DNA of 64,000 bases from a virus (taxonomy: Duplodnaviria; Caudoviricetes): positions 128,001 through 192,000 of the IMG/VR virus record IMGVR_UViG_2597490325_000001. The stretch is one strand, 5' to 3'. Position 1 is the first letter of the stretch, and every line of letters starts with the position of its first letter. The notes under the pieces were generated by a model. That model saw nothing but the letters and a program-made list of their open reading frames with translations, made no database searches and was not told the origin of the DNA. Below, piece after piece: positions 1 to 64,000 of the stretch. A program made the position numbers and the translations under genes.

Positions 1-17
1 AATGGAGTAATACTCAT

Positions 18-1202
18 ATGACCGCAACTGCCGTAATTTCTAATGCTTCTTCAAATGCTGTTAAATACCTTGAGCAAGGTCTTCAGAATTTGAAGAATGC
101 GGCGATTGTAGTAAATAAAGATACTACTTTAGAAGCATCTACTAGTGCTTTGGTATCTAAAGTAGCTGAGTATGATCAAAACAATGCGATTACTATTTCT
201 CGTATTCTGAGCTATAGCTCTACTTTCAACGAAATGATTCGTACTCAACTAAGTAATATGGATGTAGCTAACCGTTACAATCAGATTACTTCTCTGTTTG
301 ATAGTATCCGTGAAGATACTAAAAAACAAGTAGTTTTGGCTGAATCCGGCAAGGTATCCATCTTTGATAAACTCGGTTTATGGTTTGGTGATTTCCGCCG
401 TGGCTCAGTAGCGAAACGTTTCGGCAATATTAAGCGTATTTATTCCGATGTTTCTTCAGCTCTCAAAGATCAACTTGACCGTGAGCAAGTAATCCTGGAT
501 AGCTATCAATCTTTCCGTCTTTCAATGAAAGAAGCCGAATTAGCGGCATATGAGATCTTTCAAACAATCAGCGCTAAGCGTGAAGAAGCTAAACAACTGA
601 TGGACACTGCAGATAATGCAGTAAATGCATCAACTGATGATGGTGCTGAAAAAGCATCATTGGTATTAGCCCGTGATAAAGCAGTCATGGATTACAAAAA
701 GCTGGATAAAGACTATCAGATTGCTAAAGATCTGGCAGAAAATCTTAAAGTCGGCTATAATACATCTGAAGTAGTATTTGCCCGTATTGAGCAAGCTTCC
801 GATGTTAAAGAGCGCATCTTCCAGCAATCTGTAATGTTCTTCTCCACCAATGAGACTGTATTTACTGGTCTTACTTCCGCATTTGTAGTATTTAGTGGCC
901 TGAATGAAGGTACAAATACTCTGAATGCTATGAAAGATGGTATGAATAAGGGTCTGGAAGATTTGGCTACTGTCGGTAATACTTCTTTAGAGCGTGGTAT
1001 TCAAGCTGGTTATGGCGCTACTATCGATGCTAAATCAGTTAAAATGCTCCTGGATGCAGTAGTAGATTATCAGGCTAATTCAGTTAAACTGATTAATGAA
1101 GCTCGTAAGTCTGCTACTGAGAATGCTAATGAGATTGAACGCCTTACCAATGAAGGTAAATCCCGTTTCATTGAGCTGTCTAATCAGGTAGCAACTGCTT
1201 AA
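18..1202 (+). CDS. Coiled-coil protein resembling TelA/toxic-anion-resistance-like bacterial 'cell surface protein' family
   Basis: 394 aa, all-helical pattern, GGAG RBS at 4-7, strongly biased codons; segments FNEMIRTQL, FDSIRED, DQLDREQVIL recalled from bacterial proteins encoded upstream of DUF6384 genes. Confidence 0.55.
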   Translation: MTATAVISNASSNAVKYLEQGLQNLKNAAIVVNKDTTLEASTSALVSKVAEYDQNNAITISRILSYSSTFNEMIRTQLSNMDVANRYNQITSLFDSIREDTKKQVVLAESGKVSIFDKLGLWFGDFRRGSVAKRFGNIKRIYSDVSSALKDQLDREQVILDSYQSFRLSMKEAELAAYEIFQTISAKREEAKQLMDTADNAVNASTDDGAEKASLVLARDKAVMDYKKLDKDYQIAKDLAENLKVGYNTSEVVFARIEQASDVKERIFQQSVMFFSTNETVFTGLTSAFVVFSGLNEGTNTLNAMKDGMNKGLEDLATVGNTSLERGIQAGYGATIDAKSVKMLLDAVVDYQANSVKLINEARKSATENANEIERLTNEGKSRFIELSNQVATA

Positions 1203-1207
1203 GACTG

Positions 1208-1237
1208 TAAAGGGGATGAAGTATCCCCTTTATTTTT
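1208..1237 (+). terminator. Intrinsic terminator-like hairpin
   Basis: TAAAGGGGAT-gaagt-ATCCCCTTTA followed by T5. Confidence 0.75.
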
Positions 1238-1260
1238 AATACTAATAATGGAGAAAAAGA

Positions 1261-2583
1261 ATGTCTAATCAGGCAGTCTTAGATGTAATCAATAAAATTG
1301 ATGCAGAAAGAAGTAAATACAAACCAACTATGGAAGAATTTCTGATTTCTTCTCAAAAGAATCAGGAAATCCGTACTCAGGTTATGAAATACTTCTCTCA
1401 AAACGGAATTGAGATTACTGATAAAGCGGTTGATAATGCGGTTAATGAATATCTATTTAAACGCTTCGACTATAAGGAAAGTAAAGTAGTTGGACTTCAG
1501 GACTTCATTAGTAAGTTCCTATTCTTCATGCTTGCGGCTAAAGAAAAACAGCGTCAGATCATCATTACTTTGTCAGCTATCATGATTGCAATTGTAATTG
1601 CTATTACTGGCAGTGTAATGATAAGTAATCATAAAGCTAAGCAAAACGAGGAAGCTTATGCTTTGATTCAATCTGACTCAGTCAATTTTGTAAAACGCAT
1701 TAAAGATATGCGTGTATACACTAATGGGTTATTCATCACACTTGCCGATAAGCTTGATGAGTTAGATCATCGAGTTAAGTCAGTAAATGAACTTACTAAA
1801 CCTGAAATTAAAGATAGTAAAGATTTCTATACCGCCAATTACCAACCTCTTAACGAGAAGATTTCTCATGTTGAACAAACTGTAGAAAGCTTTAAACGCT
1901 ATGGTACAGTAATTAATGGTAGCGATTATAAGAAGCTTCAAGATAATCCTACGGTCATTGAAGCTAACGATAAAGCCTTGACTAGTATTCGTACATTTGC
2001 ATCTGATGCAAATTCTCAAGTAACTAATCTTGCAAAAGTTATTGACCGAGTATTAGTTTCTTATCAACTGGTAGCTCAGTTTGATTCAATTAAAGCACGT
2101 TATTCAGTTATGTTGAATGATCCTGCTGCAAAAGAATTCACTGAATCATCTTTGGCAACGATTAAGACTTATGCTGAAGCTGGTGATAAATCCAGTATGC
2201 AGAGTGCAGTAGATAGGCTTAACAGCTATTACACTTTATTCAAATCTCCTGCTAAAATGGAAATCTATGTAGGTAACGATAACAAATCAGGTGTAGAACG
2301 TACATTTGATAGCAGTGGTAGTAAAAAATGGTATCTGATAGTTCAGGTTAAAGGTTATGATAACCACGTCATGAGCTATCCAGTCCTTGATCAAGAATCT
2401 GGTAAAGTAGTAAATGCTAAGATTTTTGGCATTGAAGTACCAAGAGCCGTTTATCAGAAAGTTGGTTCTGAGAAGAAATCAACTGGTATGATCAAACAAC
2501 GTATCGTAGCTACTAAAGATGCAAATACCATGCAGTTCAATAATAAAATTTCTGCAAACGACGGCTTTATTACTAATTGGTAA
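1261..2583 (+). CDS. Single-pass membrane protein, DUF6384-like
   Basis: 440 aa; TM helix IIITLSAIMIAIVIAITGSVMI; coiled coil; C-terminal GVER...WYLIVQV...DQESG...FGIEVP...VY..V..EK..G pattern. Confidence 0.6.
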   Translation: MSNQAVLDVINKIDAERSKYKPTMEEFLISSQKNQEIRTQVMKYFSQNGIEITDKAVDNAVNEYLFKRFDYKESKVVGLQDFISKFLFFMLAAKEKQRQIIITLSAIMIAIVIAITGSVMISNHKAKQNEEAYALIQSDSVNFVKRIKDMRVYTNGLFITLADKLDELDHRVKSVNELTKPEIKDSKDFYTANYQPLNEKISHVEQTVESFKRYGTVINGSDYKKLQDNPTVIEANDKALTSIRTFASDANSQVTNLAKVIDRVLVSYQLVAQFDSIKARYSVMLNDPAAKEFTESSLATIKTYAEAGDKSSMQSAVDRLNSYYTLFKSPAKMEIYVGNDNKSGVERTFDSSGSKKWYLIVQVKGYDNHVMSYPVLDQESGKVVNAKIFGIEVPRAVYQKVGSEKKSTGMIKQRIVATKDANTMQFNNKISANDGFITNW

Positions 2584-2586
2584 GGA

Positions 2587-3849
2587 ATGAAAATAATGAG
2601 AATTCGTAACGACCGTGAAGCTCGTAATTATCTTAAGGGCTTGATTGATCAAACAGAAGCACTGATCAGAGAGAACCATGATGCATATCGGAAATTAGAA
2701 CAAAAAAAGACGAATATTAATGGTGAAATATCATCAGAAATTCGTAAAGTTGTTTCTGATTTTTTCAATAAAGGTGTTACACATTCGTCTCAGAGTGTAA
2801 TGACTATTCTTAATCGCCATAAAACACATGCTGAACTGATTAAATCTGATGCGGATAAAGCTTCTTTATCTTTAGCAACAACAAAAGCTCAACGTGAGGA
2901 AACTGCCGTTAAGCTTATTAATGAAAAACAGCGTGTAGCCAATGAAATCAGTTGTGATGATAAAATTGCTAAATTAGCTATCAGCATCCAAACTGTTAGT
3001 ACACTTAACAAAGAAATTGATCGCCGTATTTATATCTATGATAAAAATACTATCTTCAATACCCTTTCCAGATATCATAAAATGGGATATCATGATGTAG
3101 ATAAATATCCTATCATTGGTCGCTGTTTTGGTTTATTGAGTAAATGGTTCCATTTTGACGAGAACTTCTCTACTTATAAAACCATTTCAGAAATTAATGA
3201 TCAGGTAGATAGTACTGAAGCTTCTCTGGCTAAAGATATTGAAAGACGTACAAGATCTTTTGAAACTAATAGTGAAATTGATAACTTAACTTTTACTATT
3301 AGTGAACTGGATTCAAAAATCGACTCACTACGTTCTACTGCAAGTCGGTCTTACAATCCAGAGAGTGAAGCTTATAAAGAACTGTATGATGTATTTATGA
3401 GTCGTGCTGGTTGCTTTATTTCCAATTCTCTAAAAGATTTACTTTACAAGTATAACGAAGTAAGAAAAGAACTGGAAGTACTTTCTAGTGAAGCTTCCAA
3501 AATCCGTCAGCGTCATGAATCAGTACAGAAGACATATCGTACTGTAAATGGTCGCAGCAATAGCTATAATCGGGTAGTGGAAGTAAATGACATTAGTAAT
3601 ACTGTCATTACTTTAGCTTTACTTGATTCTTTGAGTAATTCTATCAATAGTATGAGCAGCTATTCTAATAGCGCTTACCGTGCAGCGGAAGAGGCTGCTG
3701 CTGAAGAAGCTCGTCGTAGTTCATATAGTTCTTCAAGCAGTTCTTCAAGTAGCTGGAGTTCTTCTTCCTCTTCATCATCTTCAAGTAGTTTTTCTTCATC
3801 TGATAGTTTTGGTGGTGGAGGTGGATTCTCATCTTCAGATAGCTTCTAA
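2587..3849 (+). CDS. Coiled-coil protein with Ser-rich / GGGGGF C-terminal tail
   Basis: 420 aa; 3 nt after the previous stop; ends SSSSDSFGGGGGFSSSDSF. Confidence 0.7.
   Translation: MKIMRIRNDREARNYLKGLIDQTEALIRENHDAYRKLEQKKTNINGEISSEIRKVVSDFFNKGVTHSSQSVMTILNRHKTHAELIKSDADKASLSLATTKAQREETAVKLINEKQRVANEISCDDKIAKLAISIQTVSTLNKEIDRRIYIYDKNTIFNTLSRYHKMGYHDVDKYPIIGRCFGLLSKWFHFDENFSTYKTISEINDQVDSTEASLAKDIERRTRSFETNSEIDNLTFTISELDSKIDSLRSTASRSYNPESEAYKELYDVFMSRAGCFISNSLKDLLYKYNEVRKELEVLSSEASKIRQRHESVQKTYRTVNGRSNSYNRVVEVNDISNTVITLALLDSLSNSINSMSSYSNSAYRAAEEAAAEEARRSSYSSSSSSSSSWSSSSSSSSSSSFSSSDSFGGGGGFSSSDSF
3715..3846 (+). repeat. Low-complexity poly-Ser coding tract
   Basis: Mixed TCT/TCA/AGT/AGC codons, so a protein-level rather than DNA-level repeat. 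Confidence 0.8.
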
Positions 3850-3857
3850 ATAAATTT

Positions 3858-3885
3858 CCCCTATCCTTCTTTTGAGGGATAGGGG
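3858..3885 (+). terminator. Hairpin of the CCC-W-ATATCC family
   Basis: CCCCTATCCTTC-tttt-GAGGGATAGGGG. Confidence 0.75.
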
Positions 3886-3911
3886 TTATTAACTTTTTAT
3901 AGGAAATTAAA

Positions 3912-4889
3912 ATGTTAGTATTTCGTAATAATTATGATAAAGAAGCAAATGAATTTCTTTTTAGGTCATCAGATAAATTCCTTAAAGAGTTAGGTATTAT
4001 TAATATTTCTAAAATTAATAGAGATTTAGATTGCTTAGTAGCGTTTAAGTTATTTTTTAATACTCCTACGCTAGCTAATATGTCATCTGTATTTACTACA
4101 GCTATCAATTTCTCTTATTTTACTAAATACTCTAAAAAATTTGCTTCGACTTACAATGTTGATAATAATTATCTTATTCGTTTTATACTTAAAAAATTTT
4201 TCTCAATAATTTTATTTTGTGAACTTCCAAATTACTCCAGATTACATAAAAGGTTATCCGGCAATAAAGAAAAAAGTTTGCGAGATCAATTCGATACAAC
4301 TTATGCTAATAGGTTAAGAAATACTTTAGAATGTAGCACATTCATTTATACCTTTTTTGAAGATGAATTTAAATTTGTTTTCAAAGAAGAAGAAGTACAA
4401 GTTATTGCCGCTAAGATGAATGAGTTAGAAAAGGTATTTTCCATCTTAAATGCCAATACTGCCAAAATTTATCAAAGTATTAAAAGTAAGAGTAAAGGTA
4501 TTCGTACTTTTAAAAATACAGGTTTAAATTTTCCGTTTGATAGATATACATTTTCAAGGAAAATAAAGAAACCTTATAAAGTTAAAGATACAGATTTAGT
4601 AAAAAATCCTGTATTGTGTAATTATAGCTATGATCCAGGAAGATCAATAACTGTATCTGTGGGGATAAGTGAAACTTTAATAGGGTTTGGTAATAAGCTC
4701 CATTATCAACCTGAAAAGATGGTAGAAGAGACTGGTGAATTGAATAAGTATATTTTCAATCAACAATTACCTGATGGAAATATGCAAGGTCGATATAATC
4801 TTTTTAAAGATGAAGATATCTTAGATATTCTGACTTATACTGCTACAAGGAAAGATAAAGTAAGAGTATTTATCTCTAAGTCTTATTAA
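3912..4889 (+). CDS. Hypothetical protein
   Basis: 325 aa ORF, AGGA RBS, no recognisable motif. Confidence 0.7.
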   Translation: MLVFRNNYDKEANEFLFRSSDKFLKELGIINISKINRDLDCLVAFKLFFNTPTLANMSSVFTTAINFSYFTKYSKKFASTYNVDNNYLIRFILKKFFSIILFCELPNYSRLHKRLSGNKEKSLRDQFDTTYANRLRNTLECSTFIYTFFEDEFKFVFKEEEVQVIAAKMNELEKVFSILNANTAKIYQSIKSKSKGIRTFKNTGLNFPFDRYTFSRKIKKPYKVKDTDLVKNPVLCNYSYDPGRSITVSVGISETLIGFGNKLHYQPEKMVEETGELNKYIFNQQLPDGNMQGRYNLFKDEDILDILTYTATRKDKVRVFISKSY

Positions 4890-4903
4890 TACCATTTTGA
4901 TGA

Positions 4904-4919
4904 ATATATAATTAAAATG
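4904..4919 (+). promoter_or_regulatory. Early-type phage promoter ATATATWAT-N5-TG
   Basis: ATATATAAT-TAAAA-TG; the motif recurs 10 times in or at the edge of intergenic DNA, oriented with the downstream gene. Confidence 0.75.
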
Positions 4920-4993
4920 ATCTTTCATAGGGAGTTTAAAAACTCCCTATAGTTTAACAATTTTTTGTAACTAATAAACAAAGGGCACTGATA

Positions 4994-6544
4994 ATGATTG
5001 GCAAGCTCCAACGTCAGTTTATAGCGGCATTCCAAGAAGATAATCCGGAGAAATTTAATGAAGATCTGATCTTTATGCGTAATAAAGAATCAAAAGAACT
5101 TCATCACTATTTCTACGATGTCTTCAATTCCCTTAAGTTAAAAGGTATTACTTTCCTAAGTTCTGAGACTATTACAGACGAGACTGAATTCCATAAGTAT
5201 ATTCCTAAAAAGAGTATCCCAATTGAGAATAGTCGTCTTGAACTAGTAAGAGCTAAGTTTCGTTTAGAAGCGGATGGAGAGTCTAAAGAGATTGTAGTAC
5301 AAATCTTTTTCCCTAAGCTTATTGATAACTATTTCTATGAGATTAAAGGTTCTCGTTATCTTGCGGTATATCAAGTAACAGATAGAAACTTCTATACTTC
5401 TTCTGATGCATCCGTATATCTTAAATCTCTTTTAATGCCATTAGGTTTATATCTTAATAGCAAAGGTAATGCACCTATTGAGATTGTAGATGAAAATGAA
5501 GAAATTGTAACTCTTCCAAACAAAGAGTTTGTACTTGATTTCTTTAAATTAAAGAAAAAATCTACACATAAAAATGCTTTCTATTATTATTTCATCAAGT
5601 ATGAAGGTGTACAGAATGCGATTGATGTAATCTTTGGTAATACAGATGATCATAAATTTGTATTTATTACTGAAGAAAGAGAGAACTATGAAGGTTATTG
5701 CCGGATAGAAATTCGAAAAGATCTCTATATCTATTGCTGGAATAATTTCACAAATACCTATAAACATTTGGTAAGTACTTTATATCATGCATTAAAAGGT
5801 ATTCGTAAATCTTCTGTCATTGATTCTGTTGATTATTGGAAACGTAAGATTCTAAATAATGCTACGGCTAAGCTTGAAAAAGCTGATCGCACAATGATTA
5901 GTCTTGAACGTATCTTAGACAATCGTACTAAAAAGAATCTATCCAGAGAAATCGTTAACCCTGAATTACGTGAAGATTCATATGGTGTAGTTCGTTGGAT
6001 GATGTATAATTTTGACAATAGTGATCGTCCCGATTTTCCAGATGCGTCATTAGTCAATATTGATCCAGTAAATATCTATAATCGCCGTATTCGTTTGACA
6101 GAATATATGATTTATCCTTTGCTGACAAAGCTTAGCGACTCATCATATCGTATTCTAAATAGCCGTAATATCAATATTAAACGATTAGAGAATGTATTCA
6201 GTACTATTGGCCCGAATTACATTCTGAAGTTCCTTAGTGGTAATGAATTACTTCGTTACTATAATGCTACTAGTTCTTTAGATCTTTTCAGTACTCTTAA
6301 ATGGTCTGCCCGTGGTAATCAGGGGTTAGGTAAATCTTCTAGTACTGTAGCAACTAAGTTCCGTGGCCTACATCCAAGTTATCTTGGCGTAGTTTCACTT
6401 AATGCTGCATCTGCAAGTGATCCTGGATTAACGGGTACTTTCTGTCCATTGTCGAATAATTTCGGCGATATGGAATTTGTAGATCATTCTAATGAAATTC
6501 ATTATATTAATGATGTTTTAGATATCTACACTGAAGAAGACTAG
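4994..6544 (+). CDS. rpoB: Multisubunit RNA polymerase beta subunit, N-terminal half (probably non-virion RNAP)
   Basis: FYEIKGSRYLAVYQ near the N-terminus and RGLHPSYLGVVSLNAASASDPGLTGTFCP (rpoB R.vHpS.yG...tpeg.n.GL region); early promoter upstream. Confidence 0.85.
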   Translation: MIGKLQRQFIAAFQEDNPEKFNEDLIFMRNKESKELHHYFYDVFNSLKLKGITFLSSETITDETEFHKYIPKKSIPIENSRLELVRAKFRLEADGESKEIVVQIFFPKLIDNYFYEIKGSRYLAVYQVTDRNFYTSSDASVYLKSLLMPLGLYLNSKGNAPIEIVDENEEIVTLPNKEFVLDFFKLKKKSTHKNAFYYYFIKYEGVQNAIDVIFGNTDDHKFVFITEERENYEGYCRIEIRKDLYIYCWNNFTNTYKHLVSTLYHALKGIRKSSVIDSVDYWKRKILNNATAKLEKADRTMISLERILDNRTKKNLSREIVNPELREDSYGVVRWMMYNFDNSDRPDFPDASLVNIDPVNIYNRRIRLTEYMIYPLLTKLSDSSYRILNSRNINIKRLENVFSTIGPNYILKFLSGNELLRYYNATSSLDLFSTLKWSARGNQGLGKSSSTVATKFRGLHPSYLGVVSLNAASASDPGLTGTFCPLSNNFGDMEFVDHSNEIHYINDVLDIYTEED

Positions 6545-6551
6545 TAATTTT

Positions 6552-6592
6552 GACACAATACCTTGAACGGGTATTGTGTCTATTTATTTTTT
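6552..6592 (+). terminator. Intrinsic terminator
   Basis: GACACAATACC-ttgaacg-GGTATTGTGTC then T-rich tract. Confidence 0.75.
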
Positions 6593-6609
6593 ATTGAGGA
6601 AGTAATCTC

Positions 6610-7653
6610 ATGAATGAGAATGCATTATTTATTTGTAATCTTGAAAAAATTAAATATACTGTATTAAGAGAAAATGTTTTAAACAATGCTCCGTTTGATA
6701 ATAAACGTATTAATCTCTATATTGATACAGATTATATTTTTAAAGCATTTAGAACCGAATACACTAAAGAAGCTACTAAGAAATTATCTTCTAAAGGTCA
6801 AATTAATGCTTTAATGGTAGAATTTATTAATTTTGTCTCCCACTACAAACATTTTTTGACAGATTTTTTTGAAGCTGAAGTTCGCACTTTTATTCTTCAT
6901 GGATATCATTCAGAGACTATTGGGTTCTATGACAAAGGTGAAGACTTTGATGAAGAAGATTTAGCATTCTTTGATAAAGTAATTGAAAGAATGAAAAAAC
7001 TTACTTCTTTTACTAGCGATGTATTCGTAGTAGAAAGTAAAGCTATCCCTAAATTCGCTATACCTTATTTATTTAGTAAAGAGCCTAATGTAAAAGGTAG
7101 AAGTGCTCCATTTAGAGCTAAGAAACCAATTAATCTGTTCATTACAAAGAATCCTAAGTTCTTGCAATATTCATTTTTAATGGATAATTTTTATTTACTT
7201 GATAAAAGTTTATATAATTCTCTTCATAGTATGCAACCATTGCATAAAAAGCTTAAATCTGTTACCAGTGTGGATCGTTACTATCTGGTTCCGTATTTAA
7301 CTATTTGCGGATTTGATAGACATGAAGGTTTAAGAAAAATTACCAATGCTAAGTTCTTTAGACCTAGTGATCTACAAAACTTCTTTACTTATGAAAATAG
7401 TAGCAATACTATGCATATTATAGATTTTGCAGAAAAAGAAATCTTCAAAGATAGTTTATCTCATGATGAAAAAATGTTGATATCTGACAGGGTTCAAATG
7501 GTAGATATCCCGCATTTAATTCGTTCTGCAAAAGAAAGCGATAAGTTAGAAGTGATTAACTCATTAAGTGGTCATATTGAAGACTCAGATGCTATCCATC
7601 GTCTGAATTCAGATAATTTCCGTAACTCTCTCAATATTGATTATCTCCTATAA
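6610..7653 (+). CDS. Hypothetical protein, possibly divergent PIN/5'-nuclease fold
   Basis: 347 aa; INLYIDTD N-terminal strand-Asp motif; other catalytic acidic residues not obvious. Confidence 0.4.
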   Translation: MNENALFICNLEKIKYTVLRENVLNNAPFDNKRINLYIDTDYIFKAFRTEYTKEATKKLSSKGQINALMVEFINFVSHYKHFLTDFFEAEVRTFILHGYHSETIGFYDKGEDFDEEDLAFFDKVIERMKKLTSFTSDVFVVESKAIPKFAIPYLFSKEPNVKGRSAPFRAKKPINLFITKNPKFLQYSFLMDNFYLLDKSLYNSLHSMQPLHKKLKSVTSVDRYYLVPYLTICGFDRHEGLRKITNAKFFRPSDLQNFFTYENSSNTMHIIDFAEKEIFKDSLSHDEKMLISDRVQMVDIPHLIRSAKESDKLEVINSLSGHIEDSDAIHRLNSDNFRNSLNIDYLL

Positions 7654-7664
7654 CACGATATTAG
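7652..7664 (+). promoter_or_regulatory. Late-type promoter AACA-N6-TAG
   Basis: AACA-CGATAT-TAG upstream of a structural gene. Confidence 0.75.
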
Positions 7665-7741
7665 TATGAATATAATTTCCTTAACGGCTTATACGGTCGT
7701 TAAGGATTATATTCTTTTTTTTTTGTTAATGGGTTATTAAA

Positions 7742-10294
7742 ATGGCAAATAATGACTTACAAGAAATGCTAAAACGTTTTAGATATCCGTTAAATTCAAC
7801 TTCTATGCAACCTATAACTGGTAAGCAAGAAGGCGCGGTATCTATGTGTAAGGCTAATCTAGTAACTTTACAAGAGTTACAAAGAGAGGCTGATTCAGCA
7901 TATACAAAATTTGATATAAGTGTAAAAGAAGCTAGATCTTCTGTAGGTAATACAATAAATCCTAATATACCCGCTTCTAGTGTTACAGCCCAATATTTAA
8001 TGGGTCGTATAGATATGGGTGTAAGTGTAGCCGTACGTCTTCAAAATGAAATAAATAAAGTACTAAATCCAAATCTACCGGATTATGTCAAGATGGCATA
8101 TACCCCAAGTGTAGTAGATTTTGGAGGAGTAACACAGGCTTTTAATACATATTATACAAAGCTTAAAGATATTGAGAAACGAGCAGCTAAGATAAAGGAA
8201 GATAACAAACCTGAAATCAAGGAAGCTACAGTTTCATCAGCTAATACTGAATATTCTCTAGAGAATAAGACTTTCCTGAAGTCTATGTATGATATTTCTA
8301 TACAAATGATTCTTCCAGACAATACTCAGAACGATATAACTCAATATATTACAGATATCCTATATTCATTTAATGCGGATAATATGGTAATGCCAATTTA
8401 TTCTGTAAAAATGAAGATGCCAGCAACGCTATATGATTCTATAAGAAAATATTTTGAAGGAATAAAATGGTATATTACTGTCAAATTATATACTAAAACT
8501 TCTGATACTAGTCAAGATCAATTCGCTATACCTTCTTTAATTAAAGATTTTGAAGAATTAGTAGCTATTGATCCTACATTTAGTCCCGGAAACGATGATT
8601 CCAATAGACCTGAAGGTGTTCTGCCTATTTATACCATGAAAATGGATTTTGTTTCTGCTAAGGGGAATGCATTAAACTCCATAGTAAAAGCGAGAGTATT
8701 TTCTAACTGTAAATTAATTGATGTTATTTCAGCCCTATGTAGTCAAGTCAAGCAGGAATATGAATCAACTGGTAATGTAGACTCAAGTAAAGAGATTAAG
8801 TATACTATTTCTCCTCCAGATAATACTCAAACTTATGAGCAAATCATAATAAAGCCTGGTAGTTTTACGGCTACTCTTCATGCTTTACAAAGAGAGTATG
8901 GAGTATATAAAACAGGTATTCAAGTACTATTTGATGGAAATCATAATATAAAAGATACTAATGGTGTTAAGCCAATTAGTTATTTAACTATTACGGATAA
9001 AGGTGGTACTGCTCCTGCTACAAATAATATAACTGATGCTTTATTTGAAGTAGTAGATCCTAAATATGTAAAAAATATGATTCATGAAACAGGTTACTTA
9101 ATCAATAATGATACAAGTAGTGTTACTGTTAGAACTTTTGAACCTTATCACCTTGTAAAAACTAACTCCGACAGGCTTAGTAGAGGTGATTCAGTAAGGG
9201 TAATGAGTACTTCTCAGAACTCAGCTTCTAGTACTGTATGTGACAATCCAAATGATTTTTCTACATACAATCAAAGATTTTATTATAGTAAATTTGATAA
9301 TCCGTATGCATTAACTCAGTTGCAAGATAACATCCGTGAAAGAAATCAGATGTTAACTATAGAAGCTAGAGACATAGATATTTTTACTTTTAATGCTAAT
9401 CTAAATTATCAAGTTAAATTTTATAGTAGAGACGATGAAACTGGATCAGGTGCATATAGACTCAAAAAATATGCGGCTTATTTCGGATTTACTCGTTCTG
9501 GTGTTAAGAGTAGGGTAGAAACATCTGCCGTTTTTGAATTCGGAAATATACCTGAATTGAGAGAAAATGGGGTAACAGCCCCTAGGAAGACTTACGCAGA
9601 GAAGGTTGGAAGCACTAATAAAAGTGCGTCAAATTCAACTACTCTAAAAGGTGCTACCTCTAGTGGTACAGGTGGTGGTTTTACTTCTAACTCATCTAAT
9701 ACTCCATCAGTTCCATTTAAAACTAACTTTAGAAATAAAAAAGACTATTTAGGTAATACCATTCCAGAAACTATACCTGCTAGTTACAAGATGTCTCAAC
9801 AAACTACGTTCGAAGATGTCTATGTAACTCAAACAGGTACTGATTTATATAAAGGTAATGGGTTAGCAAATAATTTTGCATATTTTATAAATGCTCAAAG
9901 GTTTGCATCAGAAATTCTAGATCCTTTATTTAATTCTGAAGGTAAATCTAAATTAGTTGATTTTTATAAGTATGAAACAGATGGTTCTTATGGCGCTAGT
10001 GCTCACTTAGTAGCTTTAGCTGCAGATGTATCATTCAATAAGAGTGGTGATGAATTAATCAAGTCATTTATCAAGATATCTAATATGGGTCTTGATTTTG
10101 ATCAGTTAATTCTTCAAGGCGATGGTAGTTCATGGAAGTACATTCATATTGGTAAGAATATGAATGAAACTAATCGTAAACAAGTAATACTATCACCTAC
10201 ATCAGTAAATAATGACTACAAAGTAATCAATAAAGCCTTAACTGAAGAAGATGTACCTAAACTTAAAATAACTGAATTTAGAAAATACTTTTAA
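7742..10294 (+). CDS. Baseplate hub-like virion protein with C-terminal peptidase M15 (peptidoglycan hydrolase) domain
   Basis: 850 aa; C-terminal SAHLVALAADV...FDQLILQG...YIHIG (H-x6-D plus HxH-like Zn ligands) after an S/T/G linker; the hub call is from context and beta-rich pattern. Confidence 0.65.
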   Translation: MANNDLQEMLKRFRYPLNSTSMQPITGKQEGAVSMCKANLVTLQELQREADSAYTKFDISVKEARSSVGNTINPNIPASSVTAQYLMGRIDMGVSVAVRLQNEINKVLNPNLPDYVKMAYTPSVVDFGGVTQAFNTYYTKLKDIEKRAAKIKEDNKPEIKEATVSSANTEYSLENKTFLKSMYDISIQMILPDNTQNDITQYITDILYSFNADNMVMPIYSVKMKMPATLYDSIRKYFEGIKWYITVKLYTKTSDTSQDQFAIPSLIKDFEELVAIDPTFSPGNDDSNRPEGVLPIYTMKMDFVSAKGNALNSIVKARVFSNCKLIDVISALCSQVKQEYESTGNVDSSKEIKYTISPPDNTQTYEQIIIKPGSFTATLHALQREYGVYKTGIQVLFDGNHNIKDTNGVKPISYLTITDKGGTAPATNNITDALFEVVDPKYVKNMIHETGYLINNDTSSVTVRTFEPYHLVKTNSDRLSRGDSVRVMSTSQNSASSTVCDNPNDFSTYNQRFYYSKFDNPYALTQLQDNIRERNQMLTIEARDIDIFTFNANLNYQVKFYSRDDETGSGAYRLKKYAAYFGFTRSGVKSRVETSAVFEFGNIPELRENGVTAPRKTYAEKVGSTNKSASNSTTLKGATSSGTGGGFTSNSSNTPSVPFKTNFRNKKDYLGNTIPETIPASYKMSQQTTFEDVYVTQTGTDLYKGNGLANNFAYFINAQRFASEILDPLFNSEGKSKLVDFYKYETDGSYGASAHLVALAADVSFNKSGDELIKSFIKISNMGLDFDQLILQGDGSSWKYIHIGKNMNETNRKQVILSPTSVNNDYKVINKALTEEDVPKLKITEFRKYF

Positions 10295-10334
10295 ATAAAC
10301 CCCTATATCCCCGAAAGAGGGATATAGGGAGTTT
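10292..10334. repeat. Bidirectional terminator / dispersed repeat, copy 1
   Basis: TAAATAAACCCCTATATCCCC-gaaa-GAGGGATATAGGGAGTTT between convergent genes; identical to 63016-63058 except for the 4 central nt. Confidence 0.9.
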
Positions 10335-10336
10335 TA

Positions 10337-11185
10337 TTACTCTTTTCCTGATACTAGTTTAGATGAATAATCTGAATGAATCTTCAACCAATTATTCATA
10401 AACTTAGCAATTTCGCCTAAGAATGAAACATTATTAAATAATGCTTTAGTTCTTCTGGTAAGCATATCTAATGAAATTTGTTTACCATTCATCTTATAGA
10501 GTTTAAATAACTGTTCTATCTTAGCTTTCAACTCTTCTAAGTGAGAAATAGTCTTAAGGAGCTGTTCATTAGTAGAATTAAACTGACCCATAATCATTTG
10601 AAGCTTTTGTTTAAAGGCTTCAACTTCTTGAGCAGTATATTCATTTTCAGTTAAATCAGTAAATCTGGAAAGGTTATTTCCAAAAATCTCAGTTACTAAC
10701 TGTTTATCTTGAGCTGGAATGTCTTTCATACCATCAGCATTACCATTATAGGATAAACTCGCTTTAGCAGCTTCTGGAGACGTCTCTTGAGCAACAAACG
10801 AGATAATATTTGTCACACCGTTGGCAAATTTATCTGATTCTTCTACAAATTTTTCAAAATTAGCAAAGCCTTTAAGTTTTACTTTATCGCCTTTACTTTT
10901 TCTTTCAAACTTACCAAGGATTTTAGCAAAAATTTTCTTAGCAAAATCTCTTAGCTTAATCAGATATTTTCTAACAGTTTCTATGATCCGTTTAAGGAAT
11001 TTGATGATTTTTTCTTTAAACGATTCAGCGGCTTCAGAGTTTTCACCTTCAGGAGAATTTTCATCAGCTTCTTTTAAAATAATTGCACTATTAAATAATT
11101 CTTCTGCAAGAATTACAACTTTTTTAAATTGAGAACTTTCTTCTTCCATTAGGGAAAAAAGTTTATCAGAATAGATGAAGTCCAT
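10337..11185 (-). CDS. Putative internal head protein (paralog array)
   Basis: 282 aa; acidic N-terminus with L-x-E sites (LMEE, LKEA), then amphipathic FKEKIIKFLKRIIETVRKYL helix. Confidence 0.6.
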   Translation of the reverse strand: MDFIYSDKLFSLMEEESSQFKKVVILAEELFNSAIILKEADENSPEGENSEAAESFKEKIIKFLKRIIETVRKYLIKLRDFAKKIFAKILGKFERKSKGDKVKLKGFANFEKFVEESDKFANGVTNIISFVAQETSPEAAKASLSYNGNADGMKDIPAQDKQLVTEIFGNNLSRFTDLTENEYTAQEVEAFKQKLQMIMGQFNSTNEQLLKTISHLEELKAKIEQLFKLYKMNGKQISLDMLTRRTKALFNNVSFLGEIAKFMNNWLKIHSDYSSKLVSGKE

Positions 11186-11186
11186 C

Positions 11187-11978
11187 TTAGAATCCTTGGT
11201 CTGAATACATTTTGGAATTACCTAAACCCTTATCGGACATCATGCGTACCATAGATTTAGAATTGGCGCTACCTCCAATTACTCTAAAGAAAGGACTTCT
11301 TATAGCAACTTTATTGACTAAAGCAATTACTACACTTACCAATCTTTCCATCTGATCTAAGAGACGAATATTGGGGGACTGAATATTATTGTCAACAAAT
11401 TGATGCTGTATTTCTTTAAGCTCTTTAATAAGCATAGGGAAAAACTTATCTATTATCCAAGAACAGCCTTGTCTTAAAGCTTGAAGATTAGTTCGTATTT
11501 GCTCTAAAAAGATAGTATTGTTACTATCAGTAGCATTACCATTAAGATACATATTAGCGTTATCTAATTGGTCGCATAGTTTAGAGATATGGTTATTTAC
11601 ACTCAAAATAGTACTAAATGAGTTATCAAAGTCAGAGATATTTACATCAAATAAGCTATGTAATACTCTTTCACCCATACTTAAGCATTCAATTCTACCA
11701 TTAAGTGATTTTAATGTAGATGCTAAATCATATTCATGTGATTGTGAATATCGATTTACTAATTCATTATGGCTAAAGAATATTTTATTGATACTATTAT
11801 CATTCAAGAAACCTTCTAATCTAGCAATAAGCTTATCTGGAACCGAATTAGTCAAAGCTGTTTGCATATCTTGAAGGTAAGTAGTTTCTGTAAGAATAGC
11901 TACCTTTAATGGGATAGAACATTCATGATGTTCTAGGAGATTATCAATCTCGTTAAATGTGTAATCTAGGTTATTCAT
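11187..11978 (-). CDS. Putative internal head / virion protein
   Basis: 263 aa; LLEH and LTET sites; late-promoter variant upstream. Confidence 0.5.
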   Translation of the reverse strand: MNNLDYTFNEIDNLLEHHECSIPLKVAILTETTYLQDMQTALTNSVPDKLIARLEGFLNDNSINKIFFSHNELVNRYSQSHEYDLASTLKSLNGRIECLSMGERVLHSLFDVNISDFDNSFSTILSVNNHISKLCDQLDNANMYLNGNATDSNNTIFLEQIRTNLQALRQGCSWIIDKFFPMLIKELKEIQHQFVDNNIQSPNIRLLDQMERLVSVVIALVNKVAIRSPFFRVIGGSANSKSMVRMMSDKGLGNSKMYSDQGF

Positions 11979-12002
11979 TTTTACTTTATCCGTTAACGGT
12001 TA

Positions 12003-12015
12003 CTAATAAATTGTA
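12003..12015 (-). promoter_or_regulatory. Late-type promoter variant
   Basis: TACA-ATTTAT-TAG on the minus strand. Confidence 0.55.
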
Positions 12016-12034
12016 CTAGAAAATAGAAAGAAAA

Positions 12035-12063
12035 CCCCATATCACCTTTAAGATGATATGGGG
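12035..12063 (-). terminator. Family hairpin terminator
   Basis: CCCCATATCA...TGATATGGGG with T-tract on the minus strand. Confidence 0.75.
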
Positions 12064-12083
12064 AGATAACTAGCCTAAACTAA

Positions 12084-12863
12084 TTATTTTTTATCTGCTT
12101 CTTTAGCCGCTTTAGCTTCTGCTGCTTTATCAGCTGCTACACCACGAGCACCGTGGGTAGCTTTAAACAGAGCATGAACAAACTTGGAAGACAGAGAAGC
12201 AAGTTTAGAAGCTTGACGCTGAGCTTTGTTCAGAGTAGTAACAACAGCTGCATCACCGCCGCCAGCAGAGGCAGCTTTAGCCTTCAGGCTTTCTGCAACT
12301 TTCTTAACACGATCGTTAGCAGCTTTAGCCATAGTTTCTACTTTAGAAACATCAGTAGCCAGGAACTTAACGCCTTCACCTTTTTCAGCAGCGGCGCGAT
12401 AAGCAGCCAGACCTTCCTGATAAGCAGCATCGAATTCATCTTTACCAAGAGCATTGGCAGCTTTTTCGATAGCGGAAACCAGTTTAGGGGCATTTTTAAA
12501 GCTTTCTGGAAGTTCTAGAGTTTTAGCGCCCAGAGCAGCTTTCAGACGTACAACTTGTTTGCTAATGAAAGCAGAAACGGCATTGTACACTTTCATGATA
12601 GCTTCATAGGCACGTTGTGCCATAGCTTTCACTTTTTCTTTAACATTACCCAGGAAACCAGCTTTCTTATCTTCTTTAGCAGCGTCACCGCCTTCTTCTT
12701 CAGTCAGAGCAGAAAGTTGTTTTTCCAGTTTATAGTCAGCAACCATAATGGATTCATTCAGAATCGCGGAATCACTAATAACGTCAGTCAGCTCAGCAAG
12801 GGCTTCAAACAGGGAAGGTGCTTCTACTTTCTGGGTATTGGCGGATTCTAAAAACATAGCCAT
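12084..12863 (-). CDS. Abundant Ala/Lys-rich putative internal head protein
   Basis: 259 aa; FLES, LFEA, LNES, LTEE sites; highly biased codons; own late promoter and terminator. Confidence 0.65.
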   Translation of the reverse strand: MAMFLESANTQKVEAPSLFEALAELTDVISDSAILNESIMVADYKLEKQLSALTEEEGGDAAKEDKKAGFLGNVKEKVKAMAQRAYEAIMKVYNAVSAFISKQVVRLKAALGAKTLELPESFKNAPKLVSAIEKAANALGKDEFDAAYQEGLAAYRAAAEKGEGVKFLATDVSKVETMAKAANDRVKKVAESLKAKAASAGGGDAAVVTTLNKAQRQASKLASLSSKFVHALFKATHGARGVAADKAAEAKAAKEADKK

Positions 12864-12921
12864 GATTTATTTCCTTTATATAAAGATTTTTGATCTGTTG
12901 CAACAGAATATGACTTAATGA

Positions 12922-12934
12922 CTATCTTAATGTT
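12922..12934 (-). promoter_or_regulatory. Late-type promoter
   Basis: AACA-TTAAGA-TAG. Confidence 0.8.
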
Positions 12935-12971
12935 AGTGTAATTACAAAATAAAATTCGCAATTTGCTTTAT

Positions 12972-13774
12972 TTAGGCGATTCTAACATCTTGATTAAAGT
13001 TAACTAACATAGCGGCCATTCCTTTGGTAAGGAAAGTAGATAATTTTAATAGACTATTAATGGATTTCTCAGATTCATCATATATATCCATTTTTCTTGA
13101 AAAATCTCCATCCTTTAAATTTCCTGAAGAATTTTCTTCAATTCTTTTAAAGAGCATTATAGTACTTAATTGAATATCTTTAGATATTTCTTTAACTTTT
13201 TCTAAAAAAGATCAACGTTGTTTACATCCACTAAAGTACCTTTACCCATTAAGCTATCCCCACCAGTATTTTTAGATAAAAGTAATTCTATTCTATCTCT
13301 AGCATCGGAGCTTTTTAAAGTAGAATCGGATTGCAGGTCTGAAATAATTTTTGGTGCTATATTAATGAAATCATATAATCCTGAAGGAATATGCATCTGA
13401 ATTGTAATTTTTCCATTAATATTTTCAACACCCCCTTTACCATCAGAAGTATACTTTCCAATAATAACTTTTTCTACATCTACTTCCCGTTTGGATTTCT
13501 TAACAGTTTTTTCATTAACAAATACTTTATTTAAGTAAGTTCTTAATTTTTCTTTCATTTTAACTGCATAGATCAAGATATTCTGAGCAGCCTTAAGTAA
13601 ATAAGTCTTTAACTTGAGAATCACTTTCCTGAAATCACCTTTAGCTTCACTTAGGGTTTCATAAGTTTCGGTATTCTCAAGTAAACTATCTAAATTATCA
13701 AAAGATGCTTCCAAAAGAGATATATTAGGCTCTTTCATTACCTCATCTTTTATATAGGATTCTATAAATAACAT
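12972..13774 (-). CDS. Internal-head paralog split by a -1 frame junction (ORFs 13202-13774 and 12972-13157)
   Basis: Upstream frame ends GAT CTT TTT TAG; the -1 frame is open from this T6 run to 12972; the joined product is ~267 aa, like its neighbours. Confidence 0.7.
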
Positions 13775-13796
13775 GTGATTTTCCTTTATAAATTTT

Positions 13797-13809
13797 CTAA
13801 TTATGTGTT
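13797..13809 (-). promoter_or_regulatory. Late-type promoter
   Basis: AACA-CATAAT-TAG. Confidence 0.8.
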
Positions 13810-13812
13810 GAA

Positions 13813-13844
13813 ATTACCCTATTCACCGAAATGAATAGGGTAAT
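13813..13844 (-). terminator. Hairpin terminator
   Basis: ATTACCCTATTCA-ccgaaa-TGAATAGGGTAAT. Confidence 0.7.
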
Positions 13845-13846
13845 AA

Positions 13847-14593
13847 TTATTTATTGATAAGTAATGAATGGCTAACTAAATCAGATTTTAAGCCAGCTGC
13901 CATTAGAAATACATCTAATGTCTGTACCGCTTGACCGGATTTAGCTGTATCTACTTCCTCAATAGAAGCATTACCAAAGAGAGAAATATCTTGCAAGAAT
14001 TTATTCTTAGCCTCAATATTATCCCCTCTAGCACCTAATACTTCCTTGATAATTGGAGAGTAACCATTAGCATCTTCTTTACTAGGATCATCAAGAGTTA
14101 CTGAAAGTAGGGCTTGAGTATCATAGTCGGTAAATCTACCAGACTTATTATCCTGATTAAGAGAACCAGTTAATCTTGAACGAACATTACCAGAAGATAT
14201 ATCAACATTACTTTTAACTTTCTTAGAAAGTAATTGTTGCATACGTTTCATATGCACCCAAAGAACAGGTACTTTATAAGGTGTACGGATTACTTTACCA
14301 TCAGTAGTTTTGTGTCTAATATAGACATATTCTTCTAATGGTACATTGATATGCTTAGCAGCTTTTTCAATATTATCTAAAGTAATATCATTTTTACCGT
14401 ATAAATCCATTTCTACATAGAACTGATTATCTTCAGAAGATTTCATCTTTTTAAAGTATTCAACAAAATCTTTATCAGACATGGATTTAAATAATTCCTT
14501 ATATCGATTACTATTCATACCACTTGGATCCATAGCACTAATAGTATCAATAATAAGTTTCTCAGCTTTTTTACGATTCTTTGCAGTAATCAT
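13847..14593 (-). CDS. RNA polymerase beta extreme C-terminal chain (probably virion RNAP)
   Basis: KVPVLWVHMKRMQQLLSKK..RSRLTG..GRFTDYDTQAL..EVLGARGDN aligns by eye to rpoB v.vG.my.lKL.H..dK..aRs.G..qRfGEME.wAL..E.lt.kSDd; lies in a late operon. Confidence 0.7.
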   Translation of the reverse strand: MITAKNRKKAEKLIIDTISAMDPSGMNSNRYKELFKSMSDKDFVEYFKKMKSSEDNQFYVEMDLYGKNDITLDNIEKAAKHINVPLEEYVYIRHKTTDGKVIRTPYKVPVLWVHMKRMQQLLSKKVKSNVDISSGNVRSRLTGSLNQDNKSGRFTDYDTQALLSVTLDDPSKEDANGYSPIIKEVLGARGDNIEAKNKFLQDISLFGNASIEEVDTAKSGQAVQTLDVFLMAAGLKSDLVSHSLLINK

Positions 14594-14595
14594 AC

Positions 14596-16113
14596 TTATT
14601 TCTCTGTATTTGTACCCATAGCATCAGTAGTTACAGAACCAAGTTGCTTAAGGCCAGGGAACTTATTAGGTAGAGTCCAGATATCAGTAATCAACTCTTT
14701 AGCTATTTCGCCAAAGTTAGCTGTTTTAAATAGATATGAATAGATATTATCATTTACCATAGAGTCAATATCTTTCTTATCTTGAGGGAATATTGAGAAT
14801 TTGTTATTAGCAATTTCTTTGATATCCCTATCTATCTTAGCAATAATTACTGGATCTTTAGTCTTAGATTTAAGACGTTTCAATCCTTCAATAATATGCT
14901 TAGGTCTTGCTTTATTAGAGGGATGAGGATCAGCAATATTAATCAATTCTACAAAGCCTTCAAGAATATAATTAGATGTAAATGCCGCAATAAGAAGATA
15001 ATCATCCGAATTCAAAGGTTTATTCTTATTCAATTTATCCTGTACATCGACAAATGCACGTTTATCACGTACACCATACATACCTAATTTAGCAATACCG
15101 CTTGCTAATTCAGGGCCATACCCGTGCATTGCAGCAAAATCATCACAGAATTTTTCTTCAGCACTACCATCCATAGCTATCATACTCATAATTTTAGATG
15201 GTAAAGATACTACAAAACCGAGAATAGAAGTAATTTGCTGAGCTATATAGTTTATCAAGCTAGGAATAATTGATATCCCCATAATAGCTTCAAACTGCTT
15301 GGCTGTATTTACTGAGGTTTTACGAAAATTACCAATACCGTTGATAAATGCCATCATTACTTTATTAATACCACCGAATACTTTTTCATACATTTCGTCC
15401 GGCATATTATTTCTAAGAAGGTTTAGAAGCTTAGCTAGCAATACTACAGGAAAATCAAAAGCTGATTGACACGCAGATACTAATTTAGCTGAGTAAGAAC
15501 CTCTATAGAAATTATGTCCTATTTCATGTAAAATTACAGAAAGTATTTCACCTGATGTTAAAGCTGTATCAGCAAATAATGGTGTAGTAATAGTAATATC
15601 AAGAATACCTGCAACCATAGGGTTTTTATATTTGATTTGTTTACCAGTATTTTCAATTACTGAATTATCAAATGGGATAAACCTATTTACTTGAGACATT
15701 GATTTAAAAGTAAATGCATTAGGCATAAATGCCATAAGAGCCATTGGAAGCTCTTTAGTTTTACCTTTAGTCAGAGCATCATATACCAATATGGCTATAA
15801 AACCGGAGTCTAAAACCCCTAAGTTAATATTACAGCCAGCAAACCCAAAATATTTAGCAATTAAATTACCTAATTCACGAGTTTCTGAATGAAGTTTCTT
15901 AACGTTCTTCTCTTTTGAAATTTTAGTACGGATGTCATCAATAGCTTTCTCCATTTTAAGTAATTCAGGAGTTTTTGCAAAGTACACATCTTCAGTAAGT
16001 AAGGTCTTTCCAAGAATATTCTTTTCTAGAGTATTAAAATTGCATATTCCTTCTTCTAAAAAGAATTTCTCTAATGATTCTTTCAATTCATCTTGTTCTG
16101 CAAACGTAAGCAT
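14596..16113 (-). CDS. Zinc metallopeptidase, M48/HtpX-like, probably virion-associated
   Basis: LTSGEILSVILHEIGH (HExxH), EEKFCDDFA, DPHPSNKAR; N-terminal L-x-E sites. Confidence 0.8.
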   Translation of the reverse strand: MLTFAEQDELKESLEKFFLEEGICNFNTLEKNILGKTLLTEDVYFAKTPELLKMEKAIDDIRTKISKEKNVKKLHSETRELGNLIAKYFGFAGCNINLGVLDSGFIAILVYDALTKGKTKELPMALMAFMPNAFTFKSMSQVNRFIPFDNSVIENTGKQIKYKNPMVAGILDITITTPLFADTALTSGEILSVILHEIGHNFYRGSYSAKLVSACQSAFDFPVVLLAKLLNLLRNNMPDEMYEKVFGGINKVMMAFINGIGNFRKTSVNTAKQFEAIMGISIIPSLINYIAQQITSILGFVVSLPSKIMSMIAMDGSAEEKFCDDFAAMHGYGPELASGIAKLGMYGVRDKRAFVDVQDKLNKNKPLNSDDYLLIAAFTSNYILEGFVELINIADPHPSNKARPKHIIEGLKRLKSKTKDPVIIAKIDRDIKEIANNKFSIFPQDKKDIDSMVNDNIYSYLFKTANFGEIAKELITDIWTLPNKFPGLKQLGSVTTDAMGTNTEK

Positions 16114-16122
16114 TTTTTATCC

Positions 16123-17283
16123 TTACTTACAATGGTTTATAATTAGTATAAATACAAAGTATGAATACAGTGCATTTCGATAAGACATTTTAGTCGCTAA
16201 TCTTTGTGTCATAGCATATTTAGAAGAATATATAGAAAGTAATCTATCTAATTCATCTTTCAACGCAATAAGGTTTTGGTTGGAGGAGTTTGATACAGAT
16301 AACTGTTTTAAAGCGGTAATGGCAAAATCGGTAGTGCATACCCTGCCAATAAGTGCCGGATCAGCATCGTAAATAACTCCAACTAAGTGAGTCATAAACT
16401 CTTTAACAGTAGTAGGACTTTCATTCTTACGAATACTTGCTAAAGTCTGATATACTGTACTAGATGGGATAGAGTTCTTAGCGGCTACTTTCTGAACGAT
16501 ACTCAAATCCACATTACTAGACATGAAATACGTTACTGTTCCTTCTGCCAAGTTCTGGATAACACCTGTACTATTTTCATAGTCTAGTAAGTTACCAGAT
16601 TCATCATCATAGGTTTTTACAGTATTGAGATAGTTCTTTTTAGCACGGTTATTATAGTATTCTTTTGCAATATTCATAATGATTTTATTCAAACGAGAGA
16701 ATATCTGCGTTAAATAATCATTAAGCATCTCATCATTACCTTCAAGAAGTTTCTTCTCATAGTATTGATGTGAATTGAATACTACATCTTTAATAACCCC
16801 GTAGTTATTTTTGGCAGCTTTATATTTAAACTTATCTGAAAGATCATTCAGAGTAAATGCCATAATTTGCTGGTTAACACCATGCTTAAAGTATTTAGGG
16901 AAAAGACCAGAATAGATTTTCAAACTCATATACATGAGAATCAATTCTAAATCGGCTTGTCTTTTTTGTTTATCTAGATCACGAATCATATAACATGAAA
17001 GGATATAGAATGGGTTATTAAGTATCTGCCAGCTAGCTTTAATACTAGGTACTTGCTTAATAACTGCTTTAACTTCTGCCTCTGTTACGCCTACAAACTC
17101 AAGAATAACATCTTGGTCTCTATTAGTAAAGAGTAATCTAGTCATTGGCCCTTGAGCAAAAATTACTTCATGATTCTTATCCATATAGTTAATAATATGC
17201 TTTTTCAAATTAGCAAATTTAACTTTATCATTGATAGCATCATTAATCTTTTTCTCAAAGTTCTTTAAAATAAATGTGCTCAT
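16123..17283 (-). CDS. Hypothetical helical late protein (start moved to ATG 17283)
   Basis: GAGG RBS at 17293-17296 (minus) and the promoter at 17304 favour the MSTFILK start. Confidence 0.7.
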   Translation of the reverse strand: MSTFILKNFEKKINDAINDKVKFANLKKHIINYMDKNHEVIFAQGPMTRLLFTNRDQDVILEFVGVTEAEVKAVIKQVPSIKASWQILNNPFYILSCYMIRDLDKQKRQADLELILMYMSLKIYSGLFPKYFKHGVNQQIMAFTLNDLSDKFKYKAAKNNYGVIKDVVFNSHQYYEKKLLEGNDEMLNDYLTQIFSRLNKIIMNIAKEYYNNRAKKNYLNTVKTYDDESGNLLDYENSTGVIQNLAEGTVTYFMSSNVDLSIVQKVAAKNSIPSSTVYQTLASIRKNESPTTVKEFMTHLVGVIYDADPALIGRVCTTDFAITALKQLSVSNSSNQNLIALKDELDRLLSIYSSKYAMTQRLATKMSYRNALYSYFVFILIINHCK

Positions 17284-17303
17284 TTTAAAAATCCTCAATA
17301 ATT

Positions 17304-17316
17304 CTAATGAGTTGTT
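17304..17316 (-). promoter_or_regulatory. Late-type promoter
   Basis: AACA-ACTCAT-TAG. Confidence 0.8.
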
Positions 17317-17322
17317 AAAGAG

Positions 17323-17352
17323 TCCCCATATAGGAATGAACCTATATGGGGA
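17323..17352 (-). terminator. Family hairpin terminator
   Basis: TCCCCATATAGG-aatgaa-CCTATATGGGGA. Confidence 0.75.
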
Positions 17353-17357
17353 ATATC

Positions 17358-18332
17358 TTAAATTAACTCAGTAGAGCTACGTTCCATGTACTCTTTACGA
17401 GCATTACGCATCTTCAGAGCAAACGTTTCGACGTTAGATTCTACCAGACCAAACATATTAAGAGTTTCGAGAATGGTCATATTCAGAACAGTTTCATTTA
17501 AGAAATCTTCTGGTTCACCAGAATTATGCTCATTCATAATTTTAACAGTAGAGAAAATTTCTCTTGTAATATTGTGAGCATTATTTTCTTTACGAATGCG
17601 TTCTTTAATATTTTTGGCAGCAATTGGATTCAGGCCTTCAGTCATTACATCTTCATTAAATGCAACTGAATTTTGAATACGCTGTACTTCGTTAGCATAG
17701 GATTTAACTACACGATCACGAATTGTCTCAGACATCTTACCAACCAATGACGCAGCAATACCTTCATTCATGTAGATATACTTCTCATCAGCCTTGCCGC
17801 CTCTAGCCGTTACAGTATCAACTACGTTAATAGCTTTAAAGACTTTCTCTACCTGACCTTCACCAGCATAATTAAAATGAGGATCATAGTCAACACGCAT
17901 AGCTGCAACTTTGTTGATTAAATCAGCAGGAGTACTTTTGTTAGCTCCACCAATTTCAACTACACGATAATGAGAAGATTGTTCACGTAGAGTTTCAAAT
18001 GGATTAGATACAACTACACTACGGAAATTATCAACACATTCATTAATAGCTTGTACTACTCTATCAATAGGAGTCTCTTTAATACCATCAATAGGACATG
18101 CGTTTCTAACGATATCTGCTACCGACTCTTTAAGAGCTTGAATATGTTTATTTCTTTTTTCGGCAATCTTAGATTGCTTTTTAGAACGAGAGGATTTAAA
18201 AGGGGAGAAGGAACGTTGAGTTACTTCTTCTTTAAGAATTTTTTCAGATTCTTCTCTTTTAGCAGCTCGCTGTTCAGCAAGAGTGCGAAAAGCACTTGAT
18301 CTCTGCTGTGATTTTTTAACGTGCTTAAGCAT
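17358..18332 (-). CDS. Putative prohead core / scaffold-like protein
   Basis: 324 aa with many [LFMI]-x-E sites along its length; own late promoter. Confidence 0.45.
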   Translation of the reverse strand: MLKHVKKSQQRSSAFRTLAEQRAAKREESEKILKEEVTQRSFSPFKSSRSKKQSKIAEKRNKHIQALKESVADIVRNACPIDGIKETPIDRVVQAINECVDNFRSVVVSNPFETLREQSSHYRVVEIGGANKSTPADLINKVAAMRVDYDPHFNYAGEGQVEKVFKAINVVDTVTARGGKADEKYIYMNEGIAASLVGKMSETIRDRVVKSYANEVQRIQNSVAFNEDVMTEGLNPIAAKNIKERIRKENNAHNITREIFSTVKIMNEHNSGEPEDFLNETVLNMTILETLNMFGLVESNVETFALKMRNARKEYMERSSTELI

Positions 18333-18368
18333 TTTTTAACATTCCTTAAGGATTCTTACAACAGTTAA

Positions 18369-18381
18369 CTAAAACCTTGTT
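18369..18381 (-). promoter_or_regulatory. Late-type promoter
   Basis: AACA-AGGTTT-TAG. Confidence 0.8.
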
Positions 18382-18386
18382 ATATA

Positions 18387-20978
18387 TTAAATATAAGTGA
18401 TATCAATACCGTAGTCAAAATCTTGAGTAGTATTAATAGATGGTAAGACTTTAGTTACAGTTAAATATTCTGGAACGTAATCGTATGGAAGGTTCTCTGT
18501 CTTAGCACTAGTATATGCAGTTTTTTCAATATTCTGAATATTTGCACCGTTTACTGAGAAGAACTTAATGAACCTAATAGTACTAAAATTAGTTTCCAGA
18601 TGTGTTATCATATTAGATATTGAGAAACGTTTATCTGATTGATTATTGCAAGCTTCTATAAATGATACAACTTCAGCTTTAATCTCTTTATCTATAGCTT
18701 CTGTAGCTGTTGTAGTTAGGGCTATACTCATCTTAATTCTTAAATCAATAGTATCAGAACTGAAATATCTAGATACACCATAACTATTAAAGAATTTAGT
18801 ATCGATTGAGGTATTATTTTCTAACTGAGCAGTAACACTTCGAATTGCAGTAAGGTTATCTACAAAGTCATTCATAATTTCGTTATTCTGGAATTGGTTC
18901 ATGTAGAACAATGCACCGATTACAGGAACTTTAGAGATAGAGATTTTACTAGTACTAGTATCAATAATAGTTTCATGATACATGATATCAGATAAATCAT
19001 CTGCAAATGAAATCTTATCAATGCCATCTACATCACAAATGAATGCATAATTATTTAAATCAGCCATTCTTTCATATACTGTACCAGTTTTAGCTGCATC
19101 AATAGTCGTATCATTGATCAATACTGCTAAACGAATAGTATATGTAGTTTCAATCGGGAAATCTTCATAAGTGGTGAAGTTATCTGGATTGATAATGAAA
19201 TCTTTAATAATGTAATATCCATCACTAGTAAAAGTATCTTCTGTATTAACTTTAGCAGAAAATACAGTAGTTTTATCTTCTCTAGTTAAATCAAAGTATC
19301 CTTTAAGAATAGTACCGTCATAAATCAGAGCACGTACTTTCAAATTAGCGGGATCAGCCGAATCGGTATTAACGTTACATGATACAGTAAAATCATTAAT
19401 ATCAGTTAAAGGATTACGAGCTATGTCAATGGTATTAATGATAGCTTGATAAGGGGAACGAATATTATAAGAATTATATTCCGTTGTAATGCTTTTATCA
19501 TAATTGGTATGATAGACATTTGTCTTAGGAAACTCTTTAAAATCAATATTCATTAAGAATGGAATAGCGTAAATGAAGTTATCATTATTTGATAAGTAAA
19601 CATCTGGATATTCATCATCTGATAGTAATCGGTATTTACTTGTGACTCTATCATAAATTACCAAAGTTCCAGGCTTAATACTATAATTCATATTCTCTAA
19701 TTCAGATAAAGAGAATTCTAAATCTACAGTATTAGTAGGAATAGTTACACCATCACTATTTTTACCTAGTACATACAAAGTAAACTGACGTCTAAAGATG
19801 TCATCCCGTAATTTAACTATCTGGTACTCGGAATTAGATGAAAGATTTTCTCTTTTAAACTTATCAAAATAAGTTTCCAAATCATAAGTAGTAGTATAGT
19901 TATCACGGGTTCTTAACTGTTGAATAAGGGCTAATTTAGTCTCTTGGAAAGACTTAATAGCCTCACCACCAGTAGATTTACCAGTAGTAGCCGATACTTT
20001 AACTGTAATATTATCAAGACGTGTATCTTTTATATTAATACTGCCAGAATAGCTAAAATTACCTTCTTCTGCCTTAGTAGTGTATACGCTAATTTTTACT
20101 TTAGAATTATAATCAGGTCTAAATCCAGCTGATTCAGAACTGAAGTATATACGTAATGTATCATCCCCTACAAAGGTGTAGTAACAATATTGAGATGTAG
20201 TAGGTTGATCGATTTCGTTAAAAATTAATTCTAAATCAGAATATGATGAAGTAGTAGTATTATTGGCATTGTAAGAAGCTTGGAAAGAAGCTATATTGGA
20301 GCCGTAATTTACTTCAATTATACCTGCATCAAGAATATCATTACTTGAAATAGTAAAGATAAAGTCTTGCTTAGTTAACTGGTAGATTTCTGCTGAAATA
20401 GTAATATAATCAACGCCGCCCTCAGTACTAACAAAACTCTTAAGATATGGGGTTTGAATACTAATAGGCTTATAACTATATGATTCAAAGTCGTAGTAAG
20501 CATTTACTGCAAGCTTACTTGATGTTGAACGATAAAAGTTAATTACTAAATCATATGGTAATAAGAAACTATATCCTGAGACATCAAATTTAATATCTTT
20601 AGATATAGTAAATGTCTTAGTGGCGTTGCCAGAAGAGCTATCTGTAGCAATTTTCTCAATCTCATTGACTGGAAGTTTGATAGCAATTGGCATTTTAGAA
20701 GGAACAGCTAAACTAATATCATAATTTAACGTCTTAGCCCAATTATATAAAGTACCATTTAAGTTTGCATTAATAAGAAAGAATTCATTAAAAAGTACGT
20801 CTCTATGGAACGCACTATCTCTCATTGCATGAGCATTAAGGGCAGTAGTATATCCAAACATACCCGTTTTTAGTAATGAAATGTCATTAATGCTATAGAA
20901 TTTTTGAGCAAGTCTAAGAGACTTCTCCTGAAACAGATATTCTGATTCAGTAATACTAGTTGTAGTGGAAGTTGCCAT
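18387..20978 (-). CDS. Baseplate wedge protein (T4 gp6 / baseplate J-like)
   Basis: 863 aa; LYNWAKTLNY..SLAVPS N-terminal pattern and STGGE...TTTYDLETYF motif typical of gp6/J-like wedge proteins. Confidence 0.7.
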   Translation of the reverse strand: MATSTTTSITESEYLFQEKSLRLAQKFYSINDISLLKTGMFGYTTALNAHAMRDSAFHRDVLFNEFFLINANLNGTLYNWAKTLNYDISLAVPSKMPIAIKLPVNEIEKIATDSSSGNATKTFTISKDIKFDVSGYSFLLPYDLVINFYRSTSSKLAVNAYYDFESYSYKPISIQTPYLKSFVSTEGGVDYITISAEIYQLTKQDFIFTISSNDILDAGIIEVNYGSNIASFQASYNANNTTTSSYSDLELIFNEIDQPTTSQYCYYTFVGDDTLRIYFSSESAGFRPDYNSKVKISVYTTKAEEGNFSYSGSINIKDTRLDNITVKVSATTGKSTGGEAIKSFQETKLALIQQLRTRDNYTTTYDLETYFDKFKRENLSSNSEYQIVKLRDDIFRRQFTLYVLGKNSDGVTIPTNTVDLEFSLSELENMNYSIKPGTLVIYDRVTSKYRLLSDDEYPDVYLSNNDNFIYAIPFLMNIDFKEFPKTNVYHTNYDKSITTEYNSYNIRSPYQAIINTIDIARNPLTDINDFTVSCNVNTDSADPANLKVRALIYDGTILKGYFDLTREDKTTVFSAKVNTEDTFTSDGYYIIKDFIINPDNFTTYEDFPIETTYTIRLAVLINDTTIDAAKTGTVYERMADLNNYAFICDVDGIDKISFADDLSDIMYHETIIDTSTSKISISKVPVIGALFYMNQFQNNEIMNDFVDNLTAIRSVTAQLENNTSIDTKFFNSYGVSRYFSSDTIDLRIKMSIALTTTATEAIDKEIKAEVVSFIEACNNQSDKRFSISNMITHLETNFSTIRFIKFFSVNGANIQNIEKTAYTSAKTENLPYDYVPEYLTVTKVLPSINTTQDFDYGIDITYI

Positions 20979-20979
20979 G

Positions 20980-21990
20980 TTAGCTCCAGTTATTATTCAC
21001 ACCATTAGGGTATCTAGGATCTTTAGTCTCACCCATTCTGAGTGAATAAATCGGCATACCATTCTCATTAACTTGCTCTTTCTGTATAGACGGGTTAACG
21101 TCACTGGCAGCTAAGTTAACTGAGTTTTCATAGAAGTATTTACCAGTAAAGTCCATTATCTGTGATTTACTATCACTGCTTCCTAATAGATTAAAATCAT
21201 TAAGAATAGCAATATTCATTTCCTCCTTATAGGAGAATTTAAATGAACATTGTACACTATCTATAATTGAGCCTTGTCCATCCTGAGATTGGAAAACGTC
21301 ATATGGAATATTTCCTGGATAAATACCAGTATATTTAGCCCAATATATTAAAGTCTTACCATCTGGTCTGGTTACAAAATGATACATTGAAGACATATAG
21401 TCAAAGTATGAAGTCTGAGAAGAACCCATATTGGACGAAGCAGCTACAGCTGACATTATATCACCTAAGAATGCACCTTCAATATATTCACTCCATAACT
21501 TCATGCTTTTAAGAACAGTAATATTCTGATCTTCTAAGAATGCCATTTCAAACTCACCGCCAATACGTGAGTCTTTTGCAGTAGTACCCATTAGAATTTT
21601 ATATTTATTCCATGTTTCTGCATAGTCTTGGCTATCTAATACTACTGGAGAAGCAGGAAAAGATGTAGCTCGGTTAGTTAATAGTGGCATAAATATACCA
21701 CTCCTACCCGCTAACATATTCACAATATTCGTTGAATAAATACTATCGCCATATCCAGGAAGTTTTAAGAAATTTGAATTATTCTTCAATAATACTTCCG
21801 TGTTTATCCCTGCCCCAACTCCACTAAAATTACCAGAAGTTAAAGATAGATCAGGCGATGTAAAGAAAACGTAATTGTATAAATTAGTTGCAGGGTCATA
21901 AGTAGGACGTCTGTCAAGAAAGAATTCTCCAAACTCTCTATCAGTTCTTTCGACAGCAACATCTATTGATTTTACTTCTTCGTAACTCAT
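20980..21990 (-). CDS. Tail tube-fold baseplate protein (tube initiator-like)
   Basis: 336 aa; FEMAFLED...KLWSEYI...YWAKYTGIYPGNIP...CSFKFS resembles the tube-protein fold signature. Confidence 0.55.
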   Translation of the reverse strand: MSYEEVKSIDVAVERTDREFGEFFLDRRPTYDPATNLYNYVFFTSPDLSLTSGNFSGVGAGINTEVLLKNNSNFLKLPGYGDSIYSTNIVNMLAGRSGIFMPLLTNRATSFPASPVVLDSQDYAETWNKYKILMGTTAKDSRIGGEFEMAFLEDQNITVLKSMKLWSEYIEGAFLGDIMSAVAASSNMGSSQTSYFDYMSSMYHFVTRPDGKTLIYWAKYTGIYPGNIPYDVFQSQDGQGSIIDSVQCSFKFSYKEEMNIAILNDFNLLGSSDSKSQIMDFTGKYFYENSVNLAASDVNPSIQKEQVNENGMPIYSLRMGETKDPRYPNGVNNNWS

Positions 21991-22011
21991 GATATTTACC
22001 CTAATTAGAAT

Positions 22012-22024
22012 CTAAACTTTTGTT
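22012..22024 (-). promoter_or_regulatory. Late-type promoter (divergent pair, leftward)
   Basis: AACA-AAAGTT-TAG. Confidence 0.8.
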
Positions 22025-22083
22025 CCATATAAGTAAATATTAATAAATTTCAATTAATATTAAAAGAATAAATCTAATTATAG

Positions 22084-22096
22084 AACAAGTGTTTAG
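22084..22096 (+). promoter_or_regulatory. Late-type promoter (divergent pair, rightward)
   Basis: AACA-AGTGTT-TAG. Confidence 0.8.
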
Positions 22097-22144
22097 TTCT
22101 ATAGAAACTAATAAGCTTATTTGTTTATATGAAGGAATCTCTAT

Positions 22145-23269
22145 ATGTTTGAAGATAATCAAACTTCAAATCTTTTAAATGAGGAATCTGTTGTCGAAGC
22201 TATTTTAGGTACCATTTCTAAAGTAGGTAATTTTGCAATTGACAAATTCTCCTCCTCCAAAGGCTTTGATGACCTTAATAAAAAAGCTAAAGAGAATAGT
22301 CTTACTCTTTATGCTCTTGTCAGCTCCAATGTACCAGCCGACTATTACAAATTAATCTCTGGTGGTCTGGAAGCGAAGATTGCTACTCTTATTGAAGTTA
22401 TTGCTAAGAATGAGATTTCTAAAGATGTGGCATCTGCTAAGGAATTCATCCAGAAATCCCTTACCAATACTACTATGGATTCACTTATTAATTTAGGTAA
22501 AACTCAGGCTAATAAAGCTTTAGGATTATCTGAAGATGTGAAAACTCCACGTAGAAAAGTAAGCGCTGATATGAATTCTCCTATCGTTAATCGTAAGATT
22601 GATGTCAAGACTTCAGAATTAGCTGGTAGAGATAAACCATTTATTTCTCCAGGAAGACTCTTTACCTTTGATATTCGTGCAACTAATGCCCGTGGTGATG
22701 TAGTGAGTCTTACTTATAGCATCTTTGTGAAAGTTAACTTGATCGTTATTGATAGCGATATGTTACTGGTAGCAATGTCTGATGCTAAAGAAAGTTCCAC
22801 TCTCTACCAATATATCAAACACCGTGCATCTGGTGGTGGTTTCGGTAGCTTCTTTAAAGATGTTATCCTTAATCTGAAAACTCTAGACCGTAAAGTAGCT
22901 AGAGCTACTTCTAATAGTCTGGAAGATCGTATTTTAAATGACCTTATTCGTAATAAAGGTTTAGTTGCACCTAATACTACTATGGTCAGCGATTACCTCC
23001 CTGAATTGAAGAAGTTCATGGTTGTAATTGATAAATCTGATGCAGATAGATTGGGTTCAGAGTTTAATTCTACTCTGACTAGTGGCTCTAATCTTAAAGC
23101 TTTCTTTGGTAACATGAACATGCTTTCTCTGTGTGTTATTGATACCGCTAGAGATAAAGCAACCATGTTTGACTCAGACAAACCTACTGAAATGATGGTA
23201 GTTTCTTTACGTGATGTATCACAAGATAAGAAAATTGCTGAAGTCTTCTCCAAAATCTATTCTCGCTAA
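22145..23269 (+). CDS. Putative virion (head) protein
   Basis: 374 aa; late promoter; MFED/LLNEE propeptide-like N-terminus. Confidence 0.55.
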   Translation: MFEDNQTSNLLNEESVVEAILGTISKVGNFAIDKFSSSKGFDDLNKKAKENSLTLYALVSSNVPADYYKLISGGLEAKIATLIEVIAKNEISKDVASAKEFIQKSLTNTTMDSLINLGKTQANKALGLSEDVKTPRRKVSADMNSPIVNRKIDVKTSELAGRDKPFISPGRLFTFDIRATNARGDVVSLTYSIFVKVNLIVIDSDMLLVAMSDAKESSTLYQYIKHRASGGGFGSFFKDVILNLKTLDRKVARATSNSLEDRILNDLIRNKGLVAPNTTMVSDYLPELKKFMVVIDKSDADRLGSEFNSTLTSGSNLKAFFGNMNMLSLCVIDTARDKATMFDSDKPTEMMVVSLRDVSQDKKIAEVFSKIYSR

Positions 23270-23283
23270 GGTAGGATATAGAA

Positions 23284-24375
23284 ATGTCAAATGTATCAAA
23301 CTTTATCAATGAAAAGACTAAAGCTTTCTACCAGAATGATTTGCTTAGTGAACAGGCTTATAATCGTCTGAATACTACAGATAAGAATTCGGCTAAACTT
23401 CAAGCAGTATTGACGGAATATGTCAATATGAAAGAAGTTTTCAAAGATTTCTTTGGCGGTAAAGTAGATTCTTCTGAAAAAGAATTAAAAGCTTTGTCTA
23501 ATGCAAAAGCTCCTCTTTTCCAACAGATTTCTAAGTCTGCTGGCGATATTCGTAAAGTTCAAGATGCTGCTAATGTACGTGAATTGCTGAGATTTGCTAT
23601 CTCTACTAATAATTCATATACTGGTAGTGCATCTAAGAGTGATTTGTATAGCTTCATTAATGTGGCTAACAATATCACTGATCTTTTTGATAAGATGGCT
23701 GCTTCTGCCAATGATTTTAAGAAAGCCATGATTCGTGAAGCATCTGTTGCTTCGGATAAGCGTTTTGTAACTAATCTATACATGTCTCTGGCATATTTGA
23801 TTACTGTTACTGGTTCTGTGGTCTATTCATCTTCTTTGGAAGCTGATTTTGACTATACTAGTGCTAAGCCTATCGTTAAGAATCTGTATTTTTCCTATAA
23901 ATCTGACGCGGTTCCAGAACAAGTCAAGTATATTGGCTTTGCTGCTGATCAATTCCGTAAAGGCTCTCAGAAGAAAATTCTTCAGGGTATGCTCAATGAG
24001 GAATTTGAATTTGCTGAAGAACGTATTGCATTAAATGAAAACATTTTTGATGTTATTGTTGGTCTGGTAGCTAAATCAGATCTCCTGTCAGACCTGTTCT
24101 TAATGCCTGTATATCTTCTGCGTTGGGTAGTATTCTCAATCAAATATCTGGTAGGTAGCATTAAATCTGTCTCCGATAATATTGCTGAGTCTATTGCTCT
24201 TCAGAAACAGCAGCTAGTAACCAAAGATCAATTTGACGACTATAAGCAGCGTTCTAACAAACTGGCATTCAGTATGAACCAGACTGCTATGAAAGCTGAT
24301 TCAGCCGTTGAATTAGAAGCCAGTAAAGACAAGAAGACTTTAAATAATCTTCGGTCTCAAGGTTTAGTACTTTAA
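23284..24375 (+). CDS. Putative virion (head/ejected) protein with hydrophobic helices
   Basis: 363 aa; FINE, LLSE, VLTE, MLNE, ALNE sites; hydrophobic LFLMPVYLLRWVVFSIKYLV segment. Confidence 0.55.
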   Translation: MSNVSNFINEKTKAFYQNDLLSEQAYNRLNTTDKNSAKLQAVLTEYVNMKEVFKDFFGGKVDSSEKELKALSNAKAPLFQQISKSAGDIRKVQDAANVRELLRFAISTNNSYTGSASKSDLYSFINVANNITDLFDKMAASANDFKKAMIREASVASDKRFVTNLYMSLAYLITVTGSVVYSSSLEADFDYTSAKPIVKNLYFSYKSDAVPEQVKYIGFAADQFRKGSQKKILQGMLNEEFEFAEERIALNENIFDVIVGLVAKSDLLSDLFLMPVYLLRWVVFSIKYLVGSIKSVSDNIAESIALQKQQLVTKDQFDDYKQRSNKLAFSMNQTAMKADSAVELEASKDKKTLNNLRSQGLVL

Positions 24376-24376
24376 T

Positions 24377-24413
24377 ATACTCCCATATCCTCTATCAAGG
24401 GGATATGGGGTAT
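24377..24413 (+). terminator. Family hairpin terminator
   Basis: ATACTCCCATATCCTCT-atca-AGGGGATATGGGGTAT. Confidence 0.75.
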
Positions 24414-24430
24414 TTACTCTTTTTTCGTTA

Positions 24431-24446
24431 ATATATTATTAAAGTG
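24431..24446 (+). promoter_or_regulatory. Early-type promoter
   Basis: ATATATTAT-TAAAG-TG. Confidence 0.8.
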
Positions 24447-24505
24447 AAAGTAAAATTAGTATTAAAATATAATATTTTACCATAAACTCATCAAGGCTAA
24501 AAACT

Positions 24506-25150
24506 ATGAATATCAAATTTTCAGAAAGTACTATCAATTACTTTGGTCAGGATAAACTTGATTCTGCATTAAAAGATATCAAAAAGAAATTCGGAGATAT
24601 TGATTGCTTTATTCCAATCAGTGTCTCTATAAGTGAGTGCCTCTACGTCAATGGTAGCCCAGTATTAAACAATGCAGGGCATACTTCATTAGTACGTGGT
24701 TTGTTTGACAGCCTTACTGTTAAAGTACAGCTTAATGAAATCTATCTTTGTGATAGCAAATTGTCTTATGAAACACTGTTACATGAAATGTTTCATGCAG
24801 TTGAAATGAGTGCTCTTCTTCTTCAGATGTGGTATGATGAAGAAGCTAAAGAGATCTTAGTTAAAGATCTCGTATCCAATACTACAACTGTTATTGACAA
24901 AAAATACCGTAAATCTGTTAAGTACCATGATTCATTGACATTTGAATCAAGAGCTATTAGTTTTGCAAAAGAACATGCCCCTCAACGTTCCTTTATGGAA
25001 AAAATTAAAGGTTCTTATGAAGTCCTTAAAGCTGTCTTTAAAAAATCAGCTGTTGGGTTTGGTATTTCATTCAGCTTAGAAAGTGAAGTTGCATTTACGT
25101 CAGAAGACAATGTAATGGCTGTAGCTTCACTAACTCCGTTTAAACTATAA
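24506..25150 (+). CDS. HExxH zincin-like protein
   Basis: TLLHEMFHAVE plus downstream FESRA. Confidence 0.65.
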   Translation: MNIKFSESTINYFGQDKLDSALKDIKKKFGDIDCFIPISVSISECLYVNGSPVLNNAGHTSLVRGLFDSLTVKVQLNEIYLCDSKLSYETLLHEMFHAVEMSALLLQMWYDEEAKEILVKDLVSNTTTVIDKKYRKSVKYHDSLTFESRAISFAKEHAPQRSFMEKIKGSYEVLKAVFKKSAVGFGISFSLESEVAFTSEDNVMAVASLTPFKL

Positions 25151-25273
25151 TACCATGTATTCATACCCCTTAATCGGGGTATGAGTATTTGATTATTTTT
25201 GTATGTTCCGATAAAACTCATTACTGTAAAATACAATTATTTAGTAATGAATAAAAATAAGTAGGAAAGAGTA

Positions 25274-25555
25274 ATGTTTTCTATTGATGGTGAGGATTTT
25301 AAAGAATTTGAATTATGGTGTACGGAAAACTTTAAAGATAAGTTTACTATATCCATAGATTTAGATTCATTTAAGCTGTTATCCCATCGATTCTATAATC
25401 TCAATGGAATTTTATCTAACTATAACAAGTATGATATTTTCATTGTTTATCGCTTTTTCTCAATGGTTAAAGAATCAACAATAAGTCTTTATATCTTAAC
25501 TCATATTAAGAATAAGTATAAAGAAACCCTAGAATCTTTCAAGGAGTTTAAATGA
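25274..25555 (+). CDS. Hypothetical protein
   Basis: 93 aa; AGGA RBS; ATGA overlap with the next gene. Confidence 0.65.
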   Translation: MFSIDGEDFKEFELWCTENFKDKFTISIDLDSFKLLSHRFYNLNGILSNYNKYDIFIVYRFFSMVKESTISLYILTHIKNKYKETLESFKEFK

Positions 25556-26241
25556 GTAAGTCATCATATCGTCTGGAAATTTATAGTGATGGTGGAGCTA
25601 ATCAGAAACACGCTAAATATCCAGATATTGGTGGTACAGGTACTGCTCTCAGACTGGTGAATAACTATACTAAAGAGTACACTAACCTGATAGCGATGCA
25701 GTTCACTACTCATCCTACCACTAACAATCAAATGGAGCTATTTGCTGCCATTATGGGGCTACAGATCGCTAATGAATTACTCGATACTGAAGAGTATGAA
25801 ATTACCGATATCTTCTGGGCTACTGATAGTCAATATACTTTAAAAGGTATTACGGACTGGATTAAAAACTGGAAGAAGAATAAATGGCGTACTTCTGATA
25901 GAAAACCTGTTAAAAATAAACCTTTATGGGTTTATTTTGATAAACTTTATACAGGTATTACTACTGAACAGCGTCAGAAAATTGTTCATAAATGGGTTAA
26001 AGGTCATAATGGTCATGAAATGAATGAATTTTGTGATAAATTGGCCAACTTAGCCTATATTAATGAACGTTGGGAAGGTAAAGCAGATCTTAAGTCAGTA
26101 CAAAGGATTGCAGAACGTTTTAATTTTACGAATCCAGTATTAGGATTCATGACGCTAAATTTAAGGGATTTCCCTACAGCGTTTAATACTGCAGAATCTA
26201 TGGAAGATTTTGTACAATCATTAGTTGAACAAGTAGCTTAA
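25552..26241 (+). CDS. rnhA: Ribonuclease HI
   Basis: IYSDGG, TTNNQMELFAA, TDSQY, WKKNKW, VKNKPLW, WVKGHNGHEMNEFCDKLA. Confidence 0.95.
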   Translation: MSKSSYRLEIYSDGGANQKHAKYPDIGGTGTALRLVNNYTKEYTNLIAMQFTTHPTTNNQMELFAAIMGLQIANELLDTEEYEITDIFWATDSQYTLKGITDWIKNWKKNKWRTSDRKPVKNKPLWVYFDKLYTGITTEQRQKIVHKWVKGHNGHEMNEFCDKLANLAYINERWEGKADLKSVQRIAERFNFTNPVLGFMTLNLRDFPTAFNTAESMEDFVQSLVEQVA

Positions 26242-26247
26242 ATAACA

Positions 26248-26277
26248 TCCTATATCCTTCTTTTGAGGGATATAGGG
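26248..26277 (+). terminator. Family hairpin terminator
   Basis: TCCTATATCCTTC-tttt-GAGGGATATAGGG; near-identical to 3858-3885. Confidence 0.75.
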
Positions 26278-26314
26278 TTTATACTACTTATATTAATTTT
26301 AAGAGGTAATTAGT

Positions 26315-26635
26315 ATGGCATCTTTTGTAACTCAACCTTTCCATATTGCAACTCCCGGTAATGAGATTGCTGAGGAAATTCGTGATAACCTTGATGAAAA
26401 CTTCCGTGGTACTCCCTCCTTCCAAACAGATGCTGATTTATCTGGTCTGAATAAACAGGAAATTGAAACCATTGAGCAATGTCTCACTGAGCAATTACAA
26501 ACTGAAATTGATAATCATTTCGGTAAGGGTGTGCGTAATCATGAAATGGTTATCCACATTTATCCTGAAAGTAATACTGTTGAGGTAGAGGTTAATGATT
26601 TCTCTACCCCCTTTGATAACTACGACGAGTTTTAA
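26315..26635 (+). CDS. Small acidic hypothetical protein
   Basis: 106 aa, D/E-rich, GAGG RBS, biased codons, flanked by family hairpins. Confidence 0.75.
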   Translation: MASFVTQPFHIATPGNEIAEEIRDNLDENFRGTPSFQTDADLSGLNKQEIETIEQCLTEQLQTEIDNHFGKGVRNHEMVIHIYPESNTVEVEVNDFSTPFDNYDEF

Positions 26636-26647
26636 TTTTTAAATAAC

Positions 26648-26675
26648 CCCATATCCTTCTAAAGAGGGATATGGG
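26648..26675 (+). terminator. Family hairpin terminator
   Basis: CCCATATCCTTC-taaa-GAGGGATATGGG. Confidence 0.75.
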
Positions 26676-26695
26676 TTTCTAATAAGGAAAATAAA

Positions 26696-27067
26696 GTGAT
26701 TGACAATATTAAATTTTTAGCAATGAATGACACTGCTGGTTTTATTTTGATTCAATTTCTAACAGCAATATTTGCGGCTTATATCGTCTTTCAGGGCAAT
26801 ACAATACTTAAAAGTAAAGGTAAAAAAATTGACCCTAAAACACTATTTGTGATAGCAGCTTTAATTCAAATACTTTCTACATATTTTTTCGGAGCTTATA
26901 TTGGTGGGCAATCTAAAGTAATGCTAGATGATAAAAAGATCATTTGCAGTTCTATAAAAGATTCCACATTTGACCCCTCTAGTAGAAACTGTTACATACC
27001 AGTTATTGTAGACGGTAAATCTGTTAAAGCTCGCATTGAAAATTATTATCTCATGGAGAGTAAATAA
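26696..27067 (+). CDS. Two-TM membrane protein with C-x14-C domain (paralog 1)
   Basis: Two hydrophobic helices, then ICSSIKDSTFDPSSRNCYIPV. Confidence 0.75.
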   Translation: MIDNIKFLAMNDTAGFILIQFLTAIFAAYIVFQGNTILKSKGKKIDPKTLFVIAALIQILSTYFFGAYIGGQSKVMLDDKKIICSSIKDSTFDPSSRNCYIPVIVDGKSVKARIENYYLMESK

Positions 27068-27447
27068 TGTTTATTAATACTACATATCTTTTGTCACATG
27101 CACCTGGAATTTCATTCTTATGTGTAGTACTAGCTATTTTAGTACTAGGTGTAGTAGGTATTTTAATGTCCTTAATTAAGGTCAAACATCCCGTACTAGT
27201 AGTGGTAGTATTAATTTTAGTATTTGCTGGTACGTTTATCAGTTCTACTTCTTTATTTGGTAAGTTAGAGCGTATAAAAGATGATCTTCATAAAAAGATC
27301 TGTTTAGACGTTTATACTTTGTCAAATTATGATGAACCTACCAGAACTTGCTATATCAGAGCCATTTCTAAATCTGGTAAACCAATTGAAATCCCTATTA
27401 AAGAACCTTCATTCAAGGTTATTGATACAAACAAATTCATAAAATAA
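27067..27447 (+). CDS. Two-TM membrane protein with C-x15-C domain (paralog 2)
   Basis: Two hydrophobic helices, then ICLDVYTLSNYDEPTRTCYIRA. Confidence 0.75.
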   Translation: MFINTTYLLSHAPGISFLCVVLAILVLGVVGILMSLIKVKHPVLVVVVLILVFAGTFISSTSLFGKLERIKDDLHKKICLDVYTLSNYDEPTRTCYIRAISKSGKPIEIPIKEPSFKVIDTNKFIK

Positions 27448-27647
27448 AGATAAATACTCATGCTAAAAGACATACTGAGAACTTTATTCAAATCCTTAGT
27501 ATGTCTTCTTATTTTAATAACCTATTGTATAGCCGTATATATGTGGTAAGTTTATGTCTAAAGCTAATTTAGTTCTATTTACGCTATTTATAATACTTTT
27601 TTGTCTGTATTCAGTTTACTCATACACACCATTAAGAGAACTATAAA

Positions 27648-28049
27648 ATGGATGATTTACAATATTATTCATCGATGGATACATTAGATTACGCAGTTAG
27701 CGGGGTATTCCCATTCCTAAAATTCTTAGGGTGTTTAATAGGGGGATTCAGTTTAGGGTGGGTAGCATTTAATAGCATTATTCCACGTATTTTCAAAAGA
27801 CCTATACAGGACAATAATACCGCAGCATTTTTAACAGTCTTCTTTACTTGGACTCTAACATATACAGTGATGAAGTATAATAGAGATACCGTAGTAGAAA
27901 TACTAGTGGGATGTTCACATATACCTAATGCTGAATTCATTAAACCATTAGAAATGTGTACGTTCCCTGTAGAAACTGAATCAGGTACAATAAAAGTCAG
28001 TGTAGATAAGAGTTATAACTTTATCCTTCCAATAGAAATGGGGAAATAG
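27648..28049 (+). CDS. Two-TM membrane protein with C-x14-C domain (paralog 3)
   Basis: Two hydrophobic helices, then GCSHIPNAEFIKPLEMCTFPV. Confidence 0.7.
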   Translation: MDDLQYYSSMDTLDYAVSGVFPFLKFLGCLIGGFSLGWVAFNSIIPRIFKRPIQDNNTAAFLTVFFTWTLTYTVMKYNRDTVVEILVGCSHIPNAEFIKPLEMCTFPVETESGTIKVSVDKSYNFILPIEMGK

Positions 28050-28052
28050 CTA

Positions 28053-28412
28053 ATGAAAATAGAAAAAGTATGGGTAGATGACTTAAGAGACCCAAATAAC
28101 TTTGTAAGTGATAAAAGCTATCTGGATTATCTTATTTGGGTGAAGACGTATAGTGTATCTATCGACGTTATAAATACCCATGAGAGTACTATTACTACAA
28201 TTCATCTTGATAATGACTTAGGTGAAGAGAAAGAGGGTAGGCATGTATTTAATCATATAGAGGAACTACTTCATGAGGGTAAGTTAGGTTCTCTTAAGAC
28301 AATTATTATTCATAGTAGTAATTATGGAGCTGTAGACCTTATGATGTCAGCCAAAGATATCATAAAGGGGAAATACGGTATAACTCTTACTAAACGGACA
28401 TATAATATCTAA
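28053..28412 (+). CDS. Stand-alone cyclic-phosphate-processing receiver-like domain protein
   Basis: VWVDDLRDP, IHLDNDLGE, IIIHSSN motifs. Confidence 0.75.
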   Translation: MKIEKVWVDDLRDPNNFVSDKSYLDYLIWVKTYSVSIDVINTHESTITTIHLDNDLGEEKEGRHVFNHIEELLHEGKLGSLKTIIIHSSNYGAVDLMMSAKDIIKGKYGITLTKRTYNI

Positions 28413-28660
28413 TGAAAACTTGGAAGCTTCCAGGATATAGAGTAGTTAATGGGTTTCCTACTCTATTAACTGATTTTAGTAGTAAAAAGTTGCAAATGAC
28501 TCTCTATTTCACCTTATTTATGGAGTCATATGGTGAAATAAGTAGAGATCTAAATGATAATGGCGATTTACCCCTATTTATCCGTAGAAATGTTCCTCCA
28601 ATGAACTTCATAGGTATTCAACTTAGAGAATATAATGCATGGAGACCTAAAAGGTTATGA
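28412..28660 (+). CDS. Small hypothetical protein
   Basis: 82 aa; overlaps both neighbours. Confidence 0.55.
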   Translation: MKTWKLPGYRVVNGFPTLLTDFSSKKLQMTLYFTLFMESYGEISRDLNDNGDLPLFIRRNVPPMNFIGIQLREYNAWRPKRL

Positions 28661-28926
28661 AACATATTAAACGACTACATGATATCGTATCAATAAGTAA
28701 TTATCCTAGAGACTATCATCTGTTCTTAGAAATGACTATTAGAGAAATAGCTGAGTTTACTCTTATTAGTCATTTTACAAGCAGTAAGTCATTTCCTCTT
28801 ATTAATGAAGAAACTTGTTATTGTATGGAGCTTCCAGTAGGAGTTATACGAAGTATACCATTAAGTTTTATTGATATATGGGAGAATAGAGGTGAAGATA
28901 TTCTCTTTAGAGACCGCATTAAATAG
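28657..28926 (+). CDS. Small hypothetical protein
   Basis: 89 aa; AAGG RBS; ATGA overlap. Confidence 0.55.
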   Translation: MKHIKRLHDIVSISNYPRDYHLFLEMTIREIAEFTLISHFTSSKSFPLINEETCYCMELPVGVIRSIPLSFIDIWENRGEDILFRDRIK

Positions 28927-29104
28927 AAAGAAACCTATACGTGAAAGTGTGAAATTTAAAGTGATAACGGAGATATATTATATCATTAGAGAAGGAGATC
29001 CTGATTATCTTCCGTATTATTGGACTGGACACGAGCTGATACCAGATCACATATCATTTAAATTGTGGTACAGGGTAAATATGTATGAGAATAGTAAGAT
29101 TTGA
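28892..29104 (+). CDS. Small hypothetical protein (start moved to GTG 28892)
   Basis: GGAG at 28881 precedes an in-frame GTG. Confidence 0.5.
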   Translation: MKIFSLETALNRKKPIRESVKFKVITEIYYIIREGDPDYLPYYWTGHELIPDHISFKLWYRVNMYENSKI

Positions 29105-29291
29105 AATAACTCATAGTCTTTCTTCAGTGAGGCATAACCGATATAATCATATTTATTATTCATTATTATCTATAATTCAAAGAGCTAATTCAGAATTAAG
29201 TATAGATTTCAATAATACTTTGGTAGATAAGGATAAATGGATACCGCTTTCTAATCTATCATTTAAATTATACACATATAAACTAATTTGA
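29085..29291 (+). CDS. Small hypothetical protein
   Basis: 68 aa; part of an overlapping chain. Confidence 0.5.
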   Translation: MRIVRFEITHSLSSVRHNRYNHIYYSLLSIIQRANSELSIDFNNTLVDKDKWIPLSNLSFKLYTYKLI

Positions 29292-29800
29292 GAATTAAAA
29301 TGATTATTTATCGAGTTGAATTAGGGTTTTCTCTATTAGAATATCATTCTGACGGTACATATTATGCCCATAAGAACTTAGGGCCATATACTGGTCGTTG
29401 GGTAACAAGTAAGCTATTAGGATATGAAGTTAATCTTAATGGTACTAATTTAATCAATGCGCCTGAACCAGAGAATGATAATCTACTAGGGTGTAGCCAT
29501 CGTCAATTCGGGTTCAAAGATCTACGTAGTTTAGGTAATTGGTTCCATAGCTGTTGGCGTAGTATGGAAAAATGCGGATATCATATCGGTGTATATGAGT
29601 GTCCAGATAAGTACGTTAAAGAAGGTGGTAGACAGGTAGCATTTTATTTAGATAAAGCTACCCCAATACAATCTATTTCGTTTAAGGAGTTTATTCGAGA
29701 AAGGATGTATTTTATGAAGGATTTAAGTGAAATTAAGACCGTTTCTACTGAAAAATCCTTAAAAAATGATCGAGATTTAATGTCAATTGTATTTAACTGA
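29288..29800 (+). CDS. Hypothetical phage protein
   Basis: 170 aa (ATG at 29300 is the likelier start); IYRVE...GPY...PEPEND...FGF...WF pattern. Confidence 0.65.
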   Translation: MRIKMIIYRVELGFSLLEYHSDGTYYAHKNLGPYTGRWVTSKLLGYEVNLNGTNLINAPEPENDNLLGCSHRQFGFKDLRSLGNWFHSCWRSMEKCGYHIGVYECPDKYVKEGGRQVAFYLDKATPIQSISFKEFIRERMYFMKDLSEIKTVSTEKSLKNDRDLMSIVFN

Positions 29801-29818
29801 TAAAAGGTATAAAAAATA

Positions 29819-30550
29819 ATGACTACTGCTAAGAAAACTAAAAAAGAGAAAGACAATTTCCTGAATACTATTACTAAATGTGGTACCGGAGAGCGGCGTC
29901 CTTTCTTTGGTAGTATTGAATTAGCTATGTTTGAGAAACTTCATAATAAAATTATGAAGACTAAGCTCGAACTCTGTTTTGAGTATGATAAGCTTAAAAA
30001 TAAGTTTATTGCCGATATTCATGATAGCAGTCAGGAGCATCTTACTAAGCTTTTCAGGATGATCAAGGAAGCTAAACATTTAGCTTCAATCTACCAGGAA
30101 ATGTATAACCAGGATCCTAAATATTTCCATTCCTTCCAGTTCTTTAAAAATGAAGAATTGGAGGCGTGGATGAATAAACGTCTTAATGATATTAATGAAA
30201 TTAATGATAATTATCATTTTGATGAAGTTGAAGGTAAGCTTTTCGTACGTATGTCGTTATCAAATGAAAAATATAGTGTAAGTAAAGAAAATATTGTATT
30301 TTTCAATAAGCCCGTACCAGAAGGTGAAGAGAGTACCGAAACTTCTATCACATTCTCTATTGGTGAAAACTTTGAATTAACTACCACCACTAATATTGTG
30401 CGTATGGCAAATACTCTTTATCGTACGGTTTATGCGTTAAATCCACACAAGTTAGAAATGTGTGATTCTACCCCTATTGATCATGCCAAGCTTAATATTG
30501 ATTTTAAGAATCCAATTAATAATAAGCTTGTAATTGAATTAGAAAACTAA
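29819..30550 (+). CDS. Hypothetical protein
   Basis: 243 aa, AAGG RBS. Confidence 0.75.
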   Translation: MTTAKKTKKEKDNFLNTITKCGTGERRPFFGSIELAMFEKLHNKIMKTKLELCFEYDKLKNKFIADIHDSSQEHLTKLFRMIKEAKHLASIYQEMYNQDPKYFHSFQFFKNEELEAWMNKRLNDINEINDNYHFDEVEGKLFVRMSLSNEKYSVSKENIVFFNKPVPEGEESTETSITFSIGENFELTTTTNIVRMANTLYRTVYALNPHKLEMCDSTPIDHAKLNIDFKNPINNKLVIELEN

Positions 30551-30609
30551 TCTTTCAAAAGGGAGTAATTTTACTCCCTTTATCTTATATATTAATAAGG
30601 GATAAAAAA

Positions 30610-31215
30610 GTGGAAAAGATTTGTAAAAAATTATTGTCTTACTCATTAGCAAAATCTTCTCGTAATGGTTTGTCATTTACCTATAATGGTGAAAAATTTG
30701 TATCTTCCGAAGATTGGTTATCTGAAAATCAACCAGAAGAAATGTCATATTATCGTTTCTTTGAGTATCTTCGCCGTTACATGGATTTAAATATTGATAT
30801 GTTTGAAGAACATGAGTTGTTAGTACAAAATATTACTAATAAAATCATCAAACATATCCATTTTGATGCAGATCTATATCATTATCATAAAGATCACTTG
30901 ATTTTTGCCATTCGTCATAATGTTTATCATTCATATTTAGATGCTAGTGTTACTGATAACAGAACTACTAGTATTGCATCTACAAGTGCTTTCTTTGATA
31001 AAGAAGGTATTACTATTAATGATAAGCTATTCCTGGAAAACTTTATGTTTGCCCACAATGTCAATGAACTACGTATGAATTTGGTGGTTCAAGATATTGA
31101 GAATGAACCAGTAATTATCATGACTATTAAACCGTATAATTATGGTTTGCTTAGTGATGAAGAATCAAGCATGTCAGATGAAGAATTAGAAATTCCTATG
31201 CCGCTTAAAAAGTAA
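30610..31215 (+). CDS. Hypothetical protein
   Basis: 201 aa, GTG start with AAGGGA RBS. Confidence 0.7.
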   Translation: MEKICKKLLSYSLAKSSRNGLSFTYNGEKFVSSEDWLSENQPEEMSYYRFFEYLRRYMDLNIDMFEEHELLVQNITNKIIKHIHFDADLYHYHKDHLIFAIRHNVYHSYLDASVTDNRTTSIASTSAFFDKEGITINDKLFLENFMFAHNVNELRMNLVVQDIENEPVIIMTIKPYNYGLLSDEESSMSDEELEIPMPLKK

Positions 31216-31227
31216 AGGTGTAAAATA

Positions 31228-31497
31228 ATGAGTGAATATTCCGGTTGTTTTACTTGGTCAGATTTGGATAAGAAACATAAGCTTAAATTGATTAGTAAAA
31301 AGTTTCTTGAAAAATACCCTTATCTATCTAAAAAAGTTTGCATTGGAGACTCATTCACAATTATCAAAATGGGAGGTCAAGAAGACTTCACTTATGGTAA
31401 TTCAATGTGGGCACACATTAAACACAATCATCTAGGTATTGAAATTATGATTACTCGTGATGATTCTGATTTCTTCTATCATAAATACAGCCGATAA
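31228..31497 (+). CDS. Hypothetical protein
   Basis: 89 aa, AAGG RBS. Confidence 0.65.
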   Translation: MSEYSGCFTWSDLDKKHKLKLISKKFLEKYPYLSKKVCIGDSFTIIKMGGQEDFTYGNSMWAHIKHNHLGIEIMITRDDSDFFYHKYSR

Positions 31498-31510
31498 GTT
31501 GTAATAAAAC

Positions 31511-31541
31511 TCCCTATACCCTCTTTATGAAGGTATAGGGA
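31511..31541. terminator. Bidirectional family hairpin terminator
   Basis: TCCCTATACC...GGTATAGGGA between convergent genes. Confidence 0.75.
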
Positions 31542-31554
31542 ATTATTTTTTTTT

Positions 31555-31857
31555 TTATGAAAGTTGTCTTACTCTACCAAATTCAAACTCTCTTTCCTCG
31601 ATATAATCGGAAGATTCAGAGAAATAGGTAGTTAATACTTGTTCAGCAAAGCCTACTACTTGACCATCAAGTTCCATGTTATTTCTCATAGCACGAACTC
31701 TTTTAGCTGCATCTTTGAAGTCTTTACCATAGAAGTTGATACCAAATTTCTTACCATCTTCATCAAAATATTCAGCTGCAAAGAGATGCCATTCTTCATT
31801 GTCCACTACTACTGTAGTAGGATTAGCTCTAGCATTGGTAACTTTTACGTCGGTCAT
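31555..31857 (-). CDS. Hypothetical protein
   Basis: 100 aa, AAGG RBS. Confidence 0.7.
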   Translation of the reverse strand: MTDVKVTNARANPTTVVVDNEEWHLFAAEYFDEDGKKFGINFYGKDFKDAAKRVRAMRNNMELDGQVVGFAEQVLTTYFSESSDYIEEREFEFGRVRQLS

Positions 31858-31869
31858 ATTAAACCTTAC

Positions 31870-32277
31870 TTAGTTTTTTGCTAATTTAGCCTTAGCTTTA
31901 CCAAGGAACTCGTTATTGAGTTGAGTAGTGATAGTAATAATAGCCTGATTGTAATTCTTAATATCAGCTGCATCACCACTAGTATTAGCGATACGTTTTA
32001 AACCACCTGCAGCTTTAATCCATTTTTCCAGTTTAGACACTAAACCTTCCAGAGAGGATTTATCATCTGCTGCATCAAGCATACCCTGAAGTTTGTCAGT
32101 ATGCATTTTCTTAAATAGTTCTTTTTTCTCACTATCAGGGAAGTTAGAAATGCCTAAAGAATGCATTGCTTTTCTAAAAGTAAAAGTACTATTAGTTTTA
32201 AAGTTACCCTTAGCTTCTTCCCAACCAACACCTTCCAATAGCTGGCATACTAATTCATTATTACCCATGATTTTCAT
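31870..32277 (-). CDS. Small basic putative internal head protein
   Basis: 135 aa; QLLEG site; late promoter. Confidence 0.55.
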   Translation of the reverse strand: MKIMGNNELVCQLLEGVGWEEAKGNFKTNSTFTFRKAMHSLGISNFPDSEKKELFKKMHTDKLQGMLDAADDKSSLEGLVSKLEKWIKAAGGLKRIANTSGDAADIKNYNQAIITITTQLNNEFLGKAKAKLAKN

Positions 32278-32294
32278 CCAAAGTGATTAAATTT

Positions 32295-32307
32295 CTATGA
32301 AAATGTT
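32295..32307 (-). promoter_or_regulatory. Late-type promoter
   Basis: AACA-TTTTCA-TAG. Confidence 0.8.
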
Positions 32308-32309
32308 CA

Positions 32310-33719
32310 CTAGATTGATAAAGTAAATAATAAATTACCACAGTCATAAATTATACCATATCCATTATTGAGCATATTCTGTTGCTCTGATAATGATTCA
32401 TCAAAATTTTCTAATTTTTCACTAAGTAATCTCTTCTGGAAATTTGCTCTATGAAAAACTTGGCCGTAAAACTTATCCGTATACCAGTATCCTGGATTAG
32501 ATACTGATGTTAATTCGAAACCATTTTTAATATAAACTTCACCAAAAGAATATCTGAGATTAGCATAAGAAATAATAGAATTTATATTCAAGTTAGATTC
32601 TTTAAAATCTTTTATGGCGAAATTAAGCAATTTACTAAAACCACCAACTATATTAATATCTGAAATAGAAGCAAATCTTAATAATTCTAATGTATTTTCA
32701 TCATTTCTATTAAGTAATTTTCTAGTTTTGGAGAAGGTTATTACTGCACATAACTCATCTTCAAAGAATAATCCATAATTGAAGGATGCGTTACATTTAC
32801 CTTGCATATGATATGTATCTAAGAATACATTTGATTCTTTAGGGGTAATCTTTTTAACTGCACATTTGCGAGCAAAAATTTTATATGAATTGGCTTGTAA
32901 AAGGCTTTTTAGTCTAGATTTTAATTTTTTTCTAGTCCTAGCCCATTCACAGTCAAAAATATTATAAATTCTTATACCTTGATCATAAGCCTCCTCCATT
33001 TTTTCAAAAATATGATATTTTTTTCTAGCCCTATTAGTTTTATTTATACTATGCCAAAATATACCATTTACTTCTATACCAATCTTCATAGATGGTATGT
33101 ATATATCAATTTCTTTCCGTTTATCACTAGGAAGTAATCCTTTAACATTTTTTAAGATTTCAATATCATTTGGTAGAATTTTACGAATAAACATATAAAT
33201 TTCATTTTCTACTTTTGAATCACCATTACTTTTATTTTGATGGTGTAAATGAGGGGATCCATTACCCATCATCAGCTCTCTAGGTCGGATAAAAAATGGT
33301 TTACCAGTAGTTTTGCATATTACTTCAATTTTTGTATTTGTATCTTTATATTTAGATAGGCTAAAATCCATTTTGTCTTTTACAGAAGGATATTTAGCTT
33401 CTAATTTACTTACAAACGTTTCTAAAGAGAAACGTTGAGTATCAGCAGCTTTTTTATAACGGCAATGAGGGCATCCTGTTTTGATTTCTTTTTTACGTAC
33501 AGCTATAAGATTAGTAGGAGTCATCAAAAAAGATTTTTTACATTTATTGTGGATTACTTCTATTTTATCTTGTACCGATTTATATTTTATTGTAGGTGAT
33601 AAAGAGTATTCATTATTAATATTACACTCATTAAAGCTATCAATAAACTTATTCAAATTATTGATATAAATTTTTGATGAACTACCATCAGTTAATTCAT
33701 CAAATTTAGAAATTTGCAT
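32310..33719 (-). mobile_element. Free-standing Hef-like homing endonuclease (N-terminal Cys/His repeats, PD-(D/E)XK-type nuclease, C-terminal GNAT-like domain)
   Basis: GCPHC and YKDTNTKIEVIC repeats; EIDIYIPSMKIGIEVNGIFWH; ARKC..FLDTYHMQG..ELLRFAS..VGGFSKLL..SYANLRYS; more AT-rich codons than its neighbours. Confidence 0.8.
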
Positions 33720-33765
33720 AAAAACCTCTCATGAACAATTTAACTAATTTTATGTTCATGAGAGG
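33720..33765 (-). promoter_or_regulatory. Terminator/RBS-sequestering hairpin containing a late promoter
   Basis: Minus strand reads CCTCTCATGAACA-taaaattagttaaat-TGTTCATGAGAGG-TTTTT-ATG; AACA-TAAAAT-TAG at 33744-33756. Confidence 0.85.
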
Positions 33766-33792
33766 AGTTCATTAAGAAAATTTATGGAAATA

Positions 33793-35067
33793 TTATTTTG
33801 AGTTTATATCTTCTATATGATCAAAAATATCAAACTCTTTACCTTGTACTGACAAGTCATGGAAAGACTTCATCGAAAGGTTCATAATACGAGCCGAAAT
33901 ACGAGATACATGAAGACCGATATTTTTTACACCTAAACGATAGAACATATCACCTAAACAGTGGTGGCAATAATGTTTATTTTGACATAGTAAAGGTGTA
34001 CGCATCTTAACCGTTTTACCAACATACTTCTCTAGCAATGCAGGAGTTAGACATACTAATTCATTCTTATCGTAGATGTAACGGTAGCGATATTCACGCT
34101 TATTGTCACCAGTAAGCTCTACGTTAATAGTTTTAGTAGTTCCGCAATCACTATCAGGTTTATCGGCAATAATACCACTAAATGCAGCGTTAAACAGCTT
34201 GGTTAAGTAACCACCTTTTTGGGTATCAACTGCACGTCCAGCAGCACCTAATACTGCTAGGTCAGCATGAGGAGCAATATCTTCTTTAGCTACACCATCC
34301 ATAAGGTTAGAAGTAACGATACTAAAGGATGTAGGGTCATCAGATTTAGGGGCAATTCCACGGAAAATAGAGTTTACTTTAAAGTTGTTATTCCATGAAC
34401 CGTTAAACCCGCTATCATAGATCATTTTACCTGTAGCACCTATTTCTTCTAGGTCTTTTTTGGCAAAATCAATCATTTCATTCTCTAGTTTACCAAATGC
34501 CATCACATCATTACTTTCAATAACCTCACGGTTATCTTTAAGCATCTGATCACGTTTTTTCTTAACTTTCTCAGAAGGATGAATTGTTTTAATATCTAGA
34601 CTAGGAATAGAATAAATAGCGGAAGTGTAGCCTAACCATTGCATTCTATCAATGAAATCTTTAACGACATCGGATAAAATGTATTTATCTACATATGCAT
34701 CAGAGATAACACGGTTTAACCCACCAATCACACCAGCAGTGGTAGGTTTATTGATATATTCTAGAATAGTCGCCAAATGAGAATTCTCAATGCCGTTAAT
34801 TGTACCTTTTGCAGAGCCAATAAAAACGTTAAAAACGATTCTACCAGCATTGGTCTCGGTACCTACAATATCTTTCCAGTTTTTAAACTTTCTAAGAATT
34901 GAATCGGCGGGAACTAGAGATTCTTCGATTTTGATACGAGTACGACTATCCATGACAGGTTTATTTGTGGCTGCATCAACCGCAAATACATTTAGGAGAA
35001 AACTTTTAGTAATATCTTCTTCAGTAATCCCTAAAATTGTCTTTTCTGGATCATTTATATCAAACAT
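33793..35067 (-). CDS. rpoC: RNA polymerase beta' C-terminal chain (probably virion RNAP)
   Basis: MIYDSG..GS, bridge helix GAAGRAVDTQKGGYLTKLF, DCGT, RTPLLC..YCHHCLG Zn site, NIG..SMKSFH. Confidence 0.9.
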   Translation of the reverse strand: MFDINDPEKTILGITEEDITKSFLLNVFAVDAATNKPVMDSRTRIKIEESLVPADSILRKFKNWKDIVGTETNAGRIVFNVFIGSAKGTINGIENSHLATILEYINKPTTAGVIGGLNRVISDAYVDKYILSDVVKDFIDRMQWLGYTSAIYSIPSLDIKTIHPSEKVKKKRDQMLKDNREVIESNDVMAFGKLENEMIDFAKKDLEEIGATGKMIYDSGFNGSWNNNFKVNSIFRGIAPKSDDPTSFSIVTSNLMDGVAKEDIAPHADLAVLGAAGRAVDTQKGGYLTKLFNAAFSGIIADKPDSDCGTTKTINVELTGDNKREYRYRYIYDKNELVCLTPALLEKYVGKTVKMRTPLLCQNKHYCHHCLGDMFYRLGVKNIGLHVSRISARIMNLSMKSFHDLSVQGKEFDIFDHIEDINSK

Positions 35068-35098
35068 TTTCTATGTTCCGAAGAAAAAGAAATAAATA

Positions 35099-35125
35099 CG
35101 CCTATGACCGTGAAGATCATAGGCG
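35099..35125 (-). terminator. Intrinsic terminator
   Basis: CGCCTATGA-tcttcacgg-TCATAGGCG then TATTTATTTCTTTTT on the minus strand. Confidence 0.8.
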
Positions 35126-35172
35126 CAGGACTTTATTTTCTATCAGTGATCCAATGAAAGTATTTCTTAGTA

Positions 35173-35268
35173 TTAATCGTCGTCAGAATCTCCACCACCT
35201 ACAGGGAGAAATGAGTCAAACCATGAGATAAGATTTTTATTTTCATTGGAAGAGATAGAGTTATTCAT
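35173..35268 (-). CDS. 31-aa microprotein MNNSISSNENKNLISWFDSFLPVGGGDSDDD
   Basis: Translated by hand; AGGCTAA upstream, like the RBS region of the 24506 gene; below the ORF-track cutoff. Confidence 0.45.
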   Translation of the reverse strand: MNNSISSNENKNLISWFDSFLPVGGGDSDDD

Positions 35269-35326
35269 TCTTATTAGCCTGAGTTGATGCTTGGTAATAA
35301 GAACAGATTGATCTACAACGAGACCG

Positions 35327-35342
35327 CATTAAAATAATATAT
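35327..35342 (-). promoter_or_regulatory. Early-type promoter
   Basis: ATATATTAT-TTTAA-TG; the only minus-strand copy found. Confidence 0.75.
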
Positions 35343-35351
35343 CTTTGAAGA

Positions 35352-36038
35352 TTATGCGTATACGTAGTATTCTACAATCAGACCTTTACCAGTTTCTGCT
35401 GATAGAGGTTCTGTTTCAAAGGTAATACGGGAGAAGATTTTAATGTCGTTATAAGTATTATCTGAAGGCACTACTGCGGAGAATAGGCCAAGTTCAGAAA
35501 TACGTGAACCACGGGCATCTTTCTCGTTAATAGTCAGAGTAGCTTTAACGTAGTAGTCATCTTTAACTGTATCAGTAATCAATTCAACCTTAGTAAAGGT
35601 TTTCTTCATATACTGAGTATCGGAACCACTAACCTTAGTATCGGTATAGAAGTTAGCATCTTCTGAAGGCATAGGGTTAGCAGTGTTAGCAATACGGAAT
35701 GGCACTGCAGTGTTAAGCTGAGTATCTGCTGAAGTAGGAGTGATAGGGTTGAATGGATCAGATACAGGAGCACCGCCACTACCGATACCGAACAGACATA
35801 CATAGCGATTATGTAGAAGAGTTTCGTTCTCTGAGCTATAAGGAAGCTTAAACAGTTTACGCAGAGTGAATTCACGACCAGTCTGAACTACAAGGTTTCT
35901 TTTAACTTGCAAAATATTATTAGTGACGGGATCACGAATAACAATAAAGTTTTCACGAGCCTTATTAGCACGAACAGCATCCTGAATCAGTAATTTTTCA
36001 TCGTGTGTCATGACACGCTGAGAATCAATTTCAAACAT
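35352..36038 (-). CDS. Baseplate / tail-fibre attachment protein
   Basis: NLVVQTGRE..FGIGSG..ISELGLFS..FSRITF pattern typical of collar/fibre N-terminal domains. Confidence 0.65.
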   Translation of the reverse strand: MFEIDSQRVMTHDEKLLIQDAVRANKARENFIVIRDPVTNNILQVKRNLVVQTGREFTLRKLFKLPYSSENETLLHNRYVCLFGIGSGGAPVSDPFNPITPTSADTQLNTAVPFRIANTANPMPSEDANFYTDTKVSGSDTQYMKKTFTKVELITDTVKDDYYVKATLTINEKDARGSRISELGLFSAVVPSDNTYNDIKIFSRITFETEPLSAETGKGLIVEYYVYA

Positions 36039-36065
36039 TGTTAAATTCCTATTTATGATATAGAA

Positions 36066-36078
36066 CTAAAAGTTTGTT
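36066..36078 (-). promoter_or_regulatory. Late-type promoter
   Basis: AACA-AACTTT-TAG. Confidence 0.8.
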
Positions 36079-36088
36079 GAGGAAGATC

Positions 36089-38683
36089 TTAATCTTCACC
36101 AGTAACCGTTATTACAAAATTATCCTGCATTAACATTTTAGATTTAACTGGTAATGAGGTAATGGGAACGGCTTTCTCTGAGCCAAAATCTGGTAGAGCG
36201 TCTATATAAAAGTTACCTTTTGTAGATTTAATAACTTCTTTCAATACATTGTATTCCTTAATAGAGTAATTAGCTAATTTCTTTTTAAATACGTCATTAA
36301 AGTTAATTTTATTCACACTATCCATAAATGACGAATAAGTCTGGAAATCTCTTAATTTAGCATTTTTATCATAGATGTGATATGTGGAATTAGGAACAAA
36401 ATTGTCATCAATTTCTAAGGTATCTGTAGAGAAATCATTATTATGGTAAGTAGTGTTAATTACCGGATAATCTCTTACAAATACAGTATCAAACTGATTA
36501 AAATATGAATTAGCTACCTTGATTTGATCGTACATATTGAACTTAATACTATCTTTCATAGTAAAAGTACCGTACCTTACCAAATCATCATGAATATTCA
36601 CTCTATCAAAGAGGTTAAACCATTTATTACTGTAAATGAAATCATAGAAGTAATCACCTTTAGGAATATAATCTCTTAATGGTAATACACTTATATTACG
36701 GAAACTATCTCGAAGATGTAAAATTTCTTTATAATGGAAATCGGCATTAAATACTTGCTTATCCTTGAAATAAATCCAGTCAGTAGTAACCTGTTTACCT
36801 AAGTAAGTAAAGATACTAGTAATATCATGTAAATGAACTTTATCATAATAATGGAAATTTCCTAAGAATACATATCTATCCCAAGTAGCACCAGTAACAT
36901 GGTCTTCAATGGGAATAATACTATCCATAGATTCCACACCGTCGAATATACGACCGTCTAGTTCTTCTTTAAGCACCATGAAAAAACTAAGTTCTCTAAG
37001 AGTTACAGTAAATGACTTAAATACTTCGATTACGTCTCTAAGATAACTGGAAAGGATATCTACAGATGTAGAACCAAAGAATAAATCCATATCATTGAGA
37101 TATGACTTAACTACATCAGTTACATACGTAATTTCACGTTCTATCTCAATTTGTCTTTCTTCAGGGTCTTCAATATTGCGAATAGCGTTAATGAAATTAT
37201 AAATGTCAATATTACGACTTAAAATGTAGTCTGTATAGGTTTCAGCTTTATTGAAGAGAGAATAATTAAGTTTTTGAGTAAAACGGGCATAATAAATCTG
37301 TTTTAACTGTTTATAGCGTTTATAATCAGTTTCAGTATGCAAAGCATCTTTGATATTAGAGTGGATACCAATATTGTAATCAAATACCTCTAAAGTTTTT
37401 TCCTTATCAAAAGAAGTTTCTTTAGTCATATCCTTAACTGGATATAAGTTAGGGTCTACTGGCTTGGTATTAACTATATCTACTGGATAGGTTATAGTAC
37501 CACTTCTATCTTTAAATTGATAGATGGATACAATATTCTCTAAATCATATTCAATGGTATCTACTACACCTTGATAATCGAGAGTCAAGATTTGTAAAAG
37601 AACTAAAGTATCTTCTAGAGTAATTGGATCCAAAGATATCTTAGATGCAGTAAAAGTCATGAATTCTTTACTACTATAACTTTCACGAATTTTACGTAAT
37701 AAATTTAAGAGATAAACTGTATTGAGACCTTCTTTAGCTAATTCAAAGCCTGACTCAATGGAGAAGTATTTAGATTGGACATAATCAAAATTGTATCTAG
37801 CAATTTCTGTATTAGTCGTTCTCCAAGTATCATCTCCAAGAGTTACATCAGCAATGGTGTTATCATTATAATCACCAGCTTTAATAGCTTTAGATAATGA
37901 ATCAATACGGATATTATGAGAGATAAAACGAGGGTTATTGATGATAGTGTTTGTACCATCAGTTTCCTTACGAGTCTCATCTCTTACTAAATAGTATTTA
38001 AAAATATTAATATTATCGAAATTAAAAATATCAAGAATATTAATAATAACTTTATCAGTACCCTTGTTTCTTATAAGCGAATTGATATTTTTTGCAATTT
38101 TCTGCTTATACTGTAAAGGTACTGATTTAAAATAACTGATACCGAATGACAAGATAAAATCATCAATCATTGATTCATTCATCATATCAATATCATATGG
38201 ATACTTCAACCAGTTATCAATGTAGTTAATTAATGCCATGATATTAATTGACATTAAACAGAAGTTTCTATAATTCTCTTCCGTTTCCATTGATTTAGCA
38301 TAGTTGGTAGCGTAGAAGTACGTTAAACACTTCTTATAAATTGGCCCATACTGACTTAGGTATGGATATGTAGTTTCCATATCACTATCAGTATAGATAA
38401 TATCTAAGTCTTTTGCTCTTCGACTAGTATAATATGGAATCTGATAAGTATCAAAAAGATTCTTATAGTAAGGGTTTAATTCTACATAATCATTGATGAT
38501 CTGCTGTCGTTCAGCTTCTGTATGATTATCCATTTTTAAATAAGCTGCCATATATTCTGAAGAGGCTTTCATAGAATTTTCAGTCTCTTGAGAATCAGCA
38601 GATAATTCATCTTTAAATACCATCTTGATAATATATTGAACTAGATTTTCAATATACTCAAGGGTATTATCATTTATTTTCAT
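36089..38683 (-). CDS. Baseplate wedge protein (gp7 / P2 I-like) with repetitive D-rich C-terminus
   Basis: 864 aa; DIDMM..FILSFG..KNINSLIRNKGT motif. Confidence 0.65.
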   Translation of the reverse strand: MKINDNTLEYIENLVQYIIKMVFKDELSADSQETENSMKASSEYMAAYLKMDNHTEAERQQIINDYVELNPYYKNLFDTYQIPYYTSRRAKDLDIIYTDSDMETTYPYLSQYGPIYKKCLTYFYATNYAKSMETEENYRNFCLMSINIMALINYIDNWLKYPYDIDMMNESMIDDFILSFGISYFKSVPLQYKQKIAKNINSLIRNKGTDKVIINILDIFNFDNINIFKYYLVRDETRKETDGTNTIINNPRFISHNIRIDSLSKAIKAGDYNDNTIADVTLGDDTWRTTNTEIARYNFDYVQSKYFSIESGFELAKEGLNTVYLLNLLRKIRESYSSKEFMTFTASKISLDPITLEDTLVLLQILTLDYQGVVDTIEYDLENIVSIYQFKDRSGTITYPVDIVNTKPVDPNLYPVKDMTKETSFDKEKTLEVFDYNIGIHSNIKDALHTETDYKRYKQLKQIYYARFTQKLNYSLFNKAETYTDYILSRNIDIYNFINAIRNIEDPEERQIEIEREITYVTDVVKSYLNDMDLFFGSTSVDILSSYLRDVIEVFKSFTVTLRELSFFMVLKEELDGRIFDGVESMDSIIPIEDHVTGATWDRYVFLGNFHYYDKVHLHDITSIFTYLGKQVTTDWIYFKDKQVFNADFHYKEILHLRDSFRNISVLPLRDYIPKGDYFYDFIYSNKWFNLFDRVNIHDDLVRYGTFTMKDSIKFNMYDQIKVANSYFNQFDTVFVRDYPVINTTYHNNDFSTDTLEIDDNFVPNSTYHIYDKNAKLRDFQTYSSFMDSVNKINFNDVFKKKLANYSIKEYNVLKEVIKSTKGNFYIDALPDFGSEKAVPITSLPVKSKMLMQDNFVITVTGED

Positions 38684-39032
38684 TACTAGAACCCTTTTCT
38701 AATTCTGCAGCCATTCCATCATAAATCTTAAAGGTGGAACCTAAAGATTTATAGCAACCAATATGACCTTTCTGAAGACTATTAATTGCAGATAATAATT
38801 CTTGCTCAGGAATATTTACATTCTGAGGGTCGGCTTTATACTTGGCTAATGACGGAATAAGTTCATATAGAGATTTAGGTTTAGGGCAGCTTTGTTTAAT
38901 ATTTTCTTTATCTAGCTTAGGAACTACAATTTCAGTTTTGGTAACTACTCGATCTACATATTCAACCTTTGGAGCACAACCAGCTAATACGATAAAAGAA
39001 GTTAATGCTAGTGCTTTAATAATGGTTTTCAT
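38670..39032 (-). CDS. Outer-membrane lipoprotein, o-spanin-like
   Basis: Signal peptide II with LAGC lipobox; Pro/Cys-containing mature part; follows the i-spanin-like gene. Confidence 0.75.
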   Translation of the reverse strand: MKTIIKALALTSFIVLAGCAPKVEYVDRVVTKTEIVVPKLDKENIKQSCPKPKSLYELIPSLAKYKADPQNVNIPEQELLSAINSLQKGHIGCYKSLGSTFKIYDGMAAELEKGSSNENK

Positions 39033-39464
39033 TTACAGATCCTCAAGATTATCAACTACAGTATCAAAATTATCAGCGATTTTTACTAAAGCTTTGGAAG
39101 ACTCTTTACTGATTACTTTATCAGCTGGAACTTCTTTGATAATAACTTCAACATTTGATTTGTCGATGTCATTAAGTTTATTGTCTTCTGCTTTTAAGTT
39201 AGCAATCTCTGTCTGTTGAATGGCATTTGCAGCCTCTAATTTTTTATTCTTATCTTGCTCAGCTTTTAGTGCAGCTTCTAATTGGTCTGATACAAGTTTC
39301 TGAGCAGTGTACTTACCTTCCCACTCAGTTGATGCTTTTGCGTTATCTGCAATGCCGTTTAAAAATAAACCAATAACTACCACTACGATAGCTATGCAGA
39401 TTGCAAGGATAATATTCTTATATGAGGACACAAAATTATTTAGTATACTGTCCATTCTCTTCAC
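39033..39464 (-). CDS. Inner-membrane i-spanin-like protein
   Basis: One N-terminal TM helix, then coiled coil. Confidence 0.7.
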   Translation of the reverse strand: MKRMDSILNNFVSSYKNIILAICIAIVVVVIGLFLNGIADNAKASTEWEGKYTAQKLVSDQLEAALKAEQDKNKKLEAANAIQQTEIANLKAEDNKLNDIDKSNVEVIIKEVPADKVISKESSKALVKIADNFDTVVDNLEDL

Positions 39465-39499
39465 CTTTAAGGTATATGATTCGTTATTTTATTGAAAAA

Positions 39500-39525
39500 C
39501 TATATAGATGTTAACATGAATATAG
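39500..39525. promoter_or_regulatory. Back-to-back divergent late promoters
   Basis: CTA-TATAGA-TGTT|AACA-TGAATA-TAG. Confidence 0.85.
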
Positions 39526-39556
39526 TTTAACTTATAGAAAATATAGGCATCTTATA

Positions 39557-40267
39557 ATGAGTTCTAAACAATTTGTCTTTCCCTTAGACAAAAAGAAATT
39601 TTCTTCTAAGCCACTTATGTATGCTTACATTGAAGAAAATTATTCGAATATGCTAAGCGAAGAAATGTCTCCAGCGAGATTATATTTTAATCTTAAATAT
39701 AATAAAACTCATGGTAAATCAGTTATATCTGGAAAACCTACTCCTTGGAATGAGGTCACTGAAAGATATGAACGTTTTGCTAATGAAGAAGAACGTAAAG
39801 AATATCGTCAGATGTTCAGATCTAGAATGATTAAAAAGTATGGTAAGGATCATATTCTGGATGAGCCTGAGCAGCAAAAGGTAATGCTTCAAAATCGTTC
39901 TATTTCTAAAGAGTATAAATGGTGTGATGGAAGTATTTCTGTAGTTAATAGTCAGTATGAATATGATTTTCTTAACTTTGTGGAAAGCGTATATCGTTTT
40001 GATAAGAATTGCTTTACTGAACCACCTACAATTTACTACAAAGATGGTAGTAATATGAACTTTTACCTTCCAGATTTTTACATTCCTTCATTGAATTTAA
40101 TTATCGAAGTAAAAGGTTCTAATGGCCATTATCAGAATAGAGACTCTTACAAAGAGAAACTCAAAGCTGAAGCTACTATCAAAGAAGGTTTTAATTTTAT
40201 TCAGTTAAATGATAGAAATTATACACCATTCAATATATTTTTCAAAAAACAAGTTCTAGATAACTAA
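39557..40267 (+). CDS. TnsA-N / T4 gp4-like PD-(D/E)XK nuclease
   Basis: SQYEYDFL, FYLPDFYIPSLNLIIEVKG; late promoter. Confidence 0.7.
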   Translation: MSSKQFVFPLDKKKFSSKPLMYAYIEENYSNMLSEEMSPARLYFNLKYNKTHGKSVISGKPTPWNEVTERYERFANEEERKEYRQMFRSRMIKKYGKDHILDEPEQQKVMLQNRSISKEYKWCDGSISVVNSQYEYDFLNFVESVYRFDKNCFTEPPTIYYKDGSNMNFYLPDFYIPSLNLIIEVKGSNGHYQNRDSYKEKLKAEATIKEGFNFIQLNDRNYTPFNIFFKKQVLDN

Positions 40268-40299
40268 GTTTTAGAAAAATTACACACAAGGTTCTACCA

Positions 40300-40971
40300 A
40301 TGACCAAAGTATCTTACTCCGACATTAAAAGATTACTTACTACAGGTAGTTTAGAATTTAATATTTCTGATGATATTTATTTCATTAAAGATAATGTATA
40401 TAATAATTTAATTAATAATTTAAATAAAATAAATAAATATTCTTATCCTGTTATTGATAATGAAAAAGTATTAGATAAAGCTTCTTATACTAATAGAATT
40501 ATTCAAATGGATAGATTTATTAGAAATCACTTCTTTGATGGATGTTTAATTGATTTTAGTGAAAATAACTATCATATTTTAGATAAAAGATTTATATTTA
40601 ATGGTATTATCGGTTTAAAACCTAGATTCATCAGTAAATTTTATACAATTAATGAAAATAGTGATAATTTTTTAAAGAAATTATACAAAAACACTATGAA
40701 TCTTATTTGTAGAAGAAGAATGTTAACTTCCAAACAAGGTGATACTAAAGTATTAGATTTAGCTATTAAAATTAAGTCTAATGTGGATACTCACCTAGCC
40801 TGTATAATCTCAATTAAAGATCGTTATAAAGATTGTGGAGCAGTTATTGTAAATAATATAACTTTTTTAAGAGCTGGCACTGAAATTGACTCAGTAATAG
40901 TTCACATGAAAGAAACAAAACCGCTATACAATTTAATAGATATGATCGATATCGAATTTGTTATTTTATAG
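40300..40971 (+). CDS. Hypothetical protein
   Basis: 223 aa, very AT-rich. Confidence 0.65.
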   Translation: MTKVSYSDIKRLLTTGSLEFNISDDIYFIKDNVYNNLINNLNKINKYSYPVIDNEKVLDKASYTNRIIQMDRFIRNHFFDGCLIDFSENNYHILDKRFIFNGIIGLKPRFISKFYTINENSDNFLKKLYKNTMNLICRRRMLTSKQGDTKVLDLAIKIKSNVDTHLACIISIKDRYKDCGAVIVNNITFLRAGTEIDSVIVHMKETKPLYNLIDMIDIEFVIL

Positions 40972-40980
40972 GAAACAATC

Positions 40981-41376
40981 ATGCCATTTTTCTTAAAAGA
41001 AAATCTTGATGAAGAACCTACCGAAGTATTTACTGAAGAAGAAGTAGATACTATCTTTGGTAACTTCATTGCTTATGCTGAACGTAAACTCAAGGGTTAT
41101 TCTACTAAGGAAATTGATATCTTAGCTAATAGAGCTAAGAAATTAAATTCCGAAGAAGTTAAGCGTGACCTTTTATCAAGAATCGATGCTGCTAAAAAAG
41201 CTGCTAATGAAGCTCTTCAAAAAGCCGAATCTGGTAGCGATAAGTATCGTGAATTGCGTCTTCAAATTCAGGTTTTAGGTGAATTAAACTCTAAGGTTAA
41301 GTCCTTTAAGATTACTAAATATGATGAACCTGAGAAAAAAGACGACCGTGACGTAATTGACCTTGATCACAACTAA
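40981..41376 (+). CDS. Small helical putative head protein
   Basis: 131 aa; FLKE and FTEE sites at the N-terminus. Confidence 0.55.
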   Translation: MPFFLKENLDEEPTEVFTEEEVDTIFGNFIAYAERKLKGYSTKEIDILANRAKKLNSEEVKRDLLSRIDAAKKAANEALQKAESGSDKYRELRLQIQVLGELNSKVKSFKITKYDEPEKKDDRDVIDLDHN

Positions 41377-41387
41377 AAGGTAGTGAA

Positions 41388-41855
41388 ATGGATAACGTAG
41401 AAGTAGAAGGACTAGATTTCGTTAGTGCTACTGCAGAATCTACCAAAATCGAAACTACTTTGACATTAAATGCCTTTGGTACTACTCAAAACTATACGGA
41501 ATTACAAGCATTAGCTAAACGAATCCAATCACTCATCTTACTGGAACCTGGAACTAATCCAGCTAATATTGAGATGGGTGTCGGAATCCGTAATTACGTT
41601 ACTGAGTTTATGGATGATATTACTTTAACTAGATTAAGTAGAGTAACTCTAGATCAAGTTAATAAGTTTATCCCAACTCAGTTAGTAAAAGATATTACCT
41701 ATGGTAGAGGTAGTGGTGTCTACAGTAGCTTTGTATTTTGTTATGTATACATAAATATGACTAGTCAAGAGTTTCAGAAAAATATTTTAGCAATTTCTTT
41801 CAACTCTTCTAGTCCTGCATACACAACTACAATTGAAAGCGAAATCTTCATATAA
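41388..41855 (+). CDS. Baseplate gp25-like protein
   Basis: IQSLILLEPGTNP..IEMGVGIRNY motif. Confidence 0.75.
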   Translation: MDNVEVEGLDFVSATAESTKIETTLTLNAFGTTQNYTELQALAKRIQSLILLEPGTNPANIEMGVGIRNYVTEFMDDITLTRLSRVTLDQVNKFIPTQLVKDITYGRGSGVYSSFVFCYVYINMTSQEFQKNILAISFNSSSPAYTTTIESEIFI

Positions 41856-41875
41856 ATCATAAATCTTTTTATAAA

Positions 41876-41911
41876 ATGAGATAGTCTAAACTTTAAATTA
41901 GACTATCTCAT
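41876..41911 (+). promoter_or_regulatory. Hairpin with embedded late-promoter variant
   Basis: ATGAGATAGTCTAA-actttaaa-TTAGACTATCTCAT; AACT-TTAAAT-TAG at 41889-41901. Confidence 0.55.
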
Positions 41912-41946
41912 ATTCTTTTTACTAGTAAAAATAAGGAATACTTTTC

Positions 41947-43374
41947 ATGTCCGATATGAAATCTATCGAAGAATTGGCACAGGGTGGCGATTTAGCTGCC
42001 ATGTTGCAGCAGCAACCTATTGAATCTTTCTCACAAGATGCTACTTCAGCTCCAGTTAATACTGTCAATCAACCTGCTCAAGAAGCCCCACAAGAGCTTT
42101 CAGTAGAGCAACCAGTACAAACTGAAATTTCAGCTCCAGAAGAAGCTGTAGAAATTCCTAACCTCAATGAGAGTCTTTCTGAATCAGTAGCTAATCCAGA
42201 AAGTAATATTGAAGCTCCTACTACTGTTGCTACTAATGTAGCTGAAGATAATGCCAATGAAATCATTATTGAAGCATCTTTGATCGAATTTGATAAAGAT
42301 GATGACGATTATACTTCAGAGAAAAATATTCTCCGTGGTAAACCAGTTACTAAATCAACTGACAATGGCAATCGTATTAAAGAATTGCTTAAAAATGCTG
42401 TGGTTAGTAGCCTTGATAGCATTAATGTAATTCCTAAGTCAACTACGGCAAACAATCCTATGGCCGCGATGAATAATATGAACATGATTCATCAAGCTAG
42501 CGTCCATGTCACCTCTCCTGTAATCGCACTTAAAAGCGGTTATAGGGCTTTTATGAGCGCCTTGACAAACAATGAAAAGATTGCTGTTCGTAACATTTCT
42601 GGCTCTATCTACGAGCAAACTTCAAAGCTGGTCAATCTGGTCTATAGCAAGATCGCTGAAACCTCTTATGGAAGTAAGATGTCGTATGAAGAGTTTCTCC
42701 GCTTCACCGCTGAAGACGATTTCCAAACTTTAGCTTTCGGTATCTATGAAGCTACCTTCCCTAATAAGACTGAGTATTCTTTCCGCTGCCCACATTGTGG
42801 TACACAGCTTAAAGTGCCTCTGTTCCCTAAAGATATTATTCAGGTAGTCGATTATAAGCGTGGTCAGACTTACGTAGCAGAATTGCTGCGTAACTATGAA
42901 AAAGGTGCTGCGTTTATGCAGGAATCCCTGCTTAATAAACGTATTCGCATTCAGCTTCCAGACTCTATGTTTGTTGTAGAACTGAAAATTAACTCTATGG
43001 CTGAGTACTTAGAAGCTCTGCGTTTCATTGATAGCTATAAGGGTAAAGCTACTACTGAAATGCTGCATGTCGTGCGTCATATTCAGAAGCTTTACGTTCC
43101 AGATGTAGCTCTGTTGGAAAGTGGTTCTCTTGCATTTATCGAGATTACCGATCGTGGTCAGATTCTGACTGAACTGGATCGTCTTTCCGGTGATGATATG
43201 AAGAGTATCAATAAAGGTATCAGCGGAATGAATAACATGTTCCAAGTTGAATACCGTCTTCCTAAGATCAAAGCTTGCCCAGGCAAAGATTGTGGTAAAC
43301 CAATTGATACTGTAGGAGTTGATATTATTCAGATTCTTTTTACCGCTTCAATCGGGGAACTGATGGGCGAATAA
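41947..43374 (+). CDS. T4 gp26-like hub/tail assembly chaperone
   Basis: Disordered acidic N-terminus; ALKSG..ALTNNEK, DFQTLAFGIY..YSFRCPHCG, C-terminal CPGKDCG. Confidence 0.65.
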   Translation: MSDMKSIEELAQGGDLAAMLQQQPIESFSQDATSAPVNTVNQPAQEAPQELSVEQPVQTEISAPEEAVEIPNLNESLSESVANPESNIEAPTTVATNVAEDNANEIIIEASLIEFDKDDDDYTSEKNILRGKPVTKSTDNGNRIKELLKNAVVSSLDSINVIPKSTTANNPMAAMNNMNMIHQASVHVTSPVIALKSGYRAFMSALTNNEKIAVRNISGSIYEQTSKLVNLVYSKIAETSYGSKMSYEEFLRFTAEDDFQTLAFGIYEATFPNKTEYSFRCPHCGTQLKVPLFPKDIIQVVDYKRGQTYVAELLRNYEKGAAFMQESLLNKRIRIQLPDSMFVVELKINSMAEYLEALRFIDSYKGKATTEMLHVVRHIQKLYVPDVALLESGSLAFIEITDRGQILTELDRLSGDDMKSINKGISGMNNMFQVEYRLPKIKACPGKDCGKPIDTVGVDIIQILFTASIGELMGE

Positions 43375-43616
43375 TAGCTCAATCAGATAGTAAGTTTACC
43401 GAAGTAAATAAGTCCTATAAATTACAGCTTCAAGAACTTTGTGGATTATTGGATTTATTTGGCGGTAAAGTTAGTTTAAAAGATCTTTGTGATCTCCCGA
43501 TACCTTTCTTGAATGATATAAAAGATGCTCAAATTGAGTATCTTAAAGATAAGGCTGAAGCTGAAAAAGCCCTTATCGAAGCAGAAAAAAGAAAGAGCCA
43601 AAAACCGAAAAAGTAA
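43323..43616 (+). CDS. ATG-less -1 frame ORF, gp51/GT-like extension of the assembly chaperone
   Basis: 97 open codons overlapping the end of the upstream gene in the -1 frame; encodes LLDLFGGKVSLKDLCDLPIPFLNDIKDAQIEYLK; ends just before a terminator hairpin. Confidence 0.7.
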   Translation, partial: YYSDSFYRFNRGTDGRIIAQSDSKFTEVNKSYKLQLQELCGLLDLFGGKVSLKDLCDLPIPFLNDIKDAQIEYLKDKAEAEKALIEAEKRKSQKPKK

Positions 43617-43680
43617 ATTATAGTCGCTAATATCTAATTAAAAGGTATTAGCGGCTTTTTATTTCCATAGGAATAAAGAA

Positions 43681-45405
43681 ATGACGGATAAAACCGAAAA
43701 TGAATTCAAGACAAACGTCCGTGACGGTCAATTCTTAAATTCTTTAGTACACAATACCTTTAAAGAAATTAGAGATATTGTGAGTAAATCATATGGCCCT
43801 TTAGGTGCTAACACAATCATTGCAGATGTAAATAAGCCTAAAGTTACTAAAGATGGCTTCACTATTTTAAATTCAATCCGCTTTAACAAAGTTGAAGAAA
43901 TGTATATCTTCAATCTAATTAGGGCTATCTCTACCAAACTAGTGGATAAAGTTGGTGATGGTTCAACATCAGCTATTATGGCAGGTTATAATCTTTATGA
44001 TGAATTAGCTGATTTTGCATGTACCAACGACCAATATCGTATTAATGATGTTAAAAATGGTCTAACCAAGATTCAGGACATGTTAATTGACATCATTCAA
44101 AAAGAATTTAAAGTGTCTTATGATGAATTGTCAGAAGAGAGAAAACTTGAAGTTCTTAAACATGTGGCTACAGTCTCAAATAATAATGATGCCGATATTG
44201 GCGAGCAAATTGCAGATATCATGTATTCTTTATATAATGATAGCTGTCAGGTAGAATTAAAAGTTAACCCTAAAGACAATGCACCATTAATTGATTTTGA
44301 TGTCAAAAATGGATATAGTGAGAAGTCCTATCGTTTAGCCTCTCCAATAATCCTTTCTAAAATCGAAAAAGTAACTATTGAAGAACCATTTATTATTCAG
44401 TGTGACGGTATTCATGAACGTGAATATGCTAACATTGCAGTAATGCGCAACCAGTTAACTACTGAATATGGTAGTAATAAAGTATTGATTGTAATTTGCC
44501 AGTATATTGATCAAGATGTGTATAAAGAATATGTAAAATTCTTGGTTAAATCTACTGGAGGGAGTAGTAATACTATTCCTAATCTAATCATCATTGAATC
44601 CGGTATGCTATCATCTGCTGCAGATGTAGAGAAATTTAATGATCTTTCGGTATATTTGAATACATCTACTACTAAGGCTAACATGGCACTGTCTTACGTA
44701 GAAGATGATGAAAAAGACGATCCAATTCCAGAGAGTTCAAGCTATGTCGGTATGAGTAGAGAAGTGATCCTGATGAAAGATGCAGGTATTACTTTTGTAG
44801 GTGGATTTGGTGAGACTCAGAACAGAGAACGTTTTGATTCTCATATCAAAGAATTAGAAGAAAAGCTGGAAGAACTAAATTCTATTGAAACTGCTTCTCC
44901 AGAACGTGGTCGTATTAAGAACCGCCTAATGCGCCTAAATGGTTCTCTTATCCGAGTATTTGTAGGTGGACGTACTTTTGATGAGAAAGAGAATAATAAG
45001 TATCTAGTAGAAGATTCAATTTATGCATGTAAATCCGTTATTCAGGAAGGTTTTACTATTGGTAGTAATACTACTCCATTATATGCAACATGGATTCTTT
45101 TATCTAAAAGCGGCGCAGAAACAGATTTTAGTAGCCTAGAGCTAGATCTCTTATTAGGTGTACATAACGCATATACTAATCTGGTCAAAAGTAATGGTAA
45201 ATTGCTTGAAAGTAATATTCTTAGATCAGAAAATGTTGTAAATGCCCCTAAAGATAATCTTTATGTATATAACTTAGTAACTGATAAAGTTGAGAATATC
45301 AAAGATACTAAGATTCTTGCCCCTGTCAATACAGATATTGAAATTCTCAAGACCTCTTTCTCAATCATTACATTACTTCTTACTAGCAACCAAATTATTA
45401 TTTAA
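43681..45405 (+). CDS. groEL: Phage GroEL-like chaperonin
   Basis: KSYGPLG, VTKDGFTIL, VGDGSTSA, ATVSNNND, VGGRT..E...VEDSIYACKS. Confidence 0.95.
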   Translation: MTDKTENEFKTNVRDGQFLNSLVHNTFKEIRDIVSKSYGPLGANTIIADVNKPKVTKDGFTILNSIRFNKVEEMYIFNLIRAISTKLVDKVGDGSTSAIMAGYNLYDELADFACTNDQYRINDVKNGLTKIQDMLIDIIQKEFKVSYDELSEERKLEVLKHVATVSNNNDADIGEQIADIMYSLYNDSCQVELKVNPKDNAPLIDFDVKNGYSEKSYRLASPIILSKIEKVTIEEPFIIQCDGIHEREYANIAVMRNQLTTEYGSNKVLIVICQYIDQDVYKEYVKFLVKSTGGSSNTIPNLIIIESGMLSSAADVEKFNDLSVYLNTSTTKANMALSYVEDDEKDDPIPESSSYVGMSREVILMKDAGITFVGGFGETQNRERFDSHIKELEEKLEELNSIETASPERGRIKNRLMRLNGSLIRVFVGGRTFDEKENNKYLVEDSIYACKSVIQEGFTIGSNTTPLYATWILLSKSGAETDFSSLELDLLLGVHNAYTNLVKSNGKLLESNILRSENVVNAPKDNLYVYNLVTDKVENIKDTKILAPVNTDIEILKTSFSIITLLLTSNQIII

Positions 45406-45414
45406 GGAATACAC

Positions 45415-46287
45415 ATGGCCACTTTAGATGCTATGGAAGATTCTGCTTTAGAAAAAGAATTTACAGTAGAGTCTTTTTTAAATAACCCTATGGGTGACAA
45501 AGGTAGTTCAGTAATGGGCAAAGCTGCCATGCTGAGTAAACTTCATAAAGATTATCAAACTTTGTTGGCTATGAAACGTCCATTCAAAGTAGGCTACTTT
45601 AATATTAAGAAAGATACATATATTAAAATTAAGGTACCATCCGAATCTTATGAAACTTTGTATTACGATGTAGTAATTAAGTTCAAAGGTACTAATGGGC
45701 ATTTACCTAGTTCTCTTAATCCATATAAAATAGAGTTCTTTAGTAATGCCCCATCATTTACTTTTACATATGCTCATGCCTTTGATGCATATGGTTGTCT
45801 TATCCCTGAACTTAAAAAGTTATTTGATAAGAAAGTTTTCCAAGATCTTCCAATTAACCGTAACCCGGATCTTATTACTTTCTATGAAAAAACTATTACT
45901 TTTGCATTATTCTATATTAAAGAAAAAGGTTATCTTAATACAAATAATGCAATAGCTAGAGATTCGGCAGTTACCACTACTCTTCAAAAATTAATAGCAG
46001 TAGTACCAACTGCTGATGAAAAACTAGCGGAACATAAGAAAGCTTCAGATGCTGCTGTAGCTACCCGTAAACAGGAACGTGCTAAGAAGAAAGCTGAGAA
46101 AATGAAAGAAGATAAAAAATCTAAAGAATCATCTGCGGACTTTAAGAATTATATCAATCGTGTTCCAGAAGCTCCTAAGAAACGTGCTGGACGTAAGCCT
46201 GGAAGTAAAAACAAAGTCAATAATACAGTAAATAATCAAGTTAAGAGTACTGTTAAGTCAAAAGTTGACAATAAAGTTAAATCTTGA
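45415..46287 (+). CDS. Hypothetical protein with basic, AT-hook-like tail
   Basis: 290 aa; KVPSES..YYDVVIKF..FSNAPSF core; tail KKRAGRKPGSKNK. Confidence 0.7.
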   Translation: MATLDAMEDSALEKEFTVESFLNNPMGDKGSSVMGKAAMLSKLHKDYQTLLAMKRPFKVGYFNIKKDTYIKIKVPSESYETLYYDVVIKFKGTNGHLPSSLNPYKIEFFSNAPSFTFTYAHAFDAYGCLIPELKKLFDKKVFQDLPINRNPDLITFYEKTITFALFYIKEKGYLNTNNAIARDSAVTTTLQKLIAVVPTADEKLAEHKKASDAAVATRKQERAKKKAEKMKEDKKSKESSADFKNYINRVPEAPKKRAGRKPGSKNKVNNTVNNQVKSTVKSKVDNKVKS

Positions 46288-46294
46288 TTGAAAA

Positions 46295-46310
46295 ATATAT
46301 TATTAACTTG
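46295..46310 (+). promoter_or_regulatory. Early-type promoter
   Basis: ATATATTAT-TAACT-TG. Confidence 0.8.
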
Positions 46311-46369
46311 AATGACCCCTATAGTTACTTAAACTATAGGGGAACCTAACAATATGGTGAGAGAAAGCA

Positions 46370-47872
46370 ATGAGTAAAGACTCTTTATTCACTCTTAGTG
46401 GAAATGATATAGAGATCAATACATCTAGTACCTTATTTAAGAATGCGTTGAAGGTACTTGACAAGGATGATAAAGATACCCTCAAGAATATGGATACGAT
46501 CATCAATATGAGTAAACGTCGTATTTTTCATAAAGGTATCGAATTATTCTTAGACGATATGAATAAGATCGTAAATGCAGCTCCAGAGATTGTTGTAACT
46601 TTCTTAATGCTTAAAGCATATATCGATGAAGAATATTTTGATGATTATAAACCAACTGGTTACAATGACGAGTCTGGTAATATCATTTTAATCAATCATC
46701 TGGTAGATGAAATTGCTTTGAATGGAGAAGTATTAGATTTTACCCGTGATGTTATTCATAAATCATATAATATTACTATCGAAAGTAATGATAAGGATAA
46801 TCATCTTCAATTTACAGATGATTACGCTAAATCTATTCTTCAAGTGGCTATGCTACTTCGTTTAGTTATTCCCTTGATTGCACACTATATGTTTAAACAA
46901 AATGTAAAACGTGACGATAATCTCTTCTTAGAAGTGGTAGGTCGCCTGTTTAACTATTTTGATAAAGAAGATAAAAAGAATCCTATTGATTTAGGTATGA
47001 AGATCCAAAAATTCGTAGAAACCGCTGTTCTGCGTACTTCATATTCTGATCAGGTTATTTGGCGGTATCTAGCTAACAAGGCTGAAAATGAAAAAACGGT
47101 TGCAATTGAAATTCAGCGTAATCTTATTTGTTATATCATTCCTAAGCTTCAGCCTAATAAGTCTATTGTATCATTCTTCCATGTCGTTATTCGCAACCAA
47201 TTAGATTTTCAATTCACGTCTAAATTTAAAGTAGAATATAAACCAATTTCTACTCTGCGTATTGATAGCGAATCTTCAAGCAATCCATTCTCACGTCTTG
47301 AACAGAAGTTGGTCAAATCTAACTCTGAAATTCATAATCAGATGTATAAAGAAGATATTGCAGACTTCATCAGTAATAATGAAGATGAAATTGATGAAGT
47401 AGAGTTAGAATACTATATGGAAAATTTAGTATGTCATACTGGACAGCATAAATTACTAACTTTCTTTATACATCGTAATATCGGTCGTATTCCTGCATTC
47501 TCTATGAGTAAGATTCAGTATGTTAAAATGTGTCTTATTGCAAGAGATTGGTTTAATAGTAAGAAATTTCCTTTCTTAGCTTATATTCTTTTAGCTAAGC
47601 CTGTTCCTCGTAAAAAACAAAATAAGAATTTCAGAAAGGGTAAAACTCTTAATGAAATTGTTAGCAGTAAATTATTTGCTCAAATTCATGAGCAGTATAA
47701 ATTCATCAGCCCTAGTGTAGAAGATTCTGCAGCACTAAGATTCATTGGTGAAATTATGTGTACTGATTTTGAATCCTATATCTTATGGGATGGAACAGAA
47801 TACGTTCCAGAAGCCAATGTAGATTACAAATCTGCTGTTGTTGAATTAATGAAATTCTTAGCTTACATCTAA
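46370..47872 (+). CDS. Probable non-virion RNAP promoter-specificity subunit (AR9 gp226-like)
   Basis: 500 aa helical protein two genes from the chaperonin (as AR9 gp226 is from gp228), with an early promoter like the other nvRNAP genes; synteny inference only. Confidence 0.55.
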   Translation: MSKDSLFTLSGNDIEINTSSTLFKNALKVLDKDDKDTLKNMDTIINMSKRRIFHKGIELFLDDMNKIVNAAPEIVVTFLMLKAYIDEEYFDDYKPTGYNDESGNIILINHLVDEIALNGEVLDFTRDVIHKSYNITIESNDKDNHLQFTDDYAKSILQVAMLLRLVIPLIAHYMFKQNVKRDDNLFLEVVGRLFNYFDKEDKKNPIDLGMKIQKFVETAVLRTSYSDQVIWRYLANKAENEKTVAIEIQRNLICYIIPKLQPNKSIVSFFHVVIRNQLDFQFTSKFKVEYKPISTLRIDSESSSNPFSRLEQKLVKSNSEIHNQMYKEDIADFISNNEDEIDEVELEYYMENLVCHTGQHKLLTFFIHRNIGRIPAFSMSKIQYVKMCLIARDWFNSKKFPFLAYILLAKPVPRKKQNKNFRKGKTLNEIVSSKLFAQIHEQYKFISPSVEDSAALRFIGEIMCTDFESYILWDGTEYVPEANVDYKSAVVELMKFLAYI

Positions 47873-47882
47873 AGGTAGAAAA

Positions 47883-48455
47883 ATGGTTAGCCGATTAATG
47901 CAATATGGTTATGAAACAAGTAAAGTGTATTTCCTCCTGCCAAAAAATGCAAAGAATGAAAAATTGTATGATGATGTAAATGTAGAAATGTTTAAGGAAC
48001 CATTTTTAGTTCTCGAAAATATTAAAACTGATTTAGTTGATGCTAGAAATCGTAAATTACATGCTCCTAAGAAAATTCAATTTAACCGTAATGGTGTATT
48101 GGTTGATGTAGAGGTAAGTTGTCCTGAAGCTTATATTCATGGAGCACCTCTTGAAGTAGTTGGTAGCAAATGTTTAGGTAAACATAATCCTTCTAGTTTC
48201 AAGAAGGGTAGAACTTATAAGTCGTATTGGGATCACACTGAAGAATATCTCAGAACTATTGGTAGCTTTGACGCTAATCAAAAATGTTGTGCATTCCGTA
48301 ATTTTATCCAACATTATGGAAACTACTTTACAGTATTAAAAGTAGATAATATCGGCATTGTTGAAGCAATTGGTAGTCAAGGTCGAATTTATACTCGCCC
48401 TGATGCTTCAGCATTTGTTTATCATAGTTCTGCATGGTTCTTTACGGAAATCTAA
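47883..48455 (+). CDS. Hypothetical protein
   Basis: 190 aa, AAGG RBS. Confidence 0.7.
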   Translation: MVSRLMQYGYETSKVYFLLPKNAKNEKLYDDVNVEMFKEPFLVLENIKTDLVDARNRKLHAPKKIQFNRNGVLVDVEVSCPEAYIHGAPLEVVGSKCLGKHNPSSFKKGRTYKSYWDHTEEYLRTIGSFDANQKCCAFRNFIQHYGNYFTVLKVDNIGIVEAIGSQGRIYTRPDASAFVYHSSAWFFTEI

Positions 48456-49517
48456 ATGGATAATCTTATAGAAGAACTCTATAACGACTTCCAAAGTAAG
48501 AAAAAGGTGGCATATTTCAACACATCTAAGACAGAATTAGCTGTACGCTGTCCTTATTGTGGTGACTCTACTAATGACTTAACACATGCCCACTTTTATA
48601 TTCAAACTGTTGCACCATTTAAGTATTTTTGTCAACGTTGTAACGTTAAGGGTTATATCTCAAATAAGACTCTTAACGATTTTGACAGTGAAAATGCTGA
48701 ACTTGGAAGAGAGTTTGAAAGAACAGTACGCCACCATCTAAAAGATACAACTGTAGGTGGTGAATCTTTACTTTCTCAGTTAGGTAAGAAAAAATCTCTA
48801 GATTTGTATAAAGAAGATTCTAAAGCTTTTGCATTCAAAAAGAGATATATGGAAAATCGTTTAGGTGTTGAGTTAAGTACTGAAGATTTGATGGATATGC
48901 GGGTAATAATGAATTATACTCGCTTTATCAAGTCTAATAATTGCAAAAACTTGATGAATCATTACGATAATCCAAAATATTCCAATAGGCTCGATTTACT
49001 AAGTCATTTGAATAAATTTTCTGTAGGTTTTCTATCGTCAGATAGTAATTTTGTAACTTTCCGTCATGGAAAACCTTATACTAATGGGAAAGTAGAACGT
49101 CGTTATTTTACTGAAAATTTAAATATGCCAATTGAAATAGGTGAACGTACTTATTTCATTAAAAATGATATTGATATCTTAACGCCTGTTTTAGATGTCA
49201 TAATGACCGAAGGTATTATAGATCTTCAAAGCGTTTATCATAATTTGTATGATGGAATTCAAAGCCCGAATATGGCTTTCCTTGCTGTATGTGGTAAATC
49301 CTATAATTTACCATTATTTAATCTAAGGCGATTAGGCTTCTTAAAGATGAATCTGCATATTTATTCGGATTCAGATGTCCATCTCAATTATTATAAGAAA
49401 GTACTAGACCCTCGTTTCTTTGATAAGATTCTAGTATCATATAATGAAATGGAAGGAGAAAAGGATTTCGGTGTACCTATTAATAAGATCAAAAAACGTA
49501 CTAAAAAAATAAAATAG
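48456..49517 (+). CDS. DNA primase (T4 gp61-like)
   Basis: RCPYCGDS..H..YFCQRC zinc finger; TOPRIM TEGIID and YSDSD; EKDFG. Confidence 0.88.
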   Translation: MDNLIEELYNDFQSKKKVAYFNTSKTELAVRCPYCGDSTNDLTHAHFYIQTVAPFKYFCQRCNVKGYISNKTLNDFDSENAELGREFERTVRHHLKDTTVGGESLLSQLGKKKSLDLYKEDSKAFAFKKRYMENRLGVELSTEDLMDMRVIMNYTRFIKSNNCKNLMNHYDNPKYSNRLDLLSHLNKFSVGFLSSDSNFVTFRHGKPYTNGKVERRYFTENLNMPIEIGERTYFIKNDIDILTPVLDVIMTEGIIDLQSVYHNLYDGIQSPNMAFLAVCGKSYNLPLFNLRRLGFLKMNLHIYSDSDVHLNYYKKVLDPRFFDKILVSYNEMEGEKDFGVPINKIKKRTKKIK

Positions 49518-49527
49518 TATAATAATG

Positions 49528-49543
49528 ATATATTATTTTATTG
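49528..49543 (+). promoter_or_regulatory. Early-type promoter
   Basis: ATATATTAT-TTTAT-TG. Confidence 0.8.
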
Positions 49544-49571
49544 AAGTAAACTAAAATAAGAGGAAATAAAA

Positions 49572-50129
49572 ATGAGTCAGCTGTTGGAATTGGAAGTAAT
49601 CAAGAAAATGATGTTAGACTTTGCTGAGGACGAAAGTTTTGTAGCAGATAGTATTATTACTCTTGATTATCTTGAAAAACAAGTTTATCCGGTATTGGAA
49701 AAGAATGCATACCTCGTAGATAACTTGAAAGAATTCTTTGACTCTGAGAACCTATCGGAAGTCCTTACTTTCATTGGTCAAAAAGATAATCTTAAATTCT
49801 TCATTGAGCTTGTCACTTATATTCGTAAAACATGGACTGATGATAAGACTATGGACTATCATCATGCTATTCTCCGTGGTGAATTGAATACTTTTTATGC
49901 TCATGAAATTAATACAAATTCATATAATGTTCGTATTGACTATACGTTAAATGTTCTTAGAGAAGAATTTGGTGAAGAATCTACCTCTCCAGATTTGAGT
50001 TTAGAACAACTACTATCATTTATGCTTTTCCAAGTTGTAAACGATAGTAATGCGTTTATTAAGTTTGAAAATATCAAGGATGTACTGGTTACTCCAGAGC
50101 AATTTGTTGATGCATTGGAGGAATTCTAA
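49572..50129 (+). CDS. Acidic hypothetical protein
   Basis: 185 aa, GAGG RBS. Confidence 0.75.
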   Translation: MSQLLELEVIKKMMLDFAEDESFVADSIITLDYLEKQVYPVLEKNAYLVDNLKEFFDSENLSEVLTFIGQKDNLKFFIELVTYIRKTWTDDKTMDYHHAILRGELNTFYAHEINTNSYNVRIDYTLNVLREEFGEESTSPDLSLEQLLSFMLFQVVNDSNAFIKFENIKDVLVTPEQFVDALEEF

Positions 50130-50584
50130 TGGTTACTGGTATTGTTCCTACTTTTTCTAATGATGCAATTCATAATTCTAATACAATTACTTTGTCTCAT
50201 GATGAAACTAAATATGGGCTTAAGCTCCATGTAAAATACAATACTAAGTATTTTAAAGCTGGATTCATGTTGCCAAAAGGGAAGTATTCGATATCTGGTA
50301 ACATGAATATTTACTGTCTTTCTAAAGATCATCAATTTTCTCAGAATGACTCTTCCAGCTTTAATAAAGAAATTGAAGTCGTAGAAGATCTAGATGTGCA
50401 TAAGATTGAATCGTTTTGGCAAAACGTATTTAATACTCTTCCTTTACTTGATCAAAAAATCGGAGTAATGCAACATAGAGATAGTACTGGAGAATTAACT
50501 GTACATATCGATTTTGAACTTTTTAGTGATAATGACATGTATCTTACTACTCCTCTTCTAAGACTTCAGACCACTGCCAAATAA
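50129..50584 (+). CDS. Hypothetical protein
   Basis: 151 aa, GGAGG RBS, TAATG overlap. Confidence 0.75.
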   Translation: MVTGIVPTFSNDAIHNSNTITLSHDETKYGLKLHVKYNTKYFKAGFMLPKGKYSISGNMNIYCLSKDHQFSQNDSSSFNKEIEVVEDLDVHKIESFWQNVFNTLPLLDQKIGVMQHRDSTGELTVHIDFELFSDNDMYLTTPLLRLQTTAK

Positions 50585-50595
50585 GGACACATTTA

Positions 50596-51819
50596 ATGGG
50601 TGTTTTAACGAAAAGCTTGCAGAAAGAATCAGCTAAGACTAACAAGCGTGATGATTATTCTGCTGCCGATCTCATGCACGTTCCGACTGGTTTTGATGCA
50701 ATCGACTATGAAGGTGGTACGATTGTAGAAGATATTGATGGTGATCCGATGCTTAATATCGGTTTACCTATGGGTAAAATTATTCTATGTTGTGGTAACT
50801 CTCAGGCTGGTAAAACTACTGGTGCTCTGCAGTTTGCTAATGGCATGGCTTCTCATTTAGATGGTGACGTTGTTATCTTTGACTTTGAACGTGGCATTCT
50901 TGATCCTCGTTCACGTATTCGTAACCTTTGCCGTTTATCTAATGACGAATATGATAACCGTTTTACCATTTATAAAAATGCTGGTATGTCAGTCGAGTTC
51001 TTTAAAAAGCAAATCTTCAAGATTGTAGAACTTAAAGAAAAACTGGCTAAAGCTGATATGGTTGACTGGTATATGCTTAACGGTGCTCCTGTTAAGATTT
51101 ACCCACCAACGTATGTACTTCTTGACTCAATTCCGTCTATGAAGCCGGAAGATGTTCTGAATGACTCTTCTCTCGACAATAACATGGTATTCAGTAAAAT
51201 GGCTGCCGCAAATAGCGCCATGCTTACTAGTATCGTTAACGTTCTTGAAAAATACAATATCACTTTGATTTGTATTAACCATATCACCACCAAAATCATT
51301 ATCAATGCTTATGGGCCTCGTAAAGTTCTTCTTCCAGGTATGGAACCTGAAGAAAACCTGCCAGGTGGTAACAAATTTGTTTACCTCCCTTCTTATGTAT
51401 TGAAATTTGCTTCTGGTAAAGCTTTAAATAAAGATAAAGACTTTAAAGTAAATGGTCGTGTTACCAACTGTACCTTCCTTAAGTCTCGTTCTAGCTTTAA
51501 CGGTGCTAAGCTACCTCTGGCAGTAACTGAAAAGCATGGCTTTAGTAATGTCATGACTAACATCCTTGCTATGAAAGAAGAAAAGATGTTAAAAGGTACT
51601 GGTCAGGGTGGATTCTGGTTTGAAGGTCATGAAGATATGAAATTCAAACAAAGTGAATTTATTAAAAAATATAATAAAGACACTGAGTTCCAGGAAATGT
51701 TCGATGAAGTATCATCTGAATTCTGGCAGGGTCGTCTTGAAGATCGCTTTGGCGATGAATACGATAGTGTTGAGAAGTCTAAAGGTAATGACTTCGATGA
51801 CGATGATGATGATGAATAA
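50596..51819 (+). CDS. uvsX: RecA/UvsX-like recombinase
   Basis: PTGFDAID, GLPMGKI, Walker A GNSQAGKTT, DFE, Walker B VLLDSI, LICINH, PGG; acidic tail. Confidence 0.92.
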   Translation: MGVLTKSLQKESAKTNKRDDYSAADLMHVPTGFDAIDYEGGTIVEDIDGDPMLNIGLPMGKIILCCGNSQAGKTTGALQFANGMASHLDGDVVIFDFERGILDPRSRIRNLCRLSNDEYDNRFTIYKNAGMSVEFFKKQIFKIVELKEKLAKADMVDWYMLNGAPVKIYPPTYVLLDSIPSMKPEDVLNDSSLDNNMVFSKMAAANSAMLTSIVNVLEKYNITLICINHITTKIIINAYGPRKVLLPGMEPEENLPGGNKFVYLPSYVLKFASGKALNKDKDFKVNGRVTNCTFLKSRSSFNGAKLPLAVTEKHGFSNVMTNILAMKEEKMLKGTGQGGFWFEGHEDMKFKQSEFIKKYNKDTEFQEMFDEVSSEFWQGRLEDRFGDEYDSVEKSKGNDFDDDDDDE

Positions 51820-51827
51820 TTAAATAC

Positions 51828-51867
51828 TCCCCTATAAGGTTAATTCCTTATAGGGGATCTTTTTTTT
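51828..51867 (+). terminator. Intrinsic terminator
   Basis: TCCCCTATAAGG-ttaatt-CCTTATAGGGGA then T-tract. Confidence 0.8.
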
Positions 51868-51890
51868 ACGTATTTGTTAGACTATCAAGT

Positions 51891-51906
51891 ATATATTATT
51901 TTAGTG
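51891..51906 (+). promoter_or_regulatory. Early-type promoter
   Basis: ATATATTAT-TTTAG-TG. Confidence 0.8.
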
Positions 51907-51964
51907 AAAAGATAGTTAAATCAATTATCTTTTATAATAATTTAAATATTGGAGTTAACAGAAT

Positions 51965-52288
51965 ATGACCGCATTAGTTGGAACTGAAGTTAAAGTACAT
52001 TTCAAATCATCAAATGGTGAAACTACTTCTTTTGATATTGAAATTACTGAAGAGGAAATTGGTAAAAGCTGGATTTGGACTAAGATTTCTTATACCAATG
52101 GTTTAACTGCTGTCAGTGCTACTGAAAAGCGTAAAGGTATGATCTGCTGGAATAAGAAAACTGGTAAACGACGTTGGCAAGCCGCTAATGAAGATTTATG
52201 GAATTACTACTGGATTAGTCCGTCTGATTTCAAGACTAATATGCCAGTAACACGCTTAGGTTTAGCGAAAATTTACGGGAATATGTAA
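51965..52288 (+). CDS. Small early hypothetical protein
   Basis: 107 aa, GGAG RBS, Trp-rich. Confidence 0.75.
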   Translation: MTALVGTEVKVHFKSSNGETTSFDIEITEEEIGKSWIWTKISYTNGLTAVSATEKRKGMICWNKKTGKRRWQAANEDLWNYYWISPSDFKTNMPVTRLGLAKIYGNM

Positions 52289-52325
52289 CTTTTTATATGT
52301 TCCACTAATAATTATATACATACTG

Positions 52326-52423
52326 ATCAAAAGCCACTACTCTCCGACATGAGAGTTTTTGATGAGAAAGCTCAGGGGCATTATTTCCCTACCCGCCTAT
52401 AGATTTAGGCGGGATTTTTTTTT
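52326..52423 (+). ncRNA. Candidate structured small RNA / 3'UTR element
   Basis: GC-enriched non-coding island with four consecutive hairpins ending in CCCGCCTA-tagatt-TAGGCGGG-A-T9. Confidence 0.5.
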
Positions 52424-52447
52424 ATCGTATAATAGCAAATTTCATTA

Positions 52448-52463
52448 ATATATTATAATGATG
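52448..52463 (+). promoter_or_regulatory. Early-type promoter
   Basis: ATATATTAT-AATGA-TG. Confidence 0.75.
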
Positions 52464-52490
52464 ATATCAATTATACTAACAAGGTACAAT

Positions 52491-52736
52491 ATGGAAATTC
52501 TTTCATTAGTAATCTTAAAGACTAATGGGTTTCAAATTCCTCCAGAAATTACTGTGGTAAGTAATTATGGAAGAGAGACTCTCGTTATTAATGATGAGCA
52601 TACTAACCGTGTATCTGGCACGTCAATGCTTGTTAAAGGTACAGCCGAAAATCTGAAAAAGATGATCGAAATTAATAAAGGTGTTTGGACTTCAAGTAAC
52701 CCAATGTTTGGTGGTTGGGATTTCCGAACTGTATAA
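52491..52736 (+). CDS. Small early hypothetical protein (start moved to 52491)
   Basis: AAGG RBS before MEILS; the ATGs at 52458/52461 lie within the promoter. Confidence 0.7.
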   Translation: MEILSLVILKTNGFQIPPEITVVSNYGRETLVINDEHTNRVSGTSMLVKGTAENLKKMIEINKGVWTSSNPMFGGWDFRTV

Positions 52737-52777
52737 CTCTTAAGTAAAAAAAAAATAATTTTAATAAAGGTACTATT

Positions 52778-53353
52778 ATGAAAAACTCTCTCATCGAAAA
52801 ATTGTTTTCTGTAAAAGCTCCTGTTTCAAATAATGCAATCCAGACAGTAGTTGGTAAGGCTGAAGTACGGAAAATGATTTTCCATTATTATACAGAAGGT
52901 TCAATTAGTGAATCATTTGCTGAAATGATTTTGGGTATGAAAGTCACCAAGAAAGTTCCAATGGTAGGTAATTTCATACCTGAAGAGATTCTTCGTATTG
53001 AAGAACTTAATGCGAAAAACTTCTTTAAGTTGGTTGGTACCGATAAGGTATTCTTCTCTCCGGTAAAAAATACTGGCTTCTATGAAGTATATTATGCTTT
53101 CCAGTCAGATGTAGAAAATAAAGATGGTAATCTGGTACTACGCTCTAAAGAAGAGTCTACCAATACCAAAATCAGTTCTAAGGCCAAGTTTGAAAAAACT
53201 AAAGTAGAAAGTGCAGTGTATTTTGAAAAAGATACAATGTATATCTGCTTAGCTGATGAATTGATGTTACATTATCTCTCTCCTGAAGTATTCAGTTACA
53301 ATGAAGAAGAGCGAATTATCTATGACAGTAATCTGTCATTAGTAACCAGTTAA
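52778..53353 (+). CDS. Hypothetical protein
   Basis: 191 aa, AAGG RBS. Confidence 0.75.
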   Translation: MKNSLIEKLFSVKAPVSNNAIQTVVGKAEVRKMIFHYYTEGSISESFAEMILGMKVTKKVPMVGNFIPEEILRIEELNAKNFFKLVGTDKVFFSPVKNTGFYEVYYAFQSDVENKDGNLVLRSKEESTNTKISSKAKFEKTKVESAVYFEKDTMYICLADELMLHYLSPEVFSYNEEERIIYDSNLSLVTS

Positions 53354-53375
53354 TTCTCTCTCTGTAAGCCCCTGT

Positions 53376-55998
53376 ATGGGGCTTTATTTTTATGGTGACT
53401 ATATGTTTATAGTAAAATATCCAGTAACTGAAAAAGATAGAAATGTGAATTTTTGGTCTGTAGGGAAATTATTCATTGCATATAATTTCTTTCTCCTGTT
53501 AGAAAACAGGAAAAGATATCCTTTTACTAGTTGGGATGACTATATCTACAAATATATTGCTCCTGACAGAGATCTTGAAAGATCTTTTAATATAATTTGT
53601 ATTGAGCGAATAAGAAAAGTAAAAAGAGCTACATTAGTAGATGAAGCTCTAGGATCACAACTTTATTCTATTTCCACTAACGTATTAAGAAGCGGGTTAT
53701 TTAGATTATGTTCACGTTCAAAAGGGACTCTGTATCAAGGGGTGATCAGGAACTGTATGACTTGGTAGCAACTCTTTCTACATTTCATTTGCAAGTTATA
53801 TTAGGTATGGAACGTTCTGATCAGTACACTTTTTATGAATTTATAACTAGTGGTCATTTTAGAAATTATTTGTTACTTGATCATCCGATAGATATGATGA
53901 TTAGAATACCTTTAACTAAACCGACAGCTAAGATATTGATATCTACTGGCAGGATAATACCATGTTACTTCTAGTTCTTCATCCAGAATCAAGTACTGAT
54001 ATGAAAACATATGCCAATCTTTTGAAAATACCTTTTCATCGTTTAGGTGTATCAGGGCTATGTTTTAAATTTTTAGATCTAATTCATAAGCCCACTAGCG
54101 AAATTCATTTTATGAATAATGATGATTATCTTGAGGGGGCTAAAAATTTTGGACATTTTCAAGTGCTTCATAGACCTGCTGATTCAATAAATGCAATAAC
54201 ACCTTTACTGAATTATGTTTTGTATATTAATTCAGATGTTTTTTCGATATATTGTATGAGACCTTATCATGCGAATCTATAAAGTTAAGAAAATATATTA
54301 TGTTTCTTATATAATGAAACAAATGGTTTTTTCTCTTACAAATATTGATTCTCCTGGATTTAAATTAAGATTATGGCATTCTTTAATAATCTATAATGGC
54401 GGAATGCGCCTTATCCCAGGAGTGTATTATTTTGATGATACAACTCATCTTGATGAAATGGTTCAAATGTCAGCCATTTTTACCGAAAATAATACTACTA
54501 ACCATACTAATTATCTGGATGATGAACGTATGGTTAGGTCTGATAGTTTTTTGATATATGTTACTGGAGAAAACAATTCTACTAGAATTTCCACTCCTTA
54601 TTCTTATTTGCAAAGGGTACAAGATGTATTATGCTTAAACTTAAATGTGCAAATAACCGATTAAGTATTGGTTATGTAAGATCAAGTAAAGATTTGGAGT
54701 TAGTTCGATTACATGGAAAGAAATTCATTAATAATAATAGACTGCTGGTAATGGATTTAAATTGTAATCATTCAGCAACTATAGATTATTTTAGTGATAG
54801 GGTGATAGTTACAAGTGTTTTTGATTTAGATACTCAGATGCTTAAAGTGCAAAGAGAATTAATGAATAATGGTATTAGCGGTGCTTATAGTTCTAGAAGC
54901 TTCAAAAGTATGGGTTCAGCTTTATTTGGCACAACAGACGGAAGAATAGAAACCATGCATATAGAAGAACATCAGTTATACATTGAAGGTAAAAAGTTAT
55001 GGTAATCCATCAAGTGCCTATACCTCATGAATATCATTTTTCAGAAAATTGGTTCTACCGAGCTTTAAGAGTTTTATCAATCAGTTTTATCGGGTTTCAG
55101 TTTCTGGAAGATGGAGAAGATTACTCTCCTTTTTATATGAAAGATTCTGACAATAAGACTATGAGTGATTATTTTAATACAGAACATGATTCTACTAAAT
55201 CTCGTAGATCTTGGTTTGATAGTGTGTCTGAATATATAACTGATATGGTTGATTGGTCTAGTGACGAAGATGAAAGAGTAGCCATTAAGTCTATAGTTAA
55301 AGAGGAATTCTTTAACTACTACCAGCGAATCGTGAATTCGGATATAATTAATTTAGAAGGTACCACTCTACATGGTTTACCTCCAAATAAAAATGGTATA
55401 ACTTCTAGTACTGTCATAATTTTACTCCATATTTTCTTTAAAACGGAAATAAAGTATGTTCAAAATCACATTTATTAAAGAAAGAATGAATTTATTTGCT
55501 GGTACACCATTATTAGGTTGCTTAGAAGCTTTCAATCCTTTATCAAGAATAGACACATTAGAAGGGTTAAAGCATAAAACTATTTCTAATACAGGAATAA
55601 AGTTTTTTGCAGCATTAGAAAAAGTACTTATTACCCCTCCAAAAAAATATCATAAAACTTTTGAAGAATTAGATATAGATTCTTTTAATACTTCATTAGA
55701 TAATTTTAAAAAATCTAATTCTGTTACTTTTCCATATCGCCGTCATCAGTTATATTCATCTACTCCTAGCGGTAAATCAAACTTTTCAGCATATATACTT
55801 GCTTCAAAAATGTCAAGTAGAGACTTAGATGAATTAGTCTTAGATAAAGACTTAATATTTTATATTAAGTATCCTGAAACCATTGCCCCGCTTAATCTAG
55901 CAAATATACCTAATTTAACAGGTCTACATTTACGAGCTAGACGATCAATTTCTCCTAATTATATACTAGATTCATTGTCTGGTATTGAAGATAACTAA
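53376..55998 (+). CDS. Chain of seven overlapping small hypothetical ORFs (53376-53768, 53708-53974, 53962-54282, 54269-54664, 54631-55005, 54999-55478, 55456-55998)
   Basis: All + strand, each overlapping the next, 88-180 aa, rich in AGA/ATA codons; exact starts uncertain. Confidence 0.55.
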
Positions 55999-56002
55999 AA
56001 AA

Positions 56003-56037
56003 TTGAGAAACTCTAACTAATCATTAGAGTTTCTCAA
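56003..56037 (+). terminator. 14-bp hairpin (terminator-like) with embedded AACT-N6-TAG
   Basis: TTGAGAAACTCTAA-ctaatca-TTAGAGTTTCTCAA. Confidence 0.6.
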
Positions 56038-56057
56038 AGTTAATCTTTTTTTAACAC

Positions 56058-56073
56058 ATATATTATAATTGTG
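56058..56073 (+). promoter_or_regulatory. Early-type promoter
   Basis: ATATATTAT-AATTG-TG. Confidence 0.8.
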
Positions 56074-56104
56074 TATAGTCCTAAAACAATGGAGAAAAAG
56101 TAGA

Positions 56105-58081
56105 ATGGCTTATCAAGGTAATATCCCTGATCATGAATTACATGACCATTCATTCTTAGGTGAAGAACTACTAATCCCTATGGTTAATCATTCGGATGGT
56201 GGTCGTATCAACATGTTCACTCAGCATCAGTCTCAGCTCACTACAATTAATCATGGTGAGCCTCCTTTGGTATTTACTCGCTTTGAAAAACAAATTGGAA
56301 AGTATTCATCTGGTCATCGTGATGTAGATGAAAAAGTTAAGATTAAGCGTATTTTTGAATTCAATGATAATCGTAAATTGATTCTTGTACATTATCCAGC
56401 AAGAAAAGAATATGATATTATTGAGTTTAATAGAGCTGTTAACCTTACTGAGTATTATGGTTATCAATCTATTCTCAATGATGAAGTAGAAGAAGGTGCA
56501 GTTATTGAACCAGATGGTGAAAAACCTTGGATTTTCAGAAACAATATGTTCGATGATGATTTGAATTTATGTTATGGTTTGAATCTCAATGCTGTTTATA
56601 TTCCACTAGAAGGTCTTACTTATGAAGATCCATGTGTAATTTCTGAATCTACTGCTAAAAAATTCTCACATACTGAAGTAAAAGTATATCGAGTAGTACT
56701 CAACCGAAACGACGTTCTCATCAATTTACTTGGTGACAGTGACCATTATATTCCATTCACTAAGATTGGTGAGAAAATTAAAGATGGTATTTTATGTGCT
56801 GTTCGTCGAATTGACTATAGCACTATAGTATCTGATTTTAAAGATAAAGAATTCTGCATCCCTCATCCAAACGATGATACTATCTATAATGGTAATGGTA
56901 CCTTAATGGATATTAAGGTGTACAGTAACATCATTGATGACTCCCTACCTTATAATAAACCAATTTTGGATATTCTGGCTAAGCAATTTGAAGTTTATTC
57001 AGATATCTTAGAAGTATGTACTGAAATTAAAAACTCTGGTAAAAAAGTAACTGATGACTTTAATCATTATTTACAAAAAGCTAGAGACCATTTGTCTATT
57101 AAAGATTCAAATAGTAATATTCCATTCTCTCAGGATAAAAGTACCTTTGAAGGTATTGTAATTGAATTTATTGTAGCCGAAACTAAACCATGTAATCCTG
57201 GAGATAAACTTACAGGACGCTATGGTAATAAGGGGGTTATCTCTCAAATTCGTCCTGATAATGAAATGCCTAAAGTTGAAGGTACAGATATGCATGCTGA
57301 TATCTGTCTAAACTTCTTAGGTGTATGTGGTCGTATGAATATCTCTCAGCTATTTGAGCAAGAATTAAACTTCATTGCTGATAATATTCGTTTTAAATAT
57401 ATTGATGATCCAGAAAATAAATCTAATCTTAAAAAGTTCTTTAAAGACCTTAAGAGTTTCTATGAAATTGCTTCTCCTAAGCTTTTAGAGTACATTGATG
57501 GTTGTGATTTGGATGATATAAAAGAGCTACTTGTTGAATTCATTAAGTATGGTATTCCTATTCATCAACCACCATTCTTTGGTAACGTTAATCATATCGG
57601 TTTAGAAGAATTATATAATCGTTTCCCTACGGAAAAATATAAGTTTGAAGGTATCCAGCAACCTTTAATTATGGGTAAACTGTATTTCGTTAAACTTAAG
57701 CACATGCCTAAAGGTAAATTCTCAGTACGTTCCGCTGAAATGACTAACCTCATGGATGTACCTTTCCGTAATAACGAATCTTATAAGAAACATAGTGCAT
57801 TGTTTAACAGTAATGCTATCAAGTTAGGTGAACAAGAAGCATTTAACCTTAATTTGATTGAAGACCCTGAAACAATTGCTAAGTTCTATAAATCTTATTC
57901 TTCTAGCCGTGTTCGTCGTCAAGACATGCTTCATCAAGCATTCATGGCTAAAAGTCCTGATGATATTGAATCATTTAATGATAATATTGATGAAGAATCT
58001 GGTCGAAGCAACCCTTCTCAAAGCGTAAGAGCCTTGCTTAAAGGTGCAGGTATGACCATCATTGATTCAGATGATGAATAA
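56105..58081 (+). CDS. rpoB: RNA polymerase beta subunit, C-terminal half (probably non-virion RNAP); start moved to ATG 56105
   Basis: LIPMVNHSDGGR, YGLNLNAVY..GLTYEDPCVISES, GDKLTGRYGNKGVIS, GRMNISQLFE, MGKLYFVKLKH, KLGEQE; GGAG RBS at 56091. Confidence 0.95.
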   Translation: MAYQGNIPDHELHDHSFLGEELLIPMVNHSDGGRINMFTQHQSQLTTINHGEPPLVFTRFEKQIGKYSSGHRDVDEKVKIKRIFEFNDNRKLILVHYPARKEYDIIEFNRAVNLTEYYGYQSILNDEVEEGAVIEPDGEKPWIFRNNMFDDDLNLCYGLNLNAVYIPLEGLTYEDPCVISESTAKKFSHTEVKVYRVVLNRNDVLINLLGDSDHYIPFTKIGEKIKDGILCAVRRIDYSTIVSDFKDKEFCIPHPNDDTIYNGNGTLMDIKVYSNIIDDSLPYNKPILDILAKQFEVYSDILEVCTEIKNSGKKVTDDFNHYLQKARDHLSIKDSNSNIPFSQDKSTFEGIVIEFIVAETKPCNPGDKLTGRYGNKGVISQIRPDNEMPKVEGTDMHADICLNFLGVCGRMNISQLFEQELNFIADNIRFKYIDDPENKSNLKKFFKDLKSFYEIASPKLLEYIDGCDLDDIKELLVEFIKYGIPIHQPPFFGNVNHIGLEELYNRFPTEKYKFEGIQQPLIMGKLYFVKLKHMPKGKFSVRSAEMTNLMDVPFRNNESYKKHSALFNSNAIKLGEQEAFNLNLIEDPETIAKFYKSYSSSRVRRQDMLHQAFMAKSPDDIESFNDNIDEESGRSNPSQSVRALLKGAGMTIIDSDDE

Positions 58082-58137
58082 ATAGAATTCGGGTAATAGT
58101 GTAAAAGCTATTACCCGTATCTATCTTATTTTTCTTC

Positions 58138-58153
58138 ATATATTATTAAAATG
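58138..58153 (+). promoter_or_regulatory. Early-type promoter
   Basis: ATATATTAT-TAAAA-TG. Confidence 0.8.
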
Positions 58154-58184
58154 ATAAATAATTTATAACAATAAGGAGTTTATA

Positions 58185-58433
58185 ATGTTGACTATTTATC
58201 ATTTTATCATTAATAAATTAAATTGCCTGTTTTTCGTTCTAGTTTGTTTTGTACTGTTCCTACTCAGTTTTAGTTTATACGATTTCCTTAAACCGCAAAT
58301 TGTCCTGATGCATCCTTTCTTAGCGGTTATTTCAAGTTTTGTTTTAATTGTGTTATATATTGGCTTTACTTTAAGTGCAGCTAAAACAGTTTCCGATTTC
58401 GTTTTATATTTTACTAGAAATAAAAGAAATTAA
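58185..58433 (+). CDS. Small two-TM early membrane protein
   Basis: 82 aa, AAGGAG RBS, two hydrophobic helices, basic C-terminus. Confidence 0.75.
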   Translation: MLTIYHFIINKLNCLFFVLVCFVLFLLSFSLYDFLKPQIVLMHPFLAVISSFVLIVLYIGFTLSAAKTVSDFVLYFTRNKRN

Positions 58434-58504
58434 CAGATCTTTAGTAGTATCCCCCTAAGAAATTCTTAGGGGTTTTATAAATCTTTTTTTTCTGGATAAT
58501 AATT

Positions 58505-59080
58505 ATGAATTGGAAAAAATTTCTTCCTAAAGTGGCTCTTTGGCTGGTGATGGTACCTGTGGACTTTATTATGGTTCTTACGGCCTATCCGATGTCTCCT
58601 ATCATTGCTCTAATCTCTATGATTAAAGGTGAACCTCCTAAATGGGCTTGGTTGTGGCTAACTTATGATAACCCTATTGATGGTGATAGTGGACATCTAA
58701 AACGTTGGGCCGATTATGTGGCTAAGTATCCTAAATGGGGTGTGTATTGCCGTAGAACTGCTTGGCTCTGGCGTAATAAAGTGTACAACTTTGCGTATAC
58801 TTATGAAGGTATCAGTGTAGGTAAGATTGTTGTGGCTTCCGGTAATCCTAATACTGAATCTGGTAAACCTGGTAAAGAAGGTTATATCTGGTTAGTTGAT
58901 GAAAATGGGTATTGGTGTCTATTCCTATTCAAACATTATACTAAAAACCTAGCAGTGCGTATCTATATTGGATGGAAATTTAAAGGTCTGTTAAAAGACC
59001 CTAATGGTAAAATTGAACGTTCAATGTTTGCTAACTTCTTTAGTCCATTTAGAATCTGGACTGGAAGTGACGATAAATAA
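58505..59080 (+). CDS. Trp-rich membrane-anchored phage protein
   Basis: N-terminal hydrophobic stretch; WLTYDNPIDGD, WLWRN, IYIGWK motifs. Confidence 0.7.
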   Translation: MNWKKFLPKVALWLVMVPVDFIMVLTAYPMSPIIALISMIKGEPPKWAWLWLTYDNPIDGDSGHLKRWADYVAKYPKWGVYCRRTAWLWRNKVYNFAYTYEGISVGKIVVASGNPNTESGKPGKEGYIWLVDENGYWCLFLFKHYTKNLAVRIYIGWKFKGLLKDPNGKIERSMFANFFSPFRIWTGSDDK

Positions 59081-59088
59081 ATGAATTT

Positions 59089-59117
59089 AACCCATATCCT
59101 CAAAAGGGATATGGGTT
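59089..59117 (+). terminator. Family hairpin terminator
   Basis: AACCCATATCCT-caaaa-GGGATATGGGTT. Confidence 0.75.
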
Positions 59118-59137
59118 TCTTAATTTCTTTTTTAAAA

Positions 59138-59153
59138 ATATATAATTAAATAG
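59138..59153 (+). promoter_or_regulatory. Early-type promoter variant
   Basis: ATATATAAT-TAAAT-AG. Confidence 0.6.
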
Positions 59154-59178
59154 AATAATCAACTAGTAAGGAAATAAA

Positions 59179-59463
59179 ATGAATATCTATGTAAATGAAT
59201 CAAATGGTGATGTCTACCAGTTAAAACGTAAAACGGCTCATAATGTCCTCTTTGATATTCTTTCAAAAGGTGATAAAAAAGAAGCTACAGTTATTCCTCT
59301 ATTAGCTACTAAGCCTTTAAAAGAAATGTCTGAAAACGATTATGTAATTAAAGTTCTTAAGAAATATGAAAGTAATGCTGAAAGTATCACTGTTAAAGAA
59401 CTTAATACATTACATAATCTAGGGTACCAACGTTTAACTCATGTAATGGATATGGCGATATAA
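59179..59463 (+). CDS. Hypothetical protein
   Basis: 94 aa, AAGGA RBS. Confidence 0.7.
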   Translation: MNIYVNESNGDVYQLKRKTAHNVLFDILSKGDKKEATVIPLLATKPLKEMSENDYVIKVLKKYESNAESITVKELNTLHNLGYQRLTHVMDMAI

Positions 59464-59464
59464 T

Positions 59465-59965
59465 ATGGAAATCAAACGTTCTTCATGGCATTTTATGCTA
59501 AATGATATTTTTTATAGTAATCCTGAAAAATTTAATACTCTGTGCTCTTATTTCTGGAGGACTGTATTTTCTGTATTCATAGTAATTATAGCTTTCTTAG
59601 CAGTTATATCAGCAGGTATGTTATATGGAATAATGCTTACTGACTGGTATATTGATAGTCATCCTAATACTATGATAGCTGATATAAGTTTGATATATCG
59701 TCGCCTAATCCAGATTCCTCTAGGTTTGATTGGAGTGATTATTACATTCTTTACTATAAAGTATTTAGTAGCTGGTTGGATTAAATTTTTAGTAACTCTT
59801 GGTGGATTCTTTAAACTTCTGAGAAAAAGTATAAAGAAACTGACTACTAAGCCTTTAAAAACTACTGTTAGTGAAATTAAGAAAGAACCGTCTTTAATTA
59901 TTGAAATGATTAAAGCTAAAAAGAAAAAGTATTGCCCAACCATAGAGTTTAAAGGTAAAAGATAA
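59465..59965 (+). CDS. Two-TM membrane protein
   Basis: SSWH..LCSYFW N-terminus, two TM helices, KAKKKKYCPTIEF C-terminus. Confidence 0.75.
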   Translation: MEIKRSSWHFMLNDIFYSNPEKFNTLCSYFWRTVFSVFIVIIAFLAVISAGMLYGIMLTDWYIDSHPNTMIADISLIYRRLIQIPLGLIGVIITFFTIKYLVAGWIKFLVTLGGFFKLLRKSIKKLTTKPLKTTVSEIKKEPSLIIEMIKAKKKKYCPTIEFKGKR

Positions 59966-60009
59966 AGATTCCATAACTTTTTATTAGTATTATATCAAAG
60001 GAATTTATA

Positions 60010-60369
60010 ATGTACTATTTTCGTTCTGTTTCAAGTAATCCATTTCATAAAAATAATTTTCTGATTTCTAAGAATGAAGAAACCAATGAATTACTTACTA
60101 TTGAAAATAAAATTGTTAACCCTAAAGAGTCTTTAGAAATGGTTACATTAACTAAGGTCTATCCAAATTTCTTAGCTAATCGTATCTTTAGGAATATTAA
60201 GAATCAAGATCTGTATGAATTTTTAATGATTACAAATATTGATTGTGATGATATCAATAAATGGCCTTTAATGGCTGTTTACACTAATGTAAAATCGGGT
60301 AAAGTTTATTCTCGTCCTTTTGTAGAATTTCTTGAAAAATTTACCTATGAAAAATTCCTGAGAGGTTAA
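60010..60369 (+). CDS. DUF1653-like protein
   Basis: MAVY....GKVYSRPFVEFLEKF motif. Confidence 0.6.
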   Translation: MYYFRSVSSNPFHKNNFLISKNEETNELLTIENKIVNPKESLEMVTLTKVYPNFLANRIFRNIKNQDLYEFLMITNIDCDDINKWPLMAVYTNVKSGKVYSRPFVEFLEKFTYEKFLRG

Positions 60370-60370
60370 A

Positions 60371-62464
60371 ATGGCTGATAAAATCATTGTACGTTATAAG
60401 GATACCCCTTATACTGTAAAAACTCTTTTAGATTTTCTTTCAGAATGTGCCAAAGTATATTATAGTACTGGTAAAAGAAAAATAAGTGATGAAGTTTTTG
60501 ATAAACTTCAACTTGTTTATGAAAAGCATTCTGGTAAAAGACTTCCAGTTGGTGGTAAAGTTGATGTAGGTAATACTCTTAGCTTAAGCCACTCATATGA
60601 GGACTTTGCTGGTACTCTTTTCAAGACTAAATCACCGGAAGAGGTCTACGACTGGATGAGGCGAAAAGGTATCAAACCTTCAAAAGCTGGAGTCCAGATC
60701 GCACTTAGTCTAAAAGCTGACGGTCATTCTATCACGGTAGAAACTAAGTATAACAAGAAAACTAAAGAACAGTATATACATAAAGCTCTTACCCGTGGTA
60801 AAGATGGCGTAGGTAAAGATCTCACTCCTATTTTTAAAGAATACGAACATTTACTTTACCTTCCAGTTATTGATGGAAAAAATTATGCTGTAGGTTATGA
60901 AGCAGTAATGACTTATAGTAATTTTACATTGTTCCATGAACAAGAAAAAGAAACATTTAACAATCCTCGTTCTATCATAGGCGCTATCCTATCAGATAGA
61001 GGTAATCAGTATTTTCCATATATTAATCTCATTGCTCTCAGGATTAAGACTGAAGATGATGAGCTTAGTCGTATTGATGCATTGGAGTATATTAATGAGA
61101 TTAATGAATCTCAGAATGAAGAAATTGATTTCGGTTTTTGGGTGGGTGAATTAACCAATAAAAAGAATAAAGGATATATGCTTGGTGGCGATGATTATAA
61201 GGATTTCAATGAAGCCTTAGAAGATTTCTATCAATGTGTAATTCAAAATCGTGAAGAAATTGATATCATGATTGATGGGGTAGTAATTGAGGTTCTTAAT
61301 GAAGATAAACGTCGTTCATTAGGTTACTCTGATTATGAACCTAACTTTGCAGCGGCTCTTAAATTCCCTCCAGCTGAAAAAGAAACTACCGTCGAAGATG
61401 TTAAATGGTCTGTAGAAGGTAAGTCTGGACGTTACACTCCAGTAGTGCATTTTAAACCAGTTAGTATTGATAATAACTCATACGTTAAAGTATCTCTTGC
61501 TAACTATAAACGGTTTAAGAATCTAAATCTTCATAAAGGTGATTCAATCTTATTTACTAGACGTAATGATGTATTAGGTTATGTTGATAAATTAGATGAA
61601 GATGCACCACCTAAAGGTGAAGCTTTTAAAGCTCCTAAGTTTTGTATTCATTGTGGAGAATCTTTAGCAGTAGTAAGTGCATATTTAGAATGCGTAAATC
61701 CGGCTTGTAAAACTAACGAGCTTGGTAATATTCTCAAGTTTATCGATGTACTCAATCTTAAGTTTATTGGTAGGAAAACGATAGAAAAACTATATGATAA
61801 TAAAATCATTAGTAAGTTCTCTGACTTCTTTGAATTAACTGATAAAGATTTTAAGAAAATTAAGTCCATTGATGGACTTGGAAATCATGTAATTAAGCTT
61901 ATTAATCAGTTAGTAGATAAGCTCAGTAATGAAGAAACTCCCGATTATCTATTCCTTGGGGCGTTCAATATCCCGTTGATCAGAGATGGTCGAGCTGAGA
62001 AGATCTTAAAAGGTATTACCCTTCCAGAGATTATTGATCTTATTGACTCTAAAGATAATGAGGCTATTTACCGAATCCTTTCTAATACTAATAATATTGG
62101 TATTAAGATTGTAGATGAACTGGCTAAAGCTTTAGGGGATGAAGGATATTATCGAAATGAATTAGGTATTCTATATGAGAATATGAATATCATTGATTCA
62201 AAGATTGATCAATCATCTTTAGGTAAAGATTTTGTATCTTTGACTTTCGTTCATACTGGTAGCGCTAAGCCACTGAAAACTAGGGATGAACTTAAACGCA
62301 TTATTTCTAGTAAAGGTCATAATTTAGTAGGAAGTGTTTCCAATAAGACAAACTATCTCATAAATAATGACGTAAATTCCACTACTGATAAGAATAAGAA
62401 AGCTAAAGAGCTTGGTATTCCAATCATTACTGTGGAAGAATTTGTGGCAATGATGAATGGCTAA
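60371..62464 (+). CDS. ligA: NAD-dependent DNA ligase
   Basis: YY..G...ISDEVFD, KADG active-site motif, ALTRGKDG.G, IDGVV, AALKFP, CIHC...C....C Zn finger, HhH, C-terminal BRCT (HTGS..GSVSNKTNYLI..KAKELGIPII). Confidence 0.95.
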   Translation: MADKIIVRYKDTPYTVKTLLDFLSECAKVYYSTGKRKISDEVFDKLQLVYEKHSGKRLPVGGKVDVGNTLSLSHSYEDFAGTLFKTKSPEEVYDWMRRKGIKPSKAGVQIALSLKADGHSITVETKYNKKTKEQYIHKALTRGKDGVGKDLTPIFKEYEHLLYLPVIDGKNYAVGYEAVMTYSNFTLFHEQEKETFNNPRSIIGAILSDRGNQYFPYINLIALRIKTEDDELSRIDALEYINEINESQNEEIDFGFWVGELTNKKNKGYMLGGDDYKDFNEALEDFYQCVIQNREEIDIMIDGVVIEVLNEDKRRSLGYSDYEPNFAAALKFPPAEKETTVEDVKWSVEGKSGRYTPVVHFKPVSIDNNSYVKVSLANYKRFKNLNLHKGDSILFTRRNDVLGYVDKLDEDAPPKGEAFKAPKFCIHCGESLAVVSAYLECVNPACKTNELGNILKFIDVLNLKFIGRKTIEKLYDNKIISKFSDFFELTDKDFKKIKSIDGLGNHVIKLINQLVDKLSNEETPDYLFLGAFNIPLIRDGRAEKILKGITLPEIIDLIDSKDNEAIYRILSNTNNIGIKIVDELAKALGDEGYYRNELGILYENMNIIDSKIDQSSLGKDFVSLTFVHTGSAKPLKTRDELKRIISSKGHNLVGSVSNKTNYLINNDVNSTTDKNKKAKELGIPIITVEEFVAMMNG

Positions 62465-62666
62465 ACTCAGTCAACAGCTCAATCAAATTTTTGTGGACAT
62501 CGAAAAAGGAATCGGTAATAGTCATGTTGTCGATTCCCTAAAATCCGGTATAGACTATGCATACATAGTCGAAGGTAAAAATACTAAGCTTTGGATAGAT
62601 GTAAAATCCTTAGATAGCGGATTTTTAGATGAACTAATCGATTTAAAATTAAGTAATAAACTCTAA
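62457..62666 (+). CDS. Small hypothetical protein
   Basis: 69 aa overlapping the ligase stop. Confidence 0.6.
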   Translation: MAKLSQQLNQIFVDIEKGIGNSHVVDSLKSGIDYAYIVEGKNTKLWIDVKSLDSGFLDELIDLKLSNKL

Positions 62667-62676
62667 GGAAATTGAA

Positions 62677-63009
62677 ATGGAAAATGTAACTAATCTTGTT
62701 CAACTTGCTGGAAATGTAGTAAAAGATCCTAAATTCATCTTTGATGAGAAGAACGATTTTCGTGTTCTGAATTTTACTGTAGTAGTTACTCGTCAGTATG
62801 TTCGTGATGGTCGTTTTGCAAATGATAAATCATTCCATAAAGTCTCTGTTCGTGGTAAGCTTGCAGAAGAATACAAAGACAAGATTAAGAAATCTAGTGG
62901 CGTACAAGTTACTGGATATTTACGTAATCGCAATGTAACTAAAGATGGCGTACGTTATCCAATTACTGAAGTTGCTGTAGAAGAAGCAGGTGGAATTGTC
63001 TGCCTGTAA
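62677..63009 (+). CDS. ssb: Single-stranded DNA-binding protein (OB fold, no acidic tail)
   Basis: NLVQLAGNVVKDP, FHKVSVRGKLAE, VQVTGYLRNR, TEV. Confidence 0.85.
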   Translation: MENVTNLVQLAGNVVKDPKFIFDEKNDFRVLNFTVVVTRQYVRDGRFANDKSFHKVSVRGKLAEEYKDKIKKSSGVQVTGYLRNRNVTKDGVRYPITEVAVEEAGGIVCL

Positions 63010-63015
63010 AAAAAG

Positions 63016-63058
63016 TAAATAAACCCCTATATCCCCTTTTGAGGGATATAGGGAGTTT
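63016..63058. repeat. Bidirectional terminator / dispersed repeat, copy 2
   Basis: TAAATAAACCCCTATATCCCC-tttt-GAGGGATATAGGGAGTTT between convergent genes. Confidence 0.9.
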
Positions 63059-63066
63059 CTTTTTTT

Positions 63067-64000
63067 TTAATTTCTAGTTAAATCTAAGAACAGATTAGCG
63101 ATTTTAAGACCTTCTTTTCCACTTACTGATTCAAAGATAAAATCTTTAATCAAGTTAGAGGAATAAGCGCTACAGATAGTATAACCTAAGAATCCAGATA
63201 GCAATTCAATCATAAAGAGAGATTTTTCACCATACATAGTGATCATCTTTCTAATGAAAGTATTTACATCTAAGTCTTTAACTACAGTATAAGCCTCAGC
63301 TAGACCAGAGAATAGTCTTGGAAGAGATACTAAGTTTTCATCATTAAAACGTGTACCAAACTCAGCAATAGCTGAATCAGCGATACTAGATTGCTGTTTT
63401 GCTACTTGCATTGCAATGGCATTTCTAGTTTCTTTGTTTAGAGGGTGATCTCTCTCAACCACATATGATAAGAAGAACTTAGCGATACTATAGCTAATAG
63501 CTGCCGATTGTACTGGAATAGAAGCAGTAGCATACATACTATCGATTACACGCATAACCATACGAGTATATACTATAGCGGCGTTGGTCAGTAAAGGGGT
63601 AGAATATACAAGTTTATTGTAATTTTCAGCATACTTACGTTGAACGTGAGCATACATTAATACACCAAATACTTCTCTTGGCTGATAGCTACTGAAACTA
63701 TATTTGTCTCTAATCTTGATTTTACCAAACAAGTTAGCGATACCAGTATAGTCTTTACCGTTATTGATAGCCCATCCAGTCAAATTCAGACCTGGAACAT
63801 ACAAACAATCTATATGTCCTGATTCTAAATCATCGAGAATTACCTGCTTACCAGATACACTAATCTTTGACTTAATATCACTTGAGATAAGATTCAGTTG
63901 GTCTTTAGTGAGACGATAGTCTTCAGCCTTAGTCATTGCACCTGTTACTTGAGTAAGCATTCGGTTAGCATTGACGATCTCACCAATATATGTATCTTTT
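63067..64000 (-). CDS. Hypothetical protein, probably 5'-truncated by the window edge
   Basis: The frame stays open upstream of ATG 63960 to the window end (KDTYIGEIVNANR). Confidence 0.7.
   Translation of the reverse strand, partial: KDTYIGEIVNANRMLTQVTGAMTKAEDYRLTKDQLNLISSDIKSKISVSGKQVILDDLESGHIDCLYVPGLNLTGWAINNGKDYTGIANLFGKIKIRDKYSFSSYQPREVFGVLMYAHVQRKYAENYNKLVYSTPLLTNAAIVYTRMVMRVIDSMYATASIPVQSAAISYSIAKFFLSYVVERDHPLNKETRNAIAMQVAKQQSSIADSAIAEFGTRFNDENLVSLPRLFSGLAEAYTVVKDLDVNTFIRKMITMYGEKSLFMIELLSGFLGYTICSAYSSNLIKDFIFESVSGKEGLKIANLFLDLTRN

What the first reader, a model, noticed from the sequence alone, without database searches (positions are those of the whole stretch)
35068..35342. Hidden early transcription unit: structured RNA with a 31-aa ORF and terminator in front of the virion RNAP beta'-C gene
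Seen in a 284-nt gap within a late region: a perfect early promoter (35327-35342, minus); a stem TTCTTATTA...TAATAAGAA enclosing the RBS; ORF 35268-35173 (MNNSISSNENKNLISWFDSFLPVGGGDSDDD); long-range pairing of TCTATC..TCCAATGAAA in the ORF with TTTCATTGGA..GATAGA after it; a TCTCC/GGAGA hairpin; and a terminator (35099-35125). The beta'-C gene starts ~30 nt later with no canonical late promoter (only AACA-TAGAAA-ATG overlapping its start). Inference, three alternatives: a leader-peptide attenuator or antitermination switch timing vRNAP synthesis; a dual-function sRNA; or a translationally locked mRNA, as in type I toxin loci, for an acidic-tailed microprotein.
Basis: partly seen in the sequence, partly recalled or inferred. 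Interest (0 to 1): 0.8.

Follow-up and report, generated by a model that had tools for sequence, protein, structure and literature searches.

The report
Small early gene before phage polymerase gene
The gap holds a real, conserved but already annotated tiny early gene of a giant uracil-DNA phage, with its own promoter and terminator, and nothing shows it to be a regulatory switch for the polymerase gene behind it.

Summary
The unit is not hidden. The genome is collinear with Yersinia phage phiR1-37. The 31-aa ORF is already a public protein, evidently the published g232. The promoter was predicted in print and was listed as unverified by RNA-seq.

New here:
- The promoter points towards g232 and g231.
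- A relative whose beta'-C protein is only 50% identical keeps the same plan: early promoter, a 59-nt leader with a 5' hairpin, a hairpin over the start codon, a homologous 29-aa ORF and a terminator. A third lineage keeps a looser version.
- All 7 substitutions in near-identical relatives are harmless, and 3 of 3 in the ORF are synonymous.
- The genome uses an AR9-type late promoter, AACA-N6-TAG. g233 and g230 have one. g231 has none.
- No antiterminator pairing exists.
- A terminator followed closely by a promoter-less gene is common here (24 of 46).

Best reading: a small early, or continuously expressed, microprotein gene. Its leaky terminator also lowers read-through into the virion polymerase beta'-C gene. 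This is constitutive attenuation, not a switch. Interest is modest.

The parts
35327..35346 (-). Early (virion-RNAP type) promoter. A-rich lead-in, core TATATTAT at 35341-35334, spacer tttaa, TG at 35328-35327. The predicted +1 is G at 35327.
   Evidence: Sequence. AR9 consensus (PMC5312081). Genome-wide matrix score 25.1 bits, rank 26 of 57. Same element at the same place in L006 and L025. Published as a predicted promoter, unverified by RNA-seq.
35310..35325 (-). 5'-proximal hairpin GGUCU(cguugu)AGAUC, starting at +3 of the predicted RNA.
   Evidence: MFE; -3.5 kcal/mol, 8th of 46 early leaders. L006 has AAUCU(caauggu)AGAUU and L025 has CUUAU(gauguua)AUAAG at the same place. That is two compensatory pair changes between this phage and L006. 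The T>C change at 35318 in L005 falls in the loop.
35268..35303 (-). Hairpin over the ribosome-binding region and the A of the start codon (UUCUUAUUA ... UAAUAAGAA).
   Evidence: 9 of 9 complementary; -9.0 kcal/mol. Mean pairing probability of -15..+3 is 0.75; only 0.85% of 352 genes are as paired. L006 has an analogous -8.5 kcal/mol hairpin that pairs CCAU with AUGG. It is not seen in L025.
35173..35268 (-). ORF of 31 aa plus stop: MNNSISSNENKNLISWFDSFLPVGGGDSDDD. It is the published tiny gene g232.
   Evidence: ORF list. The exact peptide is in NCBI and nr. 3 of 3 substitutions in relatives are synonymous. The homologous 29-aa ORF in L006 gives local alignment score 45, shuffle p = 0.0012, with in-frame indels.
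35238..35259 (-). 5' strand of the long-range helix (UCUAUC ... UCCAAUGAAA), inside the ORF.
   Evidence: Specific to this lineage; not present in L006.
35139..35162 (-). 3' strand of the long-range helix (UUUCAUUGGA ... GAUAGA), in the 3' untranslated part.
35189..35209 (-). Small UCUCC/GGAGA hairpin inside the ORF.
   Evidence: MFE. The two substitutions that touch it (35203 T>C, 35191 A>G) keep the pairs.
35081..35127 (-). Intrinsic terminator. Stem-loop at 35127-35097, interrupted U-tract at 35096-35081.
   Evidence: 13 pairs, 6 G-C, loop 5. -19.7 kcal/mol. The C>T change at 35112 in relatives lies in the loop. L006 has a different terminator at the same place.
35074..35077 (-). Lone AACA 10 nt before the g231 start. 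It is wrongly placed for the genome's late promoter.
   Evidence: The late consensus AACA-N6-TAG gives leaders of 15-45 nt. The genome shows no peak of AACA at -9 to -13.
33793..35067 (-). g231, the virion RNAP beta' C-terminal part. It has no promoter of its own.
   Evidence: No early or late motif within 140 nt upstream apart from the g232 promoter. Published as a virion structural protein with constitutive expression.
36067..36078 (-). Late promoter AACAaactttTAG of g233. It should also transcribe g232 late in infection.
   Evidence: The same motif stands before the g233 homologues in L006 and L025.

Best explanation
The gap holds a small, conserved protein-coding gene, g232 of a phiR1-37-type phage.

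Early in infection, the injected virion RNA polymerase starts at G 35327. It makes an RNA of about 240 nt with four parts:
- a 59-nt leader with a 5' stem-loop (inferred role: stability);
- a hairpin that partly hides the ribosome-binding site and start codon (inferred role: low or conditional translation);
- the 31-codon ORF;
- an intrinsic terminator.

Late in infection the same ORF is also carried on the g233 mRNA, which starts at the AACA-N6-TAG promoter at 36078-36067.

The terminator ends most of both transcripts. The virion polymerase beta'-C gene g231 begins 29 nt behind it and has no promoter of its own. g231 is therefore made from the fraction that reads through. This would place g231 in the 'continuously expressed' class (early plus late promoter upstream), at a level set by a fixed, leaky terminator.

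Shown: the sequence elements, their conservation, and the missing g231 promoter. Inferred: promoter activity, translation of the ORF, and partial termination. The peptide's own function is unknown. My guess is a small early accessory protein.
For: 1. The promoter matches the phage's own early consensus at every invariant position. It faces g232 and g231.
2. Architecture is conserved in L006/L020, where beta'-C is 50% and g233 59% identical. There the promoter is cattgaCATATTATtttatTG. The leader is exactly 59 nt. A 5' hairpin carries compensatory changes. A hairpin covers the start codon. A 29-aa ORF and a terminator follow, and the beta'-C start comes about 30 nt later.
3. Peptide homology: local alignment score 45, reached by 0.12% of 5000 shuffles. 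The DNA alignment gap is 15 nt, so in frame.
4. L025-L027 (47% identical) keep early promoters directly after g233, a +1 GC, a 5' hairpin and a 34-aa ORF with DDWW.
5. In L004 and L005 (97-99% identical) all 7 substitutions in the unit are harmless. By chance 0.51 of transitions would be, giving p = 0.0085. In the ORF 3 of 3 are synonymous, p = 0.034.
6. Late promoter AACA-N6-TAG: 42 of 353 genes carry it with a 15-45-nt leader, against 1.4 expected and 5 in the antisense control. g233 and g230 have it; g231 does not.
7. Published data (PMC4848604, text and Table S2): g231 is 'constitutive' by RNA-seq and Northern blot, while g233 is late. My arithmetic on the reads per nt gives 0.55 for g233 and 1.52 for g231 early, and 1.41 and 1.91 late. 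Extra transcripts therefore arise between the two genes.
8. RNA-library contigs of about 20 kb in runs X1, X2 and X5 run unbroken through the gap and terminator. This shows presence only.
Against: - The published RNA-seq lists this promoter as 'unverified' and states that no reads aligned to g232. I take the second point to be a counting artefact of 90-nt reads on a 96-nt feature. Nineteen genes share it, and several of them sit beside genes with thousands of reads. This is inference.
- The published time course separates early from late poorly. The major capsid gene already shows 41% of its late level early, so the g231/g233 contrast is weak.
- The Shine-Dalgarno match is poor (AGG, 9 nt before ATG) and buried in a hairpin.
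- The third-lineage peptide is not significantly similar (p = 0.28-0.56).
- Only three lineages exist, so covariation is anecdotal.
- In L006 an AACA-N6-TGT motif lies inside the terminator hairpin. That relative may give beta'-C its own late promoter.
- In AR9 the orthologue g264 is a purely late gene.
Confidence: 0.55

Rival explanations
1. The unit's product is an RNA: an early small regulatory RNA, possibly dual-function. The ORF is incidental or secondary.
For: - The start region is more paired than in 99% of the genome's genes.
- The 5' hairpin is conserved with compensatory changes.
- A 10-nt block, TGGTTTGACT, is identical between this phage and L006.
- One other early promoter in this genome (G000 206872, plus strand) is followed by a terminator after 116 nt with no ORF of 20 aa or more. 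Short early RNAs may therefore exist here.
- The published study found 10 unannotated RNAs in this phage.
Against: - Outside the terminator the fold is not exceptional: z = -1.8 here and -2.1 in L006.
- The internal helices differ between lineages.
- The indel is in frame, the peptides are significantly similar, and 3 of 3 substitutions are synonymous.
- No complement of the conserved block occurs elsewhere in the genome.
- No Rfam match.
Confidence: 0.15
2. The promoter is silent or negligible. The hairpin is simply the terminator of the late g233 transcript. The ORF is an annotation artefact.
For: - The promoter is 'unverified' and g232 has no counted reads in the published RNA-seq.
- +2 is C here, against A in 31 of 41 sites, and the upstream T-tract is weak.
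- AR9 virion RNAP is reported to be very sensitive to deviations from consensus.
- By my estimate, an ATG-started ORF of 30 codons in 240 AT-rich nt is not rare.
Against: - Promoter, leader length, ORF and terminator are retained at 50% protein divergence. Early promoters stand at the same spot in a third lineage.
- The peptides are homologous.
- Substitutions are all harmless.
- Published reads rise between g233 and g231.
Confidence: 0.12
3. A regulated leader: translation of the 31-codon ORF, or a factor, switches the terminator off to time synthesis of the virion polymerase subunit.
For: - The order is leader ORF, then terminator, then a promoter-less gene.
- Both homologous peptides are rich in Asn (5 of 31 and 6 of 29).
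- The 5' arm of the start hairpin has an alternative partner at the ORF's end, 18 nt at 72% (I2).
Against: - Nothing upstream pairs with the terminator's 5' arm better than chance: 95 of 300 shuffles do as well here, and 175 of 300 in L006.
- The stop-to-terminator distance is 45 nt here and 6 nt in L006.
- 24 of 46 co-directional intergenic terminators in this genome precede a promoter-less gene, mostly within 10-40 nt. The arrangement is generic.
Confidence: 0.06
4. A type I toxin-like locus: a translationally locked mRNA for a toxic small peptide, held in check by an antisense RNA.
For: - The start codon is sequestered.
- A sigma-70-like promoter lies on the opposite strand at 35308-35335. 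The published table lists a 'Sigma antisense promoter (unverified)' here.
Against: - The peptide is polar and acidic, with no hydrophobic stretch long enough for a membrane helix (sequence).
- The published strand-specific RNA-seq did not confirm the postulated antisense RNA.
- The acidic tail is absent in L006.
Confidence: 0.03

Closest known systems
AR9 / phiR1-37 early promoters and 'continuously expressed' genes (early plus late promoter upstream; Lavysh et al. 2017, PMC5312081, passages read)
   Same: The core TATATTAT, the 6-nt distance to G+1 and the AT-rich lead-in are the same. An early promoter sits inside a late cluster. The late motif AACA-N6-T-A/G is also present in this genome.
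   Different: In AR9 all virion RNAP subunit genes, including the orthologue g264, are late. Here an early promoter stands upstream of the orthologue, separated from it by a tiny ORF and a strong terminator.
Operon-internal partial terminator before RNA polymerase genes (rplL-rpoB attenuator of E. coli; recalled, no call)
   Same: An abundant structural gene comes first, then a terminator, then a polymerase subunit gene without its own promoter. Dosage would be set by read-through.
   Different: Read-through is not measured here. The polymerases are phage-encoded. An extra promoter and ORF lie between the upstream gene and the terminator.
Leader-peptide transcription attenuators (trp, his type; recalled)
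   Same: A short ORF is followed by an intrinsic terminator ahead of the regulated gene.
   Different: There is no antiterminator alternative. The spacing to the terminator varies between lineages. No run of regulatory codons is conserved across the three lineages.
Type I toxin-antitoxin mRNAs (hok/sok, tisB/istR; recalled)
   Same: A small ORF with a sequestered start region and a stable, structured mRNA.
   Different: The peptide is not hydrophobic. No antisense RNA was detected in the published data.

Membership tests
Virion-RNAP early promoter of AR9/phiR1-37-type phages | Core TATATTAT with an A just upstream and an AT-rich lead-in | tested here: met
   gaTATATTAT at 35343-35334. All invariant matrix positions match.
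Virion-RNAP early promoter of AR9/phiR1-37-type phages | T-G with G as +1, six nt after the core | tested here: met
   tttaaTG, with G at 35327.
Virion-RNAP early promoter of AR9/phiR1-37-type phages | A primary transcript 5' end at +1 early in infection | not testable with these tools
   Published RNA-seq lists the site as unverified. Only contigs of the RNA runs were available, and these cannot show ends.
Intrinsic (factor-independent) terminator | G+C-rich stem, short loop, U-rich tail directly behind | tested here: met
   13 pairs, 6 G-C, loop 5, tail TTTATTTCTT; -19.7 kcal/mol. The tail is interrupted by A and C.
Intrinsic (factor-independent) terminator | RNA 3' ends at the U-tract in vivo | not testable with these tools
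   No end-resolved data were available.
Leader-peptide attenuator | An alternative (antiterminator) pairing that competes with the terminator's 5' arm | tested here: not met
   The best duplex is -9.6 kcal/mol, against a shuffle mean of -8.9; 95 of 300 shuffles do as well. In L006 it is -5.8 against -6.2, and 175 of 300 do as well.
Leader-peptide attenuator | Conserved geometry between the leader stop codon and the terminator | tested here: not met
   45 nt here and 6 nt in L006.
Type I toxin | A small hydrophobic, membrane-active peptide | tested here: not met
   The sequence is polar and acidic. The longest uncharged stretch, LISWF, is too short.
Type I toxin | A cis- or trans-encoded antisense RNA | tested here: inconclusive
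   A sigma-70-like site lies on the plus strand. The published RNA-seq did not confirm an antisense RNA here.
Any Rfam RNA family | A covariance-model match | tested here: not met
   No relevant hit up to E = 10 in 33000-37000. None in L006 or L025 up to E = 1.
Conserved protein-coding small ORF | Homologous ORF in diverged relatives, frame-preserving indels, excess of synonymous change | tested here: met
   Limits: only two lineages are clearly homologous, and only 3 substitutions fall in the ORF.

The most novel reading that the evidence does not exclude
The g232-type microprotein is a dedicated partner of the virion RNA polymerase beta'-C subunit, for example an assembly, packaging or activity modulator. 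Alternatively its RNA is such a partner. Either way it has been kept next to that gene across the phiR1-37 clade. The unit would then let the phage make a virion-polymerase subunit from the first minutes of infection, unlike AR9, where all virion polymerase genes are strictly late.
Probability: 0.1. Interest if true: 0.6.

Novelty: new member of a known kind. Interest (0 to 1): 0.3.

Why it matters
The result explains, with a testable model, why the virion polymerase gene g231 of phiR1-37 appears 'constitutive' in published Northern and RNA-seq data. It corrects the direction in which a published 'unverified' promoter should be read. It shows that a 31-codon ORF that gathered no read counts is conserved in distant uncultured relatives. 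As a by-product, phiR1-37 turns out to use the AR9-type late promoter AACA-N6-TAG. The two transcriptome papers I read reported no late consensus for this phage. None of this is a new kind of mechanism.

Tried and rejected
- Near-identity DNA search of the phage collection found nothing. The closest named phages are only about 33% identical in beta'-C.
- A look-up of the phage's record by an accession number recalled from memory failed. The 2012 genome paper is not held, so its words on g232, g233 and the antisense RNA are known only through the paper that cites it.
- Scans for more relatives gave limited returns. The metagenome scan gave 14 loci. Viral scans gave 17, 3 and 5 loci, all on the same few contigs for the close clade. 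The genome-contig scan gave none. Only three lineages carry the g233-gap-g231 junction. Twelve more distant loci show no comparable small ORF or promoter upstream of the beta'-C gene.
- L025, L026 and L027 are 99.8% identical in the gap and add no substitutions.
- The protein atlas returned no usable look-alike for the peptide. The scan's earlier notes held nothing.
- Leaderless late mRNA from the AACA 10 nt before the ATG was rejected. The genome has no peak of AACA at -9 to -13, and only this gene and two irrelevant cases show it.
- Remnant of a mobile homing-endonuclease element was rejected. A 3%-diverged relative (run X6) keeps the gap but diverges right after g231, so it lacks g230 there. 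L006 has the unit and no g230 homologue.
- A 5' hairpin as a general property of early transcripts was rejected. The mean is -1.5 kcal/mol against -1.1 for random 24-mers.
- Laying RNA runs gave contigs only. They show no ends, no strand and no levels. The table of differences for run X6 was cut before the gap.
That question is left open.
- The idea that the acidic peptide inhibits uracil-DNA glycosylase has no support. No homologue of a known inhibitor had been found in phiR1-37 as of 2013 (PMC3794593, passage). However, the acidic tail is not conserved in L006.
- My first terminator script was too strict and missed the known site. It was replaced.

Full report
WHAT THE GENOME IS

The window is bases 128,001-192,000 of a 262,391-bp virus record with 32.5% G+C. 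The phiR1-37 RNA-seq paper gives the same genome length. Its coordinates for unannotated RNAs fit this record. One example is 'misc_8, 160,970-161,280, antisense to g230'. Another is 'misc_4, 61,640-61,936, between g099 and g100', which falls in a gap of my gene map (PMC4848604, passages and table; map). I therefore use that paper's gene names:
- g230: homing endonuclease, window 32310-33719.
- g231: 33793-35067.
- g232: in the gap.
- g233: 35352-36038.
- g234: 36089-38683.

All are on the minus strand.

g231 matches PHROG 2962, 'RNA polymerase beta subunit'. Its best AR9 match is g264, annotated as a virion RNAP subunit. A profile of 25 homologues matches bacterial beta' at about residues 704-919. 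The paper lists g231 as a virion structural protein.

THE OBSERVATION

All listed elements are present; the coordinates are given under the observation check and parts.

- The early promoter matches the AR9 consensus AAATATATATTAT-(6N)-G+1 (PMC5312081, passages). It also matches this genome's own consensus. TATATTAT occurs 57 times on the plus strand and 26 times on the minus strand. Of these, 41 sites have TG five nt later. A matrix built from those 41 sites scores this one 25.1 bits, rank 26 of 57 above 14 bits. The site itself is among the 41.
- The motif reads on the minus strand, so it faces g232 and g231.
- The terminator is strong.
- The whole unit folds better than all 200 shuffles (z = -3.15). 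Without the terminator z is only -1.82, and 10 of 200 shuffles do as well.

NOT HIDDEN

- The exact 31-aa peptide is in NCBI and nr on a 262,391-nt contig.
- Table S2 of PMC4848604 (supplement file 1, part 2) lists g232 between g231 and g233. Beside it stand a 'PHIRE promoter (unverified)' and a 'Sigma antisense promoter (unverified)'.
- The arrows printed there (PHIRE '->', sigma '<-') are the reverse of what the sequence shows. The phage-type motif is on the minus strand. The sigma-70-like site, TTGATC-16-TAAAAT at 35308-35335, is on the plus strand.
- The text says that a previously postulated RNA antisense to g233 was not confirmed.
- The text also says that no reads aligned to 19 genes, including g232. 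Reads were 90 nt and g232 is 96 nt. Several of the 19 lie between genes with thousands of reads. I take the zero as a counting artefact; this is inference.
- RNA-library contigs of about 20 kb in three runs cross the gap unbroken. This shows presence, not transcription.

CONSERVATION

Close relatives (L004/L019 and L005, 97-99% identical) differ from the window at 7 places in the unit:
- the loop of the 5' hairpin (35318);
- the loop of the start hairpin (35287);
- three third-codon positions (35251, 35203, 35191), all synonymous;
- one unpaired 3' UTR base (35163);
- the terminator loop (35112).

If transitions fell at random, 0.51 would be harmless, giving p = 0.0085 for 7 of 7. For the ORF alone, 0.32 would be synonymous, giving p = 0.034 for 3 of 3. 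For the non-coding part alone the result is not significant (p = 0.21).

The next relatives are far away: about 50% identity in beta'-C. L006/L020 keeps the gene order g234-g233-gap-g231. Its 243-nt gap repeats the plan:
- promoter cattgaCATATTATtttatTG; three of the five early-type sites in that locus use CATATTAT;
- a leader of exactly 59 nt;
- a hairpin at +3, AAUCU/AGAUU against GGUCU/AGAUC here;
- a hairpin of -8.5 kcal/mol that pairs the AUG;
- a 29-aa ORF, MVNNYSNKMNFNVKSTCNVDWFDFSPIKG;
- a different terminator of -16.6 kcal/mol;
- the beta'-C start about 30 nt further on.

The two peptides align with score 45, reached by 6 of 5000 composition-preserving shuffles. The DNA alignment places a single 15-nt gap in the ORF. 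The internal helices of the ORF region are not shared.

L025-L027 (47% identical) have an 870-nt gap with:
- two perfect early promoters directly behind g233;
- a +1 GC and a 5' hairpin on the second promoter;
- a 34-aa ORF ending DDWWQALR, which is not significantly similar (p = 0.28-0.56);
- about 420 nt without an ORF of 60 aa or more or any Rfam or tRNA hit;
- then a hairpin and the beta'-C start.

Twelve more distant loci show nothing comparable.

THE DOWNSTREAM GENE HAS NO PROMOTER

- AACA-N6-T[AG] is enriched upstream of genes, at 1.79 per kb against 0.53 per kb genome-wide. Of 76 hits, 42 give leaders of 20-39 nt.
- The sites share AACA-N6-TAG. 42 of 353 genes carry it with a 15-45-nt leader. 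1.4 are expected, and the antisense control gives 5.
- g233 has it (36078-36067). g230 has it too (33756-33745), inside a -19.5 kcal/mol hairpin with a T-run.
- g231 has none within 140 nt. Its AACA sits 10 nt before the ATG, and the genome shows no peak there.
- g231 must therefore be transcribed through the terminator, from the g233 late promoter and from the g232 early promoter.
- The gene calls behind these counts are my own crude ones: ATG starts, 40 aa or more, greedy choice.

HOW SPECIAL THE ARRANGEMENT IS

- Of 46 early promoters of 18 bits or more, only this one (228 nt) and one at genome 206,872 (116 nt) have a terminator within 500 nt. It is the shortest coding early unit.
- Of 46 terminators (dG -12 or lower) between co-directional genes, 24 are followed by a gene with no early or late motif in between, usually 10-40 nt away. 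A promoter-less gene just behind a hairpin is therefore ordinary in this phage.

NO SWITCH

The terminator's 5' arm finds no upstream partner better than shuffled sequence. Here 95 of 300 shuffles do as well, and in L006 175 of 300. The distance from stop codon to terminator is 45 nt here and 6 nt in L006.

The start region is unusually closed. Its pairing probability is 0.75, and only 0.85% of 352 genes are as paired.

PUBLISHED EXPRESSION

g231 is 'constitutive' by RNA-seq and, as that paper reports, by earlier Northern blots. g233 is late. Dividing the published total reads by gene length gives:
- early: 0.55 per nt for g233 and 1.52 for g231;
- late: 1.41 for g233 and 1.91 for g231.

Transcripts are therefore added between the two genes, more so early. 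The time course is blurred. The major capsid gene shows 41% of its late level early, and the AR9 authors suggest the infections may not have been synchronous. In AR9 all virion polymerase genes, including g264, are late.

VERDICT

The unit is real and conserved, but already annotated. The best reading (0.55) is a small early or continuous microprotein gene. Its leaky terminator also sets the dose of the promoter-less virion polymerase gene. This resembles the attenuator before rpoB in E. coli, which I cite from memory. The rivals are an RNA-level function (0.15), a silent promoter (0.12), a regulated leader (0.06) and a toxin-like locus (0.03).

Noticed in passing
whole genome G000; examples at window 36078-36067 and 33756-33745: An AR9-type late promoter motif, AACA-N6-TAG, stands 15-45 nt before 42 of 353 gene starts (1.4 expected; antisense control 5). 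The phiR1-37 RNA-seq paper reported no new conserved motif, and the AR9 paper says that study gave no late consensus. One search of the held library (terms R1-37, AACA, late promoter) found no paper reporting it.
   Followed up: partly
window 33725-33765 (minus): Between g231 and the homing endonuclease gene g230 lies a -19.5 kcal/mol hairpin with a T-run. It ends 6 nt before the g230 start and carries the g230 late promoter in its 5' arm and loop. It is a combined terminator-promoter module. Only 2 of 161 terminators in the genome contain the motif. L006 has AACA-N6-TGT inside the terminator before its beta'-C gene.
   Followed up: partly
window 33806 and lower: A relative with 3% divergence (run X6, one contig) matches from 36100 down to 33806 and then continues with unrelated sequence. 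It appears to lack g230 behind g231. This fits g230 being a mobile homing endonuclease gene.
   Followed up: no
L027:4620-4834: The beta'-C homologue of one relative is interrupted by a group I intron (Rfam RF00028, 89.6 bits, E = 1.2e-23). The near-identical L025 and L026 lack it.
   Followed up: partly
L025:3440-3860: About 420 nt lie between the small ORF and the beta'-C gene with no ORF of 60 aa or more, no Rfam family and no tRNA. It is unexplained.
   Followed up: partly
G000:C1:206872-206990 (outside the window): A good early promoter (25.7 bits) is followed after 116 nt by a -18.4 kcal/mol terminator, with no ATG ORF of 20 aa or more. It is a candidate short early non-coding RNA.
   Followed up: no
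whole genome G000: 24 of 46 strong terminators between co-directional genes are followed, mostly within 10-40 nt, by a gene with no recognisable early or late promoter. Read-through or RNA processing seems to be a general feature of this phage's operons.
   Followed up: no
window 35308-35335 (plus) and 35327-35346 (minus): The arrows for the two predicted promoters between g232 and g233 in the published Table S2 are the reverse of the strands on which the motifs lie. This may be why the phage-type promoter stayed 'unverified'.
   Followed up: partly
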